The translations under genes and the position numbers were made by a program. 64,000 bases of DNA, taken from the NCBI GenBank assembly GCA_937927515.1, contig CALBDO010000003.1, positions 1,066 through 65,065 of the forward strand. Reading direction: 5' to 3'. This document shows positions 1 to 64,000 of this stretch, piece by piece. Within the stretch, counting starts at the first letter, position 1; each line of letters starts with the position of its first letter. This stretch comes from Candidatus Kapaibacterium sp. Its GTDB lineage: Bacteria; Bacteroidota; Ignavibacteria; Kapaibacteriales; UBA2268. The notes below the pieces were generated by a model. The model was given only the letters and a program-made list of their open reading frames with translations. It was not told the origin of the DNA and ran no database searches.

Positions 1-117
1 AATTATCTCAGAGGGTGTAATCATAGGAGTAGATTCAGTATCGAATTCTGGAATAGGATTGACAAGTATTTCAGTTTCGGCTTGTAAGTCAATAAATTCT
101 TCAACAATTTTTTCCAT
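1..117 (-). CDS. cas4: Cas4, N-terminal part only (runs off the window edge)
   Basis: Not in the ORF track. ATG at 117 reads MEKIVEEF...STPMITPSEII; ITPSEII resembles the Cas4 N-terminus before the YxxCPR motif, and the gene lies directly after cas2. Confidence 0.7.
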   Translation of the reverse strand, partial: MEKIVEEFIDLQAETEILVNPIPEFDTESTPMITPSEII

Positions 118-122
118 TGTTA

Positions 123-1401
<1,279 letters not shown>

Positions 1402-1457
1402 ATTTTTGAGAAAAAAAACAAATTTATAAATGGAATTAGTATTTAGGAGCAATCTTT

Positions 1458-2213
1458 TCATTGCATTTTCCGTTTGTATCCAGATTTATTTTTTGTTTTA
1501 GAAGGATGTGGAAAATAATTCAAAACAGATTTGCGATAATTTTCTAATTCATCCTTTTTAATGACTGTACCAAAACCTCTTGCCACAGATTTACCTATTC
1601 CCCAAAGTGAAGGTAAATCAAAGTTGACGGAGAAACTCCCGTAGAAACCAGCAAATTGTGTATCTTTAACATTCACGTTTATTGGTTTTAACGTCGCAAT
1701 GTGTGAATGAATATTTCTTTGAACAGTGTAACCAAGTGCTTTGGCAATTGATATCAAATTGGCTGTGAGGATATTTTCGAGCAGCCATTTCCTTTTCTGC
1801 AAACTGTCTTGTTGTTTATATTTTTCGAAATTTTCTTCATTTAAAGCTAGCCAGGGAGTTGTAAAGAAGTATTCTACTGGTTCCTCCAACTCACCAAAAT
1901 TTTCTTCTTTCAATTCTATTGCTTTGGAATGAATTTCTACCCAATTTTTATCGATGTCTAAAGATTGGATTTCGTCGAAGACCTTTTTAACAATATCTAT
2001 ACCCTCATTAAAAGCTACTAAAAGGCAGTTCCCATCAATAATTTTGTATTGCACTCTCGGGTAGGTATAAACCAAACTGCCATCGGGATTATGGTGATGA
2101 ACAATTGGATTATCCCAAAACACGTGACCGAGGAAACCTCGTATTTTCTCTGCATCGCGCTTTTGCAGAAAACCATCAATTGCAAAAAACAACCTAAGTG
2201 TTAAAGTTTTCAT
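1458..2213 (-). CDS. cas6: CRISPR-associated endoribonuclease Cas6 (Cas6b-like)
   Basis: C-terminal G-rich loop GIGKSVARGFG; YTYPRVQYK and FTTPWLALN motifs. Confidence 0.9.
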   Translation of the reverse strand: MKTLTLRLFFAIDGFLQKRDAEKIRGFLGHVFWDNPIVHHHNPDGSLVYTYPRVQYKIIDGNCLLVAFNEGIDIVKKVFDEIQSLDIDKNWVEIHSKAIELKEENFGELEEPVEYFFTTPWLALNEENFEKYKQQDSLQKRKWLLENILTANLISIAKALGYTVQRNIHSHIATLKPINVNVKDTQFAGFYGSFSVNFDLPSLWGIGKSVARGFGTVIKKDELENYRKSVLNYFPHPSKTKNKSGYKRKMQ

Positions 2214-2228
2214 CGCATTTTTAGTTAG

Positions 2229-4580
2229 TCACAACATAAAAGTCGATGTTTGTTCCTTGATTTTATATCCAGTTTCTTTGTCATAAAAAGCATCTAATAA
2301 GTCGTTGCTGACGTATCCTAGCTCAAATTCAATAATTGGTTGGTTAATTGCAAATCTTGGAATTGAAATCACATAGTCATAGAAATCGCTTTTGAACTTA
2401 TCAAATTCATTTTTGCGCTGAAATCTATTCTTTATTTCCCGCAAGGAAATGAATCTTTGCCAAATTTGTTGAGCTATTTCATCAATTTCAATAAAAACAT
2501 CAATTTGAGGATAATCGTCTTTAATTAAATTAAAATCCTTAACTTTCACAACATCGTCGTCGGGATGGTCGTAGATTAAATTAGAAATTGATTCCAACAG
2601 TTTCTTGGCACTTTCATTTGATTTTCTCTGAGTTGTTTCCAAAAAGTATTGTTGAGCTAAGTCCAAAACCTCTGGCTCTTCGATTATATTTTTGGACTTC
2701 AGGATGGACTCTGTAATGTCCAATAATACTTTGTCGTAAATGTAATTAGCAAATCTTTTACCATTTTCAATTAGATTATAGACATATACCTCCCCTTTAT
2801 TATTTGCATTTCTGTTGCAGCGCCCAGCAGATTGAATGATTGAGTCTAGTGGAGCAATATCCCGAACAACGACATCGAAATCAATGTCTACACCAGCTTC
2901 GACAAGCTGAGTGGAAATAACTATTTTGTAGACTTTTGTTTTGATTTTCTCAATCCTTTCTCTACGCTCTTTGGGTATGATATGAGCAGATAAAAATGTA
3001 ATATCGGATATAGGAACTAAATCCCCTTTGATAAGTTTGTTGTAAAAAGATTTTGCCGAACTAATCGTATTAAAGATGAAAAGATGTGACTTTTCCGCAA
3101 AATTAAACTGTTGTGCTAACTCATCCAGGGTGATGGGTTCATGAACTCTGGGAATTATGTTAATGCGATTTAAAGCATCAAAGTACGGTTTATGGTCACA
3201 GAGGTTCTTTATCTCACCAGGTTCAAAAATCAACGGTTGTGTAGCAGTCACAAGAATAACATACGAATTAAACTCATTAGTCAGTTCAAGAAGTAGTTTG
3301 CGAATGAGCAACCAAAAGTTAATAGGAATTGATTGAACTTCGTCGAGGATAATAATTGAATTTGCAAGTCTATGGAATTTCCTTAAACAACGATTGTGAT
3401 AAGAAACAAGAGTATGGAAGAATTGAACAAATGTTGTAACAATTATTTCGGCATTCCATCCTTCAATTAATATTCTTGCCCAGTCCGTTGTGGAAGTTTG
3501 GTCGCTCTCACTATTTACCTTAGAAACCAACTTACTATGTTCGTATCGAATATCACTAAGATGATGATGCTTTAAAATAATGTCCGACTTTGGTTCAATA
3601 CCATTTGCTTGAAGTACCTCTTCAAACACGCTAAAATTTTGGTCGATTATACTCAGAAATGGCAAACAGTATATGATGCGATGGTTGTTGTTTAGTTTTT
3701 CACGCAGTTTCAGAGCAAACGAAAGCGAAGTAAGCGTCTTTCCCAATCCAGTTGGTAAGTTTAATGAATAAATTCTCTGTCTTGTATCGATTTCAAAAGA
3801 GAGCACTTCTTTGTATGCCTTTTCTCGAAGGGTATTGATTGATGAGAACGAAAAATTATAATTGCTTTTGAATTTATCCACCAAACACGATGGAATGGCG
3901 GTTCGTAATGTATAAACTTGTTCGTCTCTTACAACAACATCACTTTTGTCGGCATCCAGTAAAATAGAGTAAATTAAGTTTAACAGAAGATAATTCAAAG
4001 TGCTAGGTTCAGAGCTTTTGTGGAGCCGTTTCAAATTTTTTATGTATGTTTTCAAATCAGTTCGAACCCAGTTTCCAAACTCTTCTAAGTTTAGGCTCAA
4101 TTTGAACTTACTTCGGTTGACATTTTCAATTAATTTTCGAAATTTATTAGAGTCGATAGCAGAAATTTGAGCATTAAGTAATTCAATAATATCATCATTG
4201 GCATTAAAATCGAAAACAGTATAATTTAAATTTCCATGATGATGCTTAATAGCCAAGAAAACTAAACTAGCATCGAATTTGTCCAAATATTTTGATGCTT
4301 CGTGCAACCCCATAAATGCCGAGAGGAGACTGTGCTGAGAATACTCGGTTTTAAGTTTCACACCTTCAGAGGAAGTTATATATTCTTGGAAAAATTTAGT
4401 TGCTTTTCCTAAATCATGACAAATTGCCGAGAAGTAAACAATTGAACGAATTCTGTCTTGGATAGGCTTTGGTTTCTCTGAAATGAAAATTTCTGCAAAA
4501 CGAGCCACCCCGACAAGGTGGTCCTCCAAAAGCTTGTCGGGATGGGAATAGATTTCAGAAGAAAGCGATTTTTGTTCCAT
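2229..4580 (-). CDS. cas3: Cas3 HD nuclease-helicase
   Basis: HDLGK HD motif, LPTGLGKT Walker A, DEVQ, TATQP, STQLVEAGVDID and QSAGRCNR. Confidence 0.95.
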   Translation of the reverse strand: MEQKSLSSEIYSHPDKLLEDHLVGVARFAEIFISEKPKPIQDRIRSIVYFSAICHDLGKATKFFQEYITSSEGVKLKTEYSQHSLLSAFMGLHEASKYLDKFDASLVFLAIKHHHGNLNYTVFDFNANDDIIELLNAQISAIDSNKFRKLIENVNRSKFKLSLNLEEFGNWVRTDLKTYIKNLKRLHKSSEPSTLNYLLLNLIYSILLDADKSDVVVRDEQVYTLRTAIPSCLVDKFKSNYNFSFSSINTLREKAYKEVLSFEIDTRQRIYSLNLPTGLGKTLTSLSFALKLREKLNNNHRIIYCLPFLSIIDQNFSVFEEVLQANGIEPKSDIILKHHHLSDIRYEHSKLVSKVNSESDQTSTTDWARILIEGWNAEIIVTTFVQFFHTLVSYHNRCLRKFHRLANSIIILDEVQSIPINFWLLIRKLLLELTNEFNSYVILVTATQPLIFEPGEIKNLCDHKPYFDALNRINIIPRVHEPITLDELAQQFNFAEKSHLFIFNTISSAKSFYNKLIKGDLVPISDITFLSAHIIPKERRERIEKIKTKVYKIVISTQLVEAGVDIDFDVVVRDIAPLDSIIQSAGRCNRNANNKGEVYVYNLIENGKRFANYIYDKVLLDITESILKSKNIIEEPEVLDLAQQYFLETTQRKSNESAKKLLESISNLIYDHPDDDVVKVKDFNLIKDDYPQIDVFIEIDEIAQQIWQRFISLREIKNRFQRKNEFDKFKSDFYDYVISIPRFAINQPIIEFELGYVSNDLLDAFYDKETGYKIKEQTSTFML

Positions 4581-5280
4581 TAGAAAGAGTTTGAAAAAGT
4601 TTAACCTTTGCAGTTACAGTTCCACAGAGAGGTTCAAATATTACCTCGTCGTAGTTTAGGACAAGACGCTCGGGTGTCATAAAAACTGGAATTCGTTCTT
4701 TAAAGTAGGTTTTTCCTTTTTCGAGTTGAACGCTTTCAAGACTTAGTAAATTTTTTGAAAGTACAGGTGTTACAATTTCAACAAATTCATTACTTACAGA
4801 GTCTGAGAAATCAAATTCTCCAACAAATTCAAAGTTAGCCAGTAATTCGCTTAAACCAAGTGAGATTGTGAAATGTGTACGATGCTCAACTAAATTATCT
4901 AAAATTTTCTGGTAGATGTTATTTGCTTGGTGAGTAAAGTAAATTCTGAATTTCGGTGAGACCAAGAACTCTGTGCGTATCTGCGTTCTCACAAGAGGGG
5001 TTGAAGCGGGGCGGTAAATATTTAAGCCTTTAGTTTCAGAAAGGTTAATCCCCATTCTAACCTTTCTTATTGGTTGAAGAATTTGAACAGCCAGCTTACA
5101 GTGGTCGTTCATAAAAAGCCTCAAATAGTCATTTCTTGTTTTATCGGCACCATATATAGCCCCAAGCATTCCAGCAATTGTAGGTGGTGGTGGAAGTGAA
5201 AAGGTTAGTGGGGAACTCGTAGTATAATATTTCTTGAAATGTGCATAATCTCCCCATATATCAAATACTATGAGCCTCAT
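4555..5280 (-). CDS. cas5: Cas5, type I-B
   Basis: WGDYAHFKKYYTTSSPLTFSLPPPPTIAGMLGAI N-terminus and SLGLSELLA loop. Confidence 0.92.
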   Translation of the reverse strand: MRLIVFDIWGDYAHFKKYYTTSSPLTFSLPPPPTIAGMLGAIYGADKTRNDYLRLFMNDHCKLAVQILQPIRKVRMGINLSETKGLNIYRPASTPLVRTQIRTEFLVSPKFRIYFTHQANNIYQKILDNLVEHRTHFTISLGLSELLANFEFVGEFDFSDSVSNEFVEIVTPVLSKNLLSLESVQLEKGKTYFKERIPVFMTPERLVLNYDEVIFEPLCGTVTAKVKLFQTLSNGTKIAFF

Positions 5281-5289
5281 ACCGCTCCA

Positions 5290-6273
5290 TTAAAAGTTGA
5301 AATACTCACAATTAAGGAAAGAAAAAGCATTATTAACATCAATGTCGTAGCCATCGGATGTAAACTTTACTCTTGAATCAAATTTAAATCTAATTTTTTC
5401 GATTTTGTTTGCATTCTTCTTTAAAATGTCGATTAATGGTCTTATCTCTAATTTAAAATCATCGACGTCCCGAATAGCCTCTTCCTCTTTATTAGTCACA
5501 AGATGTACAAATTTATCCAATTCACCAACGTGGAAGTCTTCGTTAGATTTATAAACTACTTGCAAAAGAAATCTCGGAACCTGACCGAATTTTGAACCAG
5601 AGATTAAATTTCTAGTTCCATTCCAAATTGCTTCGAGCATTAAGTCCACATCTTCCTCAGTCAACTCAATATCAATATTAGCTTGCTTGGTAGCATTCTC
5701 ATTAACCACTCCATAGAAACATATCAAAGAGTAAGGGAGTATATATTTTTCCCAAAAGGTACCTTGCTCAACACCTGCCTTCGAGGGCATAATTGTTGTC
5801 CCCTTGTAATAAGTCAGATCAACTTTATGAAGTGAACGTCCAAATTTAAATTGAACCGGCCCCGTGATAGAAAAGGCACCTTCACCTTCTGTTTTTGTCT
5901 CGGTATCCTGGCTTGAATCAACATCCGTTTTGCCTTTCACTTTTTTATCTTTCTTTAGTGCAAAAGTTCCACCAAAAAGCCGAATATCAATGCATCTTTT
6001 AACAACCTCATTTTGGCTTTGATAATTATCAAATAAATCTTCTTTAGTTTTACGTTTTCCGTCAGGGGTATATTCCTTGCGCACGAAGATTTCGTGTCCT
6101 TTTTCGCGAAGGTAATCTCGAATAGTTCTCTTGAGCCGCACGTCTGTCACTATGTTGATTCCAGTTTCTTCATCGATGCGAGGCTTGTTTTCATCAACGG
6201 GGTCTCCATTGGGGTTTGCGTCTTTTACGTCGTATAGGAAAAGAATTTCAGAGCGATTATGAATTGCGTTCAT
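5290..6273 (-). CDS. cas7: Cas7/Csh2, type I-B
   Basis: NPNGDP...PRID, VTDVRLKRTIRDY, DIRLFGG and ITGPVQF motifs. Confidence 0.93.
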   Translation of the reverse strand: MNAIHNRSEILFLYDVKDANPNGDPVDENKPRIDEETGINIVTDVRLKRTIRDYLREKGHEIFVRKEYTPDGKRKTKEDLFDNYQSQNEVVKRCIDIRLFGGTFALKKDKKVKGKTDVDSSQDTETKTEGEGAFSITGPVQFKFGRSLHKVDLTYYKGTTIMPSKAGVEQGTFWEKYILPYSLICFYGVVNENATKQANIDIELTEEDVDLMLEAIWNGTRNLISGSKFGQVPRFLLQVVYKSNEDFHVGELDKFVHLVTNKEEEAIRDVDDFKLEIRPLIDILKKNANKIEKIRFKFDSRVKFTSDGYDIDVNNAFSFLNCEYFNF

Positions 6274-6686
6274 TGTCCCTCCTCTTTATTATTGTTATCA
6301 CCATATAAAATTTTAACAATTCTTTTTTCAAGATTCATCCCACAGGCGAAGTAAAAGTTCATCTCATCGACTGGCATTTTCCAGTCGTTTTCGCTTGCTT
6401 GCAAGAACAGATCACTTATCTCCTCTGCAAGTTCTCGTTTCCCCAAGTCCCAGCGTTCGTACTCTTGGAATTTGTTCATAATCTCTGGCAATAAGCCACG
6501 AATATCCGCAGCGGTCATAGATAGACTTTTAAGCTTTTTGAGAAAAGGTCTGGAGCTTCTCAAACTGTATTGTACGTAAAGAAGCATCTCCGTCAACGCA
6601 CCAAGTAAAAATATAGCTCGCTTTGCTGGATTGTTTAATGTTTCTCCATATTTCTCAAAAATTGCGTCGAATTTTGAGTTAGGCAT
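6270..6686 (-). CDS. cas11: Putative Cas11b small subunit translated from an internal start in cas8b (138 aa)
   Basis: AAGGAGGT Shine-Dalgarno (6691-6698, minus strand) lies 4 nt before an in-frame ATG at cas8b codon 481 (MPNSKFDAIF). Confidence 0.7.
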   Translation of the reverse strand: MPNSKFDAIFEKYGETLNNPAKRAIFLLGALTEMLLYVQYSLRSSRPFLKKLKSLSMTAADIRGLLPEIMNKFQEYERWDLGKRELAEEISDLFLQASENDWKMPVDEMNFYFACGMNLEKRIVKILYGDNNNKEEGQ

Positions 6687-8126
6687 AGATACCTCCTTTT
6701 TGAAATCCAACAATTTTAACTCTTTAAAAAATTCTGTATTCATCATTGCTTCTGTAATGGGAATATCGTAAAATTTCTCACTTGTTATTGCTTTACGTAT
6801 GATATTCATATAAAATCGAGTGAGAAACCTCCAATCAAGGGGCCTACTCTTAAACACACAATTCACAATTTCAAGAAAATATTTATCGAGGTCGGAATTC
6901 CTTTTCAATTGGTCGGTCTTCTGAAAAAATGTTCTAACCTTTCCAAAATTGTATTGTTTTAGTCTTTCGAACCAATCGGTCTGTTTGTCAGTACGCTCCT
7001 TTCTCTTTTGGCTTTTTTCCCATATTTCTTTAAAGTCTTCCATTAGTTCTTGAAATTTCTTCTCGACATGTTTCTTGGCATCAAATATCTTTTTAATTTG
7101 AGAGGGAAAAACATCTTCAATATGTAGTAGAATTCGTTCAGCGGAATTGTCTGCTCTTACAAACATTAGATTAACGGTAAGAAAGTCTTTCACTTTGTCT
7201 CCCTCTTTCAGTAATGAGAGAATTTCAGATTCATCATTTGTTATTTGTTCTTCGATTTGCTTGACGGCCACGGCATCTCCCAAAGATACATCTTTGATTG
7301 TATATTTCCATAACTCGGTCAAAATTTCTTCCTTAAGCTCAGTTTCACCTACAAAAAATTTTGGGATTAGCCAGTAAGACAGTCCATAAAACTTAAAAGT
7401 TAAATAAATTTCAATGAAATTCTTCCCAGCCTTTAGTAAGGTACGACAATTCTGACACACTGGAATGTTTCTCCAAGCAATTTTCTCATTTAAGCCCCCA
7501 ACGATAAACCCTGGTTTATCAATTGTATCAAATTGAAATGCAGAAGTACGAACCGTAACGAATTTCTTTTCACCGCAAACAGAGCAATATCCATCGTGCC
7601 ATTCACAATCTTCTAACGATTGCAGCCAAAAATCCTTAACATCCTCAAATTCGCCAAGATACTTCCCATTTATTTTCAAACCAATAAAAACTTTATCATT
7701 TTTACCAAAATCAGAGAGTCTTTGGGATAATTCTTGCGTAATTTCGTCTCTGTTTTCATCTAAAAATTTCTCAATTTTCTCAAAATCTACAAGGCTCAAC
7801 TTGCCAAAGGGCACGTTTTTTGAAAAATTTTTGAACCAGCCATAAACCTTTTTCCAGAAAGTTTTTTCTATATCTGTGTATGGTAAAAATGGCGCTTGAA
7901 TGTTACCTTTTGTATAATCTTCATCGAATAAGTATAAGACAATTTTTGATGCATCAAAATCTTCAACGGTTATGTCAAAATGAAATTTTTCTTCGTGAGC
8001 TAAAATATTTACAAACACAGCATAGTACCTTTCGCCTCTACTCACAGAGGTCTTTTTTGCAATTTTTGAAATTGGTATTTTGTGTTTGTTTGCAAAAAGG
8101 CCAAGTTCTCTAACTGCATCGAGCAT
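6270..8126 (-). CDS. cas8b: Cas8b (TM1802/Csh1-like) large subunit
   Basis: First gene of the operon; CSVCG and CQNC zinc-finger pair, DKPGF, and C-terminal FLLGAL...NFYFACGM. Confidence 0.85.
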   Translation of the reverse strand: MLDAVRELGLFANKHKIPISKIAKKTSVSRGERYYAVFVNILAHEEKFHFDITVEDFDASKIVLYLFDEDYTKGNIQAPFLPYTDIEKTFWKKVYGWFKNFSKNVPFGKLSLVDFEKIEKFLDENRDEITQELSQRLSDFGKNDKVFIGLKINGKYLGEFEDVKDFWLQSLEDCEWHDGYCSVCGEKKFVTVRTSAFQFDTIDKPGFIVGGLNEKIAWRNIPVCQNCRTLLKAGKNFIEIYLTFKFYGLSYWLIPKFFVGETELKEEILTELWKYTIKDVSLGDAVAVKQIEEQITNDESEILSLLKEGDKVKDFLTVNLMFVRADNSAERILLHIEDVFPSQIKKIFDAKKHVEKKFQELMEDFKEIWEKSQKRKERTDKQTDWFERLKQYNFGKVRTFFQKTDQLKRNSDLDKYFLEIVNCVFKSRPLDWRFLTRFYMNIIRKAITSEKFYDIPITEAMMNTEFFKELKLLDFKKEVSMPNSKFDAIFEKYGETLNNPAKRAIFLLGALTEMLLYVQYSLRSSRPFLKKLKSLSMTAADIRGLLPEIMNKFQEYERWDLGKRELAEEISDLFLQASENDWKMPVDEMNFYFACGMNLEKRIVKILYGDNNNKEEGQ

Positions 8127-8457
8127 ATTGCCCTCGTTAATTTATATGACTTTGGTTTTCATCCAATTTTTTTTATTCCTAACGTATATTAAATCTTGAT
8201 ACTCAAAAAATTTATTTCCTATACTATTTCTATAATTTAAAGTAAAAAATAAACCCTTAAAAGTCAAAATTAAAATAAAATTCGAAATTTTCAACATATT
8301 TAACGAAAAATAATGTCGTTGAAGGCAATTTTTTAAAAAAAATTTTAACTTTTAATTCAAAGAAAAATATAACTAATCCCTGAAAAAGTTAACTATCTGT
8401 TTTTACGAAGTTCCTAGTGAATGAAGTCTTAATGAAAATATAAACAGAATTTGTTAA

Positions 8458-9933
<1,476 letters not shown>

Positions 9934-9958
9934 TCTTTTTGCTAATTTCACATTAATG

Positions 9959-9988
9959 AAACCAGATGGCAGCTCCATCTGGTTTTTT
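9959..9988 (+). terminator. Intrinsic terminator after tpl
   Basis: AACCAGATGG-CAGCT-CCATCTGGTT stem followed by a T run. Confidence 0.85.
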
Positions 9989-10073
9989 AAATATTATTTC
10001 TGAAGTTCAATTTTCAGAAGATGTTTGGAGAGCCTATAACTAATCAATTAATCTTAGGTAAATTTAAAATGGT

Positions 10074-11552
10074 CTATGATTTATTTTTAAACAAAGCATT
10101 TAAATGACTTGTTATCAAATTTCTCTCAGCATTGCTGAAAATACCAAAAACAAAAGGAGTAAAAACAAATAATAGCAAACCAATACATCGTAGTAAAAAT
10201 TTAGAAATTAAATCGAAATTTTGAGTTAAAAAGAAAAAAATCATAAAATGAATTATCATTAAGATTAAAAGAGGAATAATCTTCCCCCATTGATAATGAA
10301 TCGGATAAACTCTCTGAGAAAAATAATAAATTATAATTACAGAAGTTAAGTACGCAAGAAGAGTAGACCAGGCAGCACCACGATAACCGAAAAATGGAAT
10401 TAATATTAAATTGAACAAAACATTGGTTAGAGCTGCAATACCAACAGAAATCGGAAGGTATTGAGTTTGTTTTTGGATATTAATCCCAGCAGTGAAATTT
10501 ATATAAAAGCCATTAAACAGATAGCCTAACATAACAATTGGTATAATATTTAACCCTTCCCAATACGTTGGTTCGATAAATTTACCTCCAAAGAAAGGCA
10601 ACCGAATAACGTATTCGATAAAAAATCCATTAGCAAGAAAAATAACACCAGCAAAATAAACAAAATATTTAAAGATTCGTGCAAACAAATCCTTTGCATC
10701 CTCGCTTTCGTAATGAGTTAAATAGAATGGCCTCCAAGCATAATCATACATTGCTACAAAGAGCATCATCGGAATTGCTAAACGATAATTAACCATATAT
10801 ATACCTACTTGGTGGGAGTCCGTAAGGTACCTTAATATGGGTCTATCAACTACTTGTAAAATAATTCCAGAGAAAGTTGCAGGTACTGTTGGGAAACCAT
10901 ATTTAAACATCTCTTTGAAAAGCTTAAAATTCCAACGAAATAAAAATAACTTGAACAAAATTGGTATAAACAAAGCAAAACCTACAACGTTCGCAATCAA
11001 TTGGGCATAAAACACACCCTTGATACCAATCCTAAGTATTACAACAAAATAAATATTGAAAGCTACAGCAATAATTATCAAAGTAAATCTAATGATGGAG
11101 AATTTCCATACTTGTCGAGTAATTCTTAGAAAGGCATATGGGACAACCATAAGACAATCTGTAAGAGGGACCAATGTTGCAAGCTTCACAACTGATTGTG
11201 CATCTGGAAGATTCGTCAAATAACCAGCGATACTGCTTGTTGAAAAAATTAGTACAAGTGAAAAAACCACAGATATAGCAAAAATTGTTAAATATGAATA
11301 GGTAAAAGCTATTCGACTTTGTTCCAAATTGTCTTTGGAATAAAACCTAAAAAAAGCAGCATCCATCCCAAAAGAATAAATAACATTTACAAAGGCAATT
11401 AGAGCAAAAAAATTTCCAACATCCCCAACTTCCTCGACCGTTAAATAATTAGTATAAAAGGGTGTAAGTAAAAAAGTTAGGAATCTTCCTATTAAGATAA
11501 AAATTCCATATGTAAATGTGTCGCCCGCTAAACTTAATACCCTACTTTTCAT
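10074..11552 (-). CDS. MOP-superfamily oligosaccharide/polysaccharide flippase (Wzx-like)
   Basis: Many transmembrane helices; RFLTFLLTPFYT, DR and LNLILIP..GYRGAAWSTL-type motifs. Confidence 0.8.
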   Translation of the reverse strand: MKSRVLSLAGDTFTYGIFILIGRFLTFLLTPFYTNYLTVEEVGDVGNFFALIAFVNVIYSFGMDAAFFRFYSKDNLEQSRIAFTYSYLTIFAISVVFSLVLIFSTSSIAGYLTNLPDAQSVVKLATLVPLTDCLMVVPYAFLRITRQVWKFSIIRFTLIIIAVAFNIYFVVILRIGIKGVFYAQLIANVVGFALFIPILFKLFLFRWNFKLFKEMFKYGFPTVPATFSGIILQVVDRPILRYLTDSHQVGIYMVNYRLAIPMMLFVAMYDYAWRPFYLTHYESEDAKDLFARIFKYFVYFAGVIFLANGFFIEYVIRLPFFGGKFIEPTYWEGLNIIPIVMLGYLFNGFYINFTAGINIQKQTQYLPISVGIAALTNVLFNLILIPFFGYRGAAWSTLLAYLTSVIIIYYFSQRVYPIHYQWGKIIPLLILMIIHFMIFFFLTQNFDLISKFLLRCIGLLLFVFTPFVFGIFSNAERNLITSHLNALFKNKS

Positions 11553-11679
11553 TAAACTTTTATTAAAACAAACAAAATTAGAAAAATTATTGCCAAAACT
11601 AAACCCTCTAAATGATTATATGAGTAATTTTTTAGCTCCATTTGTTTAATTTTATACTTTTGAGAACTAATGGTGAATA

Positions 11680-12216
11680 ATGACCCGAGAAGAATTAGGA
11701 TTGGAAATTTTTAAAGTTTCGCATATTACAGGGGAATTCAAATTGCGCTCCGGTATTTTTAGCAATGAATATTTCGATAAGTATCAGTTTGAATGCCGAC
11801 CCAACCTTTTAAGTGAAATAACAAATTATTTAAGAGGTATGTTACCTTCTGAGTTCGACTTACTCGCTGGTTTGGAAACTGGGGGAATTCCGCTTGCAAC
11901 TGCACTTGCTCTAAAAACTGGAAAGCCAATGGTTCTTGTAAGAAAAAAAGCCAAAGATTATGGAACAATGAAATTGGCTGAAGGTCCAAATATTAAACAA
12001 ATGAATCTTATTGTTATTGAAGATGTTGTAACCAGCGGTGGTCAAATTTTAAAAAGCATTGAGGATATTAGAAAAATTGGTGGGTTTTGCAATTTAGCGC
12101 TATGTGTTATCGACCGTGAACAAGGTGGACCAGAAACATTATCTAAAATCGGTGTCGAACTAAGGTCCTTGTTCAAAATGAGTGAATTAAAACAATTGGC
12201 TCAGACAAGGCTTTAA
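11680..12216 (+). CDS. pyrE: Orotate phosphoribosyltransferase
   Basis: GEFKLRSG..S..YFDK, VRKKAKDYGT and PRPP-binding VIEDVVTSGG. Confidence 0.92.
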   Translation: MTREELGLEIFKVSHITGEFKLRSGIFSNEYFDKYQFECRPNLLSEITNYLRGMLPSEFDLLAGLETGGIPLATALALKTGKPMVLVRKKAKDYGTMKLAEGPNIKQMNLIVIEDVVTSGGQILKSIEDIRKIGGFCNLALCVIDREQGGPETLSKIGVELRSLFKMSELKQLAQTRL

Positions 12217-12271
12217 CAAACCACTTTTGGCATAAGATTTGTTTGCTTTTTAATGGTCATATTTTGAAATT

Positions 12272-13645
12272 ATGAAAAACCTATTGTATATATTGTTTGT
12301 ATATTTTCTTTGTGCAACTACTTATGCACAAGATATATTTATTGAACGTACTGATGTCGATTCAAGTCGAAGTGGTTTTGTAACTGCAACATACAATTTT
12401 TCATTTAAAGTAAAATTAAAGAATGTACGAAATTGCACTGGTATCTCTTTTGTACTGCGCTACAACCAAACCGAATATGTAAAATTCTCCAATTATCGTA
12501 CATTGCCATTCAGTCGCTTTGGGTCTGTTTTTGTTTACCCTTTTTACAATCCAATAGATGGTTACGAAAGAATTTTTACAGGTATATTAAATGGCGATAC
12601 TGTAGGTGGTGTTGGAGAAACCAATCCAGAAGCTATTGAATTTGAGTTTTCTGTTGGTGCAAATGCACCAGAGAACACATTTGTGGAATTCTTTTTTGAG
12701 GATGCCGAGGCTGTTGTTTCCGATTCATCTTCTGGCAAAATTATCAAATTAAAATCAAACACTGTACTGTACAATATACACGGTTTTGTAAATGTTTGGC
12801 CTGGAGATGCGAATAACGATGGTATCGTCAATATCAATGATGTTTCTGTTGTTGCTTTATATTTGGGATATGGAGCAAACAAAAGCAATTTTCGTTCATT
12901 CCAAAGGAAAAATGCATCGACAGACTGGTTTGCCCAATCCTGCTTAGGATGGGATAGTCTGGCAATTACCTATGCTGATTGCGACGGGGATGGCGAGGTT
13001 ACTATAAACGATATGCTTATTATACCATTGAATTTTGGAAAGACTCACGTAAATCGTACACACTACTCCGCAGAAAACTCTTTAACTCAATTTAACGAAA
13101 TTCACTTAAAAGAACTTGTACGAGTTCCCTACAGCATCGAGTGCGAAGAACCCATTGTTGGTTTTATATCCGAAATGCCTACAAATCAGATTTTCATTAA
13201 CGTAAAAGAAATATTCCCACTTAACTCTTTTAACGACGATATCTTTACTGTTGTTGTAAATAATGAGCAAACAAAATATTTCCTATCTGGCTCGAGCCAA
13301 CATAATCCTCTTAACAATAGAATATTTGCATATTCAAACCAGCAGAATGTGCTCATTGGACGTGGAATAACAAAACAAGGGAAGATTGTCGCAGCAAAAT
13401 TGGTACCTCAAAATCTACTTTCAAAAGCAGATGAGATGCTAATTTTAGAAAATTTAGAAGGAATAAAAGATTTCCCTTTAAAAATTAAAATTTTCGACAT
13501 TTTGGGAGAAGAGAAATATTATACTCAGATTTACTCGTTTACTGAGTTACAAAATTCACTAGAAAATCTTCCAAGAGGTTTATATTTTATTCAACTCCAA
13601 AGCAATTGTAAACTCATACTTATTAAACACTTCAGTAATAACTAA
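12272..13645 (+). CDS. Secreted protein with cohesin-like N-domain, dockerin-like repeat and T9SS-like C-terminus
   Basis: Signal peptide; WPGDANNDGIVNINDV and ADCDGDGEVTINDM duplicated Ca-binding loops; C-terminal IFDILGE...LPRGLYFIQL. Confidence 0.65.
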   Translation: MKNLLYILFVYFLCATTYAQDIFIERTDVDSSRSGFVTATYNFSFKVKLKNVRNCTGISFVLRYNQTEYVKFSNYRTLPFSRFGSVFVYPFYNPIDGYERIFTGILNGDTVGGVGETNPEAIEFEFSVGANAPENTFVEFFFEDAEAVVSDSSSGKIIKLKSNTVLYNIHGFVNVWPGDANNDGIVNINDVSVVALYLGYGANKSNFRSFQRKNASTDWFAQSCLGWDSLAITYADCDGDGEVTINDMLIIPLNFGKTHVNRTHYSAENSLTQFNEIHLKELVRVPYSIECEEPIVGFISEMPTNQIFINVKEIFPLNSFNDDIFTVVVNNEQTKYFLSGSSQHNPLNNRIFAYSNQQNVLIGRGITKQGKIVAAKLVPQNLLSKADEMLILENLEGIKDFPLKIKIFDILGEEKYYTQIYSFTELQNSLENLPRGLYFIQLQSNCKLILIKHFSNN

Positions 13646-13729
13646 ATCAATTAAACCTAACTCTAAAAATTTTGTCTAAGTAATTATTGGTAATCCTTTT
13701 CGTTTATTTTGTATTAAAAAAATGCGAAA

Positions 13730-16234
13730 ATGAAAAAAATTTACTTATCAGTGGGATTTTGGTTGTTTTATATTTTTTTAAATTTTAACCTACTATGTCA
13801 AGAACAAAAACCGCTACTAAATGTTCAATCGGACCCAATTGGCGTAATTCGGGGCAAAGTCATTGATGACCAAACAAAAACTCCAATGGAGTATGTAAGC
13901 GTTCGTATAGTCCGATTTCGTGATTCATCTATTATTTCGGGTAGCTTATCAGATAAAAACGGTTATTTCGAAATAAAAAACATTCCCTATGGTAGATACT
14001 TTGCTGTAATCAAATTTATTGGTTTTAAAACAAAAATAATTGATTCAATTTTTGTTACTCCACGAAATCCTGAAATAAATTTAGGAATTATCCATTTTCA
14101 ACCCGAACCCATCAAAACCAAAGAGGTAGAGGTAACAGCACAAAAAGATATTGTGACTTATGCAATTGATAGAAGAATATACGATGTTTCGAAAGATTTG
14201 TCTTCTGTTGGAGGAAGTGCTCTCGATGTTCTAAGCAACGTTCCCTCTGTCTCTGTGGATATCGAAGGGAATATTTCTCTGCGTGGTAGCGGTAATGTAC
14301 AAATTTTAATCGATGGCAAGCCATCTTCGCTTCTTGGGTTCGACCGCGGTACAGCTCTTGAACAAATTCCCGCAGACAATATTGAACGAATAGAGGTTAT
14401 TACCAACCCCTCTGCAAAGTTCGACCCTGATGGAGTGGCTGGTATTATAAATATAATTTTGAAAAAAAGCACTATGCTTGGCTATGGAGCTATTTTAAAC
14501 GCAAATATTGGTACAGCAGACAAGTACAATGGTTCTGCTAATTTAAATTTAAGGACGGACAATTTCAACTCCACAATTGGTTATAGTTTTCGAGCCTTTA
14601 GTATGAGAGGTAACACCGAGGCAACACGAACCTCTTTCAATCCTGATTCTACCTTCCTAACGCAAAATCAAAACTTCCTCCGTAGAGGAAATTTCCAACG
14701 CATCCAATTCTCAAGCGAATGGGCTCCGAATCCCAGAAACTCCCTCATATTAAATACAAATCTTGGTTTTTTTGGTAGGAAAATGGACGATTCAACTGGG
14801 TATATGTTTGTTTTGCCTCAAACTTCAATTGCTGAGGATTACTATAGAAAAAACAACTCAAATGGGGATAACTTATCATACGATTTCAATCTATTTTACA
14901 AATACAACTTCGATAAGAAGGATAAAGAATTTACATCTAACATTATGTTTATGTCTTTCCGAGGCGAGGAGAACAATTTCTATAATGAATTCCATCCCGA
15001 AACGCTTGGAAAAGAATTCTTTCTTCTAAAACAAAATAATAAAATTAATTACATTAACGACAATTTTACTATTGAAATGAATTTCGTAAATCCCTTGGAT
15101 ATCGGTAAACTGGACCTTGGAGCAAAATTAAATATTCGAAAAATTGATATCGATTACTCATTATTATCCTGGGACATCATGAAGGAGATTTGGTTAATAA
15201 ACGACACATTGAGCAACAAATTTGGTTATAACGAAAACATACTTGCTTCCTATCTGACTTACTCTGGCAAATTTTCAAATTTTGGCTATCAATTTGGGCT
15301 AAGAGTTGAACAAACTTTTTCAGAATCTGACCAAAAGACGACCAACGAACAATTTAAAAATAATTATTTAAACTTATTCCCTACAATTCATTTAAGCTAT
15401 CAATTACATCCGTTAAGTAATCTGATGTTTAGTTATACTCGCCGAATTAACCGCCCCCAGTCTATGTATCTTAATCCATTTAAAGACTATTCAGACCCAC
15501 AAAACATTTCTCAAGGAAATCCATATTTAAAGCCAGAATTTGCTAACTCTTTTGAAATATCTAACTTAACATATATAGGCAAAAATTCCCTCAATATTAC
15601 CATATTTTATCGCTACACAACTGATATTATTTCGAGAATAACAAGACTCGACACAAGTAAACAATTTACATTAACTACTTATGAAAATTTAAATCAAAGC
15701 AAGAGTATGGGCTTCGAAACAATATTAAATAGTTCCCTATTTGATTTTTGGAAGGTTAACCTCAACTTTTCTTACTTTTATCTCGACATAAATGGGATAC
15801 CTATGTATGGTATACCCTCGAGAAATAGCAAAAGTTGGAACATCAAACTTAATTCGGTCATTAATATCACTCGAAACTTCAACCTTCAACTCAACTTGAC
15901 TTATGACTCTCCAACGGTCACCACTGGTGGTGGGGGGATGTTCTGGAGATACTTCCAAATGGGAAGCGTTGGCAAATTGGATGGAATATTTACGGCAAAT
16001 CTTTCCGCTAAATTTGATTTTCTTGATGATCGCGGTAGTATCACTTTCCGATTAGTAGATGTCTTCAAAACAATAAACTATAAACTAACAACAAACGGTT
16101 CAAACTTTGTTTCCAGCATTTACAGAACAAGAGAAAGTCGCATTGCCTTTCTAGGCTTAACTTACAAAATCAACGATTACAAACGCCCTAAAATCAAGAG
16201 ACCCGAGGATGTACAAGAAATAGAAATTGAGTAG
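13730..16234 (+). CDS. TonB-dependent receptor with N-terminal carboxypeptidase-regulatory-like domain
   Basis: Plug motifs ILIDGKPS and IERIEVITNPSAKFD; GNPYLKPEF; beta-barrel pattern. Confidence 0.9.
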   Translation: MKKIYLSVGFWLFYIFLNFNLLCQEQKPLLNVQSDPIGVIRGKVIDDQTKTPMEYVSVRIVRFRDSSIISGSLSDKNGYFEIKNIPYGRYFAVIKFIGFKTKIIDSIFVTPRNPEINLGIIHFQPEPIKTKEVEVTAQKDIVTYAIDRRIYDVSKDLSSVGGSALDVLSNVPSVSVDIEGNISLRGSGNVQILIDGKPSSLLGFDRGTALEQIPADNIERIEVITNPSAKFDPDGVAGIINIILKKSTMLGYGAILNANIGTADKYNGSANLNLRTDNFNSTIGYSFRAFSMRGNTEATRTSFNPDSTFLTQNQNFLRRGNFQRIQFSSEWAPNPRNSLILNTNLGFFGRKMDDSTGYMFVLPQTSIAEDYYRKNNSNGDNLSYDFNLFYKYNFDKKDKEFTSNIMFMSFRGEENNFYNEFHPETLGKEFFLLKQNNKINYINDNFTIEMNFVNPLDIGKLDLGAKLNIRKIDIDYSLLSWDIMKEIWLINDTLSNKFGYNENILASYLTYSGKFSNFGYQFGLRVEQTFSESDQKTTNEQFKNNYLNLFPTIHLSYQLHPLSNLMFSYTRRINRPQSMYLNPFKDYSDPQNISQGNPYLKPEFANSFEISNLTYIGKNSLNITIFYRYTTDIISRITRLDTSKQFTLTTYENLNQSKSMGFETILNSSLFDFWKVNLNFSYFYLDINGIPMYGIPSRNSKSWNIKLNSVINITRNFNLQLNLTYDSPTVTTGGGGMFWRYFQMGSVGKLDGIFTANLSAKFDFLDDRGSITFRLVDVFKTINYKLTTNGSNFVSSIYRTRESRIAFLGLTYKINDYKRPKIKRPEDVQEIEIE

Positions 16235-16583
16235 TAATCATACTGAATATCATAATCACCTGTCAGCCTTCATTAAGAAAATCCTTATTATTGAGAAACA
16301 TAAATATTTAAATTCGCTAAATCCCAATCTATTGTTCCTAGTAATTTTTATAAGTTATTGTATTAAATGGAAATAGTATAATTCGATTCTAGAAAATTTT
16401 CTCTGCTCTGAAAGACTAAATTTATTTAAATTACCCTATTAATTTTTATTACTAACGCATGGAAGTATATAAACACTTTTAAATAGTTTAATGCAGACAC
16501 TTAAAGGTTAGAAAAGGAAAATAACTTATCAGTCAAAAAATCTACTAAATGTCTTAATTTTGAATTTTTAAAAAACACTAAAA

Positions 16584-17129
16584 TTGGAAATTTGGGAAAC
16601 AATTGGTTACGGTGAATCATTCGATTTAAAGATTTTTACAGCAAAGTGGGTCGTTAGACGCAATCCAAAGAGTGGGAAAAAATCAAATTTTGTTGTTCTC
16701 GATTCACAAAATTGGGTCAACATCATTCCGATAACCAAAAATAATGAGGTTGTTTTAGTACGACAGTATAGACACGGAATAAACGAAATCACTCTTGAAA
16801 TTCCTGGTGGTTTAATCGATAAAAATGAAGTACCTATAGAGGCAGCAAAAAGAGAATGCAGGGAGGAAACTGGTTTTTGGTCGTATGAAGAACCAATTCT
16901 TTTAGGTAAAGTCCGTCCTAATCCAGCCTTTCTAACTAATACTTGTTATACTTATTTGTGGACAAATGTAGAAAAGAAATTCGAACCAAATTTCGATACA
17001 AACGAGGTTATAGAAGTCCTTCTTACGAAAGTAGAGTATTTAGAAAATCTAATACGAACCGGCAAAATAGACCATTCTATAGTTTTAAATGCATTACTGT
17101 TTTATTTTTTGCACTCAAAGCAAACATAA
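16584..17129 (+). CDS. NUDIX hydrolase (ADP-ribose pyrophosphatase-like)
   Basis: Nudix box GGLIDKNEVPIEAAKRECREETG; VRQYRHG and NPAF. Confidence 0.9.
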   Translation: MEIWETIGYGESFDLKIFTAKWVVRRNPKSGKKSNFVVLDSQNWVNIIPITKNNEVVLVRQYRHGINEITLEIPGGLIDKNEVPIEAAKRECREETGFWSYEEPILLGKVRPNPAFLTNTCYTYLWTNVEKKFEPNFDTNEVIEVLLTKVEYLENLIRTGKIDHSIVLNALLFYFLHSKQT

Positions 17130-17130
17130 C

Positions 17131-17913
17131 ATGGGGAAAATCATTGCCATAGCAAATCAAAAAGGAGGAGTTGGAAAAACAACAACGGCTATAAATCTCT
17201 CTGCATCCCTAGCTACAAATGGGTTAAGTGTACTACTAATTGATATAGACCCACAAGGCAATGCAACAAATGGATTCGGCTTTTCTCACACTCAAATCAA
17301 AGGTACAATTTACGAAATATTAATAGGAACAACGACATTTGAAGAAGCTATATTGGATACAGAAATTCAAAACTTAAAAATAATACCATCAAATATTAAT
17401 CTTGTTGGTGCAGAAATTGAATTGGTTAGCTTCAATAATAGAGAGAAAATTCTTAAAAGCAAAATACAAAGCGCAAGAGAAAATTTTGACTTCATATTTA
17501 TTGATTGTCCTCCATCGCTTGGTCTACTAACAGTTAATGCATTAACTTCTGCCGATAGTGTCATTATACCCGTACAATGTGAATATTACGCTCTTGAAGG
17601 TCTAAGTAAATTGCTCAACACAATTCATATGGTCCGAATTAGCTTAAATCCAGACCTTACTATCGAAGGTGTTCTGTTAACAATGTTCGATTCAAGATTA
17701 AGACTATCCAACCAAGTTGCTCAAGAAATTTGGAATTTATTTGGAAATAAAGCTTTTAAAACTGTAATAAATCGCAATGTTAGATTGTCCGAAGCACCAA
17801 GTCACGGCAAGCCCGTAATTTTATACGACCCGACAAGTATTGGTTGTAGAAACTATCTTGAACTTGCCCGAGAAATACTCGATAGGAACAACAAACAGGA
17901 ACAACATGGCTGA
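17131..17913 (+). CDS. parA: Chromosome partitioning ATPase ParA/Soj
   Basis: NQKGGVGKTTT, DIDPQGNAT, DCPPSLG and EAPSHG; likely start MGKII at 17131. Confidence 0.95.
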   Translation: MGKIIAIANQKGGVGKTTTAINLSASLATNGLSVLLIDIDPQGNATNGFGFSHTQIKGTIYEILIGTTTFEEAILDTEIQNLKIIPSNINLVGAEIELVSFNNREKILKSKIQSARENFDFIFIDCPPSLGLLTVNALTSADSVIIPVQCEYYALEGLSKLLNTIHMVRISLNPDLTIEGVLLTMFDSRLRLSNQVAQEIWNLFGNKAFKTVINRNVRLSEAPSHGKPVILYDPTSIGCRNYLELAREILDRNNKQEQHG

Positions 17914-18811
17914 AAAGAAGAAACAATTTGGACTTGGTAAGGGATTAAGTTCGTTAATACCGGGCGGTATTCTTTCCGGCGACGAAAGGACACAAATTTC
18001 AGAATACATAAGCGAGATTTTCAGGGAAGTTGATATTTCTCAAATTAGATTCAACCCGTACCAACCAAGAAAGGATTTCGATGAGCAAAACATAGAAGAA
18101 TTAGCAGAGTCGATTAAAATCAATGGAGTAATTCAACCGATAACATTAAGAAAAATCGACAGTGGATATCAGCTAATATCTGGTGAACGAAGAATTCGTG
18201 CTGCAGTTAAAGCTGGATTGACTAAAATTCCAGCTTTCATAATCAAAGTTGACGAAGACTATAAAATGTTAGAAATTGCATTAATAGAAAACATTCAGCG
18301 CGAGGATTTAAACCCAATCGACTTAGCTAACGGTTTAAAAAAATTAAGCGAAGAATTCAATCTGACCCAAGAAGAAATTGCCAAAAGAGTTGGAAAAGAC
18401 CGTTCTACAATTACCAATTTAATTCGCCTTCTAAAGCTTCCTATCCCAGTGCAAGATAGTCTCCGCAAAGGCGAAATATCAATTGGTCACGCAAAGGTTC
18501 TTCTTTCCCTTGCAAACGATGATGCAATAAAACTTATGTGGAAGAAAATTATAAAAGAAAATCTTTCGGTACGAGAAACTGAAAAAATTATTTCCAAGTT
18601 AATTCAAAAAAGTGAAACATTGGACAAACAATCTCATATACATAAACAAGATATCAACATAACCTACTTCGAAAAAGAAATCTCTAAGGCAATAGGAACT
18701 AAAGTGAGAATCCAAAACAAAAACAATAAAGGTAAAATCATTATTGATTATTATTCCCTCGAGGAACTGGAAAGAATTATTGAACAGCTACTGAAATCCT
18801 TTGAAAAATAA
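17906..18811 (+). CDS. parB: Chromosome partitioning protein ParB/Spo0J
   Basis: GLGKGLSSLI, NPYQPRKDF, GERRIRA, ENIQREDL and HTH; likely start 17906. Confidence 0.95.
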   Translation: MAEKKKQFGLGKGLSSLIPGGILSGDERTQISEYISEIFREVDISQIRFNPYQPRKDFDEQNIEELAESIKINGVIQPITLRKIDSGYQLISGERRIRAAVKAGLTKIPAFIIKVDEDYKMLEIALIENIQREDLNPIDLANGLKKLSEEFNLTQEEIAKRVGKDRSTITNLIRLLKLPIPVQDSLRKGEISIGHAKVLLSLANDDAIKLMWKKIIKENLSVRETEKIISKLIQKSETLDKQSHIHKQDINITYFEKEISKAIGTKVRIQNKNNKGKIIIDYYSLEELERIIEQLLKSFEK

Positions 18812-18842
18812 AAGCCAATTACATTAATTTAGTGTTGTATAG

Positions 18843-20675
18843 TTAAGCTTGATTTGAATGAAAGTACTCGTAAATGTTCTGAGCCAACTTATCTCCAACT
18901 ACGGCTTTTAATTCCTCTGGTGATTTGCCACTTATTGCAGCCACAGAACCAAAAGCATTTAAAAGCTTTTTTGCTACCTTCGCCCCTACACCTTTTATTT
19001 TTAAAAGTTCAGTTGTTATGGTGCGTTTTTCCCTTAGTTTCCTATGATAGCTAACTGCAAACCTGTGTGCTTCGTCACGAATTTGTTGAATTAACTGCAA
19101 AGTTGTCGAACTTCTGGGAAGAGCAATAGATTCCTTTAGGTCCAACTTAAAAATCTCTTCCAGTCTTTTTGCAATTCCGATAACATCTACTTTATCCAAA
19201 ATTTCAAGCTCCTTCAAAACAGATTCAGCTTCGTGAAGCTGTCCTTTACCACCATCTATTATAATTAAATTGGGTAATTCACCGTTTTCATCCAACAGTC
19301 TCCGATATCTTCTATAAATTGCTTCTCTCATTGCAGCATAATCATCATTCTGATTTACGGTCTTTATTTTGAATTTTCTGTAACCTCTTTTCCATGGTTT
19401 ACCATCTTTGAAAACTACCAAAGATGATACATAATCGCTTCCTTGTATGTGTGAGTTGTCAAAACATTCAATAATTCTTGGTGGAGTTTTCAACTGCAGC
19501 TCTTTTTGAAATTCAAATATTCTCTTTGGTAGTTCAGCATCCTTTTTCATCACAGCAAGTATGTATTCTTGCAATTGAAACTTTGCATTTTCATTTGCAA
19601 GATTAACTATTTTCTTCTTTTCACCAATTTTGGGAACAATGATATCAATCGGAGCACTTTTTTTAGACTTAATGTAGTCAGAAAGAAATTTTTCCTCTTG
19701 CAACTGCATTGGTAGTAAAATTTCTTCAGGGATGAATTCAGAGTCTAAGTAAAATTTCTCTAATCCAGCTTGTAGAATGTCGGCATCGTTTGCATTAAGC
19801 TTGTTCTTCAAAATAAAATGCCTTCTACCAACAAGTTTACCTTCCCGCACATTTAAAACAAGCACACAACTGTATTCCCCTTCCTTTGCAAAGCCAAAAA
19901 CATCTCTGTCAATCAACTCTGTTGTTACTATTTTTTGATGTTCTGTATAGTCTTTCAAAAGAAAATATTGGTTTCGGTAATATGCAGCTTGTTCAAAATT
20001 TAATTCCTCGACACATGATTCCATTTTGGCAAGTAAATCCTTTTCAATTATAGAAGTTTTACCATTAATTAAACTAATAGCATTTTTAACATTCTCAATA
20101 TACTTCTCTTTGGCGATAAGTCCCTCGCAAGGTCCATCACACTTTTTTATTTGATAGTCAAGACAGACTCTAAATTTACCAAGTTTAATTGACTCTTCTG
20201 TGAGTTTTAACTTACAACTTCTTAACTTAAAAATTGAGCGAACAAGCTTTATTAGTCTTTTCATGGACTTTACATCAGCATATGGTCCAAAATATTTCGA
20301 ACCATCCCGCACAACTCTTCTCGTCGAAAAAATTCTTGGATATTCCTCATTGGTAATTTTAATAAAGGGATAGGTTTTATCATCTCGAAGCATAACGTTG
20401 TATTTGGGCTTATATTTTTTAATTAATGTATCCTCCAATATTAGTGCCTCTGCCTCAGTATCTGTAACGATATACTCCAAATCGTAAATATTTCTTACCA
20501 AAGCTGTAGTTTTTGCATCATGATGTCTATTTGTCTGAAAATAGGACTTAACTCGATTCTTTAAATTCAAGGCTTTTCCAACATAGATAACCTTTCCATT
20601 CTTATTTTTGTAAATATAAACACCGGGTGACGTCGGTAAATAATTAAGTTTGTCCAGTATAGTCACTCCATCCAT
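18843..20675 (-). CDS. uvrC: Excinuclease ABC subunit C
   Basis: GIY-YIG domain (GVYIY...IYVGKA), ECFDNSH, DGGKGQ, RDEAHRFA and HhH. Confidence 0.96.
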   Translation of the reverse strand: MDGVTILDKLNYLPTSPGVYIYKNKNGKVIYVGKALNLKNRVKSYFQTNRHHDAKTTALVRNIYDLEYIVTDTEAEALILEDTLIKKYKPKYNVMLRDDKTYPFIKITNEEYPRIFSTRRVVRDGSKYFGPYADVKSMKRLIKLVRSIFKLRSCKLKLTEESIKLGKFRVCLDYQIKKCDGPCEGLIAKEKYIENVKNAISLINGKTSIIEKDLLAKMESCVEELNFEQAAYYRNQYFLLKDYTEHQKIVTTELIDRDVFGFAKEGEYSCVLVLNVREGKLVGRRHFILKNKLNANDADILQAGLEKFYLDSEFIPEEILLPMQLQEEKFLSDYIKSKKSAPIDIIVPKIGEKKKIVNLANENAKFQLQEYILAVMKKDAELPKRIFEFQKELQLKTPPRIIECFDNSHIQGSDYVSSLVVFKDGKPWKRGYRKFKIKTVNQNDDYAAMREAIYRRYRRLLDENGELPNLIIIDGGKGQLHEAESVLKELEILDKVDVIGIAKRLEEIFKLDLKESIALPRSSTTLQLIQQIRDEAHRFAVSYHRKLREKRTITTELLKIKGVGAKVAKKLLNAFGSVAAISGKSPEELKAVVGDKLAQNIYEYFHSNQA

Positions 20676-20831
20676 AGAGATTGAAAATTAAATTTAAAGT
20701 TACGAAAATTTAGAAACTTAATTGTTTAGTATAAATAATTCTCTCAAATCCTTGGAAATTATTTGCTTCGAAAACTTAAAATTTGTTTAATTCTTTTTCG
20801 ATAATTTTGTAATGTTTTAATCAAGTGTTGA

Positions 20832-21587
20832 ATGAAAACAAAAATTAAAGTAATTACTGTCGACTTTTGGAATACAATTTTCGATTCCTCTAACGGGATT
20901 GAAAGAAATAGCTTAAGGCAGCAAAAGTTAAAATCTACTTTTGAACTTTTAGGATTGCAAATCCCTGACCAAGATTATGAAAAAGCAATGCAAGACGCAT
21001 GGGAATACTTTAATAAAATCTGGCGAAGCGAAATGAGAACTATCTCCTCGCACGATGCTCTAAGTTTTTTTTGGAATTATTTCAATGCACCCAAAAACGA
21101 AGAGCTTCTTAATGACGCTATTAGAACCTTCGAACAAAGTATTCTAATCCATCCACCTAAATTAGTTGATGGAGTAAAGGATGCACTTGAAACACTCTCA
21201 AAAAAATATAAGCTTGCGATAGTCTCCGACACTGGTTTTTCCCCAGGAAGTGTTCTTAGAGAATTGCTTAATATAAATGGACTATTAGAGCTTTTCTCCT
21301 CATTTAGTTTTTCAAATGAAACTGGAATTGCTAAACCACACCCTAATGCATTCTTGAAAGTTTTGACCGAGCTGGACTGTCCCCCGGAAAAAGCCGTTCA
21401 CATTGGAGATATCGAGGAAACAGACATACAAGGAGCTAAAAACCTCAATATGTATGCCATTCGATTTATTGGCAATCATTTAGACTTTCTTAACGAAGAT
21501 TCCGAATTACACACCATTGCAGACTTTGTTGCCTCCTCTTGGAGTGAAGTCCTGGAAAAAATTAATGAAATTGAACGTAAGTTATGA
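20832..21587 (+). CDS. HAD-superfamily hydrolase
   Basis: DFWNT motif I, VSDT, KPHP and HIGDIEETDIQGA. Confidence 0.88.
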   Translation: MKTKIKVITVDFWNTIFDSSNGIERNSLRQQKLKSTFELLGLQIPDQDYEKAMQDAWEYFNKIWRSEMRTISSHDALSFFWNYFNAPKNEELLNDAIRTFEQSILIHPPKLVDGVKDALETLSKKYKLAIVSDTGFSPGSVLRELLNINGLLELFSSFSFSNETGIAKPHPNAFLKVLTELDCPPEKAVHIGDIEETDIQGAKNLNMYAIRFIGNHLDFLNEDSELHTIADFVASSWSEVLEKINEIERKL

Positions 21588-22183
21588 AAAATTTAAAAAA
21601 AATAGGGCTATTTGGGGGCTCATTCAATCCCATTCACATTGGTCATTTGATTGTTGCCAATTTCTTCGTATGTGAATTTGGATTAGATTATTGTTTCTTT
21701 GAACCTGCTTTTATCTCTCCATTCAAACTACATCAGCAGGACCTAGTCTCCGAGCAACACAGATTGAAAATGATTTCGTTAGCTATTAAAGGAAATCCAA
21801 AATTTAAAATCGACACATATGAAATCGAAAAAGCTGGAATATCGTATTCTTTCGAAACTATTCTTCATTTTAAAGCTAAATTCCCAAACTCTTCTATTTT
21901 CTTTTTAATAGGCTCGGACCAAATAGATAAATTTACTCAATGGAAAAATTGGAAAATAATTTTAGAAAACTCATTTCTTGTTGTAGCTAAACGTGTCTTC
22001 AAACCTATAAATAAAAATTTTGTGCCATTGGAATATGAAGAAAAGATTTACTTTTTAGACAATCCGATTATTGGAATAAGTTCTACACAAATACGTGAAT
22101 TTATAACCCGTGACATTCCCATTGACTACCTTGTACCAAAAGAGGTTAAAAAATATATCAATGATAACGAACTTTACAAATGA
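21584..22183 (+). CDS. nadD: Nicotinate-nucleotide adenylyltransferase
   Basis: GGSFNPIHIGH, IGSD and ISSTQIR. Confidence 0.93.
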   Translation: MKNLKKIGLFGGSFNPIHIGHLIVANFFVCEFGLDYCFFEPAFISPFKLHQQDLVSEQHRLKMISLAIKGNPKFKIDTYEIEKAGISYSFETILHFKAKFPNSSIFFLIGSDQIDKFTQWKNWKIILENSFLVVAKRVFKPINKNFVPLEYEEKIYFLDNPIIGISSTQIREFITRDIPIDYLVPKEVKKYINDNELYK

Positions 22184-22213
22184 GAGTTTCATTGAACTAT
22201 AAATAATTTTTCT

Positions 22214-22221
22214 TAATTTTG
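22214..22221 (+). promoter_or_regulatory. Bacteroidota-type -7 promoter element TAnnTTTG upstream of rpmG
   Basis: TAATTTTG. The same motif lies about 15-30 nt before starts at 16555, 20802, 36562, 43006 (+) and 11573-11580 (-). Confidence 0.6.
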
Positions 22222-22248
22222 TATTTCGATTGATAAAGGATATTTACA

Positions 22249-22428
22249 ATGGCCAAAAAAGAAGCAAGAATAATAGTTACACTTGAATGTACTGAGGCAA
22301 AAAAAGAAGGCAAACCTGCCTCTCGTTATACTACTACCAAAAATAAGAACAATACACCCGACCGGTTGGAATTGAAGAAATATAACCCATTTCTACGTAG
22401 ACACACAATCCATAGAGAAGTAAAATAA
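22249..22428 (+). CDS. rpmG: 50S ribosomal protein L33 (59 aa, non-zinc form)
   Basis: Below the ORF-track cutoff. Translates [59 protein letters not shown]; AAGGA SD upstream. Confidence 0.95.
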
Positions 22429-22573
22429 CCTAAGTTACTGGTTTGCAATCACATTCAAGATTTACGTTTTGTACTATTTTACTTTTCACACACTTTTTAA
22501 CCTCTCGAAACTTTTTGTTTTTTCATATTCTAAAAAAATTTTAATTTGTTTTTTTAAATTATTCGAGGAAAAT

Positions 22574-23659
22574 ATGAATAGAGCAATTAATTTTTCTCCT
22601 GGTCCAGCGGTTCTTCCTATTGAAGTACTAGAAGCTACAAGTAAAGCGGTGATGGATTTTAACAATACGGGCATATCAATTATGGAAATTAGTCATCGCT
22701 CGAAAGACTTCGACGTTTTAATTAAAGAAACACAGCAGTTAACACTCCAAATCATGGGTTTATCGCCAGATGAATATTCAGTGTTGTTTCTTGGTGGTGG
22801 AGCTAGTTTACAATTTTTGATGCTGCCAATGAACTTCCTTCGCACTCAGGCAGATTACGTAATCACTGGCTCTTGGTCGAAGAAAGCATTAAAAGAAGCT
22901 CAGTGGGTCGGCAAAGCTAACGTCATCGCTAGTAGTGAAGAAGCAAAATTTACCTATATACCCAAGGATTTTACGATTACACCCGATGCTGACTATCTTC
23001 ACATAACAACAAACAATACCATCTATGGAACTCAATGGAAAAAAATTCCAGAAACAAATGGTATTCCATTGGTTGCAGATATGTCAAGCGATTTTCTTGG
23101 AATTCCAAGAGACTTTTCAAAATTTCATCTCATCTACGCTGGTGCCCAAAAAAATGTTGGCCCTGCTGGAGTAACAATTGTTGTCGTTAACAAAAAATGG
23201 GCAGAAGAAAAAGGAAATCCAAATGCTCCAACAATGCTAAACTATATGACACACATAAAAAATGAGTCACTTTTCAATACCCCACCATGTATAAATATTT
23301 TTGTTGTAAATCAAACACTTAAATGGATTCAAAAGCAAGGAGGCGTCGAAGCCATATATCAAAATAATCTAAGAAAAGCACAATTACTGTATGATTATTT
23401 TGATGCAAATTCCGATTTCTGGATAACACCGGTCAAGAACAAAGAAGACCGCTCATTAATGAATGTAGTAGTGAATCTACCCAATCCCGAATTAGAGGCA
23501 AAATTCGTTGAAGAAGCAAAGAAAAAACATAATATGACTAATTTGAAAGGTCATAGAAGTGTCGGTGGTATAAGAGTTTCAATCTACAATGCCTGCCCCT
23601 TGGATTGGGTTGAAAAACTTCTGAAATTTATGGAAGAATTTACCAAGGAAAATAAATAA
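22574..23659 (+). CDS. serC: Phosphoserine aminotransferase
   Basis: NFSPGPAVLP, EISHRS, ADMSSD, YAGAQKNVGPAG and KGHRSVGG; start at 22574. Confidence 0.95.
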   Translation: MNRAINFSPGPAVLPIEVLEATSKAVMDFNNTGISIMEISHRSKDFDVLIKETQQLTLQIMGLSPDEYSVLFLGGGASLQFLMLPMNFLRTQADYVITGSWSKKALKEAQWVGKANVIASSEEAKFTYIPKDFTITPDADYLHITTNNTIYGTQWKKIPETNGIPLVADMSSDFLGIPRDFSKFHLIYAGAQKNVGPAGVTIVVVNKKWAEEKGNPNAPTMLNYMTHIKNESLFNTPPCINIFVVNQTLKWIQKQGGVEAIYQNNLRKAQLLYDYFDANSDFWITPVKNKEDRSLMNVVVNLPNPELEAKFVEEAKKKHNMTNLKGHRSVGGIRVSIYNACPLDWVEKLLKFMEEFTKENK

Positions 23660-23689
23660 TTCTCATTTAAATATTATTCCTTTTGTTAT

Positions 23690-23721
23690 AGCCCGCATAC
23701 TACTTGCGGGCTTTCTATTTT
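23690..23721 (+). terminator. Intrinsic terminator after serC
   Basis: AGCCCGCA-TACTACT-TGCGGGCT followed by a T-rich tail. Confidence 0.8.
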
Positions 23722-24054
23722 CAATTGACTTGTTAATAAATGACTTTAGACGGTATTTCGTAAACCTAAATAATTTTCTCCTAATAACTTGTTTAAAACT
23801 AATAGGTAATTTAATTCTAAAAATACACTAAAATTCATCCAAAAAATTTTTATAAAATAACTTAAACTTCATCCTTCATGTTAAATTCGAAAGTATAAGA
23901 TTGTAACGCCTGGATAAATCATATTTGGAATTTTTTAATTACTTAGATAATTTACCATTCGGACAATAGTTAAGGAACAATTGTCAAGCAGAAATATAAT
24001 TAAATGAATCATAAAGTTTATTATATTAGCATTTACATTAAATTAAAATACAAA

Positions 24055-24354
24055 ATGAGCAGAAATAAATTTTATTTATCTACCGAAGAGAAAGAAGAGA
24101 CTTTAACTATTGATTCCACTGGAGTTATTTTTCCAGCGCGGGTAATCTTATTTAACGATGATATTCATACCTTCGAAGAAGTTGCTTTGCAATTGGTAAA
24201 AGCAATACATTGTTCTTATGAAAGAGGAATGGAAATTGCATGGGAGGTCCATACAAAAGGAAAAGCCTCAGTTTATGAAGGCGACATTTCCGAATGCTTA
24301 CGAGTCAGTGCCATCCTCGAAGAAATAGCATTACATACACAAATCGAGACCTAA
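24055..24354 (+). CDS. clpS: ATP-dependent Clp protease adaptor ClpS
   Basis: VILFNDDIHTFEEV and EVHTKGKASV; likely start MSRNK at 24055. Confidence 0.85.
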   Translation: MSRNKFYLSTEEKEETLTIDSTGVIFPARVILFNDDIHTFEEVALQLVKAIHCSYERGMEIAWEVHTKGKASVYEGDISECLRVSAILEEIALHTQIET

Positions 24355-24356
24355 AT

Positions 24357-24854
24357 TTACTCGAATTCCAATTCTATGTGTATGACTTCACCACAGTTGC
24401 AGCGAACTTGTATTGCTGAAATTTCTCCCTTTTCATTGCGAAACACTTTTGGATACTCGGAGACCTCTTTAGAAGGAGATATAGAAAGCGATTTAATATT
24501 AATTTCATTAGACAAGTCCATTACCAACCCTTTTTGCCGTTTTTTAGAACCCGCAATTTTCTTCGAGATAAGAAAATCAACGAATTTTTGAGAGGGGGTA
24601 ATTTTACCCTCTTTTTTTAGTTCTTCATCAAAAAAATCTTTAAATTTTTTCGAAAGTTCAAATTTTTCGTTTCTTTTTAGAAAAAACAATTCCAAAATCT
24701 TTTCAATTTTTTGTTGTTCTTCTTGGGAGAGTTGTTCAGGAATAGAAAGTATTCTTTCAACAAAATCCGAAGATGTATCATCCTGTAAATGGGTGTAAAA
24801 CTCCTCTATCTTGTACTTTTTGGCTTGTTCTTTTGAAATAACATTCGATTTCAT
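24357..24854 (-). CDS. Hypothetical protein, last gene of the che operon
   Basis: 5-nt gap after cheB; C-terminal IQVRCNCGEVIHI possible metal site. Confidence 0.6.
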   Translation of the reverse strand: MKSNVISKEQAKKYKIEEFYTHLQDDTSSDFVERILSIPEQLSQEEQQKIEKILELFFLKRNEKFELSKKFKDFFDEELKKEGKITPSQKFVDFLISKKIAGSKKRQKGLVMDLSNEINIKSLSISPSKEVSEYPKVFRNEKGEISAIQVRCNCGEVIHIELEFE

Positions 24855-24859
24855 GATTT

Positions 24860-25963
24860 CTATTCAGAAAGTTCATTAATTACGTTTGCAATGTCCTTTA
24901 AAGGAACAATTTCATTTGCAATCTTTGCGTTTATGACTGAACTCGGCATTCCAGAAATCACACAGCTCTCGGGTGCTTGTGCAATTACATATCCCCCCTT
25001 TTCACTTACGAGCCGAAGCCCCTCGGTTCCGTCATTTCCCATTCCAGTCATTATTATCCCAACAGTATGAGAACCAAAAGTATCAGCAATGGACTTAAAC
25101 ATCACATCGGCAGATGGTTTGAATAAAGTATTTGGTTCGGAGGAAATAACGATTCTACCCTGTTTATTTATAGTCATCTGCATACCTCCGGGAGCAATAT
25201 ATGCCCAACCATTTTGTAAAATTTCGAAATTTTCTGCTTCTTTGACATTCACGGCGGAGAGAGAATCCAAACGGCTTGCGAGGGATTTAGTAAACAAAGG
25301 AGGCATATGTTGAACAATTAGAATTGGAAACGGTATATCTTTACGAAGTTTGTTAAAAACTTCTTGGAGAGATGCCGGTCCACCAGTTGAAATGCCAATT
25401 CCTAAGATATCTATTTCATCTTTTTTGGGTCTTTGCCGTTGGAGTATACTAGCTTGGTGTTGTTGCTCTTCAATTAAAGAAGATACATCTTTATGAGTAG
25501 AAACTTTTTGGCTTTCTTGCAACTTTTGAAGTAAGCGCTTACGAATTAATCGATTTTTAACATCTGAATTATTAGCAATGTTTCTAACCTTTGACAACAA
25601 TTCATCTTTTAGAGAACCCATCTCTGTGAAATTGCTCTTTTTTGTTACAAAATCCACTGCTCCCAAAGAAAGAGCTTCCAAAGTGGCATCAGCACCTTCC
25701 GAGGTTAAAGTGCTCACCATTAAAACTGGTGTTGGATTTGTTTTCATTATTTCTTGTAAAGCTTCGAGTCCATTCATAATCGGCATTTCGATATCCATAG
25801 TTATAACATCGGGGCTGTATTCTGCAGCGAGCTGAACAGCTTCTTTCCCATTTCGTGCTAGTCCAACTATTTCTATATCTGGTTGAGCGAAAATCTTTGC
25901 CAATGCTTGTCGCATAAATACTGAATCATCGACTATCAAAAGTTTTATCTTTTTCTCTTTCAT
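24860..25963 (-). CDS. cheB: Chemotaxis methylesterase CheB (receiver + esterase)
   Basis: REC domain plus ISTGGP, VQHMP and MTGMGNDG catalytic motifs. Confidence 0.95.
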   Translation of the reverse strand: MKEKKIKLLIVDDSVFMRQALAKIFAQPDIEIVGLARNGKEAVQLAAEYSPDVITMDIEMPIMNGLEALQEIMKTNPTPVLMVSTLTSEGADATLEALSLGAVDFVTKKSNFTEMGSLKDELLSKVRNIANNSDVKNRLIRKRLLQKLQESQKVSTHKDVSSLIEEQQHQASILQRQRPKKDEIDILGIGISTGGPASLQEVFNKLRKDIPFPILIVQHMPPLFTKSLASRLDSLSAVNVKEAENFEILQNGWAYIAPGGMQMTINKQGRIVISSEPNTLFKPSADVMFKSIADTFGSHTVGIIMTGMGNDGTEGLRLVSEKGGYVIAQAPESCVISGMPSSVINAKIANEIVPLKDIANVINELSE

Positions 25964-25973
25964 TGCTCTTTAA

Positions 25974-27926
25974 TTAATTTCTGCTATAAACCAATTCACC
26001 AACATCGATAATGATAACAACAGAACCATCACCTAAGATGGTCACTCCGGCAATACCTTTTATGTGACCAAGAAAGTCTCCCAAAGATTTTATTACAATC
26101 TCTTGCTGGCCAAGCAACTCGTCGACAACAAGACCTACGCGAAACTCTCCTATTCCAACAACAACTACATATTTATCTTCTAAAGATTCACCCACACCGT
26201 TGACGTCGAGCACGCGACTCAACCGAATCAACGGTAAAATATCCTGCCTTATTCTAATTACTTCCTTTTTATTTATTGTATTTACGCGCGTAATATCACA
26301 ATCAACAACCTCTAGCACACTAGCGAGAGGAATTGCATAAATTTCTGAATGTACTCTTACTAGCAAACCTTGAATTATTGCAAGTGTTAAAGGTAATTTA
26401 ATTATAAAGGTTGTGCCTATGCCTTTTTCCGACTCGATATCAATCATACCTTTTAATTTTAAAATATTAGTACGAACTACATCCATTCCAACACCACGAC
26501 CAGAAACATTAGAAATTACTTGTGCTGTGCTAAAGCCCGGGGCAAATATTAATTGAAATGCTTCTTTATCGGTCATTCGCTCAGCTTCTTCAGTTGTAAT
26601 TAAGCCCTTCTCAATGGCTTTAGTTTTCAATTTCTCCGGGTCCATCCCTTTACCGTCATCTGATATTCTAATAACAATGTTATTCCCTTCTTGTTCGGCT
26701 GCTAAGTATACCGTACCAACTTCTGGTTTGCCTAATTTTACTCTTTCCTCAGGAGTTTCTATACCATGGTCACAAGCATTCCTAAGCATATGTACCAACG
26801 GGTCGCTAAGTTCATCTATTATTCCTTTATCAATTTCTGTGTCCTCTCCTTCCATTATCAACTGAATTTTTTTCCCAAACTGTTTCGCTAAATCCCGTAT
26901 AATTCTTGGTGCTTTTTGAAAAAGCTTCCCAATTGGTATCATTCTCATTCTCATCACAGAGGCTTGAATTTCAGATGTAATAAAATCTATCTGGGACGTA
27001 GTCTCTTCCAACTCTTTCAAATTTTCTTTTGTTAATTCTCCAGATAGCAAATTTCTTGTAATTTGCTCCAAACGATTTCTGCCAAGAACTAATTCCCCAG
27101 ATAGATTCATCAAATTTTCCACTCTGGATACATCAATCCTTATTGTTTCAGCAGAAGAGATGGAAGAGGACACAGATTTTACCTGCTCCTTCTCTTTTGC
27201 TTTCGATACTTGTTCTACAACTTCCACTGGTTGTTTGGTTTCAAAAACAGTTTCCTCCTTCCCGGTAGTCACAGCGACATTAGCATTTGAATCTTCTAAT
27301 TTTTCTAATGAACCCATTTTAAAGGACTTTGCTTCAGACATGACGCTTTTGTTAACTTCTTCAAATGCAGCATTTATCAATTCCAATTCTTCTGGCGTGA
27401 AATCTCCAGGTTTCGACAAAATATCTGGTGCAAGATTTAGAACCTGTTCGACTTTTGAACCCCCTTTTTCAGTGCCCGATGATTCTTCCGAAGCGCTAGC
27501 CAAGACTTGTGCACTGAACGTTTCTAATGTTCCACCAGATTTCAAAATATTTATCTTTTCAACAGTTGCAGAATATTCTACATCCGAGATATCTTCCCCG
27601 TTCTTTACCCTCTGTATCATCAACATAAGATAATCATACACTTCGAGTAAAACATCGATGATTTGCTGGTTTGCTTTTAATTCAAATCTTCGCAATTTGT
27701 TTAGAATATCTTCGGCATGATGAGTAAGAGTAGCAATTTTTTCGAATCCCATAAAGGAGGAAGTTCCTTTGATTGTGTGAAAAGCACGAAAAATTCTATT
27801 TAATAGTTCTTCATCCTCGGGGGTTTCTTCAATTAACATCAAATCTTGCGACAAATTCTCAAGTAGTTCAGTCGATTCTACAATAAAGGCTTCGAAAATT
27901 TCTTGCATTTCAGGGTCATTAAACAT
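25974..27926 (-). CDS. cheA: Chemotaxis histidine kinase CheA
   Basis: Hpt IFRAFHTIKG, HMLRNACDHGIE, DDGKG, SGRGVGMDVV and a C-terminal CheW-like P5 domain. Confidence 0.96.
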   Translation of the reverse strand: MFNDPEMQEIFEAFIVESTELLENLSQDLMLIEETPEDEELLNRIFRAFHTIKGTSSFMGFEKIATLTHHAEDILNKLRRFELKANQQIIDVLLEVYDYLMLMIQRVKNGEDISDVEYSATVEKINILKSGGTLETFSAQVLASASEESSGTEKGGSKVEQVLNLAPDILSKPGDFTPEELELINAAFEEVNKSVMSEAKSFKMGSLEKLEDSNANVAVTTGKEETVFETKQPVEVVEQVSKAKEKEQVKSVSSSISSAETIRIDVSRVENLMNLSGELVLGRNRLEQITRNLLSGELTKENLKELEETTSQIDFITSEIQASVMRMRMIPIGKLFQKAPRIIRDLAKQFGKKIQLIMEGEDTEIDKGIIDELSDPLVHMLRNACDHGIETPEERVKLGKPEVGTVYLAAEQEGNNIVIRISDDGKGMDPEKLKTKAIEKGLITTEEAERMTDKEAFQLIFAPGFSTAQVISNVSGRGVGMDVVRTNILKLKGMIDIESEKGIGTTFIIKLPLTLAIIQGLLVRVHSEIYAIPLASVLEVVDCDITRVNTINKKEVIRIRQDILPLIRLSRVLDVNGVGESLEDKYVVVVGIGEFRVGLVVDELLGQQEIVIKSLGDFLGHIKGIAGVTILGDGSVVIIIDVGELVYSRN

Positions 27927-27949
27927 TTCTTCTCCAACAAATTAAACTT

Positions 27950-28840
27950 CTAAGATTGATTGAATAATGCATCAATATCTTGTTGAGAAATGGTACTAGA
28001 TTGTTCTAAATTATTATCTACAGGAAAATCTTCACTTTTATCGACTTCTAAATTATTTGAAAAATCATCTGAATGTTCTTGAAATATCCTATCTATATCT
28101 TCTTGTTTTGTAGAATTACCAACAAGTGTTTCCACAGCGTCGGGGTCGAAAGCTATTTCACGGTGTAATTTTGTAACATTGATAATATCAGAGCTATCTT
28201 TTGTAATTTGCTCAACTCCAGAAGAACTGAACTTCTTTAAAAGAGCATTTAGTCGATTCTGAACAGTCTCTAAAAGATAATTTATTGCAGCAATTTGCTG
28301 GGAGGTAATATCTTGCACTTGAAGGGCGAGCATAATCGAAGTTGAATCTACTCGAATGTTTTCCAACAATTCTTTAATTTCTATGAATTCGAAGTCAATT
28401 GAAAATACTTTTTTAAAACCATTGAACTGGCGCAACGCTTCGTTAGCAAATTCATCTAACGAAATTTTGCCACTATCTTTTTTTTCGATTAACATTGTAA
28501 ATTCATTAAGGAAATTATTGGTGGTGCTGAAAAGCTGCTGTAACTTTTCATTTTTGGTTGACAAAATATCCAATTTATAAAACACACCATCAATAATATC
28601 AAGAATCTCATTGGTTGCAAGTTCGGTAGCTTCGGTTACTTTAGAAAGTTGTTTAGACAGATTAGGCATTTTAGATAAATTCTCTTGAATCGATTGGTTT
28701 ATTTCATTCAATAACGGTTGTATTTCACCAACAAATGAAAATAATTCCTCGAGAAATGGAACAACTCTTTGACCTAGAATAAACAAAGCTTTCAATTCTT
28801 CAGCTTTACGTAATAGGCTCTGAATGTCCAGTTCTTTCAT
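27950..28840 (-). CDS. cheZ: CheZ-like phosphatase
   Basis: ATELAT..ILD, LQVQDITSQQI (D-x3-Q active site) and C-terminal SQQDIDALF CheY-binding peptide. Confidence 0.75.
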   Translation of the reverse strand: MKELDIQSLLRKAEELKALFILGQRVVPFLEELFSFVGEIQPLLNEINQSIQENLSKMPNLSKQLSKVTEATELATNEILDIIDGVFYKLDILSTKNEKLQQLFSTTNNFLNEFTMLIEKKDSGKISLDEFANEALRQFNGFKKVFSIDFEFIEIKELLENIRVDSTSIMLALQVQDITSQQIAAINYLLETVQNRLNALLKKFSSSGVEQITKDSSDIINVTKLHREIAFDPDAVETLVGNSTKQEDIDRIFQEHSDDFSNNLEVDKSEDFPVDNNLEQSSTISQQDIDALFNQS

Positions 28841-28850
28841 TTTTCCCCCA

Positions 28851-29225
28851 CTATTTTTCGTTTGTTTTAAGTATTGCTAAAATTTTCTCTTTTAAAACCT
28901 GAGGTGTAAAAGGCTTAACCACATAATTGTTGACCTTTGCTTGCAAAGCTTGCAAAATATCTTCTTTCATACCACGGGTTGTTACCATCAAGATAGGCAA
29001 GTTTTTCCATTGTTCTGATGCTCTCAGTGCCTTGGTTAGGTCCAATCCACTCATATTGGGCATATTCCAATCAGTGATTACAAAATCAATCTTATGCTGT
29101 TGCAATTTGGTCAAAGCATCTTGCCCATCTTCGGCTTCGACAATATCTTCAATTCCAAATGACTTTAAAGCATTAATAACTATTCTTCGCATCGTTGGCG
29201 AGTCGTCCACAACCAAAAATTTCAT
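28851..29225 (-). CDS. cheY: Chemotaxis response regulator CheY
   Basis: LVVDDSPTMRRI, TDWNMPNM and VKPFT. Confidence 0.9.
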   Translation of the reverse strand: MKFLVVDDSPTMRRIVINALKSFGIEDIVEAEDGQDALTKLQQHKIDFVITDWNMPNMSGLDLTKALRASEQWKNLPILMVTTRGMKEDILQALQAKVNNYVVKPFTPQVLKEKILAILKTNEK

Positions 29226-29249
29226 AGGTTCCCTCCAGATATAAAAGAA

Positions 29250-29627
29250 TTAATCTTTAGCTGTACCTAAGTATTTAGAAATCTCATATTGAATTCTTTT
29301 GGCATTAAAAGGCTTAATTAAATAGGAATCGGCACCAGCCTCGAAACCTTTTTTAATATCTTCTTCTTTACCTAAAGACGAAAGAATGATAATTGGCAGT
29401 TCTTTATACTCGGGATTCTCACGAATCGATTTAATCAGTTCAAAACCATCAACATTTGGCATATTTAAATCAGTAACCAACAAATCAATTTTCTGTAATG
29501 GAAGCTTTTCGAGTGCATCCATTCCATCGACTGCGGTTATTACCTCGAAACCAGCAAGTTTTAAAGACATCGCTATAAATCTTCTAATTGTTTCGGAATC
29601 CTCTACAACCAATATTGTTTTTGGCAT
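29250..29627 (-). CDS. Single-domain response regulator (CheY-like)
   Basis: VEDS, TDLNMP and IKPF. Confidence 0.88.
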   Translation of the reverse strand: MPKTILVVEDSETIRRFIAMSLKLAGFEVITAVDGMDALEKLPLQKIDLLVTDLNMPNVDGFELIKSIRENPEYKELPIIILSSLGKEEDIKKGFEAGADSYLIKPFNAKRIQYEISKYLGTAKD

Positions 29628-29644
29628 ACATCTATATCCTTTTG

Positions 29645-30511
29645 TTATTCCTTTTTATAAGCAATTGCCTTTGGTAGATGCACCAATTTAAAAGCTTTTG
29701 AAATACCATGTAGAGACTCTGAATATCCAATGAACAAATATCCACCGGGATTCAAAGCATCATAAAGGTAAGAAACCACTTTTTGTTTAGCAGGTATGTC
29801 GAAATAAATCAGAACATTAGCGCAGAAAATCACATCACAATTGCTCACCATTCGAACTTGGTTTGCATCAAATAGGTTAATATTTGAGAATCGAACAAGT
29901 CTCTTTACTTCATCTTTTAAAAAATAAGCCCCATCCTTGACAATAAAGTATTTCTTTAAATAATACTCTGGCATGTTTCTTACTGAATATTCCTTGTAAA
30001 CCCCACTTTTTGCAACTTCTAATACCTGGGTACTAATATCACTTCCAAGAATTTGGAATTGACAATTGGGAAAAATAGGTTTAATTTTTTCAAGAATTAT
30101 CATCGCAATGGTATAGGGTTCTTCACCAGTCGAACAAGCTGCACTCCAAATTCGTATCACAACAGAGGGGGAATCTTTGCTTTTGTCTTTTATTAACTCG
30201 GGAATGATAATTTTTTCCAATGCTTCAAATTGTTGCTCAGCACGGAAAAAATATGTTTCGTTGATTGTAATTGCATCAAATAAATTTCTTAATTCTCCTT
30301 TGTTACCTGGATTTTTTATGTAGTTTACATAATCATAAAGGGAGTTAAGTTTAAGTGATTGAATCCTTTTTAAGATTCTACTTTCAAGCAAATATTTTTT
30401 GCTTTCACTGTAGTATATCCCACTTGTTTTGTAAATTACATCGCGTAATTCTTTAAACCCTTCGTCAGTTAAAGTGTACTTTGTATCAACAGACTGTTCC
30501 ATAAAAAACAA
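29645..30511 (-). CDS. cheR: Chemotaxis methyltransferase CheR
   Basis: TINETYFFR, WSAACSTGEEPY, IFCANVLIYFD and GYSESL. Confidence 0.94.
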   Translation of the reverse strand: MFFMEQSVDTKYTLTDEGFKELRDVIYKTSGIYYSESKKYLLESRILKRIQSLKLNSLYDYVNYIKNPGNKGELRNLFDAITINETYFFRAEQQFEALEKIIIPELIKDKSKDSPSVVIRIWSAACSTGEEPYTIAMIILEKIKPIFPNCQFQILGSDISTQVLEVAKSGVYKEYSVRNMPEYYLKKYFIVKDGAYFLKDEVKRLVRFSNINLFDANQVRMVSNCDVIFCANVLIYFDIPAKQKVVSYLYDALNPGGYLFIGYSESLHGISKAFKLVHLPKAIAYKKE

Positions 30512-30535
30512 AGATAATTATAATATTTCAAAAAA

Positions 30536-31816
30536 TCAAAAAAGTTCATATTTTGAAGCAATGTCTTCTATCTTGGCTTTTCTAAAATAGCTCGATGAGT
30601 CGTAAATCCCTTTTGCTATGGTTTTAAAATTGACAGGTTCTCTATATGCAAACCAATCACAAAAATCAAACAAAACTGTTTCTGGCAGCTCCTCGGATAA
30701 ATTCAATATCAAACTAATCAAAAGAACTTTCTTATCTTCGCTCATTACATCCCATTCACGGAAAAAGAATTCTATTAGTGCACTAAAAATTTCCCCGTTG
30801 TCCTTTTGATAGGTCAACTTTTCTATAAAATCTGAAAAGACATCGACACTAGAATTATGTATTATATTACTAAAAATCATTTCCATATTCTCTGAATCAA
30901 AGCGAATTAATTCATAAATTAAGCTATCCACATCCAGAATATCATATGAATCTCCCAAAGCTAACAAAGCGGCTTTTCTTATTTCAATATCATTTTCTTT
31001 CAAAGCGTCGCGGGCAATTTGTCTCATTTCATCAGGTAATTTTCTACTTAAATGAGTTTTTCTACAAATATTACAGATGGCTTTCAAGAAATATGGCTGA
31101 ACTTGCTTTGGAACATTTGGGAGTTTAGCCAACAAAGTATCAAACAATTCTTCACTAGATTCCAAATAACTCACAGAGTCGATTGCAGCTAATTGCAAAA
31201 GGAGTTCATCACTATTATTAATCACATCGAGAATAAATTCTCTGGCGTTTTCACCCCCTATTTTACCTAACGAATTCAAAACAAATGGCTTATATTCATC
31301 GTCTTCCATATATTTCGATATTAATTCATTAACAACTTCGTTGACTTTGATATTTCCCAAAGCGATAATTGCAGAAATAACCACATTTTTATTGCTGTCA
31401 TTCAACAAATTTCGTACAATATTCCAATCCTTCTTACTAGCAATATTACCCCAAATATCCAACGCAAATTGCCTTACATCTGCTATCGGATGGTGCAAAT
31501 ATGGCTTTAAATAATCATAGCAGACATCTCCATATTTCGACAAAATGTCTGAAGCAATGTTTCGATATTCTATGTTATCACTTTCTATCAATTTCACCAA
31601 ATAAGCCGATGCTAATTCTCTAAACTCATCTGGTAAACTCTTAAGACAATCAATCGCAAGGCTTTGAACACCCCGATTACTCGATGTAACCAAGTCTACA
31701 ACAAGTTTAACTATGCTAGAATCGTAAGTTTTATAGTCAAATAAAAAGTATAGAGCATCCTTTACTTGCCCTATATCATTGCTTTCTAAATATTCTTTGA
31801 TTTCTTTTGGTTCCAT
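30536..31816 (-). CDS. HEAT-repeat protein
   Basis: Repeated L-x-D/H-x3-VR-x2-A-x2-ALG helical pattern; lies immediately upstream of cheR. Confidence 0.8.
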   Translation of the reverse strand: MEPKEIKEYLESNDIGQVKDALYFLFDYKTYDSSIVKLVVDLVTSSNRGVQSLAIDCLKSLPDEFRELASAYLVKLIESDNIEYRNIASDILSKYGDVCYDYLKPYLHHPIADVRQFALDIWGNIASKKDWNIVRNLLNDSNKNVVISAIIALGNIKVNEVVNELISKYMEDDEYKPFVLNSLGKIGGENAREFILDVINNSDELLLQLAAIDSVSYLESSEELFDTLLAKLPNVPKQVQPYFLKAICNICRKTHLSRKLPDEMRQIARDALKENDIEIRKAALLALGDSYDILDVDSLIYELIRFDSENMEMIFSNIIHNSSVDVFSDFIEKLTYQKDNGEIFSALIEFFFREWDVMSEDKKVLLISLILNLSEELPETVLFDFCDWFAYREPVNFKTIAKGIYDSSSYFRKAKIEDIASKYELF

Positions 31817-31827
31817 AAATTTTATAA

Positions 31828-33255
31828 TTAATTAACAACTTTTCCTGAAATGTTAATACCCAACTGTTCTATGCGATAGCGGAGTTTTGCTCTCGAGATT
31901 CCAAGCACTTTTGCAGCTTTTATTTGATTCCCATTGACTAACCTTAATGTTTGAATAATTAAATCCCGCACTACGTTGTTCATTGTTGCACCTGTCTTAG
32001 AAATAATCAATTTATGTTCACCAGGTTTCAACTCTGGTTGGATAAACTCTGAAGATATTGCTTGTAATTGTTGGTCACCTACTTTGAGAAAGCTTAGTGA
32101 CTCTTTAGTGATAATATCCTCGGCTTCAAGCAATACTACTCTTTCGATAACATTTCTAAGTTCGCGAATATTTCCTTTCCATTGATAAGTTTTTAGAATT
32201 TGAACGGCTTCGGGGGTAAAACCAGATACATTCTTCCCAAATTTTTTATTGAACTCTTTTACAAATGCTGAGGCAAGCAACATAATATCCTCGCCTCGCT
32301 CCCGTAATGGTGGCAGTTCCAATCTTGCAACATCTAATCTATAAAACAAATCCTCACGAAATTTGCCTTGGGATACTAAATCTTCTAATACCTTATTAGT
32401 AGACGCTATTATTCTAACATCAACAGAGATTTCTTTTGTTCCCCCCAATCTAAAAAATCTTCTCTCTTGCAAAACTCGCAATAATTTTACCTGCAATTCA
32501 AGACTCAATTCTGAAATCTCGTCGAGAAAAATTGTACCGTGGTTTGCAAGTTCAAATCTTCCTTGCTTAAATTTTTCAGTAGCACCAGTATATGCACCTT
32601 TTTCGTATCCAAAAAACTCTGATTCGGCAAGGTCTTTTGGTATTGCACCACAGTTAATGGCTATAAAAGGACCTTTGGCACGGGGAGAATTCTTGTGTAT
32701 ATACTTTGCAAGCAACTCCTTACCAGTCCCCGTCTCACCAACAATTAATACAGTTGAATCTGTAGCCGCAACAATTTTCGCAAGACTAAGAACCTTTTTC
32801 AGTTGCTCGCAATTCCCAATTATTTCGCTTGGCTGTTCTTCTTTTAATTTATCAGTTAAGATTTCAACTTGCCTTCGCAAATCGTAGTTTTGCAAAGCTT
32901 TATCTACTGCTACTTCGAGCTGTTCGAGGTCTATTGGCTTAACAATAAAATCTTCTGCACCCAGTTTCATTGCTCGAACAGCCATTTTAATATCAGAAGT
33001 AGCTGTCATTATAATTACCGGGACAGTATACCCTTGATTTCTTAACTGTTCAAGGATTTCCAACCCATTATGTGGACCAAGAAAAATATCAAGCAAAATT
33101 AAGTCTGGAGCAATCAAGTTAATATCATTAATCGCTTCTAAAGCATTTAAATAAGAGAAAACACGGGTATATTTGCTGGTTAATGCATCCTTTATGGCTT
33201 TGTTCACTAAAGGGTCGTCTTCTACAATTAAAACGGTATAATTCTGTAAACCCAT
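31828..33255 (-). CDS. Sigma54-dependent response regulator (NtrC/AtoC family)
   Basis: REC domain, GETGTGKE, ESEFFGYEKGAYTGA, FLDEI, FREDLFYRL, WKGNIREL and Fis-type HTH. Confidence 0.93.
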   Translation of the reverse strand: MGLQNYTVLIVEDDPLVNKAIKDALTSKYTRVFSYLNALEAINDINLIAPDLILLDIFLGPHNGLEILEQLRNQGYTVPVIIMTATSDIKMAVRAMKLGAEDFIVKPIDLEQLEVAVDKALQNYDLRRQVEILTDKLKEEQPSEIIGNCEQLKKVLSLAKIVAATDSTVLIVGETGTGKELLAKYIHKNSPRAKGPFIAINCGAIPKDLAESEFFGYEKGAYTGATEKFKQGRFELANHGTIFLDEISELSLELQVKLLRVLQERRFFRLGGTKEISVDVRIIASTNKVLEDLVSQGKFREDLFYRLDVARLELPPLRERGEDIMLLASAFVKEFNKKFGKNVSGFTPEAVQILKTYQWKGNIRELRNVIERVVLLEAEDIITKESLSFLKVGDQQLQAISSEFIQPELKPGEHKLIISKTGATMNNVVRDLIIQTLRLVNGNQIKAAKVLGISRAKLRYRIEQLGINISGKVVN

Positions 33256-33304
33256 CTTAAATCAAATTTTTAAATATCTCAAAAATAAAAACTTTTTTTC
33301 AAAT

Positions 33305-34351
33305 TTAATGTTTACAACATGGGAATTTTACAATAATTCTTGTTCCAACCCCAACTTTGCTTCTTACAATAATAGAGCCATTGTATTTATACAGAAGTTT
33401 TTGAGTAATTGCCAACCCCAAACCAGTGCCATTAGGTTTATTTGTAAAAAATGGATTGAAAATCTTGTCGAGGTCCTCCTCTGGAATACCCACCCCATTG
33501 TCTTCGACGCTGAAACAAGTAAATTTTGAATTTTGTTCTTCGTATTCTTCAACAAATGTAGACAAGATAATTTTTCCCTTATCTATAATTGCATCAATAG
33601 CATTCGAAATTAAATTGATTAAAATTTGTTGAATATGTTTTGGGTCTGCGCTTATAGGCAACAAGTCGTTTGAAAGATTAAAAGATAATGCTATTTCTTT
33701 TTTCTTCAACAAATGATTAAGTAAATCAACTGTTGACAAGATGATACTGTTAAGGTTAACTTCTTCAATTTGAGGTTGAGATTGGCGAGAAAAGCCAAGA
33801 GTCACATCAATGAGTTTAGAAATTCTTTCAACACCTTGAAGTGCAGAATGAATGTACGTAAACAATTCTTTATTTTCGCCAACTGCTCGATTGAGAAGCT
33901 GCAAGTTTAGATTTATTGCGGCAAGTGGATTCCTAAGCTCGTGTACAAGAGATGCACTAATTTGACCTAAAAGAACCAGTTTATCTGTCTGTACCAATTT
34001 TTCACTCATTACATATTGCTCGGTAACATTTCGACAAGTAGCAATAATTATTTTTTTGCTTTGCCATTCAACAATTTTTGCAAAAATGTCTACGTGAACT
34101 TCACCAAAGTCTTTGGTATCTAAGGTAAGCTCAGAAAAAACACTTTCGCTGTTTTCCTTCTTTGCAAGCTTGATTATTCTCTTAAATTGAGGAAAAGAAA
34201 TTTCTCCAATATCCTCTTTGCTTAATCCCAAAAGTTTCTGAGCGAAACGATTCGCAGCAAGTAAATTCCAGCTCTCACCATCAACAAGCAAAATGGCATC
34301 ATTTGCTTCTTCAAAGTACAATCTGTATAGTTCAAAATCGCTTAGTTCCAT
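33305..34351 (-). CDS. Soluble PAS-domain sensor histidine kinase
   Basis: HELRNPL H-box, [15 protein letters not shown] and GTGLGL; N-terminal PAS-like region. Confidence 0.92.
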
Positions 34352-34353
34352 TT

Positions 34354-36468
34354 CTATTTCTTGGGCTTTTCAATTTCGGGAACTGGCAAAGGTTCATCTA
34401 CATTTGTAGAATCCTTCTTTTGCTTGAACTCTTCAAGTGGATTTTGTGGAAGCGTCAAATCGGGTACAAGTTTATCTGGAGAAATCACTCTCTTTGCATC
34501 ACGAATAATTTTTCCTGGGTCTTCAAAATACTCAAGAGGATTAAATTCCATATTGTTTTCTTGGTCTAAATTCCTGGATGGTTGGTTCCGGTGAGGTTGA
34601 ATTTCCAATCCTTTGATAGGTCCCATAGGAGTACGAGGTGGTATTATCCTTTCTTTCAATGAATCCGGAATAGGCTCCCCACTTTTAACAATAAGATAAT
34701 AAGTAACAGCAAGATTAACATCTTTTGCATAAACACTCTCGGGGAACTTATCAACCAAGAGTTTATAATATTTATAAGCACTGTCGTAATCGTTGAGTTT
34801 TTTTTCATAAGTAAAACCAATCAGATACAATGCTCTAGCGGTGAGAATATGCTCGCTGTACAAATCGCAAAAAAGTTTCAGTTGTCTTAAACCAAAAGTA
34901 AACTCTTTGTTATTTATTAATTGAATTCCCGATGTAAAAAGTTCGCGAGCTGTATCAACGAAATAATTGCTTGTGTATCCAAGTTCTTTCATCACCTCTA
35001 CACCAAAGAATGTTTGGGGATATTTCTCTACAATAAGTTCTTTTAGGCTATCGGACAAAAGCAAATTTTGCTCACTAATGACCCTCGCGTAAGAGTAAAA
35101 GTATCTTGCAGCATTTGTATCGAAAGAAGGCACAATGTCGCATGCAAGTTTATAATATTTAATTGTCGAATCCTTAAACCCAAGGCGTTCGAAATTAGCT
35201 CCAAGCTCGTATAACATTGATGAAAGAAACATTTTCGAAGTATCGGCAATTTCTTCGCCATTTTCAAGTTTTAAAAGCATGGGTTGTGCAAATTTATACT
35301 TTTGTTCCCAATTATTTAATAAGTTGTACATTTTGTCGGCAGAAGTAAAAACGGGTGTTTTCAGATTTCTTGCTCTTGCAAAATATTTACGAGCTTCAAA
35401 ATATTTCCCTTCGTTGTAATCTTTAAGTGCTTTTTCGTAATAAATCACAACAAGAGCTGGGGAAATTTTAAATGCTGAATCAGCTTTTATTTCCAGTTTC
35501 TTAAACGCAGTACTGTCGTTCTTAATTAGAGCACTAAGCATGAATCCGGAGTGAGTGTATTCCTTCCATTCTTGAAACTTCTGGTCATCATTTAATTTTT
35601 GAAGAATCCTCTCACCATCAGTAAAATTTCCCATCCGAATTAAACAAAGTGCTTCGTAGTAAAAAGAAGAATAGAGCGTTAAATAATCAGGATTAAATTT
35701 GCGAACTTTTTGAAAATTTAACAGTGCGTTTTTCCAATCACCCAATCTATAGTATATGGTAGCAAGTTCTAACTGCCAACGAGAACGGTAAAAATTATTA
35801 TCAGATTGAGCAATAGCTTGCTTGTATGGTTTAACTGCTCCGTTGATGTCATTTTCAAACAAAGCTAATTCAGCTTGAAGTCTAAACGCTTCCGATAGAA
35901 TATCATATCTTTCCTTCTTCCAAGCAATATCCACAGTTCTAGACAAAAGCAACTTTCCACTATGGAATTTTCGCTGAATTAGTAGGTTCTTGGCAAAAAG
36001 TAAATGTGCATCGGGAGACAAATCTCCATCTGGAAATTTATCTATCAACTCACTACATTTAATTTGTGAAGGCAACCATTCATTTTTGTAATAATAAGAT
36101 TTGGCCATTAGATAAATAGAACCTTCAACAAAGTTGCTCTTAGACTTTTTTGATAAAATTTTAGAGCCTTTTACAATAATAGAATCCAACTTGGTCTTGA
36201 CTGGCTGTAACTTCAATGGGGAGATTATAAATTCCTGCATAAATGGTGGCGGGCCACTTGAAACATCTGAAACAACTTGTAGATATTCATTAGGAACGAC
36301 GACCTTGGGGCTTACTTTTAGTTTATTCTCTTGGTATTGAAATTCATCTTCAGATTCCTTCATCAATCTCTGAGCATTGTAATAAGTATTAAAGTACGTA
36401 GTAAAATCTTCGTAATGTTTGCAACCGAAAAAAAGAATAAAAATTAGAAAAAAAAGAAACTTGTTCAT
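34354..36468 (-). CDS. TPR lipoprotein, possibly SprE/PorW-like
   Basis: Lipobox FFGC; FTTYFNTYYNA N-terminus resembling SprE/PorW; multiple TPRs. Confidence 0.6.
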   Translation of the reverse strand: MNKFLFFLIFILFFGCKHYEDFTTYFNTYYNAQRLMKESEDEFQYQENKLKVSPKVVVPNEYLQVVSDVSSGPPPFMQEFIISPLKLQPVKTKLDSIIVKGSKILSKKSKSNFVEGSIYLMAKSYYYKNEWLPSQIKCSELIDKFPDGDLSPDAHLLFAKNLLIQRKFHSGKLLLSRTVDIAWKKERYDILSEAFRLQAELALFENDINGAVKPYKQAIAQSDNNFYRSRWQLELATIYYRLGDWKNALLNFQKVRKFNPDYLTLYSSFYYEALCLIRMGNFTDGERILQKLNDDQKFQEWKEYTHSGFMLSALIKNDSTAFKKLEIKADSAFKISPALVVIYYEKALKDYNEGKYFEARKYFARARNLKTPVFTSADKMYNLLNNWEQKYKFAQPMLLKLENGEEIADTSKMFLSSMLYELGANFERLGFKDSTIKYYKLACDIVPSFDTNAARYFYSYARVISEQNLLLSDSLKELIVEKYPQTFFGVEVMKELGYTSNYFVDTARELFTSGIQLINNKEFTFGLRQLKLFCDLYSEHILTARALYLIGFTYEKKLNDYDSAYKYYKLLVDKFPESVYAKDVNLAVTYYLIVKSGEPIPDSLKERIIPPRTPMGPIKGLEIQPHRNQPSRNLDQENNMEFNPLEYFEDPGKIIRDAKRVISPDKLVPDLTLPQNPLEEFKQKKDSTNVDEPLPVPEIEKPKK

Positions 36469-36585
36469 TTCATTTTTGTTTTTACTATTTGAAAGACTGC
36501 AATTTAAATAAAATATTGCTAAATCTATGCCATAAGTACATTGTTGTAATGGAATTATTTATAAATTTGTAAATTTATTACCAAG

Positions 36586-38028
36586 ATGAAATTAAATCTA
36601 ACTTTTGGGGACTTTATCATTGTTGTTTCATACTATATTTTGATAAGTTCAGTAGGTTTTTTAGCAACAAGAAGAAGTAGAAAAAATAATAATCAGAGAT
36701 TATCCGAATTTCTTGTTGCTGGACGCAAACTTACACTCCCTCTTTTTGTTGCTTCATTAGTTGCCACTTGGTATGGCAACATTCTTGGAATAGGGGAATT
36801 TGTGTACCGCAATGGAATTGTTGCTTGGTTCTGCTTTGGAATTGTTTATTACATATCGGCATTGGTGTTTGCTTTTCTTATAAGTAGTAAAATTCGTGAA
36901 TTTCCTTACCAGACAATTCCAGAATTAATCGAATCCAAATTCGGTAAAACTTCTGGCTTCTTTGCAACAGTTGTTCTTTTATTGATTACATTTCCATCGG
37001 TGTATATTTTAATGGTCGGTACATTTATAAACGCCATCACTGGTTTAAATCATCTGAATTCCTTAATTATAGGCACAATAATTTGTTTTATCTACATAGG
37101 CTATGGAGGATTTAAAACCAATGTTATTACAAATTCAATTCAGTTTGTACTTATGTACATTGGTTTTGGCATATTTACTTTCTTTTCTTTGAAAGAAATT
37201 GGTTACGAATTATTTCAGTTGCAAAAACTACCACACACACATCTAAAATTTTTTGGTGATTTGAATTGGCAATACATAATATCCTGGTTCTTTATTTCAC
37301 TACAAACATTCATAGACCCAAGTTTTTATCAAAGATGCACATCTGCGAAAAATAGTAAAACAGCAAGAAATGGAATCTTGATTTCCATCCTTTTTTGGAT
37401 TGCTTTCGATACTATGACTGTCTTTATAGGATTAGTTGCAAAACACTCACTAACACAAATCAATCCTCTTTTTGCGTACCCATTACTTTTGGAGAAAATC
37501 GTACCACCAGTATTTAAAGGAATTGTTTTTATCTCTATGCTCGCCACTATTATTTCGACATTAGAAAGCTACACCTTCCTTTCTGCTATTTTTATTGGTA
37601 AAAACATCTTTCAGAATTTTGGGATTTTTTCAACTATGTCCTTGGAAAAAAAGGTTAGAATTGGAATTTTAATTACTGGGATTTTCTCAATTGGATTATC
37701 AAATTTTATCCCATCGGCAATTGATATAATTTATAAAACTTCGTCAATTGTTGTTCCATCTCTATTTTTCCCAGTTATTTTGAGTTACATTACAAAACCA
37801 ATTCTCAAAATCAAACAGGTCAACATTCTAATTATTTCATCTACTATCTTGACAATCATTTTCTTGATTTTAAAAGAAATGAATATCGCTTCCGAGAGAA
37901 TCATTTTTTATATCTTGTCGTCTTTCGAGCCAATGGTGTTGGGATTCTTGTGGGCGAGCTTATGTTTCCTTTCTATGCTGGCTTACAACAAATTCACCAA
38001 ATCAATTACCACCAATATTCTGGCTTAG
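36586..38028 (+). CDS. Sodium:solute symporter family protein
   Basis: FLVAGRKL, ASLVATWYG, YGG, YQR and ATIISTLES; many transmembrane helices. Confidence 0.88.
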   Translation: MKLNLTFGDFIIVVSYYILISSVGFLATRRSRKNNNQRLSEFLVAGRKLTLPLFVASLVATWYGNILGIGEFVYRNGIVAWFCFGIVYYISALVFAFLISSKIREFPYQTIPELIESKFGKTSGFFATVVLLLITFPSVYILMVGTFINAITGLNHLNSLIIGTIICFIYIGYGGFKTNVITNSIQFVLMYIGFGIFTFFSLKEIGYELFQLQKLPHTHLKFFGDLNWQYIISWFFISLQTFIDPSFYQRCTSAKNSKTARNGILISILFWIAFDTMTVFIGLVAKHSLTQINPLFAYPLLLEKIVPPVFKGIVFISMLATIISTLESYTFLSAIFIGKNIFQNFGIFSTMSLEKKVRIGILITGIFSIGLSNFIPSAIDIIYKTSSIVVPSLFFPVILSYITKPILKIKQVNILIISSTILTIIFLILKEMNIASERIIFYILSSFEPMVLGFLWASLCFLSMLAYNKFTKSITTNILA

Positions 38029-39004
38029 TCTCTCTAAGCATCAAACTAATTACTGCGTCTTTAGGATTCAAATTCTCGAAAAGAATTTGATAAACTTTTT
38101 GTGTAATTGGCAACTCAACATTAAATTTAAAACTTAATAGATATGCAGAAACAGTCGTATCAACCCCTTCTGCAATAGCATTCATATTGTTCAATATATC
38201 CGACAAACTATGTCCTAATGCAATTTGCTGACCTACATAGCGATTTCTACTATACTTGCTGTTGCAAGTAACAATTAGATCTCCTAATCCAGAGAGCCCA
38301 GAGAAAGTCAATGGTTTTGCACCCATTGCAACACCAAGACGGGTGATTTCAGCGAGGCCTCTTGTAATCAAAGCAGCTTTGGAGTTATCCCCAAGTTGCA
38401 AACCATCAATAATTCCAGCAGCTATTGCAATAACATTTTTCAAAGCACCACCAAGCTCACATCCAACTACATCTGTTGATGTATAAACCCGAAAGTACGC
38501 ATTGGTAAAAAGCTTTTGCACTTCAACAGCAAAATTTAAATTTGTGGAAGCGACAACGACTGCTGTTGGAACCGTTCGTGCAACTTCCTCGGCATGACTT
38601 GGCCCAGTAAGAATTGCGTAGTTATCTTCGAAAATACCGAAATCTAATAAAATTTCTGATACTCTCTTCAAGGTTGTTTTTTCAATACCTTTCGCTACAT
38701 TTACAATCTTTTTGCCACTTAAATTTATGCGTAATTTTTCAAAGACTCGACGAATGTACTGTGTCGGCACTGCCTGCACTATGACAGGGCAGTCAGTTAG
38801 CTTTTCTTTCTCGCTGGTAATCTCAATGGAATTTGGTATAATGACATTTGGTAAATACTTCTTGTTTTCAAATGTTTCTCTAATTTTTTCAACTGTATCA
38901 ATCTCGTGAGACCACATTACAACTGGTGTCCGATTGTTTGCCAGCATAATTGCTAATGCTGTTGCCCAAGCACCTATCCCAATTATTCCAACTTTATTAT
39001 CCAT
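38006..39004 (-). CDS. gpsA: NAD(P)H-dependent glycerol-3-phosphate dehydrogenase
   Basis: GIGAWATAL, GPSHAEEV, GGALKNVIAI and GLGDLIVTC..SRN. Confidence 0.95.
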   Translation of the reverse strand: MDNKVGIIGIGAWATALAIMLANNRTPVVMWSHEIDTVEKIRETFENKKYLPNVIIPNSIEITSEKEKLTDCPVIVQAVPTQYIRRVFEKLRINLSGKKIVNVAKGIEKTTLKRVSEILLDFGIFEDNYAILTGPSHAEEVARTVPTAVVVASTNLNFAVEVQKLFTNAYFRVYTSTDVVGCELGGALKNVIAIAAGIIDGLQLGDNSKAALITRGLAEITRLGVAMGAKPLTFSGLSGLGDLIVTCNSKYSRNRYVGQQIALGHSLSDILNNMNAIAEGVDTTVSAYLLSFKFNVELPITQKVYQILFENLNPKDAVISLMLRETKPEYWW

Positions 39005-39686
39005 TTTTTAATTTCTTTTTTAAACGAAAAATTCTCAAATTTTCAAATCTATTTTCAACTCCATTCAGCAATCGAGTGATGTTGGACCTATGAGTAAAAA
39101 GTATTAGAAAGAAAAGCAATGTCGAAAAGGATAACAAAACAGGGAAATTTAAATAATTATGATGAAATACAAATTTTCTTAGTAAAATAAAAATTGGATA
39201 TGAAAAAGAAGCCAATATTGAGCCAAGAGAGACATAACCAGTTGAAAAGAGAACCAATGCAAAAACAACTAAACAAAGTAAAACTTCAAAAGGTGAAACA
39301 GCTAAAAACATTCCTAATGCAGTATTGATACCTTTGCCACCTTTAAAACCCACAAATATTGACCAAATATGTCCAGCAATAGCTAAAAACCCACAAAAAA
39401 GTTTAAAAATCAACGGACCTCCAAGAGTATTGACAAAGTCTACGTGGAGATTGTTTACTACCCACATTGAAACAAAATATGATGCTACAAAACCCTTTAG
39501 TATGTCCACTACCTGAACAATAATACCCCAAAAAATACCCAGCTGACGAAAGGCATTTGTACTCCCCATATTTCCGCTTCCACGTGTACGAATGTCAAAA
39601 CCGAAAAAGACCCTACTAATTATTACTGCAGTTGGAAAGGAACCTAAAAAGTAACTTAAAATTATCCCTAAAATAATATATAACAT
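38997..39686 (-). CDS. plsY: Glycerol-3-phosphate acyltransferase PlsY
   Basis: GSGNMGSTN, GH..FKGGKG and HRSNI.RL. Confidence 0.95.
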   Translation of the reverse strand: MLYIILGIILSYFLGSFPTAVIISRVFFGFDIRTRGSGNMGSTNAFRQLGIFWGIIVQVVDILKGFVASYFVSMWVVNNLHVDFVNTLGGPLIFKLFCGFLAIAGHIWSIFVGFKGGKGINTALGMFLAVSPFEVLLCLVVFALVLFSTGYVSLGSILASFSYPIFILLRKFVFHHNYLNFPVLLSFSTLLFFLILFTHRSNITRLLNGVENRFENLRIFRLKKKLKNG

Positions 39687-39745
39687 AGGCTCTCGAAAAA
39701 AAACTAAAATAACAAATACAAATTTTCGTTAAAATTTTTTCGCAT

Positions 39746-40081
39746 ATGAGAACAAGTATTTCGAAAAAATTTTTCGTATTTTGGTTTACTCTAATTTCAA
39801 TTTTAGCAAACTTTGACTTCTTCCATTTTCATACCTTCCTCATTAAATCTGATAATCATAAAGTAATCAAGTCACACACCGCCGGAATTGAATTTTCAAC
39901 TGATAAGTGTCTATTAGATTTCTTCCTATTAATATTAAGTAATATTATTTTAGCTAAAACAGATTTTCAGCTTTTTCTGAAAAATCTTTCTATTGCTCCT
40001 ACCTACACAATTACCTTTTATCCTCGAACATTTGTTGTAGATTACGTCCCTCGGGCTCCCCCGATTTTACAAGCGAGCTGA
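39746..40081 (+). CDS. DUF2946-like leader protein with C-terminal RAPP motif (putative ribosome-arrest regulator)
   Basis: N-terminal hydrophobic segment, HFH/His residues, one Cys, and VPRAPP five residues from the C-terminus; precedes metal-uptake genes. Confidence 0.6.
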   Translation: MRTSISKKFFVFWFTLISILANFDFFHFHTFLIKSDNHKVIKSHTAGIEFSTDKCLLDFFLLILSNIILAKTDFQLFLKNLSIAPTYTITFYPRTFVVDYVPRAPPILQAS

Positions 40082-40186
40082 AACAATAAATCAAGTCCTT
40101 GTCATTAGTAATTTTAGAGTCAACATTTAAAGTTTTTTCAAAAATTCTACATCTACATTAAGTCAATAAAATTATGGAGGTTTAGT

Positions 40187-40642
40187 ATGAAAACTTTGAA
40201 AATGTTATTCATATACTCGTTTTTACTAATCATATTTTTTAATTCGTGTAAAGAAAAGAATACTTTGGAAGACGAACATGACCATACCGAAGCAATTGGG
40301 CTAATTATCTATCACAACGGAAAGCCTTACTTCAAGGTCATAAATGCCCAAATCGATACAAGCATTGCAAAGGAATTTCTAGTACCTCTCAACGAGGACA
40401 GGTACTTCGAAGTCAAGTTCATTGATACCGAGGGACACGAGGAAGTACCTTCAGAAAGTTCCAAAAATTTTTCTTGGGTTCTAGACGATAATACTTTTGT
40501 AGATGCTCGACTGTTACCCAACGAGAAGTTTAAATTCAAAATGCGTGGATTAAAATCTGGAAAGACATTAATCGAATTTAGGTTAAATCATTTTGACCAC
40601 CCAGATTTCAAGACACCAAAGGTGCCTTTGGTCGTAAAATAA
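40187..40642 (+). CDS. His/acid-rich lipoprotein, probable metal-binding
   Basis: Lipobox FNSC, EDEHDHTEA and NHFDHPDF; GGAGG SD. Confidence 0.7.
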   Translation: MKTLKMLFIYSFLLIIFFNSCKEKNTLEDEHDHTEAIGLIIYHNGKPYFKVINAQIDTSIAKEFLVPLNEDRYFEVKFIDTEGHEEVPSESSKNFSWVLDDNTFVDARLLPNEKFKFKMRGLKSGKTLIEFRLNHFDHPDFKTPKVPLVVK

Positions 40643-40655
40643 TCATCATTGCGAA

Positions 40656-40768
40656 GGAGGCTCTCTTGAGGTAGCTTTAATTTTGATTTATAGTTCTATT
40701 TTTGCACTTGCAAACTAATCAACGCAACAGTTTTATAAAAACTTAGTTCCATACTTAAGAGAGCCTCC
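40656..40768. repeat. 113-bp segment bounded by 15-bp inverted repeats
   Basis: GGAGGCTCTCTTGAG (40656-40670) and CTTAAGAGAGCCTCC (40754-40768) match at 14/15 positions. Confidence 0.65.
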
Positions 40769-40793
40769 GTAATTTAATTTTGTGGAGACAATC

Positions 40794-42983
40794 ATGAAGA
40801 TTTATATACCTCTATTTTTCATTGTTGCAACTAATCTACTTTCGAAAGATACTCATTTCATTGGACTTGTTGTTGACCAAAAAACCTCGACACCAATTCA
40901 CAACGCCAAGATAGAGATTTTTAATTTCCAAACAAAAATTTATCAAACCACAACAGATAGTAGTGGAAAATTCGAATTTACCTTTCCAGAAAATTTAAAT
41001 GAGGTTTTCATAGCTGTGAGTAAGGATAGTTATAAACCCTTGAAACAAAAGGTAAATTTTTCCTCTGATTCAAATTGCACATTTAAGCTTGAACCAAAAG
41101 AATATTATTTGCAGGGCATACTAATAGTTGATACTAAAAAAACTCCAATACAACAATTGCACAACTACGACAATATTTTAGAAGGTAAGGAATTACAGAA
41201 AAACATATCATCTACTTTAGGTTTAACTCTCAAGAACACCACGGACATTTTCGTAAGGTCTATGGGACCAGCTACATCAAAACCTGTTTTCCGTGGGCTA
41301 AGTTTAGAATATTTAGGAATATTTGAAAACAATTTACCAGTAAAAGACCTTTCGACGACGGCACCCGACCATTCAATTGCAGTCAATCCAGTTGGATATG
41401 ATAAAATCGAATTGTTACGTGGGCCAAAACTATTAATCTACACGAACAATGCATTAGGAGGTTTAGTAAACTTAATATCCAAAGATTATCTAATTGAAGA
41501 AATTCCAGAAACCTCTGTAAATTTTTCAACGATTTATGAGTCTGCTTTTGATGCCAAGATATACAACTTAAAATGGGAAATTCCAGTAAATCATTTATTC
41601 ACTTCTGGTTCCATTGGCATAAAGAACTCTCATGATATGCTAAGCGGAAAAGGAATTATACATAACACTTACTTCAAAAGTAATTCGGGAAATTTAAACG
41701 TTGGCTTTAGGAATGCCATACTAAGTGCCTGCGCTGAAGGAAGTTTTTTTGATTTTTCCTATGGTGTGCCGGGTGGTTTTGTTGGTGCTCATCCTAAAGG
41801 GGTTGATATTATTCTAGAACGAAATAACATTAATTTCAAAACACTTATACATTTGCATAAATTGGTTGACAATGTTTCCTTTTACCTTTCTCGCTCTTAT
41901 TATCATCATGTGGAAATCGAGAAAAATGGCACAGTAGGAGCAGAATTCTTGCTTAAAAATTATTACTTCAAAACATACTTAAATTTTAACAAAACAAATA
42001 TTTTAAACGAAAGTATCTTTGGAATTGCATTCGAAAACTCCTTAAATGATTATGGTGGTTACGTTTTCACACCAAGTGTTAATTCATATCTTTTGTCAGC
42101 TTTTATTTACCAAAACATTCGTTTTGGTAACCATTTTATTGATTACTCACTGCGGTATGACCATAAGGAGTATAATCCAGAAAATATTAAAAATCCTAAA
42201 CAAAATCTACCATTTAAACGTATTTTTAACAATTTCTCATTCTCTGTTTTAGTGATGCATAACTTAGGACAAAATTTGTATTTAGGGCTAAACCTTGGCC
42301 GTAATGAAAGATTCCCCACTAATGAAGAACTATATTCTAATGGTCCACATTTAGCTGCATATTCATTTGAAATTGGAAATTCAAAATTAGAAACCGAAGT
42401 GGCTTATTTCACAGAGTTATCTCAAAGTGTAAATCTAAGAAATGTTGGGATAACAAGCTCGATATTTTGGTACGAATTTCCCAACTACCTCCTCCCTCAA
42501 AACACTGGAAGAATTAATGTAGCGCAACTTTTACCAATATACCAAGTCACAAGCATTAAAGCAAGGTTGTTTGGTTTTTCATTCCGGAGCATTATTGATA
42601 TAACAACAAGTACAACTCTTTCAATAGACCTAACATTTAATCATGGTATTGACAGAACAAATGCAAAATATTTGCCAATGATGCCACCAACAAAAGGAAG
42701 CTTAGAGATTAACCAGAAATTTGGTAATTTAGATTTAACTTTTAAAAATACATTTGCATTTTCTCAAAACAAGCTAGGTGAATTTGAAACCCCAACTCCT
42801 GGTTATTCGATAGTATCAGCAAGTTTTGGTTATCAATTATTCCTAAAGCCAATATTAGCAACATTGAAAATAAATGTTGATAATATATTCAACTCAACAT
42901 ATTATAATCATTTATCAAGGATAAAATCAATTTACCCAGAGCCAGGTCGCAACATTAGATTTGTCGCATCATTTTTTTACTAA
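40794..42983 (+). CDS. TonB-dependent receptor, ZnuD-like metal uptake
   Basis: Plug GPATSKPVFRGL...APDH and IELLRGP; YHHVEIE, ELYSNGPHLA, YYNHLS and EPGRN. Confidence 0.82.
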   Translation: MKIYIPLFFIVATNLLSKDTHFIGLVVDQKTSTPIHNAKIEIFNFQTKIYQTTTDSSGKFEFTFPENLNEVFIAVSKDSYKPLKQKVNFSSDSNCTFKLEPKEYYLQGILIVDTKKTPIQQLHNYDNILEGKELQKNISSTLGLTLKNTTDIFVRSMGPATSKPVFRGLSLEYLGIFENNLPVKDLSTTAPDHSIAVNPVGYDKIELLRGPKLLIYTNNALGGLVNLISKDYLIEEIPETSVNFSTIYESAFDAKIYNLKWEIPVNHLFTSGSIGIKNSHDMLSGKGIIHNTYFKSNSGNLNVGFRNAILSACAEGSFFDFSYGVPGGFVGAHPKGVDIILERNNINFKTLIHLHKLVDNVSFYLSRSYYHHVEIEKNGTVGAEFLLKNYYFKTYLNFNKTNILNESIFGIAFENSLNDYGGYVFTPSVNSYLLSAFIYQNIRFGNHFIDYSLRYDHKEYNPENIKNPKQNLPFKRIFNNFSFSVLVMHNLGQNLYLGLNLGRNERFPTNEELYSNGPHLAAYSFEIGNSKLETEVAYFTELSQSVNLRNVGITSSIFWYEFPNYLLPQNTGRINVAQLLPIYQVTSIKARLFGFSFRSIIDITTSTTLSIDLTFNHGIDRTNAKYLPMMPPTKGSLEINQKFGNLDLTFKNTFAFSQNKLGEFETPTPGYSIVSASFGYQLFLKPILATLKINVDNIFNSTYYNHLSRIKSIYPEPGRNIRFVASFFY

Positions 42984-43038
42984 AATTATTTTAGTTAAAG
43001 CTTATTAAATTTGCATTTTCTAATTTTATGGAGAAAAA

Positions 43039-43953
43039 ATGAGAATCATCATCACTGATGGAATTGACCAAAAAGGGGAAACAATTTTAAGAAATGCTGG
43101 TCATACTTTAACAATTCGAAAGCTTACACCAGAGGAGCTTATCGCTCAAATTGCAGAATATGATGCAATTATTGTGCGCTCTGCTACAAAAGTAACAAAA
43201 GAAGTAATCGACGCTGGAAAAAACTTAAAGGTTATAGCGCGCGGTGGTGTTGGCTTGGACAATATTGATGTCGAATACGCAAAAAGCAAAGGTATCGAGA
43301 TTCTAAACACACCTGGCGCATCTGCAATTTCAGTAGCCGAACTTGCGATAGCACATATGTTCGCTGTTGCAAGATTTTTGAATTTAAGTAATATTGAAAT
43401 GCGAGAGGGTAAATGGCCCAAAAAAGAGTATTCAAAAGGCATTGAGCTAACTGGCAAAACACTTGGTATTATCGGATTAGGAAACATCGGCAAAGAAGTT
43501 GCCAAACGAGCCATAGGCTTGCAAATGAAAGTATTAGCATACGACCCATATGTTTCCTCCACAGATTTAGATGTCGAGTTAGTCTCGAAAGACGAACTCC
43601 TCGCCCGAGCCGACATCATATCTCTACATTTGCCAAAAATCAAGGGTGAACCACCAGCAATTGCAAAACCTGAATTTGAAAAAATGAAAAATGGTGTTAT
43701 ACTTATTAACTGCGCTCGTGGTGGCGTCGTTTCCGAGAGAGACCTTCTCGAAGCCCTTAATAATGGCAAGGTTCTTGCTGCTGGTATAGACGTATTCGAG
43801 AATGAGCCACCAACAGAAGCCCAAAAGAATTTAATAAACCACCCAAGAGTGTCTGTAACTCCTCACATCGGTGCCTCCACTGTCGAAGCCCAAGAACGTG
43901 TAGGACTTGAAATAGCACAGAAAGTAGTAGAAGCATTGGCAAAATATTATTAA
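43039..43953 (+). CDS. serA: D-3-phosphoglycerate dehydrogenase (short form without ACT domain)
   Basis: VRSAT, RGGVGLDNID, GLGNIG, NCARGG, DVFENEP and TPHIGAST; adjacent to DUF1015. Confidence 0.8.
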   Translation: MRIIITDGIDQKGETILRNAGHTLTIRKLTPEELIAQIAEYDAIIVRSATKVTKEVIDAGKNLKVIARGGVGLDNIDVEYAKSKGIEILNTPGASAISVAELAIAHMFAVARFLNLSNIEMREGKWPKKEYSKGIELTGKTLGIIGLGNIGKEVAKRAIGLQMKVLAYDPYVSSTDLDVELVSKDELLARADIISLHLPKIKGEPPAIAKPEFEKMKNGVILINCARGGVVSERDLLEALNNGKVLAAGIDVFENEPPTEAQKNLINHPRVSVTPHIGASTVEAQERVGLEIAQKVVEALAKYY

Positions 43954-43967
43954 TCTTTGGAGGATTT

Positions 43968-45209
43968 ATGCCAACCTTCAAACCATTTCGAGCATACAGA
44001 CCTAAACCAGAATTTGCCGCAAAAGTGGCTGCAAAGCCATACGACGTACTATCCTCCGAAGAGGCGCGTTTGGAAGCAAAAGACAATCCTCTATCTTTTT
44101 TGCACGTGGGGAAACCCGAAATTGACCTCGACCCAACCATCGACTTATATGACCCAAAAGTATATGAGAAAGGACGTGAAAATTTAATGCGCTTTATCTC
44201 CGAAGGTATTTTGTTCCAAGACGCTGAACCATATTTCTACGTCTGGGCACAAACGATGAACGACAGAACCCAAATTGGTTTGGTTGGCTGTGCGTCGGTG
44301 GATGACTACTGGAACGATATAATCAAAAAACACGAAAAGACAAGGAAAGATAAAGAGGAAGACAGATGTAATCATGTTCGAGTAACTAATGCACATACCG
44401 GACCTATTTTTTTAACATATCGAGACAATTCAAAAATCGATGAAATTGTGAACAACATCATAACAAACGTTCCAGTTTACGATTTTATCTCGGAAGATAA
44501 TGTTCGGCAAAGAGTATGGGTTATTTCCAACAAAGAGACAATAAAAAAAATCCAAGACATAATGAACGAAATTGATTACTTTTATGTCGCCGATGGACAC
44601 CATCGTTCCGCTGCAGCAGCTATTGTTGGAAGAGAACGACAACTATCAAACCCCAACCATCGCGGAGACGAGGAATATAACTTCTTCCTTGCTGTACTTT
44701 TCCCAGCGAGCCACCTTATGATAATGGATTATAATCGGCTAGTTAAAGATTTAAACAATTTGCACGAAAAGGAATTTTTCGAGAAATTATCGCAGGTTGC
44801 TTTTATTGAAATTGCATCCGAAAGGTTCAAACCCAAGCACAAGGGCGAGGTCGGAATGTACTACAAAGGTAACTGGTATAAATTATTATTTAGGCCAGAA
44901 ATTTGTGCAACAGACGACCCTGTAGAAAAACTTGATGTTTCAATCTTACAAAAACATGTTCTATCGCCTATCCTCGGCATCGACGACCCAAGCACCTCGA
45001 AACGCATCGACTTCGTTGGAGGCATTCGTGGTTTAGAAGAACTTGAACGAAAAGTCAATTCTGGCGAATGGAGCTTAGCTTTCGCAATGTTTCCTACTTC
45101 GATAAACGAACTACTTTCAATAGCAGATGCTGGAAAAATTATGCCACCAAAATCTACTTGGTTCGAGCCAAAACTTAAAGATGGTCTTTTTGTTCATTTT
45201 TTAGATTAA
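43968..45209 (+). CDS. DUF1015 family protein
   Basis: PYDV, KKHEKTR, YVADGHHRSAAA and MPPKSTWFEPKL. Confidence 0.9.
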   Translation: MPTFKPFRAYRPKPEFAAKVAAKPYDVLSSEEARLEAKDNPLSFLHVGKPEIDLDPTIDLYDPKVYEKGRENLMRFISEGILFQDAEPYFYVWAQTMNDRTQIGLVGCASVDDYWNDIIKKHEKTRKDKEEDRCNHVRVTNAHTGPIFLTYRDNSKIDEIVNNIITNVPVYDFISEDNVRQRVWVISNKETIKKIQDIMNEIDYFYVADGHHRSAAAAIVGRERQLSNPNHRGDEEYNFFLAVLFPASHLMIMDYNRLVKDLNNLHEKEFFEKLSQVAFIEIASERFKPKHKGEVGMYYKGNWYKLLFRPEICATDDPVEKLDVSILQKHVLSPILGIDDPSTSKRIDFVGGIRGLEELERKVNSGEWSLAFAMFPTSINELLSIADAGKIMPPKSTWFEPKLKDGLFVHFLD

Positions 45210-45252
45210 CTCGAAACTTCTTGAAGATTAGTTTTACTAATTAAAATTTATC

Positions 45253-45500
45253 TCAGTCTAATACGAATTTTGCTTTTTCAAAAGCAATGTAATATTTTTT
45301 TGGAATTCCATTAGTAACTATTTCACTATAGTTATCGTATATTCTTTGTTCTAATATTGCAGAGACCTGCTTGATACCAAATGAAATTCTATCGTTTTCA
45401 CTAAGTAAAGCGTTTGCTTTTACAAATCGTGTAAGCATTATGTAGTAAATTTACCCGAGCATTTAAATTCAATTATTTTATTTAATTCAACCTTATGTTC
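45253..45500 (-). pseudogene. Gene remnant, possibly the tail of a PD-(D/E)XK nuclease
   Basis: Short ORF with AILEQ...Y...YYIAF plus an upstream out-of-frame IIEFK; weak resemblance only. Confidence 0.3.
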
Positions 45501-45543
45501 GCTTTGGAATGGTTTATTCAAGCTTGAAAAAATTTTTACCCAT

Positions 45544-46004
45544 TCATTTAATTACAACAAAAGGCTATGAAAGTGTTTAATTTGCCAGTCTCAAGACAGC
45601 GGTATTTACGCCCTCGGAAAAGTGACTACAATCGACCCGTAGCATTCAACTATAGGCATTTATAGATAAAATTCCCTATTCTACCCATTTTTGTTCTTTC
45701 CCATAAACGTTAAAATTATAATAATAATATCATTCGCTGTACGTAGTAAGTCCTAATACAATATGCTCGTAAAATAATCTCGAGCGGCAATTTGGTACAA
45801 TGGAAATTTGTATTAATATACAAACCCCTTCCCGAGTTGTGGCTCCACTGGTAAATACTTCGGTGCAAAATAAATAACTTTTGCTGAGTTAAGTTCATAC
45901 AATCTTTTAAACAAACCCGGGCCATTTTCTTTCACTTCAACTGAATCGTAAACGTTTAAACTATGAGCTCCCAAAAGTGAGAAAATATAAGGACTTAATA
46001 TCAT
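45544..46004 (-). pseudogene. Decayed T9SS-secreted protein gene
   Basis: Reading through stops gives FNVYGKEQKWVE*GILSINAYS*MLRVDCSHFSEGVNTAVLRLAN*TLS*PFVVIK*, a T9SS type A CTD pattern with 4 internal stops; fragmented ORFs lie upstream. Confidence 0.65.
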
Positions 46005-46840
46005 ATTTAAATGTAAGCAAAGTATAACTAAATATAAAGTAATTAAAATTGGGTGGAAAGGATAATGAATTCAAGGGGGGAATAATTTATTCTATTACTT
46101 GTTCACTGCAATTGGTTCGAATTAAAAATTAATAGGTAATTTTTTTAAATGTCATATAAATTGATTCTAACCTGGTTGTAATTCAGAATAAAATTCTTAC
46201 CAACTCCTTCCAAAATCCCCGAAAAAATAATGAATGTGATTTTATGAAGCAAATAATACTATCTTTAATCAGAAGATCGCTTCTCTAAAGGGGTAAATTT
46301 TTGTCTTGTATGATTGAATCAAGTAGATTGAATGATTTATCGAAAAGATAGAAATAACAATTTAGAGCTGAATCAATAACTTTGGTTCGATATCAAGAGA
46401 AAACATATAACATTCTACCCTTTATAATTGCAACCTCGCTTAAAGTAAAGAATGCCGAGTCAGTGGTGAAGAGATGATTAGGTAAAAAAATTCTTTTTCG
46501 AGAAGCGAAAATAAAATGCAAATACAAAGATAAAGTAGAGATGATATTCTTACACATCTGGTGGTTCAGGGCATTTGGAACGAAACAATTTTGCTGGTTG
46601 TAGAGCATCAAACGATTGGGAAGTGGCTGTGTCCCCTACCCTTTGTATATAAGTTATTATTTCACATCGAGTTAGATAAAGATAATTTTAAGCCATAGTA
46701 TTAATTTGCACATCAGTGTTCATGAAACATGAGCAAATTTTTGCCAAAAATTTGCCATTTATATCATTAAATCAATCATTGACAAGAATGGTAAAAAATT
46801 GAAATTTGTAATATGGAGGGGAACGGTATGAAATGCTATT

Positions 46841-46909
46841 GTAGAGGAATGCTATACCCCTACGTGTGTAGATGTTGTTTTTCGAGGGCACGGTGTTCCG
46901 TGCGCCCAC
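46841..46909. repeat. Degenerate GTAG-type REP-like palindromes
   Basis: GTAGAGG...CCCCTAC and GGGCACGG-TGTT-CCGTGCGCCC; related halves near 46630 (GTCCCCTAC) and 47040 (CCGTGCCCCAC). Confidence 0.45.
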
Positions 46910-47278
46910 GTATGTTGCTTTGGTCGAATTGCTATCCGCTCTTACAAGATGAATAATCTATTTATATATCATCATCCGTTTCATCAGGTTGAGATAACCC
47001 ATAGCGAGGCAAATGAGTTCCTGGGAGAAAAACTAGTTCCCGTGCCCCACAGTTATTAACCCCAAAATGGTTATTATTGATAAGTTACCATAGTAAAATA
47101 AAGATGGAAAAATTAACAATACTTATGGAATCTAAAAAAATCCAAAACATTTTAAAAAAAATTAAATTTATGCTTTTAAAACAGATTTTTTTTTCTTATT
47201 TTGCTATTTGTTAAAAATTTTTTTTACAATTTAATTTTTGATTTAAGTGATGGTTTTACTTTACGGAGGGTTGATAAT

Positions 47279-47695
47279 ATGATATTTAGATTTACAATTC
47301 AATGTTTATTGATTTCACTATTTGCTTTTTTAGTTAATGGATGTGGTGGTAATAATTCCAGCAGTGGAGAATTCACGGTTGTGCAGGATGTAAAAGTTGG
47401 AGCCTTCGATGCCAGCCTTGCTGCTAAAGGTGAACAAATCTTTAAAATGAAATGCATAGCCTGTCACCAATATGACAAGAGGTTAGTAGGACCTCCTTTG
47501 CGAGATGTAGCAAAGCGACGTAGTGCAAATTACATAATCAGTATGATTATTTCACCTGAAGAAATGCAGGAAAAAAACGACACAGTCAAAGCCTTAGTTC
47601 AACAATATATGACAAAGATGACGAATCAAAATGTGACATTAGACGATGCACGTGCTATTTACGAACATTTACGTGAAATTGCTGGACTTAAATAG
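47279..47695 (+). CDS. Monoheme cytochrome c lipoprotein, probable NosZ electron donor
   Basis: Lipobox VNGC, CIACH, VGPPL and distal Met; GGAGG SD before ATG 47279; precedes nosZ. Confidence 0.88.
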   Translation: MIFRFTIQCLLISLFAFLVNGCGGNNSSSGEFTVVQDVKVGAFDASLAAKGEQIFKMKCIACHQYDKRLVGPPLRDVAKRRSANYIISMIISPEEMQEKNDTVKALVQQYMTKMTNQNVTLDDARAIYEHLREIAGLK

Positions 47696-47732
47696 ATTTG
47701 TTTTTCCAAATTATTTTATTGGGGGAGGTATT

Positions 47733-49682
47733 ATGAAAAGCAAATTGATGATTGGATTTGTTGCATCCACAATCCTCTTCGTTGCAATTTTATTTTTTGG
47801 TTGCCCTTCGAGTAAGAAAGGCTTAGTCGAGGGAGACGCTGCTGTGAAAGTTTACGTTCCACCTGGAAAGCATGATGAATTCTATGCTTTCTTATCTGGT
47901 GGATTTAGCGGACAGGTTTCTGTCTATGGTATTCCAAGTGGAAGGTTGCTAAGGGTAATTCCCGTCTTCTCCCAAAATCCCGAAAACGGGTACGGGTATT
48001 CAGAGGAGACAAAAGCTTTGCTGTACACCACACACGGATTTATTCCTTGGGATGACTCCCACCATCCCAAGCTATCCCAAACCAATGGTGTTGCAGACGG
48101 GCGGTGGCTTTTTATTAACTCAAATAATACCCCACGAATTGCTCGAATCGATTTATCAACATTCCGAACAGTCGAAATAATCGAAATTCCAAATAGCGGT
48201 GGAAACCATGCCTCACCTTTCGTTACAGAAAACACTGAATATGTCGTTGCAGCAACAAGATTTAGCGTACCAATTCCACAAGAAGACGTTGAAATCGCAA
48301 GTTACAAAGATAAATTCAAAGGAACTATATCTTTTATCAAGGTAGACCAGCAAACTGGACGAATGAATATCGCATTCCAAATACTTATGCCCGGTTACAA
48401 TTATGACCTCAGCCATGCAGGAAAGGGCAAGTCGCATGGCTGGTTCTTTTTCAGTTCATACAATACGGAACAAGCACACACCTTGCTCGAAGTCAATGCG
48501 AGTCAAAACGATAAAGACTTTATTGCTGCTGTGAACTGGAAGAAGGCAGAAGAATACGTTGCACAAGGCAAAGCCCACGAAATCTCTGGAATTCATTATC
48601 ATAATGTTTTCGATGAGAAAAAACAAACTGCGTATTCTGAAATAATTGACAAGGTAAAAATATTGATACCCGAAGAATGCCCCGGGCTAGTTTACTTTAT
48701 CCCCACACCCAAGTCGCCACATGGTTGTGATGTAGACCCCGAAGGAGAATATATTGTGGGTGGCGGTAAACTGGCTACTGTCATTCCGGTCTTTTCATTT
48801 ACTAAAATGCTGAAAGCAATAGAAGAGAAAAAATTTGATAAGACCATCGACGGTATCCCTGTCTTGAACTACGAAGCTGTTCTTGCCGGAGAAGTTCAAA
48901 ATCCCGGATTAGGACCACTTCACACTGAATTCGATGGAAAAGGATATGCATATACCTCTGTATTTATCTCTTCCGAGGTAATTAAATGGAGCTTAAAGGA
49001 TTTCAAAGTCGTCGATAGAATCCCTGTTTACTACTCTGTCGGGCATTTATGCCTTCCTGGTGGAGACACGAAGAAACCTACACCTAAGTACGTTCTTGCA
49101 ATGAATAAAATAACAAAAGACCGATATTTGCCAACTGGACCAGAGCTTGCTCAATCTGCACAACTAATTGATATAACCGGGGAAAAGATGAAATTGCTTT
49201 CCGACTTTCCTACGGTCGGCGAGCCTCACTATGCACAAATGATACCAGCCGAGGTGATAAAAGACAAATCCGTAAAAATATATAAACTCGAAGAAAATCA
49301 ACATCCACATAGAACACTTAGCCCAGACCAAGTAAAAGTAATTAGGAACGGCAAGGAAGTCCATGTCTATATGGTCGCTATTCGTTCACACTTCACTCCG
49401 GATAACATCGAGGGTATAAAAGTCGGTGATGAGGTTTATTTCCATGTTACGAATTTAGAACAAGACTGGGATATTCCTCACGGCTTTGCTATCTTTGGTT
49501 CAAATAATGCGGAACTATTAATAATGCCCGGAGAGACGTTGACATTGAAATGGACTCCTAAATACCCTGGTGTATTTCCATTCTACTGCACGGATTTCTG
49601 CTCTGCATTGCATCAGGAAATGCAAGGCTATGTTCGCGTTTCACCAGCAAACTCTAAAGTTAATTTGACTTGGAATAAATAA
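47733..49682 (+). CDS. nosZ: Nitrous-oxide reductase, clade II (Sec-dependent)
   Basis: Sec/lipoprotein signal without twin Arg; DSHH, GNH, KSPHG, GPLHT, SVGH, EPHY; CuA site HG...CTDFCSALHQEM. Confidence 0.96.
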   Translation: MKSKLMIGFVASTILFVAILFFGCPSSKKGLVEGDAAVKVYVPPGKHDEFYAFLSGGFSGQVSVYGIPSGRLLRVIPVFSQNPENGYGYSEETKALLYTTHGFIPWDDSHHPKLSQTNGVADGRWLFINSNNTPRIARIDLSTFRTVEIIEIPNSGGNHASPFVTENTEYVVAATRFSVPIPQEDVEIASYKDKFKGTISFIKVDQQTGRMNIAFQILMPGYNYDLSHAGKGKSHGWFFFSSYNTEQAHTLLEVNASQNDKDFIAAVNWKKAEEYVAQGKAHEISGIHYHNVFDEKKQTAYSEIIDKVKILIPEECPGLVYFIPTPKSPHGCDVDPEGEYIVGGGKLATVIPVFSFTKMLKAIEEKKFDKTIDGIPVLNYEAVLAGEVQNPGLGPLHTEFDGKGYAYTSVFISSEVIKWSLKDFKVVDRIPVYYSVGHLCLPGGDTKKPTPKYVLAMNKITKDRYLPTGPELAQSAQLIDITGEKMKLLSDFPTVGEPHYAQMIPAEVIKDKSVKIYKLEENQHPHRTLSPDQVKVIRNGKEVHVYMVAIRSHFTPDNIEGIKVGDEVYFHVTNLEQDWDIPHGFAIFGSNNAELLIMPGETLTLKWTPKYPGVFPFYCTDFCSALHQEMQGYVRVSPANSKVNLTWNK

Positions 49683-49696
49683 AATCGTTAAAAGTA

Positions 49697-49742
49697 AGGC
49701 TGTCGAAATGGGACTCATCCCAAAGCGACAGCCTCTTTTTTA
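49697..49742 (+). terminator. Hairpin with U-tract between nosZ and nosB
   Basis: AGGCTGTCG/CGACAGCCT outer stem, inner TGGGA/TCCCA, followed by T7. Confidence 0.75.
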
Positions 49743-49767
49743 TTAAGGTTATTGAAGGTATTGATTC

Positions 49768-50352
49768 ATGAAAATCTCGAATAATTTAATGAGAATTGGA
49801 AGTTTAATTCTTGTCTTTGTTTATTTTGTCCCAATTTGGTACATTTCGCTCGATGCCCCTCAATTTCCCGAAGGTCTTGGGCTTTACATTTACGTAAACA
49901 GTATAAAAGGATTTAAACCAAATGACTTAGAAAGCCTTAATGTTCTTAATCATTACATAGGGATGAAAAAAATTGTTCCCGAGGAAATTCCTGAATTTAA
50001 AATCATACCAATAATCATTGGAGCATTAATTGTTCTTGGATTAATCTTTTCATTCATAAGGAAAAACCAGTTGAAGTTACTTTGGATAGGATTGGTGTTT
50101 TTAGGTGCTGTTGTTGGTATCTACGATTATTATCGATGGGGCTATGACTATGGACACAATCTTAACCCCAATGCAATTATTAAAGTACCCGGAATGGCAT
50201 ACCAACCACCATTGATTGGCGGTAAGCAATTGCTTAATATTTATGTTTTTTCATTCCCATATTGGGGTGTTGGAATCATCGTTCTTTCAATGGTTCTGGT
50301 TGCACTTTCTTATTATTATGGACAAAAAGAAAAACCATATGTCAGTGTTTAG
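49768..50352 (+). CDS. nosB: NosB-like membrane protein of clade II nos clusters
   Basis: W.I.L.APQFPEGL, LNHYIGM, W.YDYGHNL.P.A and YQPPLIG.K.LLN; directly after nosZ. Confidence 0.85.
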   Translation: MKISNNLMRIGSLILVFVYFVPIWYISLDAPQFPEGLGLYIYVNSIKGFKPNDLESLNVLNHYIGMKKIVPEEIPEFKIIPIIIGALIVLGLIFSFIRKNQLKLLWIGLVFLGAVVGIYDYYRWGYDYGHNLNPNAIIKVPGMAYQPPLIGGKQLLNIYVFSFPYWGVGIIVLSMVLVALSYYYGQKEKPYVSV

Positions 50353-50794
50353 AAAGATAATTTTAATATTTTTAGTGGTTGTTCTATATGGTTGCGAGAT
50401 AAAGCGACCTGAATCTATTCGATATGGTATAGACATTTGTAATTTCTGTAAGATGACCATTGTGGACCCTAAATGGGGAGCCGAAATCATCACCGATAAA
50501 GGCAAAGTGCTCAAATTCGATGTGGTCGAATGCATGATTTCTTATTATTACACTTCTATAGACACTAACAAAGTTCATTCAATGTATACAATCGATTTCA
50601 CAAGCCCAGGAAACTTTATTTATGCTAAGCAAGCCAAATACATACGAACTCTTCAATTTCCATCTCCGATGGGTTTAAATGTTATCTCTTTGAAGTCTTT
50701 TGAAGATACAGTTAAACTAGGTTTAAAAAACGAATACGAAACTTTAGATTGGTGGGAGGTTGTTGAAAAAGTAAAGGATGAAATACTTCAGTAA
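50339..50794 (+). CDS. nosL: Copper chaperone lipoprotein NosL
   Basis: Lipobox LYGC, CNFCKMTI, FD.VECM and SPMG; start MSVFRK at 50339. Confidence 0.9.
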   Translation: MSVFRKIILIFLVVVLYGCEIKRPESIRYGIDICNFCKMTIVDPKWGAEIITDKGKVLKFDVVECMISYYYTSIDTNKVHSMYTIDFTSPGNFIYAKQAKYIRTLQFPSPMGLNVISLKSFEDTVKLGLKNEYETLDWWEVVEKVKDEILQ

Positions 50795-52034
50795 GTTGTT
50801 TCGTTTATTTCTTTTTTTCGGATTCACTTTGTTGATTTTACGGAACGTTGCTATCACTGCAATCTATGTTGGTGCTGGTGAAAGTATTGTTTCAATTCAA
50901 AGAGCCGTAGAAATTGCCAAGCCAAACGATACCATAATATTAAGAAAAGGAATTTTCATCGAAAATAATATTCAGATATTTAAACCAATAACCTTGATTG
51001 GAGAAAATGAAGCAGTAATTGATTGCAATAATGCTAATGCAAATGGAATCCTCGTTACATCCAATGATGTTATTATCAAGAACTTAATCATCAGAAATAT
51101 AGGAATTAGCTATGTATCCGACAATGCCGCAATAAAATTTCAAAAATCCTATAATTGTAAAGTCTCGGATATTGTTGTTGAAAATGGATTCTTCGGTATT
51201 TACCTAGCAAAATCCAAAAACTTATCAATCACAAATTGTCGGTTAATTGCCACTCGAAGGATAGAATCGAATTCCGGAAATGGCATTCATCTGTGGTATT
51301 GTTCAAATGTCTTAATATCTGGTAATCAAGTTATAAATCATAGGGATGGAATATATTTTGAATTTGTTACAAATGCACTGATTCAGAAAAATGTGTGTAA
51401 GAACAATCTACGCTATGGCTTGCATTTTATGTTTTCCGACAGCTGTTCATATGTAGACAATGTATTTTCTATGAATGGGGCTGGCGTAGCAGTTATGTAT
51501 ACAAAATATGTTTTTATGCACAAAAATCATTTTGAACATAACTGGGGTCCAAGTTCTTACGGGTTGTTGTTGAAAGACATACGCGATAGCTACGTCGGCT
51601 ACAATAATTTCAATCGAAACACAACTGGTGTATACTTGGAAGGTTCCAATAGAATTCTATTCGAACATAATAATTTCATACAAAACGGTTGGGCTGTACG
51701 CATCACTGCTAATTGTGAACAAAATACATTCCGCAAAAACAATTTCATTAGTAATACATTCGAAGTAATTACAAATAGTGTGCAAAACTTCAATTATTTC
51801 TATATGAACTATTGGAGTGGTTATTCTGGTTACGACCTAAATAAGGATGGTATTGGCGACGTTCCTCATGTTCCTGTTACACTTTTCTCTATCATTGCCG
51901 AGAGTAATGTTTCGAGTTTGGTGCTACTACGCAGTTTTTTTGTTGATATATTAGAAACAGCAGAAAAGATTTTCCCTTCAATAGTGCCAAAATTAATTGT
52001 GGACAAATACCCTTCAATTCGTATAATTCAATGA
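50778..52034 (+). CDS. nosD: Nitrous-oxide reductase maturation protein NosD
   Basis: Beta-helix with GNGIHLW, RDGIY, RYGLHFMFS and NYWSGY.GYDL.KDG.GD. Confidence 0.93.
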   Translation: MKYFSKLFRLFLFFGFTLLILRNVAITAIYVGAGESIVSIQRAVEIAKPNDTIILRKGIFIENNIQIFKPITLIGENEAVIDCNNANANGILVTSNDVIIKNLIIRNIGISYVSDNAAIKFQKSYNCKVSDIVVENGFFGIYLAKSKNLSITNCRLIATRRIESNSGNGIHLWYCSNVLISGNQVINHRDGIYFEFVTNALIQKNVCKNNLRYGLHFMFSDSCSYVDNVFSMNGAGVAVMYTKYVFMHKNHFEHNWGPSSYGLLLKDIRDSYVGYNNFNRNTTGVYLEGSNRILFEHNNFIQNGWAVRITANCEQNTFRKNNFISNTFEVITNSVQNFNYFYMNYWSGYSGYDLNKDGIGDVPHVPVTLFSIIAESNVSSLVLLRSFFVDILETAEKIFPSIVPKLIVDKYPSIRIIQ

Positions 52035-52771
52035 TTGAATTTAGAAACGTCTCAAAAAAATTTGGTAGACAAAAAGTACTCCGAGATATAACACTCACCA
52101 TTAACCGCAACAAAATAACTGCCATTGTTGGGCCAAACGGCTCAGGCAAAACTACATTAATTAAATGTATCCTTGGATTGGTTGAAATCGATGATGGTGA
52201 AATTCTATTCGATGGTTCTAACATTAATAAAAACATTAGTTATCGCAATAGAATTGGATATATGCCACAGGTGGGATATTATCCCGAAAATCTCCGTGTA
52301 AGTGAAATCATTGAACTGATAAAAAGCCTCAGAAGAAATACGGTTCAGCAGAACATAGACAATTTAATACACATCTTTGCTTTGGAACCATATCTGGATA
52401 AATTTATTCGAAACTTATCAGGTGGCACTATACAAAAAATTAGCGCTGTTATAGCTTTTATGTTCGACTCCGACATTTACATACTCGACGAACCTACCGC
52501 CGGTTTAGACCCTGTTGCGGTTGTCGAACTTAAAAATTTGATTCGCATGCATAAAAATCGCGGTGCTACTTTTGTTGTTATTACTCATCAACTATCAGAG
52601 GTAGAAACATTTGCAGACCACCTTGTTTTCTTATTGAACGGTCGCATTGTAATCGACGACGAAATTCACTCGTTTGTTAAATCCACAGGAAAGACAAACC
52701 TTGAAGATTCAATTATACATTTTTTAAAAGAACAGTCCCAAATATTACTTAACAATGGATATAACACATAA
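52031..52771 (+). CDS. nosF: ABC ATPase NosF
   Basis: GPNGSGKTT, LSGG and LDEPTAGLDP; between nosD and nosY. Confidence 0.88.
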   Translation: MIEFRNVSKKFGRQKVLRDITLTINRNKITAIVGPNGSGKTTLIKCILGLVEIDDGEILFDGSNINKNISYRNRIGYMPQVGYYPENLRVSEIIELIKSLRRNTVQQNIDNLIHIFALEPYLDKFIRNLSGGTIQKISAVIAFMFDSDIYILDEPTAGLDPVAVVELKNLIRMHKNRGATFVVITHQLSEVETFADHLVFLLNGRIVIDDEIHSFVKSTGKTNLEDSIIHFLKEQSQILLNNGYNT

Positions 52772-53537
52772 AGTCGCAAGATTTCAAATACGAAATGTTT
52801 TACGTTCGCTTTGGCTCATTATTTATGCAATCGGTTTAGCACTTTCTACAATGATGATTATTTACTTTACAAACGACAGTTCAAAAGTAGCAGTAAGTCT
52901 TTTGACAATCACTCTCGTGCTGAATCCATTAGTAAGTATTCTTTTTGGTAGCATTTATATTTACAATGCACGTGAATTTATCGAGCTTGTATTAACTCAA
53001 CCTATCGAACGACACTCTATTTTCCTTGGCATATTTTTGGGTCTTGTTCTACCATTCGTCACTGTCACCCTTGTTGGAATAGGATTTCCTCTTTTATTCA
53101 GTGGAGCAATTGAACTTCCCTTAGCATTTAGTTTACTCATGATGGGAATTTTGGTTCAAATAATATTCGTATCGCTGGCTAGCCTTCTAACAATATTCAT
53201 TTCTGATAAATCGGTTGGTTTAGGCATTGCTTTCCTTGTCTGGCTAACACTTTGCTGGATATATGATGGTGCAATTCTTTTTATTTCTTTTGCTCTCCAA
53301 GATTATCCAATTGAAAAGGTGTTAGTTATCTTAACGATATTAAATCCAATAGACCTTGCTAGAATTTCCATTTTATCCAAATTAGACACAGCTGCAATGC
53401 TTGGCATAACAGGTGCTATCTTTAAATCTTTTTTAGATGAAACGTTTGGTAATATAATCTCTTTCGCAGTATTTCTTGGATGGATTTTTGTTCCTTTATT
53501 TTTCGCATACCGAAAATTTATTCACAAAGATTTTTAG
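52755..53537 (+). CDS. nosY: ABC permease NosY
   Basis: About 6 transmembrane helices; EL.LTQP..R, LNPIDLAR and C-terminal F..KDF. Confidence 0.88.
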   Translation: MDITHKVARFQIRNVLRSLWLIIYAIGLALSTMMIIYFTNDSSKVAVSLLTITLVLNPLVSILFGSIYIYNAREFIELVLTQPIERHSIFLGIFLGLVLPFVTVTLVGIGFPLLFSGAIELPLAFSLLMMGILVQIIFVSLASLLTIFISDKSVGLGIAFLVWLTLCWIYDGAILFISFALQDYPIEKVLVILTILNPIDLARISILSKLDTAAMLGITGAIFKSFLDETFGNIISFAVFLGWIFVPLFFAYRKFIHKDF

Positions 53538-53676
53538 AATTTTTATTTTTTTCGGAAGAATTTAACAAATCCTACAATCCTCAATTTTATACTTTTGCTT
53601 AAACTAAGATTGAAAACTGGGTAGAGAAAATCAAGGAGGATTATCATCTATTTTTTAAGAAAACACTGATTAAGTG

Positions 53677-54627
53677 CTAAAACAAATTGAAAATGTAATG
53701 GAATTCAGAACCAAAACGCCAAGATGGAGTTAGTTGTGTTCCATTTACCTTTATATAAATTGGATATACTAAGAAAATTCTTGTTGTCAAGACATTCGAG
53801 TAATTAAGCACTAAACCAGGTATTGCTTCGATTAATACTCTTCCAGAATTGGGTATGAGCTGGTCTAAATTGTCGACATAAAGCCTATCTTTCCATCGAT
53901 TTTGAATACGAATGAGTACATTGCCTTGTATAAAATTTATAAAATTATAATTTACTCCAGTTACAGTTAGAAGTTCGTTCCCGATATCGTATCCCTCGCT
54001 GTTCTTTCCAGCCAATTTGAATAAGGCACTTTGAGTTAAAGTGAGATTTGGGGTGAAATTTGCAGAGAAAAAGCCCCAGAGGAGAAAATCAACTGTTCCA
54101 GTACCAGATTGAATGTCCAAAGGTAGTTGAACACCTTGACTTTCGGTTTGAAACTCACCCGTTGGCAATTTCAAACCTGCTCCGAGTGAAAGGCTAGAGC
54201 GTACTGTAAAAGTTGAAGCGAAAAGATTATATTTTAAAAGCAATGTAATATCTCCAACGCCGCTGTTTTTATAGATTTTTTCTTGACTTTGAGAAACAGT
54301 TGTACTACGATAGTAAAAATTATAGGGAAACAAAATAAAAACCCCAAGATTGTCCCATACACCCAGTTCAAAATCAAAAGCTACATTGTGTCCGAATGCT
54401 TTTCTATTTAATGGGTCTTGAATTTTAGTATCATATTTATATGTTGTGGAGGTATTTGTATAAAGGTAATTAAAGCCAATCCGTAGTGAACCAAAATCCG
54501 TAGAAGGGCATTCAGTACTACCAAGTGTAGGAATTGAAACACTGCAACATCCCTGCGAATGAAGATAACTTGAAACACCAAGTCCGAAAAAACAAAGAAA
54601 AAAAGGGATTAACTTATACATTATCAT
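53677..54627 (-). CDS. Outer-membrane beta-barrel transporter-like protein (MetA-pathway/SphA-like)
   Basis: Signal peptide followed by QGCCS; G.GD, GLKLPTG and Q.GTG..D motifs; terminal Phe. Confidence 0.7.
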   Translation of the reverse strand: MIMYKLIPFFLCFFGLGVSSYLHSQGCCSVSIPTLGSTECPSTDFGSLRIGFNYLYTNTSTTYKYDTKIQDPLNRKAFGHNVAFDFELGVWDNLGVFILFPYNFYYRSTTVSQSQEKIYKNSGVGDITLLLKYNLFASTFTVRSSLSLGAGLKLPTGEFQTESQGVQLPLDIQSGTGTVDFLLWGFFSANFTPNLTLTQSALFKLAGKNSEGYDIGNELLTVTGVNYNFINFIQGNVLIRIQNRWKDRLYVDNLDQLIPNSGRVLIEAIPGLVLNYSNVLTTRIFLVYPIYIKVNGTQLTPSWRFGSEFHYIFNLF

Positions 54628-54631
54628 ATAC

Positions 54632-54994
54632 CTAATATTTAGGTGCTTTAATAGGAAATGTATGAGTGGCTTTGGCTCCAAAAGGGTCACTTACTTCAAC
54701 TGTAATTTTATTGGTTATACTATCACAACAAGGAGCGATAATATACGTAACATTTCTGCCCGAGCCAACAAATTCACCTGCTGTTGCCTTCCACTTATAA
54801 GAAAGTGAGTCACCATCGGGGTCGTGTGCCCAACAAGTAATGTTAGCTGTTGGTACTATAGCTAAGATATCGAATACAACAGTAACACTATCGATTACAG
54901 GATTGTGGTTGTTTGTATTGCTCACATCAAGAGATGACTTACTACAAGCAAAAAATATCCAAAATGAAACAATCATTATCAAAAATTTTCTCAT
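54632..54994 (-). CDS. Small lipoprotein with Ig/PKD-like domain
   Basis: Lipobox FFAC; NHNPVI, A.DPDGDSLSYKW and APCC. Confidence 0.7.
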   Translation of the reverse strand: MRKFLIMIVSFWIFFACSKSSLDVSNTNNHNPVIDSVTVVFDILAIVPTANITCWAHDPDGDSLSYKWKATAGEFVGSGRNVTYIIAPCCDSITNKITVEVSDPFGAKATHTFPIKAPKY

Positions 54995-55227
54995 AGAGAA
55001 CCAATTTTGAAAATCAAATATAACAAATTTCTACAACTTAAAAAGGAATTTTTTGTATCATTTGAAATATAGTAGTTAAAATTATAGAGAAATAATTATT
55101 ATGAGAATGACAATTCCCATTGAAACTAACCTTTGGTTTGTAAATAAATAGTCACTTTGCACGATACGCCTTTTAAAACCTCTTTCTAACAGTATGAGAT
55201 GACAGATTTTTACAAAACAAACTCGTA

Positions 55228-56049
55228 TTAATCAACTTTAATCAACTTTTGCAAATAGTCTTTACCTCCGAAGCTGTAGAATACAAAGTAAAGCCCAGCG
55301 GGTAAATTTTGCAAGTGTTTAGTCAAAAAATCAGAGGTCGTGGAAATGGAAAATTTAAAATCAGTGAGAGAAAAGATTTTGAATTCTTTTATTTGTTTGA
55401 CGGCAGACCAATCTGAAATTAATACTTGTGAATTAGAACTATATGGATTGGGGAATATGATACAAGGTTTTTTAGATTCCTCCTCTGAAGAGGAGTAAGA
55501 GGAATTTACCACAATTGTGCGCGGTGTTAGAAAATTCCATACGTCCCCAGCATCCTCTTTTCCGTTGTTATTACCAACTAGCGCAACTGCATGGATATAG
55601 TATTCCCCTGGTTGTTCGGGGGCTGTCCAGTAAAATTCAAAAGTGGCAGTATTGTTAACTAATGGCTTCGGCTGAGAATGAGTAAGCTCCCCTTTTGATG
55701 AATATAATCCAGAGTTCGGTTCAGGCTCGAGTAAACCAACATCAATACTACCATTAAGTTGGTTTTTAACAGCAATATTGCATCCTACAATAGAACCACT
55801 TGAGCTACTTACTGTTAAAAAAAATTTAATTTTGGTTAATGGCTCGACAATAAATGAACCGCTTTCAGGAGTTACAGATATCTCCAAATTTGGATTAGGA
55901 TTAGATTTGTGACATTCACCACAACTAATAGAAGTGGTATTAGTCCGTCCAACAATTCCCTTCTTTTTTGCGAGGAGGGAATCTGAATCTAATAATGGTA
56001 GGGAAAAAAAATATAAAAGCAAGAGAGTCAAAATTAAAAGAAAATTCAT
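55228..56049 (-). CDS. Reeler-like T9SS-secreted protein with a CxxCH motif
   Basis: Signal peptide, SCGECH, ELTH..P and F.WTAP, C-terminal FPNP...LPAGLYFV...K.IK. Confidence 0.72.
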   Translation of the reverse strand: MNFLLILTLLLLYFFSLPLLDSDSLLAKKKGIVGRTNTTSISCGECHKSNPNPNLEISVTPESGSFIVEPLTKIKFFLTVSSSSGSIVGCNIAVKNQLNGSIDVGLLEPEPNSGLYSSKGELTHSQPKPLVNNTATFEFYWTAPEQPGEYYIHAVALVGNNNGKEDAGDVWNFLTPRTIVVNSSYSSSEEESKKPCIIFPNPYSSNSQVLISDWSAVKQIKEFKIFSLTDFKFSISTTSDFLTKHLQNLPAGLYFVFYSFGGKDYLQKLIKVD

Positions 56050-56059
56050 AAGACACCTC

Positions 56060-56608
56060 CTAATTTATCACAAAACTCACAAAGAATTCAAATCTTAGAT
56101 ATTCTTCCGATGGGACGAATAACAATTTTGGCCTTTCGACTTTGAACTCATCTAAGCTAATTGCAAAATATCCTTTGATATACAGAACATTTCCAGACAG
56201 TTGCTTTTGAGCTTTAATTGTGATGTTTTTGGTAACTCCGTGAAATGTTAAATCACCGTAACAAACCAATGAATCAGCAAATTCAACAATTTTGGTACTT
56301 TTGAAAAAGGCCCGAGGGAACTTATGAGATTCTATCAGCTCCATGGCATGAGAGTCTCTATTTGAGTTTCCGCTATTGAAAGTAGTTACACGAACTTGAG
56401 CAATGACATTTATTATGGAATTTTTGGCGGCATCATATTCAATTTTTACCTGTAGGTCCTCGCTTTCTGCACGCACATTATGTGCAGGATGGCGTAGTTC
56501 ATAAATAATTTTTGACTTGCTTAATTCATTGTTTAAAACAACCTTTTGTGCGAGCGAATTTACGGTTAAAATTAAAAATATAATTGGAAACAACATCAAA
56601 TAAATCAT
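56060..56608 (-). CDS. YceI-family lipid/polyisoprenoid-binding protein
   Basis: F.SGN.NRD.H, FP...F and G.LTFHGVTK. Confidence 0.85.
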   Translation of the reverse strand: MIYLMLFPIIFLILTVNSLAQKVVLNNELSKSKIIYELRHPAHNVRAESEDLQVKIEYDAAKNSIINVIAQVRVTTFNSGNSNRDSHAMELIESHKFPRAFFKSTKIVEFADSLVCYGDLTFHGVTKNITIKAQKQLSGNVLYIKGYFAISLDEFKVERPKLLFVPSEEYLRFEFFVSFVIN

Positions 56609-56620
56609 AAAAAAGTTTAG

Positions 56621-57445
56621 TTACTCAAACAACATAATTGTAAGCATTGATACAGTGTAAACAGAAAAAGTAAAGTACCCTAATTTTTGGTGTATTTTCG
56701 CAACTTTATAATAATTATCCCCCGAGCTTAAAATTAATTTTCCAACTATTGGGGTTGCCAACATCCCTGCAAAGTGCAACCAAGCAGCTAGCTTATGAAA
56801 AGTCACAGTGGAAAATTCGTTTCGTCTAAGTATTGGGGGCGGAGTAATAACTGCCATAATTCCAGTAAAGCCATAGCCAACAATTGTAGCGTACAAAAAT
56901 CTTTTGTGCCATAATGGAGAGTCTATTTTCCCGTCTAACCATAACTGACCAGTGGTAATAGTGCCTGCCATCAAACCCCAAGTGATTAATCCAAGTGTCT
57001 GATGAAGATTAAGAAAATTACGCCTCCAAAGGAGTTCCTTTTCTCTTTGTTCTAAGCTCAAATCTGCGGTTAACCCTACTTTACGAAAAAGTCCATTTTT
57101 CCCCCAAAGGAATTTTTCAAAATAACTTATATTCATTGGAAGCAAGGTTAAAGTTGTATCCTCAGCCTTAAAATCATCAAAAGTAAGCATGTTAATCTGT
57201 TCGTTAACATTTGTATCTTGGCTCAGAGGAAACTGTGCATGGTTATTACTTTCACCCACTCTGGGATGCTCTACGGAATAGAGCGACTTGGAATAAAGAG
57301 GGATGTTGATGTCTTCATAAAGGTCATTTAAATAAGTAACTGGATGTGATGAAAAAGTTGCTCTAAACAAAATTTCTAGGAAGAAAAAAATATAGAGAAA
57401 TTTTTGTAAAAAGTGATTAAGAAAAAATCCTAATAATATTGCCAT
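56621..57445 (-). CDS. Membrane protein with His in successive helices (cytochrome b-like)
   Basis: Four C-terminal helices carrying LHQTLG, WHK, FHK..AWLH and IHQKLG; true start uncertain. Confidence 0.55.
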   Translation of the reverse strand: MAILLGFFLNHFLQKFLYIFFFLEILFRATFSSHPVTYLNDLYEDINIPLYSKSLYSVEHPRVGESNNHAQFPLSQDTNVNEQINMLTFDDFKAEDTTLTLLPMNISYFEKFLWGKNGLFRKVGLTADLSLEQREKELLWRRNFLNLHQTLGLITWGLMAGTITTGQLWLDGKIDSPLWHKRFLYATIVGYGFTGIMAVITPPPILRRNEFSTVTFHKLAAWLHFAGMLATPIVGKLILSSGDNYYKVAKIHQKLGYFTFSVYTVSMLTIMLFE

Positions 57446-57827
57446 TGACTTCTACCCTATACTGAACTAAATCTTTTTTTGCGGGTCCAGACATTCTTTT
57501 ACCTTGTAGCGAGAATACAGAGTCGTGAGAGGGACAGTGAAAATCATTATTAGCAGGTCGAAATGTAATTTGTTTTCCCTCATGAGTGCATTTAGAACTA
57601 ACGGCGACATAAGTTCCTTCCAAGGTCCTTGCAATCAAGATATCATTTACAATTACAAAGCTACCATTATTCTTTAATGATGAGTATTTTGGGTCATCTA
57701 AATTAATATAAAAATCAACTTTAACGGGTGTATCGGTTGATGAATCTTCACAACCAGCAATATGTCCCATAATGAGTATAGGTCCTATTGCTAAACAAGT
57801 ACATTTTATGAACGTTTTTCTATCCAT
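57417..57827 (-). CDS. Rieske [2Fe-2S] lipoprotein
   Basis: Tat-like MDRKTFIK signal, CTHEG and CPSHDS boxes, GPA; GGAGG SD. Confidence 0.9.
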   Translation of the reverse strand: MDRKTFIKCTCLAIGPILIMGHIAGCEDSSTDTPVKVDFYINLDDPKYSSLKNNGSFVIVNDILIARTLEGTYVAVSSKCTHEGKQITFRPANNDFHCPSHDSVFSLQGKRMSGPAKKDLVQYRVEVNGNIIRIFS

Positions 57828-57949
57828 ATTACCTCCATAACAATAAAGGCTAAAAACTTGGTAAAAATTAAATCAACACCACAAAAAATCATTTTTAGTA
57901 CCAAATCTCTCAATTTTTACATTAAACCTTTTGAACATAATATTTACAG

Positions 57950-58543
57950 TTACTTTTCAAATTTTGAATTTCTAAAAGCATCTAGGAGTAATTTGCCTTT
58001 GTTTTCATCTGAATAAATGATATTTACTGTCAAGTCCTTGTCATCAAACAAACGGCTATAAGAGAAAACTTTAAGAGTTGTACCAATGGAACTTTTAAGA
58101 TTTAAATTAAATACATAAAATTCAAGCCCATCTATCAACTCGGTTGTCGAGGAGGTGTCGATGTTTTCATTAGGGAACATATTTTTGTAAACATCATACA
58201 AAACACTATTTATTAAGTTGCGATAATCGACATAACTACCATATTCTTTAATATCGACGACTTGATAATTTGATTCCAACAAATTCATTTTGTCACTTTT
58301 AACTGCAAATAGAGGTACAGTTTTGTCTTCAATTTCCTCACCAGTTGTTTTCTCAATTGCTTCGGCACCTTTCCTCTTGTTCTTTTCTAACTCATCTTTG
58401 GTCATTTTAGTGAAGGTTTTGGGAATGGTTATTGTCCATTTAAATTCCTCAACGTATACTTTATGAGGAACTTGCTCTTGACCGCCACAACCCCAAACAA
58501 TAAAAGCTAAAGAAAACAAAAAATATTTTAAAAGCTTCATCAA
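57950..58543 (-). CDS. Hypothetical lipoprotein
   Basis: Lipobox VWGC; 197-aa ORF with no recognised family. Confidence 0.65.
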   Translation of the reverse strand: MMKLLKYFLFSLAFIVWGCGGQEQVPHKVYVEEFKWTITIPKTFTKMTKDELEKNKRKGAEAIEKTTGEEIEDKTVPLFAVKSDKMNLLESNYQVVDIKEYGSYVDYRNLINSVLYDVYKNMFPNENIDTSSTTELIDGLEFYVFNLNLKSSIGTTLKVFSYSRLFDDKDLTVNIIYSDENKGKLLLDAFRNSKFEK

Positions 58544-58876
58544 TATACCTATTTTTTAAAACAAAAATAAAAAATTTTTTATAATTAAATTTATATTTAG
58601 AAGAATTAAAAAATTTTAAATTAATTATACCAAAATTACTTTTAAATTCTTGTTTTTAAGACAAACAGATTTAAGTAATTAACATTCAATGAAATACTAT
58701 TCTTCTTTTGTCTTGTGGCTAAATTGGTATTTCGAGGAACTATGATTATTTTTTTAGAATTAGAAATTTTAGCCTAATTATTGTTTACAATGTAATTTCA
58801 CTTAGTGTCTTATAAAACAATAAATTATAAATTTGAATTCTCAGCTAAAAAGTTTCTAAAATCTTATAATGTCTTA

Positions 58877-59482
58877 TTACCTTTTTTGGCTTAATTCAAG
58901 CCAATCTTCTATGCTATTTATATTTTTAAATTCTTTCTCGAAATCTTGTGAAACTGCAAAAGGAATTATTTGGGTTTGAAACATTCTTTCAAGATTGTAC
59001 AAGGCAAAATAGGGTTGTTTACCAAAAGGTAAATTCAAACCTTTTTTCAGGTAATCATCTAATTTATCGAATATTAATCTTGAATAAACAGCACAGACAA
59101 AGAATGTTTTTCCATTAAAACTTGGAACTGTAATATCTGCATCCGTGTGATGATTGATTAAATAACTTATTGTATTCATTGTTACAAAGGGCATATCGCA
59201 AGATATGACAAAAATGTTTTTGAACGTTGCGTGAAACAGAGCAGAATGTATTCCAGAGATAGGACCCCGATTCGGAAAAATATCAGTATAAATCTGGCAA
59301 TCGAATTTTGTATAAAGCTCTGGTGTGTTTGTGATTATCATTATTTCTGGGAAAGAATTTGCAAGCTGAAGTATTCGTTGAATAAGGGGGACACCTTCGA
59401 TTTCAAGAAAGGCCTTATCAATGCCCATTCTTGAACTCTTTCCACCAGATAATATTGCAAAACTTATTTCCTTTTTCAACAT
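58877..59482 (-). CDS. mobA: Molybdenum cofactor guanylyltransferase
   Basis: ILSGGKSSRMG.DKA, D...RGPISGI, SCDMPF and FKNINS..D. Confidence 0.92.
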   Translation of the reverse strand: MLKKEISFAILSGGKSSRMGIDKAFLEIEGVPLIQRILQLANSFPEIMIITNTPELYTKFDCQIYTDIFPNRGPISGIHSALFHATFKNIFVISCDMPFVTMNTISYLINHHTDADITVPSFNGKTFFVCAVYSRLIFDKLDDYLKKGLNLPFGKQPYFALYNLERMFQTQIIPFAVSQDFEKEFKNINSIEDWLELSQKR

Positions 59483-60003
59483 ATGAAATAAACAATCCTT
59501 TGTTTCAATGTTTCCAAATTAAAATCCGTTGAATCCAAATCTACAAGTAAATCATACCGTAGATTATACTTCTTTGTAAGTTCACAGAATATGTTTTTTC
59601 GTAAAACCAGAATAACTGCTTTATAACGCTTCTGAGAAATATCCACCATTAAAGGATGCCATCCCAAATCTCGTAATTCAAGGACTCCAATCTCATCCAA
59701 AAGTATAATTGTTTCTGGTTTATTAATTAGACTAAGAATGCTCAATTGTATGTCAAATGCTTCGGGATAAAAACCAAATCTTTGAGTTTTTATGCTTGAT
59801 TCAAAACCGATTCGAGCAAGAGGTAACAGTTCATTTGTCTTAATATGAAGCAAGTCAAGACCTACCAAACTTTCACCTTGGAAAACCTCATAAGTCAGCA
59901 AACCATCAACTTCAATAGGCCGAATTAATAAATCTTCTTTTATTTGGCGTATTAAGGTGGATTTTCCAGATTTTTTCCCTCCTGTGATTGCAACGACTTT
60001 CAT
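59476..60003 (-). CDS. P-loop NTPase (THEP1/NTPase_1 or DUF2478-like)
   Basis: ITGGKKSGKSTL Walker A and LLDEIG.LE...GW; likely start MKVVA at 60003. Confidence 0.75.
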   Translation of the reverse strand: MKVVAITGGKKSGKSTLIRQIKEDLLIRPIEVDGLLTYEVFQGESLVGLDLLHIKTNELLPLARIGFESSIKTQRFGFYPEAFDIQLSILSLINKPETIILLDEIGVLELRDLGWHPLMVDISQKRYKAVILVLRKNIFCELTKKYNLRYDLLVDLDSTDFNLETLKQRIVYFIC

Positions 60004-60016
60004 TTCTATGTTAAAC

Positions 60017-61939
60017 TTAAAAGGATAAACTAAAACCAATGTTAAAGCTAAAGCCAGCTTGTGGATATCCCCAATCAGAGTAATAAAGTTCATCCAGTAT
60101 ATTTAGAAAAGTCGCATTTACCTCGAAACCTTTTAGTAGTTGATATGAAAGAGTTAAATTCAATAAATTATAATCTGGTAGCTTAAAAAATTCCTTTTTG
60201 TCGGAGTTGAAAGCAAACTGTTCATAGTTCGATTGCACTTGAACTTGTACATTTAAACCAAAAGCAAACAACTTTGTTATGGACAAATTCGATGAAAACT
60301 TTGGTCTTAGGGGCAGTATTTTGGAATTAGTATTAGGTGATTTGTTCTCGCTTTTCAAATAATTTAAATTCAAACTTACCAAGTAGTCATTTATATTGCA
60401 GTTTGCTTCGAATTCAATACCAGCAAAGAGAGCATTTCCAATATTGACAAACTGACGGGATTTGTCTTCTAATGTAACAATATCTATCAAATCCCTAACA
60501 AAATTGTAGTAGAAGCAAGTACGAAAAGATATATTTTCGACAACAAGCGCTCTGATACCGAGCTCAAAATTATCCGAAAATTCTGACCTTAAATTAGGAT
60601 TGGGTTTGTTTGCGCCTATAACCTCGGCATAAAATTCTTTTAGCGTTGGAAAGCGACTTTTATGAGAGTAATTAATAAAAAAGTTTAAATATTCTGGGGA
60701 ATAATTTAGTGCAAATTGGTAATTCAAGAAGTCTTCGGAGGCGCGCAAGTTTGAACCATTTGCGTACAAGGGTCTCAGTACATCGTAACTTAACCCAATC
60801 AGCCCACCGAACAATCCAAAAGAGAAATTCTGTTCTGCTGATAATGAAAAAAGTTGAGAGCGAAACATTTTCCAAGGCTCTGTAGTATTAGCTTGCTGTT
60901 CTTGAATGTCTCGATGAAGGGAGAAAGCAATCTTTGTTTGCTCAAATTTGTTCCATCGAATATCAAAGATGGCAGAGCCCCCAATTTTGGTGTATTTTTG
61001 TGTGGAATGAAATGCAGCTCGGGTTTTTTGAGTAGTATAAGTGCTATCATCAAAAGAATCAATGACATTTCCAATCGCGGTAATGAAAAGCATTGATTTG
61101 ACTGAAATATTGTCCCAAATCTGTGCATTGAGAGAGTAATTTATAATCTCATTGTTCCATTCCGGCATTTTCCAAAATCTTGGCTTATTGGCTTCAAGGT
61201 TTGGGGGTATTCCCTTTTCACCACTTCCATGCAAAAAAACAATGCTATGTAGAAAATTGTTTGACACTTGATGAACAACTTTAGCAAACCCAGATAATAA
61301 ACTCAAATGAGAATTGGGAATTTCAAATCGATTCCCTAAGTATTCAGTCGAACTGGTAAAATTCTTACCATTTAAATAATCACCAGCAACCAAGAAATAA
61401 AAATCTTTGAATTTTTGAGATGCCTTTAAACTTAAATGTCTGGTAAAATTACCATAGTTAAGATTTGCCTCGATAAGGTTTACTTTGAAAATATTATCTG
61501 TAACAAAATTTATTGAACCACCAAGATTGTTAGCTCCATACAAAGTTGAACTTATTCCCTTCGATACAGTTACTTTAGATATCGGAACAACAGAGAATAA
61601 GCTTAGGTCTATCATACCATCGTATTGGTTAACAATTGGAACACCATCAAAAAATACTCCAACTTGCCTTTGGTCAAAGCCTCGAAGTCTGAAATAGCCC
61701 TCGTTTTTTGAGTTCCGTAGAGACCGAATACCCGAAATTTCATTAAGTAAGTTGTCGAGAGTAAAATATTGATTTCGTGCGATTTTGGTAATTGTAAAAT
61801 CTATTATAGATGTACTTTTTTCAATTTGTTTGTCTTCGGAAACAACTATAATCTCGTTAAGATGAAAAACTTTGGGTTCCTCACTGGAAAAGAGACTGCA
61901 ATAGAGTAAAAATAGCATAAAAATGATTAGTTTCTTCAT
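60017..61939 (-). CDS. TonB-dependent receptor
   Basis: LNEIIVV TonB box, RLRGF..FDGVP, KG..S.LYGAN..GG.IN, NPNLRSE, N..D..Y and terminal Phe. Confidence 0.92.
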   Translation of the reverse strand: MKKLIIFMLFLLYCSLFSSEEPKVFHLNEIIVVSEDKQIEKSTSIIDFTITKIARNQYFTLDNLLNEISGIRSLRNSKNEGYFRLRGFDQRQVGVFFDGVPIVNQYDGMIDLSLFSVVPISKVTVSKGISSTLYGANNLGGSINFVTDNIFKVNLIEANLNYGNFTRHLSLKASQKFKDFYFLVAGDYLNGKNFTSSTEYLGNRFEIPNSHLSLLSGFAKVVHQVSNNFLHSIVFLHGSGEKGIPPNLEANKPRFWKMPEWNNEIINYSLNAQIWDNISVKSMLFITAIGNVIDSFDDSTYTTQKTRAAFHSTQKYTKIGGSAIFDIRWNKFEQTKIAFSLHRDIQEQQANTTEPWKMFRSQLFSLSAEQNFSFGLFGGLIGLSYDVLRPLYANGSNLRASEDFLNYQFALNYSPEYLNFFINYSHKSRFPTLKEFYAEVIGANKPNPNLRSEFSDNFELGIRALVVENISFRTCFYYNFVRDLIDIVTLEDKSRQFVNIGNALFAGIEFEANCNINDYLVSLNLNYLKSENKSPNTNSKILPLRPKFSSNLSITKLFAFGLNVQVQVQSNYEQFAFNSDKKEFFKLPDYNLLNLTLSYQLLKGFEVNATFLNILDELYYSDWGYPQAGFSFNIGFSLSF

Positions 61940-62490
61940 TTGACCTCCGAACTATCTTGGTGAAAAATTTTATCATTTACTGTTAATATTTCTGCCAAAA
62001 AGTTGGCAATAAAATCAAACAACATAGAAATTCTAGGTCTTGAAAATTTAAAATTTTTAAAATGCTCAATGGCTATATTTGAAATAAGCCTGTAACTACT
62101 CATTGCAATATCCATAAATTGCTGGGAATCTTGAACTTCCATTCGTATTAAGAGTTTTTTGGAAGAGAAGTTTAGAAGTAATAGATTAGAGAAACCAAAC
62201 AAAAGAATCGCCCTAAGGCTCATTCGAAGAGACATTTCCATGTAATTAAAATCGTATCCGATGTTAAATGGAAGCACAAAATCTTTTTTTTCACCAAACA
62301 TTGGGTAAATGAAAATTAAAATTCCAATAAAACCAAGAAAGTGTTTACTTTTTAAACGAAAAAAAACGGTTCGTTCAGTGAAAAAAAGGAATACTAAATA
62401 TAAGACAACGATTATGCAAAAATAATACAATGGTATCAACAAGCCAACCACAAGAAGAAGAATTGGCAAAATGATTTTAACTATTTTCAT
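61936..62490 (-). CDS. Membrane protein, distantly EcfT-like
   Basis: Hydrophobic helices with MSLRMSLRAIL; overlaps both neighbours. Family assignment is tentative. Confidence 0.5.
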   Translation of the reverse strand: MKIVKIILPILLLVVGLLIPLYYFCIIVVLYLVFLFFTERTVFFRLKSKHFLGFIGILIFIYPMFGEKKDFVLPFNIGYDFNYMEMSLRMSLRAILLFGFSNLLLLNFSSKKLLIRMEVQDSQQFMDIAMSSYRLISNIAIEHFKNFKFSRPRISMLFDFIANFLAEILTVNDKIFHQDSSEVK

Positions 62491-63121
62491 ATTTTCGTAG
62501 TAATATTAATTTTGTTTTTTCACTTAATTTGAAACCAAACAAGCCTGCAAGAGTGCCCAAAATGATATGAATTAACAAATAGCCAAGAACTAAAAATAAA
62601 GCATATGTATTTTTTGCCACTGGTAATTGTATGAATTTGCCAAATATAGCCACGTATACTTTTATTATATCTAAACCGAAGAAGAAAATCTGGGCAATTA
62701 AAGAATGCATGAAAGTGTAAAAAAGAACAGCTGCACCACATAACATTGAGCTGAATAAGTTGGGCTTGAATACTAGAAACGTAAGCTCTGCAAAGAAGCT
62801 TTCTAAAAAAATAGCAATGATAGGGTTAAGGATAAAAATACCTGTTAAAGATGTTTTAATTGTTATTGTAATCATGCCAAGCAATATTAGTGAACCACGA
62901 TAATGCAAGATGTTTTTTGCAAAAACTAACAAACCGGCTGCAACTAATGAAAGTATCAAACCACGAAATGGGATTTTAGCTGAATGAAGCCACGTGCCAA
63001 AAGTTATTTCCATAAAAGCCCACAGTCCACCCAGCACACTTGTGCGATAAATTTCAACATATGACAAATCTTTGGGCAACTTAAACAAATTTGACCTATT
63101 GCTTAGAGTTGAGAATATCAT
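62477..63121 (-). CDS. Membrane protein resembling an ECF transporter S-component
   Basis: About 6 transmembrane helices in 214 aa; GGLWAFMEITFGTWLH..KIPF.G and AIFLE....E. Confidence 0.55.
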   Translation of the reverse strand: MIFSTLSNRSNLFKLPKDLSYVEIYRTSVLGGLWAFMEITFGTWLHSAKIPFRGLILSLVAAGLLVFAKNILHYRGSLILLGMITITIKTSLTGIFILNPIIAIFLESFFAELTFLVFKPNLFSSMLCGAAVLFYTFMHSLIAQIFFFGLDIIKVYVAIFGKFIQLPVAKNTYALFLVLGYLLIHIILGTLAGLFGFKLSEKTKLILLRKYENS

Positions 63122-63425
63122 CGACCCAAGTCATTGCTCTCATCATTGAAGGAAAACCGAGCGTTGTCAAGGCAAGCAAAACAACACCCTGAATTTCCTC
63201 CTTGGTACAGCCACCATCTAATGCTTTGCGAGTGTGTGAATGGACTGCACCTTCCAAGCCAGCACCAATTGCAATAGCCAATTTCACAAGTAAGCGAGTT
63301 TTACTGTCCAATTTTGAACTTGTGTTTAACAACTCTCCGAGTCTTTCATAAGCAGAAAATATCTCGGGAAAACCCTGCTGAAATTTCAGATACTTTTCTG
63401 GTAGTTCATTCATAAACATCTCCAT
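63096..63425 (-). CDS. Carboxymuconolactone decarboxylase (CMD/AhpD-like) family protein
   Basis: LD.KTR.LVKLAIAIG...EGAVHSHTRKAL..G...EEI and TT.GFP; no CxxC. Confidence 0.88.
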   Translation of the reverse strand: MEMFMNELPEKYLKFQQGFPEIFSAYERLGELLNTSSKLDSKTRLLVKLAIAIGAGLEGAVHSHTRKALDGGCTKEEIQGVVLLALTTLGFPSMMRAMTWVDDILNSKQ

Positions 63426-63439
63426 ATTACGTTTAACAT

Positions 63440-63472
63440 AAAAAAACCGTCATTGAGAACAAATGACGGTTT
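63440..63472 (-). terminator. Intrinsic terminator of the riboswitch expression platform
   Basis: Minus strand reads AAACCGUCAUU-UGUUCUC-AAUGACGGUUU, continuing as a U7 run. Confidence 0.9.
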
Positions 63473-63490
63473 GAAAATCATACAACACAT

Positions 63491-63597
63491 TTGTTCTCCT
63501 TTGCAAACACGGCAGGCGTTGCCGTTTCCAACAACACCCTATCGGCTAAGGAACCATATTGATATTTCAACTTAGGTTCCAAAGCTCGGAGAAACAA
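63491..63597 (-). ncRNA. Moco RNA motif riboswitch, P3-less (tungsten-cofactor-associated) variant
   Basis: Minus strand reads CUCCGAGC..GGAACCUAAG..UAUGGUUCC..GCCGAU-AGGGUGUUGUUG-GAAA-CGGCAACGCCUGCCGU..GCAAAGGAG, matching the Moco motif; flanked by a TorD-family gene and a mobA operon. Confidence 0.88.
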
Positions 63598-64000
63598 TTA
63601 GAAAATTTCAAAGAACTTCTCGGTCATCAATGCTAAATTTCTATAAAGTGTGTTATTTGTTACAGACTTTACTTTTTCGGTGAACTGAGGAATCCAGGAT
63701 TTTACATATAAATCCAGAAACTCCTTTCGTTTGGCACCCCAATCAATATTTGGATACTCTTCGTTACCAAAATTTTCGCAATGAAGTAGGTAGTGGAGAA
63801 ATTGCAAAATAACAACGATATTATCGGGCAAATCTCGAACATTTTCGTCGAAAAGAAGTCCACATTCGTTATAAAAATTTAAAATTTTTTGAGTGCTTTT
63901 CCCATTCAGAGTATAATTATCAAGATATACAGAGGCATAAGGATGTGCGACTACTCCAAAAGGTCCAAGAAAAGTTTTAGCATATTCTTGCATGAGCTCT
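63598..64000 (-). CDS. TorD/DmsD-family molybdoenzyme chaperone (5' end outside the window)
   Basis: EY..TFLGP....HPYASVY, DLPDNI...LQFL, W...F and LY..LA; frame open to the window edge. Confidence 0.85.
   Translation of the reverse strand, partial: ELMQEYAKTFLGPFGVVAHPYASVYLDNYTLNGKSTQKILNFYNECGLLFDENVRDLPDNIVVILQFLHYLLHCENFGNEEYPNIDWGAKRKEFLDLYVKSWIPQFTEKVKSVTNNTLYRNLALMTEKFFEIF

Follow-up and report, generated by a model that had tools for sequence, protein, structure and literature searches.

The open reading frame located on the plus strand of the window (the window being the whole stretch of 64,000 nucleotides that was analysed), next to a divergently transcribed plsY-like gene, quite probably encodes an arrest-type leader, i.e., a regulatory upstream ORF comparable to CruR and CutF, and not an ordinary structural gene. 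This leader heads an operon comprising a lipoprotein and a TonB-dependent receptor. For a leader of this type, zinc has a slightly better than even chance of being the signal, and the explanation taken as a whole, i.e., an arrest leader whose stall is released by a metal, most likely zinc, is considered reasonably likely. Metal-sensing arrest peptides known so far are only two in number, both of them devoted to copper, and Roy et al. (PMC9426467) state that no riboswitch is known for copper or zinc. The arrangement suggests a route for the control of metal import in a lineage with no detectable Fur/Zur gene, no member of that family having been found in the 98.3%-complete genome. Moreover, two unnamed families are defined, the leader and the His-cluster lipoprotein, which annotation pipelines now call hypothetical.

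Architecture and conservation of the leader

The features of the region are distributed as follows:

39687..39745, plus strand: short divergent control region, separating the plsY-like gene (minus strand, start 39686) from the leader ATG
39746-40081, plus strand: leader ORF, ATG start, 111 codons and a stop
39770..39823, plus strand: putative hydrophobic helix for export or anchoring, read from the sequence at residues 9-26 and preceded by Arg3, Lys7 and Lys8
39824..39832, plus strand: His27-Phe-His29, an HxH motif that follows the helix immediately
39908..39925, plus strand: Cys motif C-L-L-D-F-F (residues 55-60), in place of CxxC
39926..40051, plus strand: spacer (residues 61-102) constant in length but free to vary in sequence, keeping the Cys-to-Arg distance
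40052..40063, plus strand: putative arrest core R-A-P-P (residues 103-106), codons CGG GCT CCC CCG
40082..40186, plus strand: A/U-rich leader-lipoprotein spacer of 105 nt, Shine-Dalgarno sequence GGAGG at 40176-40180
40187..40642, plus strand: lipoprotein of 151 aa, lipobox Cys21, Ig-like beta sandwich with a His/acid cluster, no named family
40648..40773, plus strand: long-range hairpin of 5 + 15 pairs in the 151-nt lipoprotein-receptor gap
40794..42983, plus strand: TonB-dependent receptor of 729 aa, N-terminal CarboxypepD_reg and Plug domains (Pfam), ZnuD-like barrel

Both the sequence and the ORF list agree with the earlier note on a 111-residue ORF with an HFH motif, a RAPP motif at 40052-40063 and one Cys; CxxC is indeed absent, Cys55 being the sole Cys of the protein. 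The His residues occupy positions 27, 29, 38 and 44. No Shine-Dalgarno sequence precedes the leader ATG within 39687..39745, and an A-rich stretch of 33 nt upstream of the leader, of which the closest relative (G008) shares all but one position (32 of 33), may play a role in control. The N-terminal helix, predicted to adopt an N-in topology from the positive-inside rule, is the sole confident part (residues 2-26) of the AlphaFold2 model. The RAPP motif occurs five residues ahead of the stop (residues 103-106 of 111). Motifs of the R[AGS]PP type are encountered three times in the whole genome (greedy set of 2,024 ORFs, 756,451 aa), and that of the leader is the only one situated 25 residues or less from a C-terminus. 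Because it is rare in the ORFs of the genome and conserved in relatives, the RAPP motif of the leader is beyond chance. Published work, according to which ribosomes are arrested by RAPP and RGPP and in part by RSPP, in a manner resistant to EF-P (EMBO J 2025, PMC12992588), suggests that translation would stall at this motif.

A profile search through 1.84 billion representatives delineates a tiny, unnamed leader family of 13 clusters, the alignment of which comprises 16 sequences. His27, His29, Cys55, Phe60, Arg103 and Pro105 are invariant in all of them, and the position Cys+3 is occupied by Asp or Glu in 15 members and by His in the remaining one. An R[ASG]PP motif lies 1-7 residues ahead of the stop in 15 of the 16 members; the exception, P0012, possesses RRPT in place of RxPP, which counts against the arrest reading. 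The distance from Cys to Arg measures 48 residues in 14 members and 49 in the two others, leaving 44-45 residues between the four-residue Cys motif and Arg (44 from Asp58 to Arg103 in the present leader). Mean pairwise identity amounts to 0.65 in the HxH block and 0.56 in the arrest block, as compared to 0.11 over residues 67-100 of the spacer. Among genomes of the genus, G000, G004, G006, G007 and G008 contain leader and lipoprotein together, and neither was found in G001, G003 and G009.

The same organization extends to the whole class, in which the lipoprotein profile matches 82 of 251 genomes. In each of 30 fetched lipoprotein-bearing loci, the genes follow the order leader, gap, lipoprotein and receptor, with the leader always in first position and a leader-lipoprotein gap of 52-185 nt in the relatives (median 92 nt). 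An ORF ending in [RK][AGS]PP stands upstream of the lipoprotein in all 30 loci (19 RAPP, 7 RGPP, 1 RSPP and 3 KAPP), with the motif 1-5 residues ahead of the stop. The conservation of the His pair, the Cys and R(A/S/G)PP in syntenic homologues, on which the earlier note had made its own proposal depend, is thus borne out, both in the narrow family and class-wide. No published test of stalling by KAPP was found, and the three leaders concerned count against the arrest reading. The R-x-P-P codons vary synonymously among the class-wide leaders; selection therefore acts on the peptide. A Cys residue occurs 47-50 residues before the Arg/Lys in all 30 leaders, and an HxH upstream of this Cys is equally general; in 23 leaders it precedes the Arg/Lys by 70-83 residues. 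Depending on the locus, the leader contains a CxxC (14 of 30) or a single Cys (16 of 30) and, because both sorts head the same lipoprotein-receptor cargo, metal specificity probably belongs to the operon family as a whole and does not follow from the loss of CxxC. The ruler of 47-50 residues common to CxxC and single-Cys leaders constitutes a clean natural series, suited to the question of how ligand binding outside the tunnel reaches the peptidyl-transferase centre.

With respect to named families, the leader ORF matches neither Pfam (E <= 1) nor NCBIfam. The search for DUF2946 recommended in the earlier note came back empty, since the PF11162 profile (membership threshold of 23.7 bits) matched none of the 16 family members and, with the genome translated in all six frames, found no hit there either, in both cases up to E <= 10. 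Weak matches to PF11162 (E <= 1, best 1e-5) were obtained for ten out of ten CxxC leaders from the phylum, and several of the matching leaders sit before homologous lipoprotein-receptor pairs. A profile-profile comparison lines up the Cys and RxPP, with E = 2.9e-4 but a probability of only 40%, and DUF2946 (0.94) and DUF6769 (0.92) are the nearest named clusters in the protein atlas. The leader is CruR/CutF-like, yet not a member of Pfam DUF2946.

The lipoprotein-receptor cargo and the nature of the metal

The lipoprotein, modelled by AlphaFold2 with a pLDDT of 89.3, displays Cys21, His33, Glu35, His135, His138 and Asp140 as invariant residues among 23 sequences. The earlier note called it His-rich, which is overstated for 6 His out of 151 residues; three of these His are invariant all the same. 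Apart from low-ranking matches mentioned below, Foldseek retrieves generic Ig and S-layer domains only, and the best that Pfam yields is a weak match to Big_2 for 4 of the 23 sequences. Close homologues carry the source label Candidatus Kapaibacteriota, consistent with the host of the FCB group expected from the earlier note.

For the receptor, the most probable start codon is ATG 40794, preceded by GGAG at 40785-40788, in place of the GTG 40782 of the ORF list. Among NCBIfam models, ZnuD (NF038289) scores best with 134.6 bits, a value far below its cut-off of 950. Similarly, the nearest PDB entry is ZnuD from Neisseria meningitidis (PDB code 4rdr; Calmettes et al. 2015, PMC4557270), with E = 4.3e-20 and an alignment of 74.6 bits covering three stretches only, as compared to E = 3.4e-5 for the copper receptor OprC. 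[quoted passage not shown] Taking into account an offset of 14 between the numbering of the alignment and that of the paper, Asp192, His193 and His519 of the receptor align with Asp-99, His-100 and His-499, and Glu-340 falls outside the alignment. The Asp-His pair belongs to the plug loop and His519 is the His of the ELY..G.H box, all three residues being invariant in 20/20 receptor orthologues. With three of the four zinc ligands thus assigned by alignment, the receptor appears to be of the ZnuD type, in line with the earlier note. It differs from ZnuD by its extra N-terminal CarboxypepD_reg domain and by its proposed control through a leader peptide, in contrast to the control of ZnuD by Zur.

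The zinc reading rests on this cargo. It agrees with two related loci, one (G257) in which an ABC-3 permease (ZnuB-type) follows the receptor, and another (G217) in which a CxxC/RGPP leader heads an operon of ZnuA (183.7 bits) and ABC-3 (136 bits). That the same arrest leader responds to copper, the operon then importing copper, e.g., for the nearby nitrous-oxide reductase, is unlikely, even if several observations would fit this reading. The sole characterised leaders of such a design, CruR and CutF, sense copper, and the CxxC kept by the 14 class-wide leaders is a hallmark of copper, which can also be bound by His plus Cys. Weak Foldseek matches relate the lipoprotein to the copper-binding subunits PmoB/AmoB (ranks 18, 19 and 36, TM about 0.39). 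Furthermore, nosZ, which implies a high copper demand, is located 4.7 kb downstream of the operon together with a cytochrome c gene (47201-49682). This proximity may be incidental, because the intervening genes, a 2-hydroxyacid dehydrogenase and a DUF1015 gene, contain no metal-related domain and also follow the receptor in both close relatives scanned. What speaks against copper is the receptor, which scores 37 bits only with the TonB-copper model, stands much nearer to ZnuD than to OprC and, besides keeping the three zinc ligands, lacks among its 20 orthologues any invariant Cys or Met pair that could build up an OprC-type site. The copper site of OprC is CxxxM-HxM. In addition, no copper gene occurs among the 29 + 9 neighbours scanned, as against ZnuA/ZnuB-type genes found twice, and the EMBO J 2025 survey, in its available text, reports copper-related cargo behind RAPP/RGPP upstream ORFs as lacking in Bacteroidota (PMC12992588).

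A leader of the same design that binds haem, or a different transition metal such as Mn, Ni or Co, is less probable still. The zinc site of ZnuD overlaps the haem site of haem receptors (PMC4557270). Haem-receptor models reach 62-65 bits with the present receptor, half the score of the ZnuD model. The hmuY-hmuR genes of Bacteroidota also pair a lipoprotein with a receptor; no match to HmuY or any other haem family was obtained for the lipoprotein at E <= 1. Cys-Pro, a haem-regulatory dipeptide, occurs in several class-wide leaders, whereas the leader family of the window itself has Cys-Leu. Concerning other metals, ZnuA/ABC-3 systems carry manganese too.

Proposed mechanism and comparison with known arrest peptides

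Conservation, the fixed spacing, synteny and the type of cargo are observations; stalling, metal binding, polarity and the link between the stall and downstream expression are deductions. In the preferred reading, that of a metal-released arrest, the N-terminal helix would bring the nascent chain to the membrane, and peptide-bond formation would stall once the ribosome has reached Pro105/Pro106 of R-A-P-P, presumably with the two Pro codons placed in the P and A sites as in ApdA/ApdP. At the stall, Cys55-x-x-Asp58 would stand approximately 50 residues from the peptidyl-transferase centre, just out of the exit tunnel, with His27-x-His29 at the outer end of the helix, and the side chains of His27, His29, Cys55 and Asp58 could create a joint metal site, most likely for zinc. 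A polarity identical to that of CruR is likely because the operon encodes an uptake system: in the absence of metal, the stalled ribosome would hold the operon on, and a metal bound to the nascent chain would release the stall and lower the expression of the lipoprotein and the receptor, the likely route being Rho-dependent termination or polarity within the 105-nt spacer. Rho is present in the genome. It may tentatively be proposed, at rather less than even odds, that the leader represents a zinc-sensing nascent-chain switch, the first of its kind, governing outer-membrane zinc uptake where no Fur/Zur was found, in which the His-x-His and Cys-x-x-Asp ligands would meet at the membrane at the very moment of arrest, and zinc would pull the chain and free the RAPP arrest 48 residues downstream of the Cys. 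If true, the different residues that serve as fourth ligand across the class, among them Cys, His, Asp/Glu and Gln, would represent, on a fixed ruler, a natural tuning of metal affinity.

CruR (Bp2923) from Bordetella pertussis, a DUF2946/PF11162 protein, possesses a CxxC-RAPP gap of 45 residues kept within one or two, and an insertion of +5 between the two motifs breaks regulation (Roy et al. 2022, PMC9426467). Both CruR and the present leader come first in an operon with a TonB-dependent transporter, are separated from the next gene by a long gap and terminate with RAPP a few residues before the stop; the N-terminal export signal of CruR has a putative counterpart in the leader, and their Cys-based rulers from sensor to RAPP are similar (45 residues in CruR versus 44 after Cys-x-x-Asp). 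In contrast to CruR, the leader has no PF11162 match, combines one Cys and an acidic residue instead of CxxC and carries an extra invariant HxH beside the helix; its cargo is a new lipoprotein and a ZnuD-type receptor instead of a copper-type one, and its host is a low-GC Kapaibacteriota-like Bacteroidota instead of a proteobacterium. CutF from Rhodobacter capsulatus, likewise a leader of the DUF2946 type, senses metal while being exported co-translationally and controls the next gene by stalling at a proline motif near its C-terminus (Ozturk et al., bioRxiv 10.1101/2025.02.05.636593). With CutF, however, high copper switches on a detoxifying oxidase through the melting of a stem-loop that covers the ribosome-binding site, whereas the cargo of the present leader is an importer. 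A survey across Gram-negative phyla (EMBO J 2025, PMC12992588) also deals with small ORFs that precede TonB-related genes and encode exported proteins ending in a RAPP-like motif, the search being restricted to RAPP and RGPP; the word zinc is absent from the main text of this survey, and no description of an HxH/single-Cys leader family with a lipoprotein was found in its available text.

It is quite improbable that the product of the ORF is a small protein that acts in its mature form in the membrane or periplasm and aids the receptor, e.g., as an accessory subunit or metal chaperone, with a RAPP that is incidental or does no more than slow translation. CutF was initially regarded as a copper chaperone (Roy et al., PMC9426467), and the conserved HxH and Cys would fit metal binding in an envelope location provided by the N-terminal helix. 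However, only length is conserved between the Cys motif and RxPP, and AlphaFold2 gives no fold (pLDDT 61.2, pTM 0.27, with pLDDT <50 at residues 81-95). Moreover, R[AGS]PP is nearly banned from the proteome, yet [RK][AGS]PP is C-terminal in all 30 loci, where the ORF always comes first and is followed by a gap.

ApdA/ApdP and SecM share with the leader the RAPP (or RAGP) core, which prevents the peptide bond from being formed while Pro-tRNA occupies the A site (Morici et al. 2024, PMC10951233; Sakiyama et al. 2021, PMC7897499). A force-sensing arrest peptide of the SecM, MifM, ApdA or ApdP type, monitoring membrane insertion or secretion capacity with no metal input, is very improbable: the putative N-terminal export helix and C-terminal RAPP reproduce the architecture of Sec/YidC monitoring substrates, but those monitors stand before sec genes and lack metal ligands, whereas a lipoprotein and a TonB-dependent receptor, and no sec or yidC gene, directly follow the leader, and the two His and the Cys, all invariant and fixed in their spacing, would be left with no role.

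With respect to the RNA, coupling of the metal-released stall to downstream expression would probably operate through the leader-lipoprotein spacer, and the window offers no sequence support for this step. The pairing between the RAPP codons and the Shine-Dalgarno region suggested in the earlier note is possible on paper, but does not exceed what shuffled sequences give. The spacer as a whole folds no better than its shuffles (z = -0.88), and pairing of the Shine-Dalgarno sequence with the stall site has a probability of 0.00. In contrast to CutF, the window shows no predicted stem-loop that engages the stall site. A Rho step is known for CruR, whereas no evidence for it was obtained here, C exceeding G in the leader-lipoprotein spacer in only 11 of 21 loci, so that a rut-like bias is not evident. 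Further downstream, the long-range hairpin of the lipoprotein-receptor gap, to which no Rfam family corresponds, is single-copy in the genome and reaches -36.8 kcal/mol (z = -2.50).

Organization of the leader and its operon

The leader consists of an open reading frame of 111 codons that precedes a lipoprotein gene and the gene of a TonB-dependent receptor; its length and coordinates, its RAPP and its one Cys had been correctly read from the sequence in the earlier note. The region is organized as follows:

39746-40081, + strand: leader ORF, ATG start, 111 codons
Leader residues 3, 7 and 8: Arg3, Lys7 and Lys8, basic residues ahead of a hydrophobic stretch (residues 9-26)
Leader residues 27, 29, 38 and 44: His; residue 55: the single Cys
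40052-40063, + strand: R-A-P-P, leader residues 103-106, five residues ahead of the stop
40082-40186: A/U-rich gap of 105 nt between the leader and the lipoprotein gene
40187-40642: lipoprotein gene, 151 aa, with GGAGG ahead of the start
40794-42983: TonB-dependent receptor gene, probable start ATG 40794, 151 nt past the lipoprotein gene

A divergent plsY-like gene lies 59 nt from the leader, which has no Shine-Dalgarno (SD) sequence of its own. The receptor gene is followed by genes for a 2-hydroxyacid dehydrogenase and then a DUF1015 protein, which also stand behind the receptor in close relatives and are probably unrelated to the operon. Promoter and terminator scans performed no better than on shuffled sequences, and the segment 39600-41000 gave a single sub-threshold snoRNA match in Rfam, equivalent to chance. 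The lipoprotein and receptor genes are nearly contiguous in relatives, whereas the window has a gap of 151 nt in which a long-range hairpin is predicted (40648-40773, 5 + 15 pairs, z = -2.5), with neither an Rfam match nor a second copy in the genome.

Conservation and affinities of the leader family

The leader is a real and well-conserved representative of the CruR/CutF kind of leader peptide, occurring in a divergent form with a single Cys and an HxH. The motif R[AGS]PP occurs three times in the 2,024 ORFs (756,451 aa) of a greedy ORF set covering the whole genome, and only in the leader does it lie near a C-terminus. When 61 related genomes were searched in all six frames, the leader was recovered in five genomes of the same genus (G004 to G008, the copy in G005 being cut by a contig end) and in G021 from another genus, the other matches being weak or located in stop-broken frames. 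Wherever it is intact, the leader has the plsY-like gene on one side and the same lipoprotein-receptor pair on the other. Within the genus, five genomes (G000, G004, G006, G007 and G008) contain both leader and lipoprotein; G001, G003 and G009 yielded neither, and G002 yielded only chance-level leader matches and no lipoprotein. A word-based homologue search with the leader returned only the leader itself (1 match among 14 candidates), and a profile run exhaustively against 1.84 billion cluster representatives recovered 13 clusters.

Conservation of the RxPP and His residues among homologues, raised in the earlier note, is borne out by the 16 aligned family members: His27, His29, Cys55, Phe60, Arg103 and Pro105 are invariant, and a C-terminal RAPP, RSPP or RGPP occurs in 15 of them, the exception being the member P0012 with RRPT. 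The residue at Cys+3 is Asp/Glu in 15 of the 16 and His in the remaining one, and the Arg lies 48 residues past the Cys in 14 members and 49 in two. Mean pairwise identity reaches 0.65 in the HxH block, 0.40 in the Cys block and 0.56 in the arrest block, and falls to 0.11 in the 34 spacer residues (67-100). A segment of such fixed length and unconserved sequence would look like a ruler between sensor and arrest site rather than a folded domain. The AlphaFold2 model built on the leader alignment, of low overall confidence (pLDDT 61.2, pTM 0.27), comprises a confident N-terminal helix, a second helix (56-71) and an otherwise disordered chain.

The linkage extends across the class, where the lipoprotein profile matches 82 of the 251 sampled genomes. 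Among the 30 best-scoring lipoprotein loci, all are preceded by an ORF ending in [RK][AGS]PP, 1-5 residues before the stop (19 RAPP, 7 RGPP, 1 RSPP and 3 KAPP), and all 30 leaders possess a Cys located 47-50 residues ahead of the Arg/Lys. An HxH occurs 70-83 residues before the Arg/Lys in 23 leaders and closer to it in the other seven. The codons of the motif vary synonymously, which indicates that the constraint bears on the peptide. CxxC is found in 14 of these leaders and a single Cys in the other 16, whose Cys+3 residue is His, Gln, Asp/Glu, Ser, Asn, Arg or hydrophobic. The three KAPP leaders (loci L054, L064 and L065 from G377, G311 and G509) come from one genus and carry the motif at the same position as RAPP; no test of a Lys-for-Arg replacement in arrest was found in the arrest-peptide literature consulted.

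The main text of a recent survey (EMBO J 2025, PMC12992588) describes RAPP and RGPP as arresting translation in many contexts and resisting EF-P, RSPP as partially permissive, and the arrest as placing the two Pro codons in the P and A sites. For Gram-negative phyla, it also describes small exported RAPP/RGPP proteins as enriched ahead of the genes of TonB-dependent receptors, with copper-related cargo lacking in Bacteroidota; the word zinc is absent from that main text. No full-text paper was found that joins zinc with RAPP, arrest peptide and TonB-dependent. The literature containing DUF2946 yielded none on such a Bacteroidota leader, and the supplements of PMC9426467 and PMC12992588 may list members.

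With respect to DUF2946, whose profile the earlier note had suggested as a check, the leader is not a member by the formal test: PF11162 matched neither the leader, nor any of the 16 family members, nor any frame of the six-frame genome at E <= 10. Neither Pfam nor NCBIfam gave consistent matches for the leader family, NCBIfam gave only weak LIC10965_fam matches for three of ten CxxC leaders, and no NCBIfam model named after HYC, CC and PP motifs in small Bacteroidota proteins was matched. Of 301 sampled genomes of the phylum, 22 contain weak PF11162 matches, four of them above the cut-off. The ORFs behind these matches consist of a helix, an HxH, a His-rich stretch and a CxxC, followed 47-51 residues on by R[AG]PP, and several of them precede homologues of the window lipoprotein and receptor. 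Profile-profile comparison of the window family with the ten CxxC leaders (probability 40%, E = 2.9e-4) placed the Cys on the first Cys of CxxC and RxPP on RAPP, and the nearest named clusters to the leader in a protein atlas are DUF2946 (0.94) and DUF6769 (0.92). The leader is accordingly read as distantly homologous to DUF2946 leaders, the shared context supporting this more than the sequence statistics.

The principle of metal sensing by an arrest leader is established for copper by CruR (PMC9426467) and CutF (bioRxiv 10.1101/2025.02.05.636593). Roy et al. (PMC9426467) describe the CruR family as defined by CxxC and RAPP, 45 residues apart within one or two, and report that expression is lost when RAPP is mutated, that copper control is lost when CxxC is mutated, and that regulation breaks down when five residues are added. 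Compared to these 45 residues, the window leader has 44 after its four-residue Cys motif.

The cargo and the likely metal

The receptor comprises CarboxypepD_reg and Plug domains (Pfam). Among family models, ZnuD scores highest with 134.6 bits, which is far under the curated 950; haem receptor models reach 62-65 bits and the TonB-copper model 37 bits. The nearest solved structure is again ZnuD (E = 4.3e-20), ahead of OprC (3.4e-5). The zinc ligands described for ZnuD include Asp-99, His-100 and His-499 (PMC4557270), which, in an alignment whose chain numbering is offset by 14 from that of the paper, correspond to Asp192, His193 and His519 in the receptor, all three invariant in 20 of 20 orthologues from the fetched loci. 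OprC is described as binding copper via CxxxM-HxM, whereas no Cys is invariant among the 20 receptor orthologues.

The lipoprotein belongs to no Pfam family. Its AlphaFold2 model is a confident Ig-like sandwich (pLDDT 89.3), for which the fold search returned only generic Ig-like folds. His33, Glu35, His135, His138 and Asp140 are kept in all 23 sequences.

Past the receptor, 12 of 20 loci show no co-directional gene within 350 nt, and the genes found in the others look mostly unrelated. Two loci differ. In G257, the receptor is followed by an ABC-3 (ZnuB-type) permease and by ExbB/ExbD. In G217 (locus L095, G217:C8 128-3470), a CxxC/RGPP leader stands at the head of a different operon, encoding a 400-aa protein without Pfam family, then ZnuA and an ABC-3 (ZnuB-type) permease; the 400-aa protein may serve the same metal as an outer-membrane channel. 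No copper-handling family was found among the scanned neighbours.

Taken together, the receptor, the lipoprotein and the neighbourhood favour zinc as the probable metal, and the leader heads a putative uptake operon of the ZnuD type, in which the lipoprotein is a new partner. Copper, haem or manganese as the signal of the leader is less favoured than zinc. Copper is kept in mind because a nosZ gene (nitrous-oxide reductase, Sec-type leader) lies 4.7 kb downstream of the receptor. Together with a cytochrome c gene it occupies window 47201-49682, 4.2 to 4.7 kb downstream, and the two genes point to a high copper demand in the organism.

Coupling to the downstream genes and regulatory setting

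The earlier note proposed that the RAPP codons might pair weakly with the SD region of the lipoprotein gene; in the window this pairing is rejected as no better than chance. As a duplex it reaches -10.4 kcal/mol, while shuffled sequences average -10.67 +/- 2.32 kcal/mol; 51.5% of 1000 shuffles match it, and equally good pairing is seen in 42 of 125 other leader windows. The fold of the spacer is no better than that of shuffles (z = -0.88, 37 of 200 folding as well). SD pairing with the leader 3' end has a probability of 0.00 in the window; in five close relatives the values are 0.00, 0.97, 0.01, 0.04 and 0.74, pairing of this type thus being predicted in two of the five. Of the 18 loci scored across the class, seven show SD pairing with the stall footprint at >= 0.5; nine of the 30 loci were dropped because the lipoprotein motif pattern did not catch them and three because no SD was recognised. 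Such pairing may be a mere effect of Pro-Pro codons being complementary to GGAGG; in some relatives, the ribosome-binding site may be unmasked in the manner of CutF. By analogy with CruR, the favoured mechanism is that the stalled ribosome would protect the downstream mRNA from Rho or polarity. Rho is present in the genome; only 11 of 21 spacers have the C-over-G bias that would point to a Rho site, which makes the bias uninformative.

No gene of the Fur family (Fur/Zur/PerR) was found in the 98.3%-complete source genome, and the family occurs in one of nine sampled genomes of the same taxonomic family versus 218 of 251 in the class. A link between Fur absence and the operon was rejected: many genomes of the class, with the lipoprotein in 82 of 251, hold both, and this frequent coexistence indicates that there is no general trade-off. 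The short region before the leader (39690-39745) includes an A-rich stretch with AAATAAC-like words, which is identical at 32 of 33 positions in G008 and shows no clear palindrome. Similar words recur upstream of the leader in G004 and G007 (loci L002, L003 and L006 compared); ATAAC is half of a Zur-box-like palindrome. The genome also possesses its own ZnuA-ZnuC locus elsewhere (L098, G000:C1:95711-99466), devoid of a RAPP leader, in which a 102-aa thioredoxin-like ORF precedes the ZnuA-like lipoprotein and the ZnuC-like ATPase.
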